Source: a virus. Taken from it: a stretch of 5,751 nt of DNA. The DNA lies in the IMG/VR virus record IMGVR_UViG_3300045988_001841; one strand, 5' to 3'. This document shows positions 1 through 5,751 of the stretch, one piece after another; positions within the stretch are counted from its first letter, which is position 1, and the number at the start of each line of letters is the position of its first letter. Under the pieces are notes generated by a model. The model ran no database searches and was not told the DNA's origin. It saw only the letters and a program-made list of their open reading frames with translations. The position numbers were made by a program, and so were the translations under genes.

Positions 1-55
1 GACAGCGTTAAAACATCAGATAAAATAATCCTAAACGAGCCGTGGCCGGCAAACA
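1..55. repeat. Terminal redundancy (left copy) marking a circular genome; identical to 5697..5751
   Basis: The 55 nt at 1..55 (gacagcgttaaaacatcagataaaataatcctaaacgagccgtggccggcaaaca) match 5697..5751 exactly, base by base. The VP1 reading frame continues in phase across the implied junction (5697 and 1 are both codon first positions). Confidence 0.95.
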
Positions 56-921
56 ACACAACGAGCTTTGTAAACACAGAAAAAAGTGGAAAACTGACAG
101 GAAAAGGCGTACAAACTGGAGCTAACTACATCGCAGAAGCATTCCTAAAGGCAGACCTCAGCAATGCAACCGCAGCAACCATCAACGACTTAAGAAAAGC
201 CGTAGCAGTACAGCAGTACTACGAAGCGCTCGCACGAGGGGGCAGCCGATACCGCGAACAGGTACAAGCACTGTGGAATGTAACTATCAGCGACAAAACG
301 GTACAGATTCCAGAATACCTGGGCGGCGGCAGATATCACGTCAATATCAACCAAATCGTGCAGACAGCGGATAACGATAAAGCACCGCTAGGCGAAACTG
401 GTGCAATGTCAGTGACGCCGATAAACGAAAGCTCTTTTACCAAATCTTTTGAAGAGCATGGGTTTGTAATTGGTGTCTGTTGTGTGCGACACAATCGCAG
501 TTATCAGCAAGGCTTGGAGCGTTTCTGGAGCCGAGAAGACAGACTAGACTACTATGTACCACAGTTTGCAAACCTGGGAGAGCAGCCTGTAAAGAAAAAG
601 GAAATCATGTTGACCGGCAAGGAAACGGACGAAGAAACGTTCGGCTATCAGGAGGCCTGGGCGGACTACCGAATGAAACCAAACCGGGTAAGCGGCCTCA
701 TGCGAAGCAACGCAACAGGCACACTGGACTTCTGGCATTATGCCGACAACTATAATACCGTACCAACACTGTCGCAAGAATGGATGGAAGAAGGCAAGGC
801 CGAAATTGCGCGCACACTCGTCGTGCAGAATGAGCCGCAATTTTTCGGCGCTATCCGCATAGCGAACAAAACCACAAGACGGATGCCACTATACAGCGTA
901 CCGGGCTTGTACAAACTGTAA
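1..921 (+). CDS. VP1: Major capsid protein VP1 (phiX174 F-like), C-terminal 306 codons; the N-terminal part is at 4968..5751 across the circular junction (full protein about 549 aa)
   Basis: Frame 1 is open from base 1 to TAA at 919-921. The translation (..ATINDLRKAVAVQQYYEALARGGSRYREQVQALWNV..IPEYLGGG..) carries the conserved Microviridae capsid block INDLR..Q..E..ARGGSRY..PEYLGG. The ORF-track entry 358..921 is only the part after an internal GTG. Confidence 0.93.
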   Translation, partial: DSVKTSDKIILNEPWPANNTTSFVNTEKSGKLTGKGVQTGANYIAEAFLKADLSNATAATINDLRKAVAVQQYYEALARGGSRYREQVQALWNVTISDKTVQIPEYLGGGRYHVNINQIVQTADNDKAPLGETGAMSVTPINESSFTKSFEEHGFVIGVCCVRHNRSYQQGLERFWSREDRLDYYVPQFANLGEQPVKKKEIMLTGKETDEETFGYQEAWADYRMKPNRVSGLMRSNATGTLDFWHYADNYNTVPTLSQEWMEEGKAEIARTLVVQNEPQFFGAIRIANKTTRRMPLYSVPGLYKL

Positions 922-932
922 GAAAGGAGGAT

Positions 933-958
933 GCCCGGGCAAAACCCGGGCTATTTTT
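933..958 (+). terminator. Intrinsic-terminator-like hairpin between VP1 and VP2
   Basis: gcccggg (933-939) pairs with cccgggc (945-951), a 7-bp all-G/C stem with a 5-nt loop, followed by tattttt (952-958). It lies 12 nt after the VP1 stop. Confidence 0.6.
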
Positions 959-960
959 AA

Positions 961-1818
961 ATGAGTGTATTATCTGGATTCTTAACAGCACTAAACGTAG
1001 CGGGAAACGTAGCAAACACAATCGGAACCGTTGCAGGAGCAGCTAAAAACGTAGCCGGAGCATTTGGCGGATGGGGACAGACAGGAAATAGCCAAAGTAG
1101 CGGCGGCAGCACAAGCCAAGGCGGCGGATACTCCGAAAGCGGAAGTCAATCGGGTACCAACGTACAGCAAGTCAATGACTGGCTAAAACAAGCATACGCA
1201 TACCAAGGGCAAGAGGCAGCCATGCAAGGCAAATACAACAGCCAAAGTATGCTTAAACAGATGGGCTATAACACACTACAAGCAATCATGCAAGGCGTAT
1301 ACAACCACATTGAAAACAGTGTAGCAATGAACTACAACAGCGCAGAAGCACTAGCAAACAGGAACTGGCAAGAGCACATGTCAAGCACAGCGTACCAGCG
1401 AGCCGTTGAGGACATGAAAAAAGCAGGGCTTAACCCTATCTTAGCATTCGCAAACGGCGGCGCAAGCACACCGGGAGGAAGTGCAGGAACAATCAGTGGA
1501 GCAAGTATGGGACTTGCAAGCAGCAGCGCACTAGGAGTAAGCCGAAGCGGTGGATTTGTACCTAACGCATACGAAAGCAGCAGCTGGAGCAAAAGCGACT
1601 GGTACAATGCTGCACAAAGCTGGCAACAGATGCTCAGTTCAACGCATATGACACCATACGGACTGCAACAAGCCTTAACAGAAATCGGAGAAGACACAAG
1701 CAAAGCAATTGACAAAAACGTACCAAAGAAAAGCGACAAAAAAAGCAACTATCAAGCGCCGCAGGACAAAACAGGAGCATACGGAGAAAAGCGAAAGCCG
1801 GGTGATTATTTGAAGTGA
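961..1818 (+). CDS. VP2: Minor capsid / DNA pilot protein VP2 (285 aa)
   Basis: ATG at 961 follows an in-frame TAA directly. The N-terminus is Gly/Ala-rich and a Gly/Ser/Gln low-complexity tract follows. The motif NWQEHMSSTAYQRAVEDMKKAGLNPILAF matches the conserved gokushovirus VP2 core (..TAYQRAV.DMK.AGLNP.LA). Its position after VP1 is canonical. Confidence 0.88.
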   Translation: MSVLSGFLTALNVAGNVANTIGTVAGAAKNVAGAFGGWGQTGNSQSSGGSTSQGGGYSESGSQSGTNVQQVNDWLKQAYAYQGQEAAMQGKYNSQSMLKQMGYNTLQAIMQGVYNHIENSVAMNYNSAEALANRNWQEHMSSTAYQRAVEDMKKAGLNPILAFANGGASTPGGSAGTISGASMGLASSSALGVSRSGGFVPNAYESSSWSKSDWYNAAQSWQQMLSSTHMTPYGLQQALTEIGEDTSKAIDKNVPKKSDKKSNYQAPQDKTGAYGEKRKPGDYLK

Positions 1819-2834
1819 GCTGTTACAAGCCATTAATAAGGCTGTACGACCCTAACGACAAAAACATTAGCGGGAGGGTGTATTCACTCTCCCGCTATTC
1901 TCAGTTAGCGGGAAAGCAGCTAAAATATGAAGATCTAATGTACAGAAAAGATGTAATGCTGATACCATGCGGGCAGTGCATCGGATGCAGAATCAGACAA
2001 AGAGAGGACTGGACAACACGAATAGAATTAGAAGCACGAGACTATCCAAAAGAAGAAGTTTGGTTTATCACATTAACTTATGATGATGAGCATGTACCGG
2101 GCATGATAGTAAACACAGGCGAAATCATGAGAAAAGTGAAATACGTCTGGAAACCGGGAAAGAAGCGCCCTGAAAGCGTCCAAACGTTGCTATATACTGA
2201 CGTTCAAAAATTCTTAAAACGTCTCAGGAAGGCTTATAGGGGCAAATTACGCTATTTTGTAGCGGGAGAATACGGAGAACAGACGGCAAGGCCACATTAC
2301 CATATGATTTTATACGGATGGCGGCCAACAGACCTAGAGCACCTATACAAGATACAACACAACGGATATTTCACGAGTAAATGGCTGGCAGACCTATGGG
2401 GCATGGGTCAAATACAAATAGCACAAGCAGTACCAACAACATATAGATATGTTGCAGGGTACGTTACAAAAAAGATGTACGAAATTGACGGCCAGAAAGC
2501 AAACGCATACTACGAACTAGGGCAACAAAAGCCTTTTGCGTGTATGAGTCTTAAACCGGGCCTAGGAGACCACTACTATCAAGAACACAAAGCAGAAATC
2601 TGGAGGCAAGGATATATCCAATGCACAAACGGCAAACACGCACAAATTCCACGTTATTATGAAAAAATGATGGAAGCAGAAAACCCACAAAGATTGTGGA
2701 GAATTAAACAGAACAGACAAGCAGCAGCCATAGCAGAAAACCGGCTTAAGTATGAAAATGCAGACTTTGAAGAGCAATGTAAGACAAAAGAGAGGGTGAT
2801 AAAGAAACAGATGAAGAAGAAAGGGACACTTTAA
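1815..2834 (+). CDS. VP4: Replication initiation protein VP4 (HUH rolling-circle endonuclease, phiX174 A-like), 339 aa
   Basis: GTG start at 1815 overlaps the VP2 stop (GTGA). The N-terminus SCYKPL and the Cys cluster CGQCIGCR are typical of VP4. FITLTYD is RCR motif 1. HYHMILYG is the HUH motif 2 (codons 2295-2303). YVAGYVTKK is motif 3, with two Tyr residues three apart (codons 2448 and 2460), as in the phiX A protein. Confidence 0.93.
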   Translation: MSCYKPLIRLYDPNDKNISGRVYSLSRYSQLAGKQLKYEDLMYRKDVMLIPCGQCIGCRIRQREDWTTRIELEARDYPKEEVWFITLTYDDEHVPGMIVNTGEIMRKVKYVWKPGKKRPESVQTLLYTDVQKFLKRLRKAYRGKLRYFVAGEYGEQTARPHYHMILYGWRPTDLEHLYKIQHNGYFTSKWLADLWGMGQIQIAQAVPTTYRYVAGYVTKKMYEIDGQKANAYYELGQQKPFACMSLKPGLGDHYYQEHKAEIWRQGYIQCTNGKHAQIPRYYEKMMEAENPQRLWRIKQNRQAAAIAENRLKYENADFEEQCKTKERVIKKQMKKKGTL

Positions 2835-2844
2835 CGGTGTCACC

Positions 2845-2878
2845 TAGCCAAGTACCTATCAAGTAAGGTACTTGGCTA
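2845..2878 (+). terminator. Perfect 13-bp stem-loop just after the VP4 stop (transcript 3' end and/or ssDNA structural element)
   Basis: tagccaagtacct (2845-2857) pairs perfectly with aggtacttggcta (2866-2878) around an 8-nt loop. Only TT follows, so the U-tract is weak for a classical terminator. Confidence 0.5.
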
Positions 2879-2920
2879 TTGTCATATAAAAAAACCATGT
2901 ATCAGTCTATTCAGTGAATA

Positions 2921-2946
2921 AAAAAGGGCTGACCTAAAGTCAGCCC
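2921..2946 (-). terminator. Stem-loop with terminator geometry only on the minus strand
   Basis: gggctgac (2926-2933) pairs with gtcagccc (2939-2946) around a 5-nt loop. An A5 run (2921-2925) precedes it on the + strand, so on the - strand the stem is followed by TTTTT. No U-tract follows on the + strand. Confidence 0.35.
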
Positions 2947-2979
2947 CTTGCGTCGCGCCCCAATCTTGGGGCTGCCGCT

Positions 2980-3030
2980 GTGCGCACGCGCGCACGCGCG
3001 CGCAAACGCGCACGCGCGCACGCGCGCATG
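2980..3030. repeat. Alternating purine/pyrimidine tract of about 80% G+C containing an exact 20-nt direct repeat
   Basis: GCGCACGCGCGCACGCGCGC occurs at 2982-3001 and again at 3008-3027. Purine/pyrimidine alternation is perfect over 2980-3004 and over 3006-3030, broken only by the extra A within the AAA at 3004-3006. 41 of 51 bases are G or C. The tract has many GCGC/GCGCGC palindromes and GTGCGCAC at 2980-2987. Confidence 0.9.
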
Positions 3031-3048
3031 ATATTATATAACTTGTTG
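3029..3048 (+). other. AT-rich motif resembling the phiX174 origin nick region (candidate VP4 nick site / DNA unwinding element)
   Basis: tgATATTATATAACttgttg, compared with the phiX174 origin core CAACTTG^ATATTAATAAC as I recall it: TGATATTA is identical, then ATAAC follows after a 1-nt insertion. The phiX-like element AACTTG also occurs at 3040-3045 and 3149-3154. Confidence 0.3.
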
Positions 3049-3076
3049 TAGTCGTAGTAGTAGAGGTAGTGGAAAA

Positions 3077-3243
3077 GTTGAAAAGTACTAAAATTTAGCG
3101 CTAAGACGTAAATAAAAAGCAAAAAACAACGTTGAAAGTTTTGTTGAAAACTTGTTGAGATGTTGAAAGTTCGTCAAAATGACGAAAAGCATTGTGCAAC
3201 TTTATGTTGAAAACCTGTTGAAAGTGTTGAAAGTGTTGAAAAC
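3077..3243 (+). repeat. Iteron array: nine same-orientation copies of GTTGA(A/G)A (consensus tGTTGAAAr)
   Basis: Exact GTTGAAA starts at 3077, 3131, 3143, 3162, 3206, 3217, 3226 and 3235. The variant GTTGAGA starts at 3154. Cluster spacings are 12/11/8 nt and 11/9/9 nt. The two clusters flank the palindrome at 3170-3186. Confidence 0.9.
3170..3186. repeat. Perfect palindrome TTCGTCA-AAA-TGACGAA between the two iteron clusters
   Basis: ttcgtca (3170-3176) is the reverse complement of tgacgaa (3180-3186) with a 3-nt spacer. It could be a dimeric protein binding site or a small hairpin in ssDNA. Confidence 0.7.
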
Positions 3244-3333
3244 GCGCACAGCGCTAAAAAGGAATGGATTTAGCCGAATTCCGCTGCGCTCCATACGGCA
3301 AGGCGCTAAAGCGCCATTCAAACCAAAAAACAA

Positions 3334-3361
3334 TTGACAAGCGACAAAAAAATGATATAAT
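3334..3361 (+). promoter_or_regulatory. Consensus sigma70-type promoter with extended -10
   Basis: TTGACA (3334-3339), a 16-nt spacer, then TGaTATAAT (3353-3361). An A-rich UP-like tract (aaaccaaaaaacaa) lies just upstream. The predicted transcription start near 3368 is followed by the GAGGA ribosome binding site and the peptidase ATG at 3387. Confidence 0.75.
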
Positions 3362-3386
3362 CAAAACAGAAAGCGAGGAAACGGCC

Positions 3387-3779
3387 ATGAGCATTAAAAG
3401 CTACCTTGTAAATACTGACGGAAACGTAAAACTAGCAAGACACTTCAAAGTAAAAGAATTTGCTTGCAAAGACTTAAGTCCAGTAGTGTTCATAGATGAA
3501 TATCTATGGAACGTGCTGGACATCCTCCGGCATAAACTAAGAAAACCGGTAATAATCACCAGCGGATACAGAACACCAGAGTGGAACACAAAATGCGGCG
3601 GAGCAAAATACAGCTATCATATGCGCGGTATGGCAGCAGACATCCGAGTAAATGGAATGACACCAAAACAAGTAGCCAACATACTGGATGAAATTGTACC
3701 GGATGAATGCGGCATTATCGTATACAAAAGCTGGGTGCACTTTGACGTGCGCAAAAGCAAATACAGAAAAGGAATCTGA
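3387..3779 (+). CDS. Zinc peptidoglycan peptidase, M15 family (M15A/DUF882/Peptidase_M15_3-like), 130 aa; putative lysis or cell-wall-remodelling enzyme
   Basis: GAGGAA (3375-3380) lies 6 nt before ATG 3387. The motifs are FKVKEFACKD, SGYRTPEWN..GGA, and the zinc triad H-x6-D...H: SYHMRGMAAD (His codon 3618, Asp codon 3639) and WVHFD (His codon 3738). The longer ORF-track start at 3264 would place the consensus promoter inside the coding sequence and its SD abuts the ATG. Confidence 0.85.
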   Translation: MSIKSYLVNTDGNVKLARHFKVKEFACKDLSPVVFIDEYLWNVLDILRHKLRKPVIITSGYRTPEWNTKCGGAKYSYHMRGMAADIRVNGMTPKQVANILDEIVPDECGIIVYKSWVHFDVRKSKYRKGI

Positions 3780-3863
3780 ATGACCTAACGGCGCATACTG
3801 GACGGACAGGTTCCGCGAAGTCAATAGTATTAGGGCAATCAGAAACAGAAAGGAGGTGTAACA

Positions 3864-3986
3864 ATGGCACTGATTAGCATTAAAGACGTCAAACAGGCAA
3901 TCCGGCTTATGATGCAGATTCTCGAAAAGCTTGACGAAATCTATCATGCGCTGCATGATAGCGTCAACGAAAAAGAAAAGGAGTAA
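3864..3986 (+). CDS. Hypothetical 40-aa protein (amphipathic helix; MALISIKDVKQAIRLMMQILEKLDEIYHALHDSVNEKEKE)
   Basis: AGGAGG (3851-3856) lies 7 nt upstream of ATG 3864, and TAA is at 3984-3986. It is below the ORF-track size cut-off. It is tightly packed with the next gene (2-nt gap), whose ribosome binding site is embedded in its 3' end. Confidence 0.6.
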   Translation: MALISIKDVKQAIRLMMQILEKLDEIYHALHDSVNEKEKE

Positions 3987-3988
3987 CC

Positions 3989-4216
3989 ATGATGAACAAA
4001 ACATGGAATGTGCGCGACCAGACCAAAGAAGCAATTGAAGAGCTGCTCGAACGAAAATACAAAGAAATTGATGGCAATTACAAAATGCTTAGAAAAGTGT
4101 CAAACATCGAGGATGCAAAAAGGCTAATAGATGAAATTTGGCAAATGAAAAGATTTGCAAATGCCATGGAGATGGAGCTAATGCGAAGGGAGTATAACAA
4201 TGGGACGACATCGTAA
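3989..4216 (+). CDS. Hypothetical 75-aa charged, helical protein
   Basis: AAGGAG (3978-3983) lies 5 nt before ATG 3989. The composition is Glu/Lys/Arg-rich and coiled-coil-like, with no hydrophobic segment. I recognise no family. Confidence 0.65.
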   Translation: MMNKTWNVRDQTKEAIEELLERKYKEIDGNYKMLRKVSNIEDAKRLIDEIWQMKRFANAMEMELMRREYNNGTTS

Positions 4217-4322
4217 AGCAATGAACGGCGCAAAAGACCGCCGTATGTTTAACGTAACCGCACGAAAAACCAAAACCATCAACCTTAGCCAGAAACCTAT
4301 GCGCGGTGGCATCCGGCTGTAA
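4200..4322 (+). CDS. Small highly basic DNA-binding/packaging peptide (phiX J-like, gokushovirus ORF8/VP8-like), 40 aa
   Basis: AAGGGAG (4186-4192) lies 7 nt before ATG 4200, and TAA is at 4320-4322. The translation is MGRHRKAMNGAKDRRMFNVTARKTKTINLSQKPMRGGIRL. It has about 11 Arg/Lys plus 1 His against a single acidic residue. As I recall, the C-terminal RGG(I/Y)RL is typical of the small basic gokushovirus protein. It overlaps the preceding ORF by 17 nt and is missing from the ORF track because of its size. Confidence 0.7.
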   Translation: MGRHRKAMNGAKDRRMFNVTARKTKTINLSQKPMRGGIRL

Positions 4323-4340
4323 AAAAGGAGAATAAATATC

Positions 4341-4580
4341 ATGAAACATGAATATTTTGGTCTGTGGGACAGTGTAGCAAAGTGCTTTGCATGGGTAGGC
4401 GAGAGCAAGAACAGTGCAACCTTTGCACGTATGTGCAACGTAATGGCAAAGGATGAAAAAACGTTTGTTGGACAGGCACCGGGCGACTATACCGGCTTTA
4501 AACTGGCAGAGTTTAACGACGAGACCGGAACCTTTGAAAACTGCAAGGAAAAAGTATGGGAGGGCAAGCCGCATGAATAA
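4341..4580 (+). CDS. VP5: VP5-like conserved gokushovirus non-structural protein (79 aa)
   Basis: GGAG (4327-4330) lies 10 nt before ATG 4341. The segment PGDYTGFKLAEFNDETGTF matches the ..DYTLFELGEFDDETG.. signature I recall from gokushovirus ORF5/VP5 proteins. Its position just before VP3 is canonical. Confidence 0.7.
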   Translation: MKHEYFGLWDSVAKCFAWVGESKNSATFARMCNVMAKDEKTFVGQAPGDYTGFKLAEFNDETGTFENCKEKVWEGKPHE

Positions 4581-4590
4581 ACGATACGAA

Positions 4591-4614
4591 GAAGGGCGAA
4601 CGCCCTTCTTTTCT
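4591..4614 (+). terminator. Intrinsic-terminator-like hairpin between VP5 and VP3
   Basis: gaagggc (4591-4597) pairs with gcccttc (4602-4608) around the loop gaac, followed by ttttct (4609-4614). It starts 11 nt after the VP5 stop. Confidence 0.55.
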
Positions 4615-4629
4615 GCATCAGGAGAAAAA

Positions 4630-4971
4630 ATGCGAAAACAATACGTCTGGGCAAAAGACGAGAAAGGACAAGAAGTGCTGCAAGAAACGGCACCAATCGA
4701 CATCCAGCAAGAAATTGAAAGCTATGCGGACGAATGTGACATCAAAAGCATCGTCCGAAAAGCTAGTTTCGACCCGCAATTTATGAAAAGTCTGTCACAG
4801 GGAGCGTTGGACGGAACAGAAGTGGACATCACCGAATTTCCGCAAAACATCCATGAGTATCACCGCATGATTGCAACAGCACAAGCAAACGCCATGAAAC
4901 TTGAAGAACTGCAAAAAATGGCAGCAGCGGAACCTAAAGCAGAACCTAAAGCAAAGGAGGGAGAAGAGTGA
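4630..4971 (+). CDS. VP3: Internal scaffolding protein VP3 (113 aa from ATG 4630; an alternative start at ATG 4573 gives 132 aa)
   Basis: AGGAG (4620-4624) lies 5 nt before ATG 4630. The motif ..YADECDIKSIVRK.. matches the conserved VP3 block (F.DECDIN.I), about 35 residues from this start as in known VP3 proteins. The tail is acidic and Lys-rich. The stop TGA (4969-4971) overlaps the VP1 GTG. ATG 4573 also has an SD (GGGAGGG 4558-4564) and overlaps the VP5 stop, so the start is ambiguous. The ORF-track start at 4453 lies inside VP5 in another frame and is rejected. Confidence 0.8.
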   Translation: MRKQYVWAKDEKGQEVLQETAPIDIQQEIESYADECDIKSIVRKASFDPQFMKSLSQGALDGTEVDITEFPQNIHEYHRMIATAQANAMKLEELQKMAAAEPKAEPKAKEGEE

Positions 4972-5751
4972 ATCGAAACAATGAAAGGCACTTTAATCAG
5001 ATTCCAGAAATAAAAGCAAGTCGAACGCGGTTTAACCGTGACCAGACGATTTTAACAACGTTCGATTCCGGCAAGCTGATTCCATTCTATGTTGACGAAG
5101 TATTACCGGGCGATACCTTCAACGTAGACACGGCAGCAATCATCCGAATGACAACGCCAAAATATCCTGTTTTCGATGACGCGTTCATCGATTTTTACTA
5201 CTTCTACTGTCCTAACCGTATCTTATGGGATGACTTCAAACAATTTATGGGAGAAGTCGAAAACACGCCTTGGATGCCAAAAAAGGACTACAAAGTGCCT
5301 CAAATCGTAGTAAAAGGAACAGCAGCAGAAGGACTGCCAAAAGAAAACAGCATCCTAGACTACATGGGAGTACCAACAAAAGTTGACGCACAATTCTCAA
5401 TCAACGCACTTCCCATCAGGGCATACGTCATGATATGGAACGAGTTTTTCCGAGACGAAAACGTTGATAATGCAGCAACATGGAAAAGCACCAGCGAAAA
5501 TGTAGAATATCAAGACACAGGCGATGAAGGAAACATTGAAGGAAATTTACAGCGGGCAATCAAAGGCGGCAGATGCTTACCGGTAAACAAATTCCACGAC
5601 TACTTCACCAGCTGTCTGCCTTATCCGCAGCGCGGGCCGGCAGTAGCACTGCCGATGGAAGGTAATGCACCGGTATTTGGATACAACACCATCCAAGACA
5701 GCGTTAAAACATCAGATAAAATAATCCTAAACGAGCCGTGGCCGGCAAACA
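4968..5751 (+). CDS. VP1: Major capsid protein VP1, N-terminal part (continues at base 1 via the circular junction; 5697..5751 duplicates 1..55)
   Basis: AAGGAGG (4954-4960) lies 7 nt before GTG 4968. The nearby ATG at 4981 is out of frame and hits a stop after 10 codons. The frame stays open to the window end. The translation VNRNNERHFNQIPEIKASRTRFNRDQTILTTFDSGKLIPFYVDEVLPGDTF...RAYVMIWNEFFRDENV...KFHDYFTSCLPYPQRG carries hallmark F/VP1 motifs. Confidence 0.93.
   Translation, partial: MNRNNERHFNQIPEIKASRTRFNRDQTILTTFDSGKLIPFYVDEVLPGDTFNVDTAAIIRMTTPKYPVFDDAFIDFYYFYCPNRILWDDFKQFMGEVENTPWMPKKDYKVPQIVVKGTAAEGLPKENSILDYMGVPTKVDAQFSINALPIRAYVMIWNEFFRDENVDNAATWKSTSENVEYQDTGDEGNIEGNLQRAIKGGRCLPVNKFHDYFTSCLPYPQRGPAVALPMEGNAPVFGYNTIQDSVKTSDKIILNEPWPAN
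5697..5751. repeat. Terminal redundancy (right copy), identical to 1..55
   Basis: Exact 55/55 identity with the window start. Confidence 0.95.

Follow-up and report, generated by a model that had tools for sequence, protein, structure and literature searches.

A probable composite replication and control region with an oriC-like DnaA module in a gokushovirus genome

In the genome of a gut gokushovirus, the ~550-nt interval between VP4 and the peptidase gene (positions 2835-3386) probably serves both replication and control and is composed of three working parts: a hairpin, a DnaA module and a promoter. This reading, drawn from sequence, builds on the identity of the sequence elements, their fixed internal spacing, their conservation, the freedom of the module in orientation and position, and its match to a real dnaA-dnaN origin. 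To our knowledge, no replication origin has so far been defined for gokushoviruses. We found no prior description of such a region in the literature, none joining Microviridae with a DnaA box, and nothing relevant on gokushovirus origins, on the motifs or on Microviridae stem-loop origins.

The window, the whole 5751-nt stretch of DNA that was analysed (IMGVR_UViG_3300045988_001841), is a circular gokushovirus genome of 5696 nt with a 55-nt terminal repeat. All genes of this microvirus lie on the plus strand: VP1, which wraps around the genome ends and runs to 921, VP2 (961-1818), VP4 (1815-2834), an M15 peptidase (3387-3779), VP5 (4341-4580) and VP3 (4453-4971). The peptidase start at 3387, which an earlier sequence-only reading had assumed, is borne out: most of the >1000 homologue clusters are 129-130 aa long, the Pfam domain starts downstream of this position, and GAGGA lies 7 nt upstream of it. 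The gene-free interval described by that reading is real. There is no conserved ORF in 2835-3386, conservation is on par with that of the genes, and none of the small ORFs amounts to a conserved gene among the close relatives compared. Two of these ORFs (3179-3337 on the plus strand, 3088-3192 on the minus strand) stay open in most close relatives (49 and 65 of 76); in other relatives the start codon is lost or the frame is cut by an inversion boundary. The conservation has no 3-base (codon) periodicity.

Upon alignment of the VP4-to-next-gene interval in relatives, per-column identity was 80-99% over 2835-2920 and 2982-3330. The length of the interval in 79 relatives was mostly 377-1049 nt, with outliers of 81, 2436 and 3717 nt. 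The region was found in 55 GenBank phage records, all except three of them Microviridae, and in every IMG/VR relative fetched. It is present in 79 IMG/VR and GenBank relatives and was seen in every relative examined; it is not an assembly artefact such as a chimera. The sequence-only reading had taken the interval for a replication or control region and not filler, listing hairpins, a GC tract, an AT-rich motif, a GTA/TAG repeat, iterons, a palindrome and a promoter. Each of these is found where it had been placed, and this general view is upheld, with a real promoter at the end of the region; several of the elements are better read otherwise.

The centre of the region is a portable module of 212 nt (3032-3243) that holds AT-rich DNA, trios and all boxes, and that is inverted or moved as a unit in relatives. 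At its left end is an AT-rich stretch (3029-3042), a candidate DNA unwinding element. The 14 nt preceding TTGTTG are 71-93% A+T in 93 relatives, and the position of this stretch relative to trios and boxes is as in a Ruminococcus dnaA-dnaN origin. The motif AACTTGTTG (3040-3048), kept with at most one mismatch in 93 of 96 modules, is not in the host-type (Ruminococcus) origin and resembles the hairpin loops TACTTGTT of SpV4 and phiMH2K. It is followed on the plus strand by a DnaA-trio-like repeat with its spacer (3049-3067), assigned by the register in relatives and by published criteria: the trios TAG TCG TAG TAG TAG occupy 3049-3063 (3'-GAT-5' read from the boxes), the 4-nt spacer AGGT occupies 3064-3067, and the TAG-rich repeat spans 3049-3072. 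At least three consecutive NAN trios are present in 91 of 93 relatives and five in 53 of 93; in 85 of 93 the distance between box 1 and the first TAG is 19 nt. What had been described as a GTA microrepeat and an AT-rich motif thus appears instead as DnaA-trios (TAG repeats) and a candidate unwinding element.

Adjoining the trios is a proximal pair of putative DnaA boxes on the minus strand (3068-3084), recognised by match to the box family and by fixed offset. Box 1 is AGTGGAAAA (3068-3076; reverse complement TTTTCCACT) and box 2 is AGTTGAAAA (3076-3084; reverse complement TTTTCAACT). The two overlap by one base, and this 8-nt offset is kept in 85 of 93 relatives, where box 1 is commonly TGTGGAAAA (36 relatives; TTTTCCACA on the minus strand) or AGTGGAAAA (30). 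Farther right is a distal array of DnaA-box-like 9-mers (3130-3242), all in one orientation on the minus strand, for which counts, relatives and the Ruminococcus origin provide the evidence. The 9-mers start at 3130, 3142, 3153, 3161, 3205, 3216, 3225 and 3234 (TGTTGAAAA/G, reverse complement TTTTCAACA), and a small conserved hairpin, TTCGTCAAAATGACGAA (3170-3186), sits between them. GTTGAAA occurs eight times, always on the plus strand within 3077-3241 and nowhere else in the genome, against 1.06 occurrences expected; 0 of 200 shuffles reach eight. Boxes with at most one mismatch number eight in 175 nt versus three in the other 5.5 kb. The count of nine iterons in the sequence-only reading is fair, since two degenerate copies start at 3130 and 3153 besides the eight GTTGAAA, but instead of iterons serving VP4 the repeats appear to be 9-mers of the DnaA-box family. 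At the corresponding places of the module, divergent relatives (compared by eye, without alignment) have TGTTGAAAA, TGTGGAAAA or TGTGGATAA, the last being the perfect consensus.

A similar arrangement is found at a bacterial chromosome origin. Bacterial genomes were scanned for three tandem iterons with the pattern GTTGAAANNGTTGAAANNGTTGAAA, which is too permissive: among the 120 loci listed, 118 were irrelevant tandem repeats and two were real arrays, both in Ruminococcus MAGs. In one of these (L172), the order is yidC-yidD-rnpA-dnaA, then ~30 TTTTCAACA/TTTTCCACA boxes, then dnaN. The box array ends with TTTTCCACAGTTTCAACA-CCCC-CTACTACTACTACTA-TATTTATTTACGTTTTTTTT; the order on the minus strand of the window is TTTTCAACTTTTCCACT-ACCT-CTACTACTACGACTA-CAACAAG-TTATATAATATCA. 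Around 4889-4917 the L172 origin also has the same 9-nt-spaced box triple as the distal array of the microvirus. Of the 96 modules in relatives, 93 retain this arrangement of box pair, spacer, trios and AT-rich DNA. Three relatives (L039, L046 and L057) are without the AT-rich, trio and box-pair part and retain the distal boxes, which suggests that unwinding may be dispensable and that the boxes may have a separate function.

The published scheme of the basal unwinding system (BUS) calls for a box with at most two mismatches to TTATCCACA or to the species-specific box; a second box, with up to four mismatches, is optional and lies no more than 3 bp away. Box and first trio are 0-16 bp apart (13 being commonest, counted from the distal box), the NAN trios (consensus 3'-GAT-5') number three or more in a row on the correct strand relative to the box, and an AT-rich element is distal to them (Pelliciari et al. 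2021, PMC8287927). In the module, box 1 (TTTTCCACT) has two mismatches to TTATCCACA, and the TTTTCCACA of 36 relatives has one. TTTTCAACT qualifies as the second box; the sharing of one base between boxes is absent from the published scheme. The spacer is 4 nt long if counted from box 1, or 12 nt if counted from box 2, and the trios then run TAG TAG TAG, TCG and TAG, with the same strand relation as in the L172 origin. The AT-rich element is a stretch of ~14 nt, short against the 27-mer of B. subtilis. We conclude that box pair, 4-nt spacer, trios and AT-rich DNA conform to the published sequence criteria for a basal unwinding system.

Like the BUS of B. subtilis incC, with its DnaA-boxes 6/7, trios and AT-rich DNA (PMC6669920, PMC8287927), the module has a same-orientation box pair, a short spacer, at least three trios, an AT-rich element and more distal boxes upstream, in the relative orientation of the Ruminococcus dnaA-dnaN origin. 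Unlike the BUS, it is carried by a 5.7-kb ssDNA phage genome and does not stand beside dnaA, its box variant is TTTTCAACA, its proximal boxes overlap by 1 nt, its AT-rich element is just ~14 nt, AACTTGTTG is inserted between AT-rich DNA and trios, and its flanks are an alternating GC tract and palindromes. Located in a microvirus, between the VP4 and peptidase genes, the module is oriC-like and not a chromosomal oriC proper. Position 6 of the variant TTTTCAACA does not fit TTWTNCACA; that the variant abounds in one dnaA-dnaN intergenic region and is interchanged with canonical boxes suggests that it is a DnaA box.

DnaA-assisted origins of plasmids and phages include those of pSC101, P1 oriR, F and RK2 and the R6K 'A site' ABC primosome; these origins depend on their own Rep and 17-22-bp iterons, with one to a few helper DnaA boxes. 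The microvirus resembles them as a mobile replicon in which host DnaA boxes adjoin an AT-rich region. Unlike them, it is without such a Rep or long iterons and has a chromosomal layout with trios: its repeats are 9-mers, and no RepA/Pi-type initiator is found among its ORFs. A comparison of the region with 72,556 plasmids gave no similarity.

Neither the orientation nor the genome position of the module is fixed: both orientations and two positions are found. Among 77 aligned close relatives, 6 have it inverted in place, as do several GenBank genomes, and in four other genomes it lies downstream of VP2; inverted and relocated modules keep all internal features. A strand-specific Rep nick site could not tolerate inversion or relocation, so a mechanism of iterons serving VP4 does not fit. 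Instead, both orientations and two positions indicate that the module most likely acts on the double-stranded replicative form via host DnaA. GC-rich inverted repeats flank the inverted segment, and no recombinase gene is present. The inverted copies are 76-81% identical to that of the window and the flanks 84-95%, a difference that points to old inversions, not active switching. Box clusters are confined to this clade, whose genomes are mostly at least 5 kb; none were found in Chp2, phiMH2K, SpV4 or ~70 small microviruses.

The first hairpin (2836-2878, minus strand), which the sequence-only reading had listed as a mere stem-loop, is the element that resembles an origin for VP4. It consists of a flank GGTGTCACC (2836-2844), a 13-bp stem (2845-2857 with 2866-2878) and a loop ATCAAGTA (2858-2865), and its DNA fold over 2845-2878 has a z of -7.4. 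The flank and the invariant loop recur in distant Microviridae with differing stems. Compensatory changes are present in 10 of 12 stem pairs, with a covariation of 0.533 versus 0.132 in shuffles (0/500), computed on trimmed arms, as loop lengths differ between relatives. The description of the whole interval as structured holds for this hairpin, in both fold and covariation, but not for the 212-nt core, whose ssDNA fold is not significant (z -0.7 and -1.8), or for 3243-3330, where covariation is absent.

The minus strand of the hairpin reads CCTTACTTG/ATAGGTACTTGGCTAGGTGACACC and resembles the phiX174 origin CAACTTG/ATATTAATAACACTATAGACCAC, checked in NC_001422 (slashes mark the nick position). 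The phiX174 viral-strand origin is 30 bp long and is nicked by gene A protein at G4305/A4306; the minus strand of 2836-2866 shares ACTTGATA with it at this position, and CTA..CAC is common to both after an equal 12-nt interval. The nick motif ACTTG/AT and the downstream recognition sequence are both present, CCTTACTTGATAGGTACTTGGCTAGGTGACACC on the minus strand matching phiX174 CAACTTGATATTAATAACACTATAGACCAC at 16/30 positions ungapped. VP4 carries an HUH motif and YVAGYVTKK and falls in the Pfam family REP_ORF2-G2P. Its RPHYHMIL and YVAGYVTKK align with RLHFHAVH and YVAKYVNKK of phiX174 protein A, so HUH and YVAxYVxKK motifs, including two catalytic tyrosines, are common to both proteins. We infer that the hairpin at 2845-2878 is most likely the site recognised and nicked by the HUH initiator VP4 for rolling-circle replication.

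There are two differences from phiX174. In this genome a 13-bp covarying intergenic hairpin carries the motif in its loop, whereas the phiX174 motif is inside the initiator gene. In addition, the motif lies antisense to the genes in every clade member with a detected hairpin. Chp2, which has the same hairpin, and 65 small microviruses carry it on the sense strand. The antisense placement is awkward for a simple plus-strand-origin reading. One tentative reading, which we consider rather unlikely, is that the rolling-circle origin of the clade has been turned round: with the nick motif on the strand complementary to all genes, virions would carry the antisense strand, making this a negative-sense microvirus whose DnaA origin would sustain a VP4-independent, host-controlled episome. 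AT skew was rejected as a marker of the packaged strand: it is +0.29 in phiMH2K despite a sense-strand (looser) hairpin candidate, and ranges from -0.32 to +0.26 in small microviruses. The spectrum of rare variants is ambiguous: on the sense strand, third codon positions (C>T 47/89 versus G>A 17/70) mildly favour ordinary polarity, and over all positions both rates are near equal.

Between hairpin and module lies a conserved block, CCATGTATCAGTCTATTCAGT (2895-2916; 80-90% column identity), lengthened in most relatives into a direct repeat of two TCAGTCTAT. The sequence-only reading had named three stem-loops. All are present here, but the two within 2923-2975 are variable in sequence or absent in 70-80% of relatives; that at 2926-2946 has a z of -5.8, and its minus strand (2949-2923) reads terminator-like with a T run, and that at 2955-2975 has a z of -3.3. 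The alternating purine-pyrimidine GC tract, (GCGCACGC)n (2979-3028; period 8, 5.6 copies), is an imperfect palindrome around CAAA and borders the module on its AT-rich side. Shuffled sequences fold into a hairpin just as well as the tract. Of 77 relatives, 73 have an alternating run of 20 nt or more, and one relative (L017) is without the GC tract. The tract may serve as a boundary or as a supercoil-absorbing (Z-DNA or cruciform) element.

To the right of the module, an element with short palindromes (3243-3330) has 90-99% column identity in the near clade; it is not in divergent relatives, whose modules end differently. Its palindromes, AGCGCT (3249-3254) and GGCGCTAAAGCGCC (3302-3315), to which TTTAGCGCTAAG (3094-3105) is related, are short and invariant, and those upstream of the promoter are possible protein-binding (operator-like) sites. 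The promoter, on the plus strand at 3334-3361, matches sigma-70 TTGACA-16-TATAAT at 12/12 positions and has a TG extension; GAGGA (3375-3379) and the ATG of the peptidase (3387) come after it. A match of at least 10/12 lies within the interval in 70 of 77 relatives, in 57 of them with TG.

We propose that the three parts would work as follows. The stem-loop just past the VP4 stop codon would be nicked by VP4 for rolling-circle replication. The second part, 3032-3243, would be a self-contained, orientation-independent module copying the basal unwinding system of a Firmicute chromosome origin, with ~ten boxes of the DnaA-box variant that the host uses (TTTTCAACA/TTTTCCAC-) and, next to the final box pair, the 4-nt spacer, the DnaA-trios (3'-GAT-5') and the AT-rich unwinding element. 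With the replicative form double-stranded, the boxes would be occupied by host DnaA-ATP, which, by the B. subtilis mechanism, would spread from the proximal box pair to the trio strand and melt the AT-rich DNA; the most likely consequence would be loading of host helicase and primase on the opened DNA. The outcome may be a host-driven, VP4-independent start or amplification of duplex replication, or episomal persistence, and as a side effect many replicative-form copies may soak up host DnaA. The third part, an extended -10 consensus promoter, would drive the peptidase (lysis) gene block, with the upstream palindromes as possible operators. We infer DnaA binding, unwinding, helicase loading and nicking from sequence, as well as a need of a rolling-circle phage for DnaA-dependent opening.

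The boxes might instead form a sink or a DnaA-responsive switch, titrating DnaA or coupling the lysis promoter to DnaA status with no unwinding; this is possible, and we think it unlikely. In B. subtilis, multicopy plasmids that carry clusters of DnaA boxes (inc regions) have an inhibitory effect on initiation, and E. coli has a DnaA-titrating locus, datA. The module is likewise a dense DnaA-box cluster outside oriC, its boxes are 90-260 nt upstream of the consensus promoter, its freedom of orientation suits a cluster of binding sites, and the three relatives noted above keep boxes without the AT-rich and trio part. However, such titrating loci are without a trio and AT-rich unwinding unit, and here trios, 4-nt spacer, 19-nt register and AT-rich DNA are kept in 93/96 modules and travel with the boxes. 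A sink or operator has no need of trios and AT-rich DNA, and their retention therefore counts against a pure sink. The modules downstream of VP2, moreover, do not adjoin the lysis-gene promoter.

The sequence-only reading had itself favoured an origin of the plasmid or CRESS type, with the iterons as binding sites for VP4 and the AT-rich motif beside a GC clamp as its nick site. The order of GC tract, AT-rich DNA, repeats and promoter suits this idea, as do the resemblance of TGATATTATATAAC in the window to phiX174 TGATATTAATAAC and the retention of AACTTGTTG in nearly all modules, but we now regard it as improbable. The block is inverted or relocated in >10 relatives in which genes and hairpin keep a constant orientation, and the repeats equal host DnaA boxes. 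The TGATATT similarity is missing in most relatives, and the phiX-like nick reading of TGATATTATATAAC was rejected because it is not conserved; the phiX-like motif with a covarying stem is at 2836-2878 instead. Small microviruses with VP4 homologues have the hairpin and no iterons. As in CRESS, geminivirus and circovirus origins, a stem-loop (2845-2878) bears a candidate Rep nick site in its loop. Unlike in those origins, no fixed-orientation, Rep-specific iterons flank it: the host-type DnaA boxes are ~190-200 nt away, orientation-free, and invert or move independently of the hairpin.

It is very improbable that the module is a captured homology patch for recombination or integration at host oriC, with no replication role. 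In one contig (L340), 487 nt of microvirus DNA (the 3' end of VP4, hairpin and module, 97% identical to L374) are fused to a box cluster upstream of dnaA-dnaN-recF-gyrB-gyrA. However, this is a single contig whose junction lies inside the repeated DnaA boxes, as is typical of assembly chimeras, its first 54 nt match no phage, and its bacterium has 35% GC versus 60% for the CRISPR-linked host; strong purifying selection on trios and spacing would also be left unexplained. We give least credence to a gene for a non-coding RNA or to unrecognised genes for small proteins, for which the high nucleotide conservation of unannotated DNA, the two ORFs open in most close relatives and the terminator-like minus-strand hairpin might speak, since a permissive Rfam search of both strands gave sub-threshold miRNA/snoRNA noise on the GC tract only, the module fold is not significant on either strand, the right-hand element lacks covariation, the terminator-like hairpin is missing from most relatives, and the ORFs lose their starts or are cut by inversion boundaries without codon periodicity.

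The preferred reading of a composite region with a DnaA module bears on the host. Spacers in a type I-C CRISPR array with the repeat GTCGCCCTCCTCGC(A/G)GAGGGCGTGGATAGAAAT tie the clade to a gut bacterium of high GC content (~60%). The GC content of the Ruminococcus MAG whose origin matches is 36%, and this difference counts against the preferred reading. Box variant and CRISPR spacers are handles on the host.

Gokushoviruses are the dominant ssDNA phages of the gut and persist for years in individuals. The region offers two candidate gokushovirus origins, a family-wide hairpin that is probably the target of VP4 and a DnaA module. If the module is active, a 5.7-kb rolling-circle phage would also recruit the host's own initiation machinery. 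This could explain duplex amplification or maintenance without integration, host replication shutdown, and why genomes of the clade are ~1 kb larger than those of other microviruses. The module may also serve as a small natural system in which to test the DnaA-box/trio model outside the chromosome.

The window represents a gokushovirus genome, circular and complete at 5696 nt, plus a terminal redundancy of 55 nt. All genes are carried on the + strand: VP1 (Phage_F), running across the ends to its stop at 921; VP2 (961-1818); VP4 (1815-2834; Pfam REP_ORF2-G2P); an M15_3 peptidase (3387-3779); an ORF of 75 aa listed between the peptidase and VP5; VP5 (4341-4580); and VP3 (4453-4971). The sole long stretch without genes is 2835-3386, and its right-hand limit, the peptidase start at 3387, is supported because homologues are mostly 129-130 aa long. 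A clean intrinsic terminator follows VP1 at 933-951 (+), reading GCCCGGGCAAAACCCGGGC then T's; 18 of 20 terminator-like matches lie on the minus strand, an excess probably explained by the richness of the antisense strand in T.

The sequence-only reading described 2835-3386 as a structured control region with no credible ORF, and the features it named are all there. The small ORFs of the interval are not kept as genes in relatives. The three stem-loops are present (DNA-fold z-scores of -7.4, -5.8 and -3.3), as are an alternating GC tract (8-nt period), AT-rich DNA with a TAG-rich microrepeat behind it, a palindrome (GGCGCTAAAGCGCC) and a consensus promoter, a 12/12 sigma-70 match with TG extension at 3334-3361. 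What had been counted as nine iterons are eight exact GTTGAAA and two degenerate copies; the exact copies all lie on the + strand in 3077-3241, with none elsewhere in the genome, against 1.06 expected (eight copies in 0 of 200 shuffles). By blastn, the region has matches in 55 phage records of GenBank, of which three are not Microviridae; most of the matches listed bear no annotation, and a few fall under 'hypothetical protein' features. Among 80 IMG/VR relatives fetched (VP4 90-97% identical), every one with a complete interval carries the region, and it is no assembly artefact. Interval lengths are mostly 377-1049 nt, with outliers of 81, 2436 and 3717 nt. When 77 sequences are aligned, identity per column is 80-99% over both 2835-2920 and 2982-3330, at or above that of the genes, and shows no codon periodicity; 2925-2981, which holds the second and third hairpins (2926-2946 and 2955-2975), is variable or absent in 70-80% of relatives. 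Longer VP4-to-peptidase intervals (e.g. in relatives L025, L029, L030 and L037) hold extra small ORFs that follow their own strong TTGAAA/TTGACA-17-TGnTATAAT promoters; this spot is a gene-gain hotspot.

A clue to what the repeats are came from scanning bacterial genomes for three iterons in tandem. The returns were mostly noise, and large iteron arrays occurred in just 2 among the 120 loci listed, both Ruminococcus MAGs. Locus L138 interleaves the iteron with TGTGGAAAA; the reverse complement of the latter, TTTTCCACA, is a canonical DnaA box. In locus L172 the gene order (Pfam) is yidC-yidD-rnpA-dnaA, about 30 TTTTCAACA/TTTTCCACA boxes, and dnaN, an arrangement that is a Firmicute-type oriC. 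Its array ends with the elements of a basal unwinding system (PMC6669920, PMC8287927): the box pair TTTTCCACA G TTTCAACA, the GC spacer CCCC, the DnaA-trios CTA CTA CTA CTA CTA and the AT-rich element TATTTATTTACGTTTTTTTT. On its minus strand, from 3084 to 3029, the window reads TTTTCAACT TTTCCACT, ACCT, CTA CTA CTA CGA CTA, CAACAAG and TTATATAATATCA. By this agreement in layout, the iterons correspond to DnaA boxes and the GTA microrepeat to DnaA-trios, and what had been called an AT-rich origin-like motif corresponds to an unwinding element. The putative module at 3032-3243 has all the sequence features of the published unwinding system.

The identification gains support from three more findings. 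The layout is conserved in 93 of 96 extracted modules, with three to six TAG copies. Box 1, the trio-proximal box, lies 19 nt from the first TAG in 85 of the 93 and reads TGTGGAAAA in 36 and AGTGGAAAA in 30; box 2 is offset from it by 8 nt in 85 of 93, and the 14 nt upstream are 71-93% A+T. In divergent relatives the equivalent places of the module are occupied by TGTTGAAAA, TGTGGAAAA or the perfect consensus TGTGGATAA, as judged by eye in unaligned sequences. Box clusters are confined to the window's clade, gut genomes mostly of 5 kb or larger, and were not found in Chp2, phiMH2K, SpV4 or about 70 small microviruses. The main rival reading is that the module is a pure DnaA sink or regulatory site. 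In its favor, three relatives (L039, L046 and L057) keep the distal box array and lack the AT-rich, trio and proximal box-pair part; however, the strict conservation of trios, spacer and register speaks against it.

The module also behaves as a portable unit. Six of the 77 close relatives in the alignment have precisely 3032-3243 inverted at its usual place, between two flanks of unchanged orientation. Inverted modules are found downstream of VP4 in MG945447, KT264800, MG945388 and MG945867, and downstream of VP2 in KT264784, KX513876, KX513864 and MT121961 (all GenBank), and the internal features always move as one. Inverted copies are 76-81% identical while flanks are 84-95% identical, so these are old rearrangements, not an active switch. 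Neither strand of the module shows a significant ssDNA fold, and Rfam has no match to the block. Together, these properties argue for a unit acting on double-stranded DNA and against a strand-specific nick site within it. The VP4-iteron origin model is thus unsupported, since the repeats match DnaA boxes and the block inverts and relocates.

Two further elements adjoin these parts. Between the AT-rich DNA and the trios, 93 of 96 modules retain AACTTGTTG (3040-3048), which the host origin lacks. It is similar to the hairpin loops TACTTGTT found in SpV4 (524) and phiMH2K (3313) and to the phiX174 motif AACTTG; DnaA-driven melting could expose it to VP4 as a second recognition site. Many relatives have a ~38-nt insertion (..GCGCTATTGTTCGCAAGCTCACAAGCGCCG..) between the GC tract and the AT-rich stretch (window 3027-3029 in the alignment), creating TTGTTC-18-TATAAT directed into the module, a possible promoter transcribing across the unwinding element.

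A VP4 origin is better sought in the first hairpin (2836-2878). Blastn with 2826-2920 reaches microviruses far outside the clade, from honeybee, Ciona, blackfly, robin and methane-seep sediment, which share GGTGTCACCTAG and the loop ATCAAGTA and differ in stem sequence. Across 52 distinct sequences, compensatory changes are seen at 10 of the 12 stem pairs, and 82.7% of cells are paired versus 58% in shuffles. The covariation score is 0.533 versus 0.132 in shuffles (0/500) and at most 0.10 in slid controls, with flank and loop fixed by the search pattern and the right-arm start picked within 0-3 nt for maximal pairing. Within the close clade, pair 2850/2873 alternates between A-T and C-G, a compensatory change on many different backgrounds. 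Taken from the other strand, the sequence of loop and 3' arm is ..TACTTG|ATAGGTACTTGGCTAGGTGACACC, compared with CAACTTG|ATATTAATAACACTATAGACCAC, nicked at 4305/4306, in the phiX174 origin (verified in NC_001422). Both share ACTTGATA, then CTA..CAC after an equal 12-nt interval, and VP4 and phiX174 protein A align in the HUH motif and in YVAGYVTKK/YVAKYVNKK. The covarying stem, the phiX-like motif and the protein likeness make the first hairpin the best candidate for the VP4 origin.

The TACTTGAT loop lies on the gene-sense strand in 65 small microviruses and Chp2 (a Chlamydia phage), versus the antisense strand in all window-clade members with a detected hairpin (comparison of window 2836-2878 and loci L217-L221, L222-L324 and L326). 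An exception is L313, a small genome (4559 nt, VP1 37% identical) with the clade's orientation. The sense-strand A excess is extreme in the clade (A 37%, T 18%, and 67% A at four-fold sites, with A the majority base at 93 of 139 of them in the VP1, VP2, VP4 and peptidase alignments). This skew is not diagnostic of the packaged strand, because phiMH2K has +0.29. Rare third-position variants on the sense strand are more often C>T (47/89) than G>A (17/70), a spectrum that leans away from antisense-strand packaging, a possibility raised by the hairpin's orientation. Rare variants mostly leave A (118 events out, 15 in), suggesting selection rather than mutation as the force that keeps the coding strand rich in A.

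The remaining elements flank the module. Of 77 close relatives, 73 retain the GC tract (L017 is without it). The tract folds no better than shuffles; we read it, speculatively, as a boundary or supercoil-responsive element. The 3243-3330 segment, conserved solely in the near clade, contains invariant short palindromes, shows no covariation, and possibly provides operator sites for the promoter just downstream. A sigma-70 promoter of at least 10/12 occurs in 70 of 77 relatives, 57 with TG. In relative L008, the right-hand conserved element and the promoter -35 region are tandemly duplicated (interval ~425-600).

Clues to the host came from scanning metagenomes for the AT-rich/trio motif, which returned mostly 5.5-6 kb gut contigs and also two type I-C-like CRISPR arrays, L373 (ULRC01059803.1; 78 repeats, with type I-C cas genes alongside) and L377 (ULTV01001374.1; 70 repeats), on contigs of GC 0.59-0.62, i.e. 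from a roughly 60% GC gut bacterium. Of their 144 spacers, 44 match the locus set, mostly genomes of the window's clade and some at 100%; about 7 of the 44 match only L444, apparently the array in a third copy. The AT-rich/trio segment itself is the target of one spacer, which matches >200 loci; the window agrees with it at 27 of 34 nt (3037-3063). In L340 (UESJ01001071.1), a 487-nt microvirus fragment (55-541) comprising the VP4 3' end, a hairpin variant and the DnaA module adjoins a DnaA-box cluster upstream of dnaA; the bacterial part (787-9580; dnaA-dnaN-recF-gyrB-gyrA) is from a 35% GC bacterium. L340 may reflect chimeric assembly at the boxes common to both, or genuine recombination.

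In the best-supported mechanism, host DnaA would bind the box array on the replicative form, spread from the proximal box pair onto the trios and open the AT-rich DNA, with DnaA titration as a by-product. The most likely consequence is that host helicase and primase would be loaded on the opened DNA, so that duplex replication could start or be amplified independently of VP4, or the genome persist as an episome. Among the papers searched, none mentions 'Microviridae' together with 'DnaA box' or describes the hairpin motif, and the 47 GenBank records matching the module annotate it with nothing more than a few 'hypothetical protein' features. Both DnaA-dependent and phiX-type origins are known kinds; what appears to be new, judged from sequence, is a chromosome-type box/trio unwinding unit on a rolling-circle ssDNA phage, together with a phiX-like origin hairpin inverted relative to the genes.

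What the first reader, a model, noticed from the sequence alone, without database searches (positions are those of the whole stretch)
3077..3243. Nine same-strand GTTGA(A/G)A iterons in two helically phased clusters
A given 7-mer is expected about 0.35 times per strand in 5.7 kb. Here eight exact copies plus one single-base variant sit within 167 nt, all in one orientation. Four lie at 3131-3168 (spacing 12/11/8) and four at 3206-3241 (spacing 11/9/9), with one outlier at 3077. I did not spot GTTGAAA elsewhere in the window by eye. Directly repeated sites with roughly one-helical-turn spacing are typical of cooperative binding by a Rep initiator (plasmid or CRESS-virus iterons) or a transcription factor. 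The array lies between the candidate nick site and the consensus promoter. Iterons have not, to my knowledge, been described for Microviridae.
Basis: partly seen in the sequence, partly recalled or inferred. Interest (0 to 1): 0.68.

Follow-up and report, generated by a model that had tools for sequence, protein, structure and literature searches.

The report
Host-origin mimic in a microvirus genome
The nine GTTGAAA repeats are real and are best read as binding sites for the host bacterium's own replication starter protein DnaA, inside a conserved 215-base copy of the host chromosome-origin layout, which has apparently not been reported for this family of tiny single-stranded DNA phages and also points to the phage's likely host group.

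Summary
There are nine GTTGARA copies, all on the + strand at 3077-3241 and none elsewhere, against about 1.6 expected.

They are probably not VP4 iterons. The 9-mer TGTTGAAAA matches the DnaA-box consensus TGTGNAWAA at 8 of 9 positions. In 158 related modules the same array positions switch between TGTTGAAAA and perfect DnaA boxes (TGTGGAAAA, TGTGGATAA).

The "outlier" at 3077 is the second of two tandem boxes. These lie 4 nt from a run of TAG triplets (DnaA-trios, 3049-3063), which is preceded by an AT-rich stretch. That is the order, polarity and spacing of the bacterial oriC basal unwinding system.

The dnaA-dnaN origins of Oscillospiraceae, Ruminococcus and Negativibacillus genomes use the same GTTGAAA boxes, next to their own TAG trios and in dense arrays. 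The phage therefore mimics its probable host's origin.

The module is kept in relatives whose VP4 is only 39-55% identical. It occurs in either orientation, and as single-stranded DNA it folds no better than shuffled sequence.

Most likely mechanism: DnaA binds the double-stranded replicative form and opens it for replication. This step is inferred, not shown. No paper in the searched library describes it.

The parts
3029..3039 (.). Short AT-rich stretch (TGATATTATAT) on the side of the trios away from the boxes, in the position of a DNA-unwinding element
   Evidence: It is AT-rich in all relatives but variable in sequence (entropy 0.81 bits). Host origins are AT-rich at the same relative position.
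3040..3048 (+). Invariant AACTTGTTG between the AT-rich stretch and the trios; phage-specific, function unknown (candidate phage-protein site)
   Evidence: Entropy is 0.12 bits across 158 unique modules (variants listed). It is absent at this position in host origins.
3049..3063 (+). DnaA-trio-like run TAG-TCG-TAG-TAG-TAG (continues in frame as AGG-TAG to 3069)
   Evidence: Trios 1, 3, 4 and 5 are almost invariant (entropy 0.11 bits). Host dnaA-dnaN origins carry (TAG)2-6 runs at the same place and polarity. The pattern TAGTAGTAG-N0-16-GTKGAWAA occurs once in the window and in 0 of 200 shuffles.
3064..3067 (.). 4-nt spacer (AGGT) between trios and first box; length fixed, sequence free
   Evidence: Entropy is 1.41 bits, the most variable columns of the module, while the 4-nt length is kept. 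The published BUS description gives a gap of about 4 bp.
3068..3076 (+). Proximal DnaA box 1: AGTGGAAAA
   Evidence: At this position 76 modules have TGTGGAAAA (a perfect match to TGTGNAWAA), 37 have AGTGGAAAA and 14 have TGTTGAAAA.
3076..3084 (+).
   Evidence: Its variants AGTTGATAA and AGTTGAAAA differ at the W position of the DnaA-box consensus.
3130..3169 (+). Distal box cluster 1: four 9-mers (CGTTGAAAG, TGTTGAAAA, TGTTGAGAT, TGTTGAAAG)
   Evidence: Orthologous sites in relatives include TGTGGAAAA and TGTGGATAA.
3170..3186 (.). Palindrome TTCGTCAAAATGACGAA between the two clusters (role unknown)
   Evidence: It forms a hairpin in the ssDNA fold. Other lineages keep a palindrome here, some with a different sequence.
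3205..3242 (+). Distal box cluster 2: four 9-mers (TGTTGAAAA, TGTTGAAAG, TGTTGAAAG, TGTTGAAAA); closely matches the host triple-box element GTTGAAAACTCTGTTGAAAGTGTTGAAAAC
   Evidence: At the first position of this cluster (3205-3213) 36 of the 158 aligned modules have TGTGGAAAA in place of TGTTGAAAA.
3032..3243 (.). The whole cassette, which is found inverted in some relatives
   Evidence: It is inverted relative to collinear flanks in L013, L021, L025, L026, L027 and L033 and in GenBank MG945447 and MG945388. A wider tally gave 143 direct and 7 inverted.
2970..3028 (.). Flanking (GCGCGCAC)n GC-rich repeat; it stays with the VP4-side flank when the cassette is inverted
3334..3361 (+). Consensus sigma-70-type promoter (TTGACA-16-TGnTATAAT) for the peptidase M15 gene and downstream genes; context only, outside the cassette
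   Evidence: 12 of 12 matches; Pfam Peptidase_M15_3 for 3387-3779.

Best explanation
The repeats are DnaA boxes of the type used by the phage's host. They belong to a roughly 215-bp module (3029-3243) that copies the layout of the host chromosomal origin between dnaA and dnaN. Read on the + strand, the module runs: AT-rich stretch, five TAG 'DnaA-trios', a 4-nt spacer, two tandem boxes, then two distal clusters of four boxes.

Proposed mechanism (inferred):
1. On the double-stranded replicative form, host DnaA-ATP fills the boxes cooperatively.
2. The distal clusters feed DnaA to the proximal pair.
3. The DnaA oligomer extends from the proximal boxes onto the TAG strand and melts the adjacent AT-rich DNA.
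4. The open complex is used for replicating the duplex form. The most likely use is loading the host replicative helicase and primosome, either for theta-type copying of the replicative form or for complementary-strand priming. A second possibility is exposing single-stranded DNA for the VP4 nuclease.

Shown here: the sequence identity of the elements, their conservation pattern, their equivalence to canonical DnaA boxes, and their match to host origins. Inferred: DnaA binding, unwinding, and what the opening is used for.
For: 1. TGTTGAAAA matches TGTGNAWAA at 8 of 9 positions. The window has 10 such sites within 175 nt.

2. At orthologous array positions in 158 unique related modules, the 9-mers alternate between TGTTGAAAA and the perfect DnaA boxes TGTGGAAAA and TGTGGATAA. 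Position 4 is T 0.81 / G 0.15 / C 0.00 (examples, e.g. L206, L211, L212).

3. The trio run, 4-nt spacer and tandem boxes sit in the polarity described for the origin unwinding system. For C. difficile the order is boxes, GC cluster, CTA repeats on the top strand, then the unwinding element. Reversing boxes 6/7 inactivates B. subtilis incC, and distal boxes there act at a distance.

4. Host genomes show the same layout. In rnpA-dnaA-dnaN-recF loci the dnaA-dnaN spacer carries 4-8 GTTGAAA copies and no perfect canonical box. The box next to the TAG run is itself TGTTGAAA(A/C) (gene identities). Up to 17 boxes lie at mostly 9-12-nt spacing beside the 3' end of dnaA in L140, and the same plan is seen in L118 and L164.

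5. Selection pattern: entropy is 0.28 bits in box cores, 0.11 in trios, 1.41 in the spacer and 0.97 in other columns (Mann-Whitney p = 3e-18).

6. The module is present in all 10 distant GenBank relatives examined and in more than 120 IMG/VR contigs, nearly all 5-6 kb. VP4 identity in these goes down to 39-55%.

7. It occurs in both orientations and has no excess ssDNA structure (z = -0.67). Both facts fit a function on duplex DNA.

8. Host DnaA differs from B. subtilis DnaA in the DNA-recognition helix. This is consistent with a shifted box preference; a precedent in Thermotoga is cited.
Against: - No binding or unwinding data exist; every functional step is inferred from sequence.
- The AT-rich stretch is only about 11-14 nt and is bounded by a GC-rich repeat, so it is a weak unwinding element.
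- The spacer is not GC-rich in the window (AGGT).
- Trio 2 (TCG) lacks the central A.
- Microviruses already have a rolling-circle initiator, so the need for a DnaA-dependent opening is not obvious.
- The host loci were retrieved by searching for the motif itself, so part of the enrichment is circular. The trio-adjacent boxes and the extra copies were not selected for.
- The host assignment rests on motif sharing only.
Confidence: 0.7

Rival explanations
1. The array is a DnaA-box cluster that only binds DnaA and does not open DNA. It might tie the strong downstream promoter (3334-3361) to the host's DnaA-ATP level, or it might soak up DnaA like the E. coli datA locus and disturb host initiation.
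For: The array lies about 90 nt upstream of a 12/12 consensus promoter. In host genomes the same triple-box element also sits upstream of genes such as mraZ and a small conserved ORF, suggesting a regulatory use.
Against: Pure binding would not require the nearly invariant TAG trios, the fixed 4-nt spacing or the AT-rich stretch. The distance to the promoter and the orientation both vary, and inverted cassettes exist.
Confidence: 0.14
2. Phage-specific iterons: the repeats are bound by VP4 (Rep) or by the 75-aa or 40-aa phage proteins.
For: Direct repeats near a presumed rolling-circle origin resemble the iterons of CRESS viruses and plasmids. The small ORFs have no Pfam match, so a DNA-binding role cannot be excluded.
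Against: The motif is unchanged across VP4 identities of 39-97%. It equals the box of bacterial chromosomal origins. It is interchangeable with the canonical DnaA box. The cassette flips relative to VP4 and to the post-VP4 hairpin, and its distance from that hairpin varies from about 70 to 260 nt.
Confidence: 0.04
3. Sites for another host origin-binding regulator, for example Spo0A (0A box TGNCGAA). This would couple phage development to sporulation, as phi29 does. The phi29 analogy is from memory.
For: TGTTGAA is one base from TGTCGAA. Many Oscillospiraceae form spores, and Spo0A sites overlap DnaA boxes in B. subtilis oriC (both points from general knowledge).
Against: Position 4 is never C (frequency 0.00 over about 1500 sites). 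The observed alternative is G, which is the DnaA consensus. The sites occupy the DnaA-box position next to the trios in host origins.
Confidence: 0.05
4. An element that acts on single-stranded DNA or on RNA, such as a complementary-strand origin or a protein-binding repeat in a transcript.
For: All copies lie on one strand. Microviruses need a signal for complementary-strand synthesis.
Against: The module folds no better than shuffled sequence (z = -0.67). The neighbouring 2835-3030 region is highly structured (z = -7.8) and is the better candidate for such a signal. In inverted genomes the gene-sense strand carries the complement. There is no Rfam match.
Confidence: 0.03

Closest known systems
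Bacterial oriC basal unwinding system (BUS): DnaA boxes 6/7, DnaA-trios and an AT-rich element in the B. subtilis / C. difficile dnaA-dnaN region
   Same: The order and polarity match: AT-rich stretch, TAG trios, about 4-bp spacer, then tandem boxes reading TGTGNAWAA on the TAG strand. Further distal box clusters are present. The boxes are tandem with 0-3-bp gaps.
   Different: It sits on a 5.7-kb single-stranded DNA phage rather than beside dnaA on a chromosome. Most boxes are the variant TTTTCAACA. The AT-rich stretch is short and carries an extra invariant AACTTGTTG. The whole unit is an invertible 212-bp cassette.
dnaA-dnaN origins of Oscillospiraceae, Ruminococcus and Negativibacillus genomes (L084, L118, L123, L140, L158, L164, L172, L178)
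   Same: The box motif is the same. The (TAG)n run, 4-9-nt spacer and GTTGAAA / GTGGAAAA arrangement match. The host triple element GTTGAAAACTCTGTTGAAAGTGTTGAAAAC closely matches window 3206-3243.
   Different: Host arrays are longer, with up to 17 boxes, and lack AACTTGTTG. No extended sequence homology beyond the motifs was shown.
DnaA boxes in plasmid and phage origins (P1 oriR, pSC101, F, RK2) and the DnaA-dependent 'ABC primosome' A-site on single-stranded DNA (from memory)
   Same: A mobile element recruits host DnaA to its own origin.
   Different: Those elements combine DnaA boxes with iterons for their own Rep protein, or place a box in a hairpin. Here there are no separate Rep iterons and no hairpin, and there is a full trio element.
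Rep iterons of CRESS-DNA viruses and iteron plasmids
   Same: Same-orientation short repeats near a replication origin, bound cooperatively by an initiator.
   Different: Those iterons are specific to the element's own Rep and co-vary with it. Here the motif is host-type and stays constant while VP4 diverges.
phiX174 primosome assembly site / G4-type complementary-strand origins (from memory)
   Same: An intergenic cis-element through which a microvirus recruits host priming and helicase machinery. This is a possible functional analogy only.
   Different: Those are structured single-strand hairpins recognised by PriA or primase. This module is unstructured and reads as a duplex DnaA site.

Membership tests
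oriC basal unwinding system (BUS) | At least one DnaA box within 2 mismatches of TTATCCACA / TTWTNCACA | tested here: met
   AGTGGAAAA at 3068-3076 has 1 mismatch to TGTGNAWAA, and TGTTGAAAA has 1 mismatch. Most relatives have a perfect TGTGGAAAA at box 1.
oriC basal unwinding system (BUS) | At least 3 DnaA-trios (NAN, preferably 5'-TAG-3') within 16 bp of the box, on the strand where the box reads TGTGGATAA, lying 5' of the box | tested here: met
   TAG-TCG-TAG-TAG-TAG lies 4 nt 5' of box 1 on the + strand. The polarity was checked against the C. difficile description and against eight host origins.
oriC basal unwinding system (BUS) | Short (about 4 bp), usually GC-rich spacer between the trios and the proximal box | tested here: inconclusive
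   The 4-nt length is conserved but the sequence is free (AGGT, GCAA, AGAC, GTAC and others). GC-richness is not consistent.
oriC basal unwinding system (BUS) | AT-rich unwinding element beyond the trios | tested here: inconclusive
   Only 11-14 nt are AT-rich (3029-3042). They are separated from the trios by TTGTTG and bounded by a GC-rich repeat.
oriC basal unwinding system (BUS) | DnaA-ATP binds the boxes and opens the duplex in a trio-dependent way | not testable with these tools
   This needs purified host DnaA with footprinting, P1/KMnO4 probing or strand-separation assays.
oriC basal unwinding system (BUS) | It is the chromosomal origin, located next to dnaA | tested here: not met
   The element is in a circular 5696-nt gokushovirus genome, between VP4 and a peptidase M15 gene. 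It therefore works like a BUS or mimics one but is not a chromosomal oriC.
Rep-specific iterons (CRESS viruses, iteron plasmids) | The repeat sequence is specific to, and co-varies with, the element's own Rep | tested here: not met
   The motif is the same across VP4 identities of 39-97% and is shared with bacterial chromosomal origins.
Rep-specific iterons (CRESS viruses, iteron plasmids) | Fixed position and orientation next to the nick-site hairpin | tested here: not met
   The cassette occurs in both orientations, and its distance from the conserved post-VP4 hairpin varies from about 70 to 260 nt. The nick site itself is not known.
Spo0A 0A-box arrays | Core TGNCGAA with C at position 4 | tested here: not met
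   C frequency at position 4 is 0.00; T is 0.81 and G is 0.15.
Structured single-strand origin or RNA element | Folding energy or conserved pairing beyond chance, or an Rfam match | tested here: not met
   z = -0.67 for 3029-3260. The only Rfam match was a sub-threshold snoRNA hit (17.7 bits against a gathering score of 64) outside the array, at 2907-3043 on the minus strand.

The most novel reading that the evidence does not exclude
A whole group of gut gokushoviruses carries a working, portable, DnaA-dependent origin of the oriC type. Its double-stranded form could then be replicated by the host initiation machinery in step with the cell, like a plasmid or carrier state. Alternatively, DnaA-driven melting could be the step that licenses VP4 rolling-circle initiation. 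If the invariant AACTTGTTG next to the trios is the VP4 site, flipping the cassette would even switch which strand is packaged.
Probability: 0.3. Interest if true: 0.88.

Novelty: new variant of a known kind. Interest (0 to 1): 0.76.

Why it matters
- **Replication model.** Microviruses are textbook rolling-circle phages and are thought to need only their own Rep plus host elongation factors. A conserved mimic of the host chromosomal origin would add a DnaA-dependent step. It also offers a concrete mechanism to test for the long-term persistence of gokushoviruses in the gut.
- **Host prediction.** The hosts of human and animal gut gokushoviruses are, to my knowledge, largely unknown. The shared non-canonical box TTTTCAACA and the shared origin layout point to the Oscillospiraceae / Ruminococcus group.
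- **Host biology.** The host data suggest that this bacterial clade uses a variant DnaA box together with an altered DnaA recognition helix.
- **Annotation.** An invertible origin cassette in a 5.7-kb genome is a compact system for studying how orientation affects origin function.

Tried and rejected
- **Rfam, whole window, permissive threshold:** only a sub-threshold snoRNA chance hit.
- **Promoter and terminator scans:** no promoter inside the array. A TATAAT on the minus strand at 3033-3038 lacks a -35 element and was dropped.
- **ssDNA folding of the module:** no excess structure. The right flank 3240-3335 is also unremarkable (z = -0.94).
- **dif/XerCD-like site at 3020-3046:** considered by eye and rejected, because arm spacing and arm sequence do not fit.
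- **Resemblance of TGATATTATATAAC (3029-3042) to the phiX174 origin:** not conserved in relatives, so treated as coincidence.
- **CtsR and MraZ operators:** considered because of the heptad repeats and the mraZ context. Rejected in favour of DnaA because the motif occupies the box position next to the trios and alternates with canonical boxes.
- **Generic trio-plus-canonical-box scan of viral contigs:** small contigs outside this phage group had single chance matches without arrays.
- **Test for a switch of the packaged strand in inverted genomes:** the skew differences are small. The private-allele spectrum was C>T:G>A 1:6 against 125:106, p = 0.054, on a poor alignment with non-monophyletic inverted genomes. 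Inconclusive.
- **L012, the only near-identical-VP4 contig without the array:** it is flanked by unrelated DNA and has no terminal repeat, so it is probably a chimera or a defective copy.
- **Contact residues of E. coli DnaA domain IV:** could not be verified in the paper library. That point rests on memory.

Full report
**1. The observation**

The window is a complete circular gokushovirus genome of 5696 nt plus a 55-nt terminal redundancy. All genes lie on the + strand. VP1 runs from 4969 across the window ends (the contig's 55-nt terminal overlap) to 921. VP2 is 961-1818 and VP4/Rep is 1815-2834. A 550-nt intergenic region follows, then a peptidase M15 gene (3387-3779), small ORFs and the VP3 scaffold.

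All copies are on the + strand and none lies elsewhere. Shuffles give 1.6 on average, and 0 of 200 reach 9.

**2. The array is conserved, and the block that holds it can be inverted**

Eighty IMG/VR relatives (VP4 90-97% identical) and two GenBank genomes carry the same array with the same internal spacing.

In six of them the segment matching window 3032-3243 is inverted, while both flanks stay collinear with the window. Ten more distant GenBank gokushoviruses (VP4 52-86% identical) all keep the module. Two of these, MG945447 and MG945388, have it inverted. The module of MG945388 belongs to a different sequence type from the other inverted ones, so inversion happened at least twice.

L033 (inverted) and L039 (direct) are 93% identical across VP1-VP2-VP4. 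The cassette is therefore flipped or exchanged independently of the backbone. A wider tally gave 143 direct and 7 inverted.

**3. What the repeat unit is**

Aligning 158 unique modules gives the 9-mer T-G-T-(T 0.81 / G 0.15)-G-A-A-A-(A/G). The DnaA-box consensus, read on the same strand, is TGTGNAWAA, so the repeat differs from it by one base.

At orthologous positions the repeat is replaced by perfect DnaA boxes:
- The first site (3068-3076) is TGTGGAAAA in 76 modules, AGTGGAAAA in 37 (as in the window) and TGTTGAAAA in 14.
- At 3205-3213, the first site of cluster 2, 36 modules have TGTGGAAAA.
- L211 and L212 carry TGTGGATAA, the classic consensus box.
- L206 is built mostly from TGTGGAAAA.
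- Box 2 varies between GTTGAAAA and GTTGATAA, which is exactly the degenerate W position of the DnaA-box consensus.

Position 4 is never C, which argues against Spo0A boxes (TGNCGAA).

**4. The array is part of a larger origin-like module**

Immediately 5' of the first box, all relatives read as follows:
- an AT-rich stretch (TATTATATAAC and variants);
- an invariant TTGTTG;
- five trios, TAG-NNG-TAG-TAG-TAG;
- a 4-nt spacer of free sequence;
- box 1 and box 2.

Column entropies fit separate constrained elements at fixed spacing. Trios score 0.11 bits, box cores 0.28, the 4-nt spacer 1.41 and the remaining columns 0.97 (p = 3e-18 for boxes against the rest).

This is the arrangement published for the oriC basal unwinding system: DnaA box or boxes, a short spacer, at least three trios (3'-GAT-5', which is 5'-TAG-3'), then the unwinding element. 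C. difficile has the same polarity. In B. subtilis the orientation of the proximal boxes is essential, and distal boxes act at a distance. The combined pattern occurs once in the window and never in 200 shuffles.

The two "clusters" are distal box groups.

**5. The same design in host chromosomes**

About 30 of the hits share a near-identical element, GTTGAAAACTCTGTTGAAAGTGTTGAAAAC, which closely matches window 3206-3243. Most of those whose organism titles were displayed come from Oscillospiraceae, Ruminococcus, Negativibacillus and other Clostridia assemblies.

In L084, L123, L158, L172 and L178 this element lies in the dnaA-dnaN spacer. DnaA, DnaN and RecF were confirmed by PDB and Pfam searches. 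On the TAG strand those spacers read:
- L084: (TAG)5-GGGG-TGTTGAAAC-GGTGGAAAA
- L172: TAGTAGTAATATTAATAC-C-TGTTGAAAA
- L178: TAGTATTAATAATAT-GCTC-TGTTGAAAC
- L123: (TAG)6TAA-TGGTTAATT-TGTGAAAAA

They contain 4-8 GTTGAAA copies and no perfect canonical box. This enrichment is partly circular, because the loci were found through the motif.

L118, L140 and L164 show the same plan, with arrays of up to 17 boxes at mostly 9-12-nt spacing. In L140 the array lies beside the 3' end of dnaA. A 23.6-kb viral contig (L237) shows the same plan too.

The host DnaA proteins are genuine DnaA (E = 1e-79 to B. subtilis DnaA) but differ in the recognition helix. B. subtilis has LPKIG...GGRDHTTVIHA. The hosts have YLEIG...GRDHSTMTTS or MAAIG...GGRDHSTVVYA. 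From memory, these positions correspond to base-contacting residues of E. coli DnaA (P423, T435, H439). A shifted box preference would have a precedent in Thermotoga.

**6. What it most likely does**

- The module folds no better than shuffled sequence as single-stranded DNA (z = -0.67).
- The region upstream of it, 2835-3030, is highly structured (z = -7.8). It is the better candidate for single-strand functions such as a nick-site hairpin or a complementary-strand origin.
- Together with orientation independence, this points to a function on the double-stranded replicative form.

The best-supported reading is that host DnaA-ATP binds the ten boxes, oligomerises from the proximal pair onto the TAG strand and opens the AT-rich end. 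The use made of that opening is inferred. It could be helicase and primosome loading for theta-type replication or complementary-strand synthesis. It could also be exposure of DNA for VP4.

A pure binding role, as a promoter control or a DnaA sink, is possible. It does not explain the conserved trios and the fixed spacing.

VP4 iterons are unlikely. The motif is constant while VP4 diverges to 39-55% identity, and it is the host's own origin motif.

**7. Known or new**

GenBank records of relatives annotate only coding features here. The paper library holds no article combining Microviridae with "DnaA box", or gokushovirus with DnaA. The only papers with Microviridae and iteron concern eukaryotic ssDNA viruses or a general ssDNA-virus annotation toolkit rather than Microviridae iterons. 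No paper covers Ruminococcus DnaA boxes.

The components (DnaA boxes, trios) are a known kind. A complete, invertible origin mimic on a microvirus, built from a variant box, is a new variant. Among small viral contigs, arrays of this type were seen only in this phage group.

**8. Caveats**

- Nothing here demonstrates binding or unwinding.
- The AT-rich stretch is short.
- The host assignment is by motif sharing only.
- The role of the invariant AACTTGTTG, of the central palindrome and of the flanking GC repeat is unexplained.
- The attempt to detect a change of packaged strand in inverted genomes was inconclusive.

Noticed in passing
window 3032-3243; L013, L021, L025, L026, L027, L033, L204, L210: The 212-nt block holding the array is inverted in some relatives while both flanks stay collinear. 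At least two independent inversions occurred. L033 (inverted) and L039 (direct) are 93% identical across VP1-VP2-VP4, so the cassette moves or flips independently of the backbone.
   Followed up: yes
window 3040-3048: AACTTGTTG, between the AT-rich stretch and the trios, is nearly invariant in 158 modules (0.12 bits) and absent from host origins. It recalls the CAACTTG at the phiX174 gpA cleavage site (from memory), so it could be a VP4 site. Unexplained.
   Followed up: partly
window 2835-3030: This region is strongly structured as single-stranded DNA (z = -7.8). It has a 13-bp hairpin directly after the VP4 stop (2845-2878, with compensatory changes in relatives), a hairpin at 2956-2972 and a (GCGCGCAC)n alternating purine-pyrimidine repeat at 2970-3028. 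It is a candidate nick-site hairpin and/or complementary-strand origin.
   Followed up: partly
window 2923-2949, minus strand: A hairpin resembling an intrinsic terminator, with a T-run, reads on the minus strand although all genes are on the + strand. It is kept with a compensatory stem change in L027 and is absent from relatives with shorter intergenic regions.
   Followed up: no
window 3170-3186: A palindrome, TTCGTCAAAATGACGAA, sits between the two box clusters. Other lineages keep a palindrome at this place with a different sequence (e.g. TGCACAAA...TTTGTGCA).
   Followed up: no
L145, L173; L090, L099, L127, L194, L197; L148, L192: In Clostridia genomes the triple-box element GTTGAAAACTCTGTTGAAAGTGTTGAAAAC also lies upstream of mraZ. 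It lies upstream of a small conserved ORF (MIKGINKQIIEI..., no Pfam match) as well. It is also found inside the coding linker of mutL. This hints at a DnaA-box regulon, or a second use of the motif, in these bacteria.
   Followed up: partly
L084, L123, L158, L172, L178 (DnaA C-termini): The host DnaA recognition helix differs from that of B. subtilis: P to L/V/A in LPxIG, DHT to DHS, and H to T/L/Y in VIHA. These genomes use TTTTCAACA boxes and have no perfect canonical box in the dnaA-dnaN spacer.
   Followed up: partly
L012 (IMGVR_UViG_3300045988_086966, 8781 nt): VP4 is 94% identical, but the whole intergenic region including the module is missing. The microvirus part (peptidase gene through to the post-VP4 hairpin) is flanked by unrelated GC-rich DNA on one side and AT-rich DNA on the other, and there is no terminal repeat. 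It could be a chimeric assembly or an integrated or defective copy.
   Followed up: partly
whole genomes of inverted versus direct relatives: Inverted genomes have slightly lower GC skew (0.040 against 0.064) and higher AT skew (0.357 against 0.339) on the gene strand. Their private-allele C>T:G>A ratio is 1:6 against 125:106 (p = 0.054). The direction is what a switch of the packaged strand would give, but the data are far too weak to conclude.
   Followed up: partly
L237 (IMGVR_UViG_3300013947_000130, 23.6-kb contig): A much larger viral contig carries the same plan: AT-rich stretch, (TAG)4, 5-nt spacer, tandem GTTGAAAA boxes, then clusters of three boxes. Other mobile elements of the same host group may therefore use this origin type.
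   Followed up: no

Follow-up and report, generated by a model that had tools for sequence, protein, structure and literature searches.

How a small single-stranded DNA phage could deliver a cell wall hydrolase when it encodes no recognizable membrane protein is the question raised by a putative peptidase gene at positions 3387–3779 (+ strand) of the 5,751-nt stretch of viral DNA analysed here (the window). Phage phiX174, also a small single-stranded DNA phage, achieves lysis with scant coding space and no holin through protein E, a membrane protein that blocks MraY and involves no enzymatic cleavage of the wall. The present case is the reverse, with a wall hydrolase and no membrane protein. 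Gokushoviruses, whose exit from the host is at issue here, are among the most abundant phages of mammalian guts.

The window covers the genome of a gokushovirus-like microvirus in full. A repeat of 55 nt at its two termini gives a circle of 5,696 nt, and all recognizable genes lie on the + strand. They encode the capsid protein VP1 (Phage_F, by Pfam and PHROG; 4968–5751, continuing at 56–921), the pilot protein VP2 (961–1818), VP4 (Rep; 1815–2834), the 130-residue peptidase, two small proteins of 40 residues (o40; 3864–3986) and 75 residues (3989–4216), a 40-residue basic protein (4200–4322), VP5 (Phage_ORF5; 4341–4580) and the scaffold protein VP3 (Chlamy_scaf; 4453–4971). A 552-nt ORF-poor region (2835–3386) lies between VP4 and the peptidase. 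That VP1, VP2, VP3, VP4 and VP5 share the same strand of a circular genome some 5–6 kb long is characteristic of gokushovirus-like Microviridae, and the closest GenBank records, classified as Gokushovirinae, come from the human and pig gut (KT264791 at 85% nucleotide identity, KX513868 and MG945514 at 83%). A metagenome contig (L023) is 91–94% identical along its full length. The gene for the basic protein (phrog_10695; PHROG E = 1.3e-10) is kept in all relatives, Dulem virus 189 has a counterpart that carries the annotation 'DNA binding protein', and on sequence similarity the protein is likely to be the small DNA-binding protein of gokushoviruses. An Rfam search of the window returned no meaningful match, and a 52-codon ORF at 3179–3337 was rejected as a gene, its dN/dS of 0.7–1.2 and very low dS pointing to conserved non-coding DNA. 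A scan of genome contigs for a host found a single relative, at 43%, in a Gastranaerophilales MAG; the exact 130-residue protein is absent from the assembly index and P0001 (97%) was used as a stand-in. One contig (L021) joins microvirus DNA to bcsZ–bcsG, which we discarded as a host clue because the junction falls 30 nt inside VP2 and looks like an assembly chimera.

The product of 3387–3779 is nearly certainly an M15_3 zinc peptidoglycan peptidase, and profile and model evidence indicates that the gene is real and functional-looking and no chance motif match. A first-pass annotation of the DNA had called this 130-residue ORF and assigned its product to an M15/LAS-type family, a claim that it left for profile searches to overturn; the ORF is present as described, and Pfam, PHROG and AlphaFold all place the protein there. 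The match to Pfam Peptidase_M15_3 (PF08291; clan Peptidase_MD; MEROPS M15) has E = 3.2e-22 and 79.1 bits, where the gathering score is 23.2, and covers positions 2–108 of the 108 in the profile. The best PHROG match is PHROG 894, 'endolysin' (E = 3.9e-40). Comparison with eight microvirus relatives gives a dN/dS of 0.10–0.18, indicating purifying selection. Peptidase_M15_2 (DUF882) also scores above threshold, more weakly than M15_3 (31.2 bits, threshold 27). This is the family of the murein L,D-endopeptidase MepK (YcbK) of Escherichia coli, to which the protein had been likened, and the likeness stands as a weak family-level match and goes no further: against the MepK model NF053624 of NCBIfam the peptidase reaches 40.3 bits, far below the equivalog cut-off of 185, and is no orthologue. 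MepK is an exported protein, whereas the microvirus peptidase has no N-terminal export signal.

All elements of the M15 signature reported on first pass (SGYR..N, H-x6-D and a distal H) are found in the protein. The codons for S59-G60-Y61-R62 occupy 3561–3572 (+), those for H78-x6-D85, whose histidine and aspartate are predicted zinc ligands, 3618–3641 (+; H78 at 3618–3620, D85 at 3639–3641), and those for H118-F-D120 3738–3746 (+; H118 at 3738–3740, D120 at 3744–3746). Across an alignment of 99 homologues there is no variation at H78, D85, H118 or D120, and S59, R62 and N67 are conserved in at least 90%. H118 is the predicted third zinc ligand, the roles of H118 and D120 being assigned by family analogy, and R62 is presumably the residue that binds the substrate carboxylate. 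In phmmer and hmmsearch alignments R62, H78 and D85 correspond to R138, H154 and D161 of 1LBU, and R62 also aligns with the SGYRT motif of VanY, whose alignment spans both of these motif regions but is weak.

An alignment-based AlphaFold2 model of the peptidase has a pLDDT of 95 and a pTM of 0.88 and was used in preference to a single-sequence model (pLDDT 57), which we set aside. Searched against the PDB with Foldseek, it retrieves 1LBU, the hedgehog (Shh) N-domain, VanY, VanXY, Ply500, ChiX and LdcB with a best TM score of 0.53. These neighbours make up the LAS fold class, and none is a close solved representative; against BFVD it matches phage 'peptidase' proteins that are 40–45% identical at TM scores of 0.90–0.94. 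The zinc D-Ala-D-Ala carboxypeptidase of Streptomyces albus G (1LBU; M15A) is the sole solved structure found by sequence (profile E = 3.7e-7) and the top Foldseek match in the PDB, yet it is only 24% identical. It is a secreted protein of 213 residues with an additional N-terminal wall-binding domain, and its bond specificity is not transferable. The microvirus enzyme consists of one catalytic domain, with no signal peptide, signal-arrest-release (SAR) segment, transmembrane helix or wall-binding domain, and whether it cleaves an L-Ala-D-Glu, a D,D or an L,D bond cannot be read from its sequence.

The occurrence of M15 peptidases in gut gokushoviruses, their horizontal origin and their recombination are already known. 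Roux et al. 2012 (PMC3394797) described M15_3 peptidases from 11 Microviridae associated with humans, of which five belong to the Gokushovirinae. They demonstrated that the gene had been acquired horizontally at least twice, observed that the bacterial and prophage homologues lie in cassettes with a holin, and put forward a role as endolysin. Kirchberger 2020 and 2022 restated the presence of M15 peptidases in gut gokushoviruses and accepted the endolysin role, the 2022 study, which covers roughly 13,000 microvirus genomes, counting peptidases among the few accessory genes of microviruses, and M15 peptidases or endolysins are also known from Amoyvirinae, Occultatumvirinae and Rhizobium microviruses. 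The precedent in metagenomic Microviridae that the first-pass annotation had mentioned is correct and stronger than it supposed. The window is one more member of this set: M15_3 peptidases of gut Gokushovirinae and Alpavirinae (KX513868 and KX513877, 'peptidase M15'; MG945xxx, 'similar to peptidase'; nr entries named 'MAG TPA: peptidase [Microviridae sp.]') belong to the same Pfam family, occupy the same position between VP4 and VP5 and are 63–98% identical in protein sequence, with no essential difference from the protein studied here. A 97% identical protein in nr is labelled 'peptidase [Microviridae sp.]', and homologues in the protein database number over 1,000, the best of them lying mostly on contigs of 5–6 kb. 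Our literature search found no paper on how microvirus M15 peptidases get to the wall.

To this knowledge we add two observations: a 795-nt block of promoter, peptidase and o40 is shared across divergent backbones, and o40 is a core gene that is present also in relatives without the peptidase. The block (3242–4034, +) comprises the promoter, the peptidase, the spacer behind it, o40 and the first 45 nt of the 75-residue ORF, and is 94.5% identical at the nucleotide level over these 795 nt to four metagenome-derived sequences (L021, L022, L024 and L025). The backbone of L022 is divergent, with protein identities to the window of 45% for VP1, 47% for VP2 and 38% for VP4 (the comparison was made on L022, to which L021 is 100% identical over the shared part). 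KX513868 is the converse case, its Rep/VP4 being 94% identical and its peptidase only 63%. These comparisons indicate that a lysis cassette of about 0.8 kb moves by recombination between divergent gokushoviruses. The near-identity of the window's cassette to one in a very different backbone reflects an event of the type described by Kirchberger et al. 2022, who reported a 700-nt peptidase block swapped between distant microviruses (MG945328 and MG945336).

The peptidase gene lies in the variable accessory region between VP4 and VP5 and has a history distinct from the backbone's. Outside the microviruses its closest relatives, 44–47% identical, are free-standing endolysins from tailed phages (Vibrio phages and Faecalibacterium phage FP_oengus). 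These M15_3/M15A endolysins (AUV56575 in FP_oengus) are likewise single-domain proteins of about 130–140 residues with no signal peptide. In FP_oengus the endolysin gene (product 44% identical) is followed by a 79-residue ORF and then by an annotated holin, whereas the microvirus has no transmembrane protein. FP_oengus-type endolysins also occur on contigs of 5–6 kb that are probably microviruses, which matches the Faecalibacterium-affiliated gokushovirus peptidases of Roux et al. 2012. Base composition is uninformative on acquisition, because the GC content of the peptidase gene (0.415) equals that of Rep/VP4 (0.421) and of its neighbours (o40, 0.415; 75-residue ORF, 0.386), as does its GC3 (0.427, compared with 0.424 for VP4). 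The impression that the gene is more AT-rich than the capsid gene was accurate (0.494 for the capsid fragment); reading it as a sign of transfer is not justified.

The peptidase is, as had been proposed, the first gene behind the strongest promoter. The sole 12/12 match to the sigma-70 consensus in the window, TTGACA-16-TATAAT at 3334–3361 (+), ends 25 nt upstream of the peptidase ATG. By direct scan the two bases immediately before the –10 hexamer are GA, where the scan tool flagged TG. Most relatives have a match of 11–12/12 at 24–500 nt before the peptidase, and two of the six peptidase-less relatives have one in their accessory region. Judged from the sequence, the promoter at 3334–3361 probably serves all genes from the peptidase to the scaffold and capsid, which would make it a backbone feature and no peptidase-specific signal. 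A GC hairpin with a T run behind it (933–951, +; consensus scan) resembles a terminator; it lies just past the capsid stop at 921 and is the probable end of the transcription unit begun at 3334. A Shine–Dalgarno-like GAGGA (3375–3379, +) is located 7 nt before the peptidase ATG at 3387; the sites of o40 (AAGGAGGTG) and the 75-residue ORF (AAAGGAG) are stronger.

We searched for any signal or partner that could take the enzyme across the cytoplasmic membrane. Its N terminus, MSIKSYLVNTDGNVKLARHFKVKEF, is hydrophilic, has no hydrophobic run and forms part of the folded domain, in agreement with the earlier statement that there is neither a signal peptide nor a SAR segment, and an in-frame extension to the ATG at 3264, a start upstream of the promoter, is hydrophilic too. 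The highest Kyte–Doolittle mean over 19 residues is 0.92 for the peptidase, 0.92 for o40 and –0.08 for the 75-residue protein, so that neither small downstream protein has a transmembrane helix, again as first described. The absence of a holin likewise survived scrutiny and extends across the clade: no + strand ORF of at least 25 residues in the window reaches 1.6. A scan over 17 residues that ignores start codons, and that includes overprinted reading frames, peaks at 1.45 across all + frames of the window, the N terminus of VP2 reaching 1.31.

The relatives give a similar picture. In 10 close GenBank relatives (L001–L010) a cut-off of 1.5 was exceeded only by the N terminus of VP2 (1.56–1.57, in two of them) and by an alternate-frame ORF inside VP4 of L007 (1.75), and four metagenome contigs contain no transmembrane-like stretch at this cut-off. 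Among 34 IMG/VR relatives scanned at 1.6, 33 have none; L036, the only one that does, combines two different microviruses in a chimera and was rejected as a relative with transmembrane ORFs. These Kyte–Doolittle scans are blind to amphipathic or unconventional membrane-active proteins and to ORFs of fewer than 25 residues.

Of the components of a holin–endolysin cassette the window encodes the soluble muralytic enzyme without an export signal, and no transmembrane protein was found beside it. The peptidase does not have the features of a SAR or signal-peptide endolysin, and a small membrane-anchored protein of the phiX174 E type was not found, the + frames containing no transmembrane-like stretch. 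No ORF on the + strand carries a lipobox-like motif within its first 40 residues, and a spanin, which belongs to the cassette in Gram-negative hosts, was not found.

The small genes behind the peptidase might have been thought to supply a partner for it. Sequence comparisons show both to be genuine genes, with dN/dS values of 0.03–0.17 for o40 and 0.12–0.15 for the 75-residue ORF. The o40 product, a predicted amphipathic or coiled helix with net acidic charge, has no Pfam, PHROG or NCBIfam match; the 75-residue product is charged and helical. In 9 of the 10 close relatives o40 starts a few nucleotides past the peptidase stop or, in the case of L010, overlaps it, and in the window the two are separated by a spacer of 84 nt. 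However, counterparts of both genes occur in gokushoviruses that have no peptidase, and we reject them as dedicated partners. Homologues of o40 are found in 31 phage records, including six gokushoviruses without the peptidase, where the gene occupies the equivalent position just before that for the small basic protein; by this distribution o40 is a backbone (core) gene and no peptidase-specific partner. Six of the 10 close relatives with the peptidase also have the 75-residue ORF, and weak matches to it (38–41%) occur in relatives that lack the enzyme. Since the six peptidase-less relatives share o40, the basic protein and VP3 with the window, the peptidase is an accessory gene. Between VP4 and o40 these genomes have other small ORFs instead, for example a Cys-rich one of about 58–74 residues, and we found no transmembrane protein in them.

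These results bear on several possible modes of action. An endolysin-type role late in infection is likely by sequence and analogy, because of the homology to caudoviral endolysins and the holin-linked context in which those relatives occur; the export step is its weak link. The reading we favour, and hold to be reasonably probable, is that the peptidase is an accessory, soluble endolysin of the M15_3/M15A type that depends on a membrane lesion made by a backbone function other than a holin. Activity of a microviral peptidoglycan hydrolase has been demonstrated for Gp7 of Ebor, in keeping with this reading. A lesion of the kind proposed, which the soluble peptidase would then exploit, appears the most economical solution, because the peptidase-less sisters must also exit their hosts and are equally devoid of transmembrane proteins. 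The main sigma-70 promoter would express the enzyme along with the scaffold and capsid proteins, and the enzyme would be harmless for as long as it remained in the cytoplasm, where it would be made. It would cut stem peptides or cross-links only once the cytoplasmic membrane had been breached, and we assume that the breach would come from the lysis function of the backbone itself, with no canonical holin, a function that the peptidase-less relatives would have to possess as well. The peptidase would speed up or complete the breakdown of the wall, and the gain might be felt in slow-growing gut hosts, in which lysis that depends on ongoing wall synthesis would work poorly.

Alternatively, the enzyme could act without leaving the cytoplasm. 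Like VanX or VanY it might hydrolyse soluble precursors (D-Ala-D-Ala or UDP-MurNAc-pentapeptide) and starve wall synthesis, so that growing cells would lyse without a holin, as a catalytic analogue of phiX174 E. The lack of an export signal and of any transmembrane protein in about 48 related genomes is consistent with this proposal, as are the facts that established microvirus lysis operates by inhibition of wall synthesis and that the DD-carboxypeptidase 1LBU and the VanY/VanXY pentapeptidases are among the closest structures solved. The similarity to VanY is weak, however (sequence E about 0.1, TM about 0.43), it is phage endolysin families (PHROG 894), and not the VanX/VanY families, that match best, and the 44% identical FP_oengus homologue adjoins a holin, implying action on the mature wall; relatives without the peptidase would still need to lyse their hosts. 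We regard precursor attack as unlikely. Export independent of a holin, by a non-classical route with a small soluble partner (as Gp1 of mycobacteriophage Ms6 is for LysA) or with a host transporter, would explain why o40 follows the peptidase stop so closely in nearly all close relatives and travels inside the recombining block, and holin-independent endolysins are documented for tailed phages. But genes like o40 and the 75-residue ORF also occur in gokushoviruses without a peptidase, which argues against a dedicated partnership, neither has a family match, and in the window itself the spacer intervenes between peptidase and o40, making this route, in our judgement, quite unlikely. Taken as a broader claim, the idea that a wall peptidase brings about lysis with truly no membrane-lesion protein, whether by attack on cytoplasmic precursors or by an undescribed holin-independent export, is doubtful.

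Two further explanations place the missing step elsewhere. M15-domain proteins also serve as virion-associated lysins in tailed phages, an observation that we count against an endolysin reading. Carried in or on the virion, a few copies of the peptidase could make a local opening in the wall as the DNA is delivered. Tailed phages do have M15A/M15_3 domains within large Gp5-like proteins (646–1191 residues) of the tail or baseplate, and a microviral parallel is Gp7 of Ebor (Tainavirinae, infecting Rhodobacter capsulatus), a peptidoglycan hydrolase of about 146 residues that is zymogram-active on sacculi and was detected in trace amounts in virions (PMC11980548). Gp7 too is an accessory microvirus hydrolase, from a different subfamily and host, and Ebor encodes a 45-residue predicted membrane protein, Gp1, whereas the lineage studied here has no such protein. 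An entry function nevertheless seems very unlikely: the peptidase is neither fused nor similar to a structural protein, its closest caudoviral homologues are free-standing endolysins, and relatives without it infect anyway. A T=1 capsid also has little room to spare.

A holin or other membrane protein might instead be hidden, for example on the complementary strand, where Roux et al. 2012 (PMC3394797) noted a 153-codon ORF beside the peptidase of one genome. The hydrophobic ORFs of the window are indeed all on the minus strand, and there are many of them. The coding strand is A-rich, with an AT skew of 0.2–0.5, so that its antisense is T-rich and hydrophobic minus-strand ORFs are expected as a by-product. 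We rejected a minus-strand holin, including the antisense frame of 3537–4034, which is broken at different places in relatives, and with the + frames free of transmembrane-like stretches even when start codons are ignored, the existence of such a protein is highly improbable.

An endolysin that acts after a backbone-made lesion remains our preferred reading, and the remaining question about the peptidase, its route to the wall, is testable. A wall hydrolase with no detectable membrane partner poses this question for a large and long-recognized group of gut microviruses, well beyond the window. Peptidase-bearing lineages offer a practical handle on it, the 130-residue enzyme being easy to express and the genome small enough to synthesize and to rescue, as has been done for gokushovirus EC6098. 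If the peptidase only assists a backbone function, sister genomes with and without it would narrow the search for that function. If instead the enzyme works without a membrane partner, it would represent a lysis strategy of a new kind and a compact tool for lysis, and the 0.8-kb cassette that spreads among gut microviruses would amount to a portable lysis module of minimal size, with a single enzyme.

Where the window has its peptidase gene, between VP4 and the gene for a 40-residue protein, relatives without the peptidase (L014–L019) carry small accessory ORFs of other kinds. These include a Cys-rich protein of about 58–74 amino acids, with four cysteines in the pattern ...KHCDRQCDKCPN...YYCSY..., and a second example of 68–75 amino acids that ends at its C terminus in QWQSSV. 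The 40-residue gene (3864–3986) is kept by gut gokushoviruses whether the peptidase is present or absent, and is without annotation in nearly all GenBank relatives. Its product has a predicted amphipathic, heptad-like helix and a net acidic charge, and a search for a family match found none. The gene is under strong constraint (dN/dS 0.03–0.17).

The more distant, peptidase-bearing Dulem virus 189 (L011) has a 58-residue hypothetical protein, annotated at 2607–2783 directly 3′ of the pilot gene, with a strong transmembrane segment (KD 2.8), and Ebor likewise encodes a 45-residue predicted membrane protein (PMC11980548). Judged from these two predicted products, some peptidase-bearing microvirus lineages may have a holin-like partner, unlike the window's clade.

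Directly 3′ of the stop codon of Rep (VP4), positions 2846–3030 hold three features in succession: a hairpin with a 13-bp stem, read by eye (about 2846–2876), a second hairpin with a 12-pair stem (2923–2949) and, 3′ of both, an alternating purine–pyrimidine tract, (GCGCACGC)n (2982–3028). The region could be an origin or a recombination site. Further along, GTTGAAA occurs eight times within 165 nt (3077–3241), every copy on the plus strand, against 1.06 copies expected, and eight copies were reached in 0 of 200 shuffles. The array includes three perfect tandem TGTTGAAAG units (3216–3241), which lie a little upstream of the main promoter, and it could be iteron-like or serve for regulator binding.

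The non-coding stretch at 3131–3334 is more conserved than the synonymous sites of the flanking genes (dS of 0.17–0.29 versus 0.5–1.7), and the apparent 52-codon ORF there has a dN/dS near 1. Part of the stretch (3131–3232) recurs as an inverted copy of 87% identity 5′ of Rep in distant gokushoviruses (KX513864, KX513876 and, at 438–539, L022, a metagenome contig with a divergent backbone). On these comparisons the stretch appears to be a non-coding element that is mobile or functionally constrained.

Several features of these records concern assembly. The window has an exact 55-nt direct repeat at its termini (1–55 and 5697–5751), and the VP1 frame is continuous over the junction only once this repeat is taken out; the repeat is an assembly overlap, and the true length of the circular genome is 5,696 nt. 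In metagenome contig L021 (parts 1–2901 and 2902–6753), bcsG and bcsZ, cellulose genes of a Proteobacteria type, are fused to microvirus DNA, with the junction 30 nt within VP2; an E. coli match was sought and none was found. The contig is probably a chimeric assembly, although it may alternatively be a degraded prophage. The 10.9-kb IMG/VR contig L036 (1–3600) is likewise chimeric: it consists of two microviruses, unrelated to each other, that are fused within the capsid gene. It stands as a warning to anyone who surveys the gene content of microviruses automatically.
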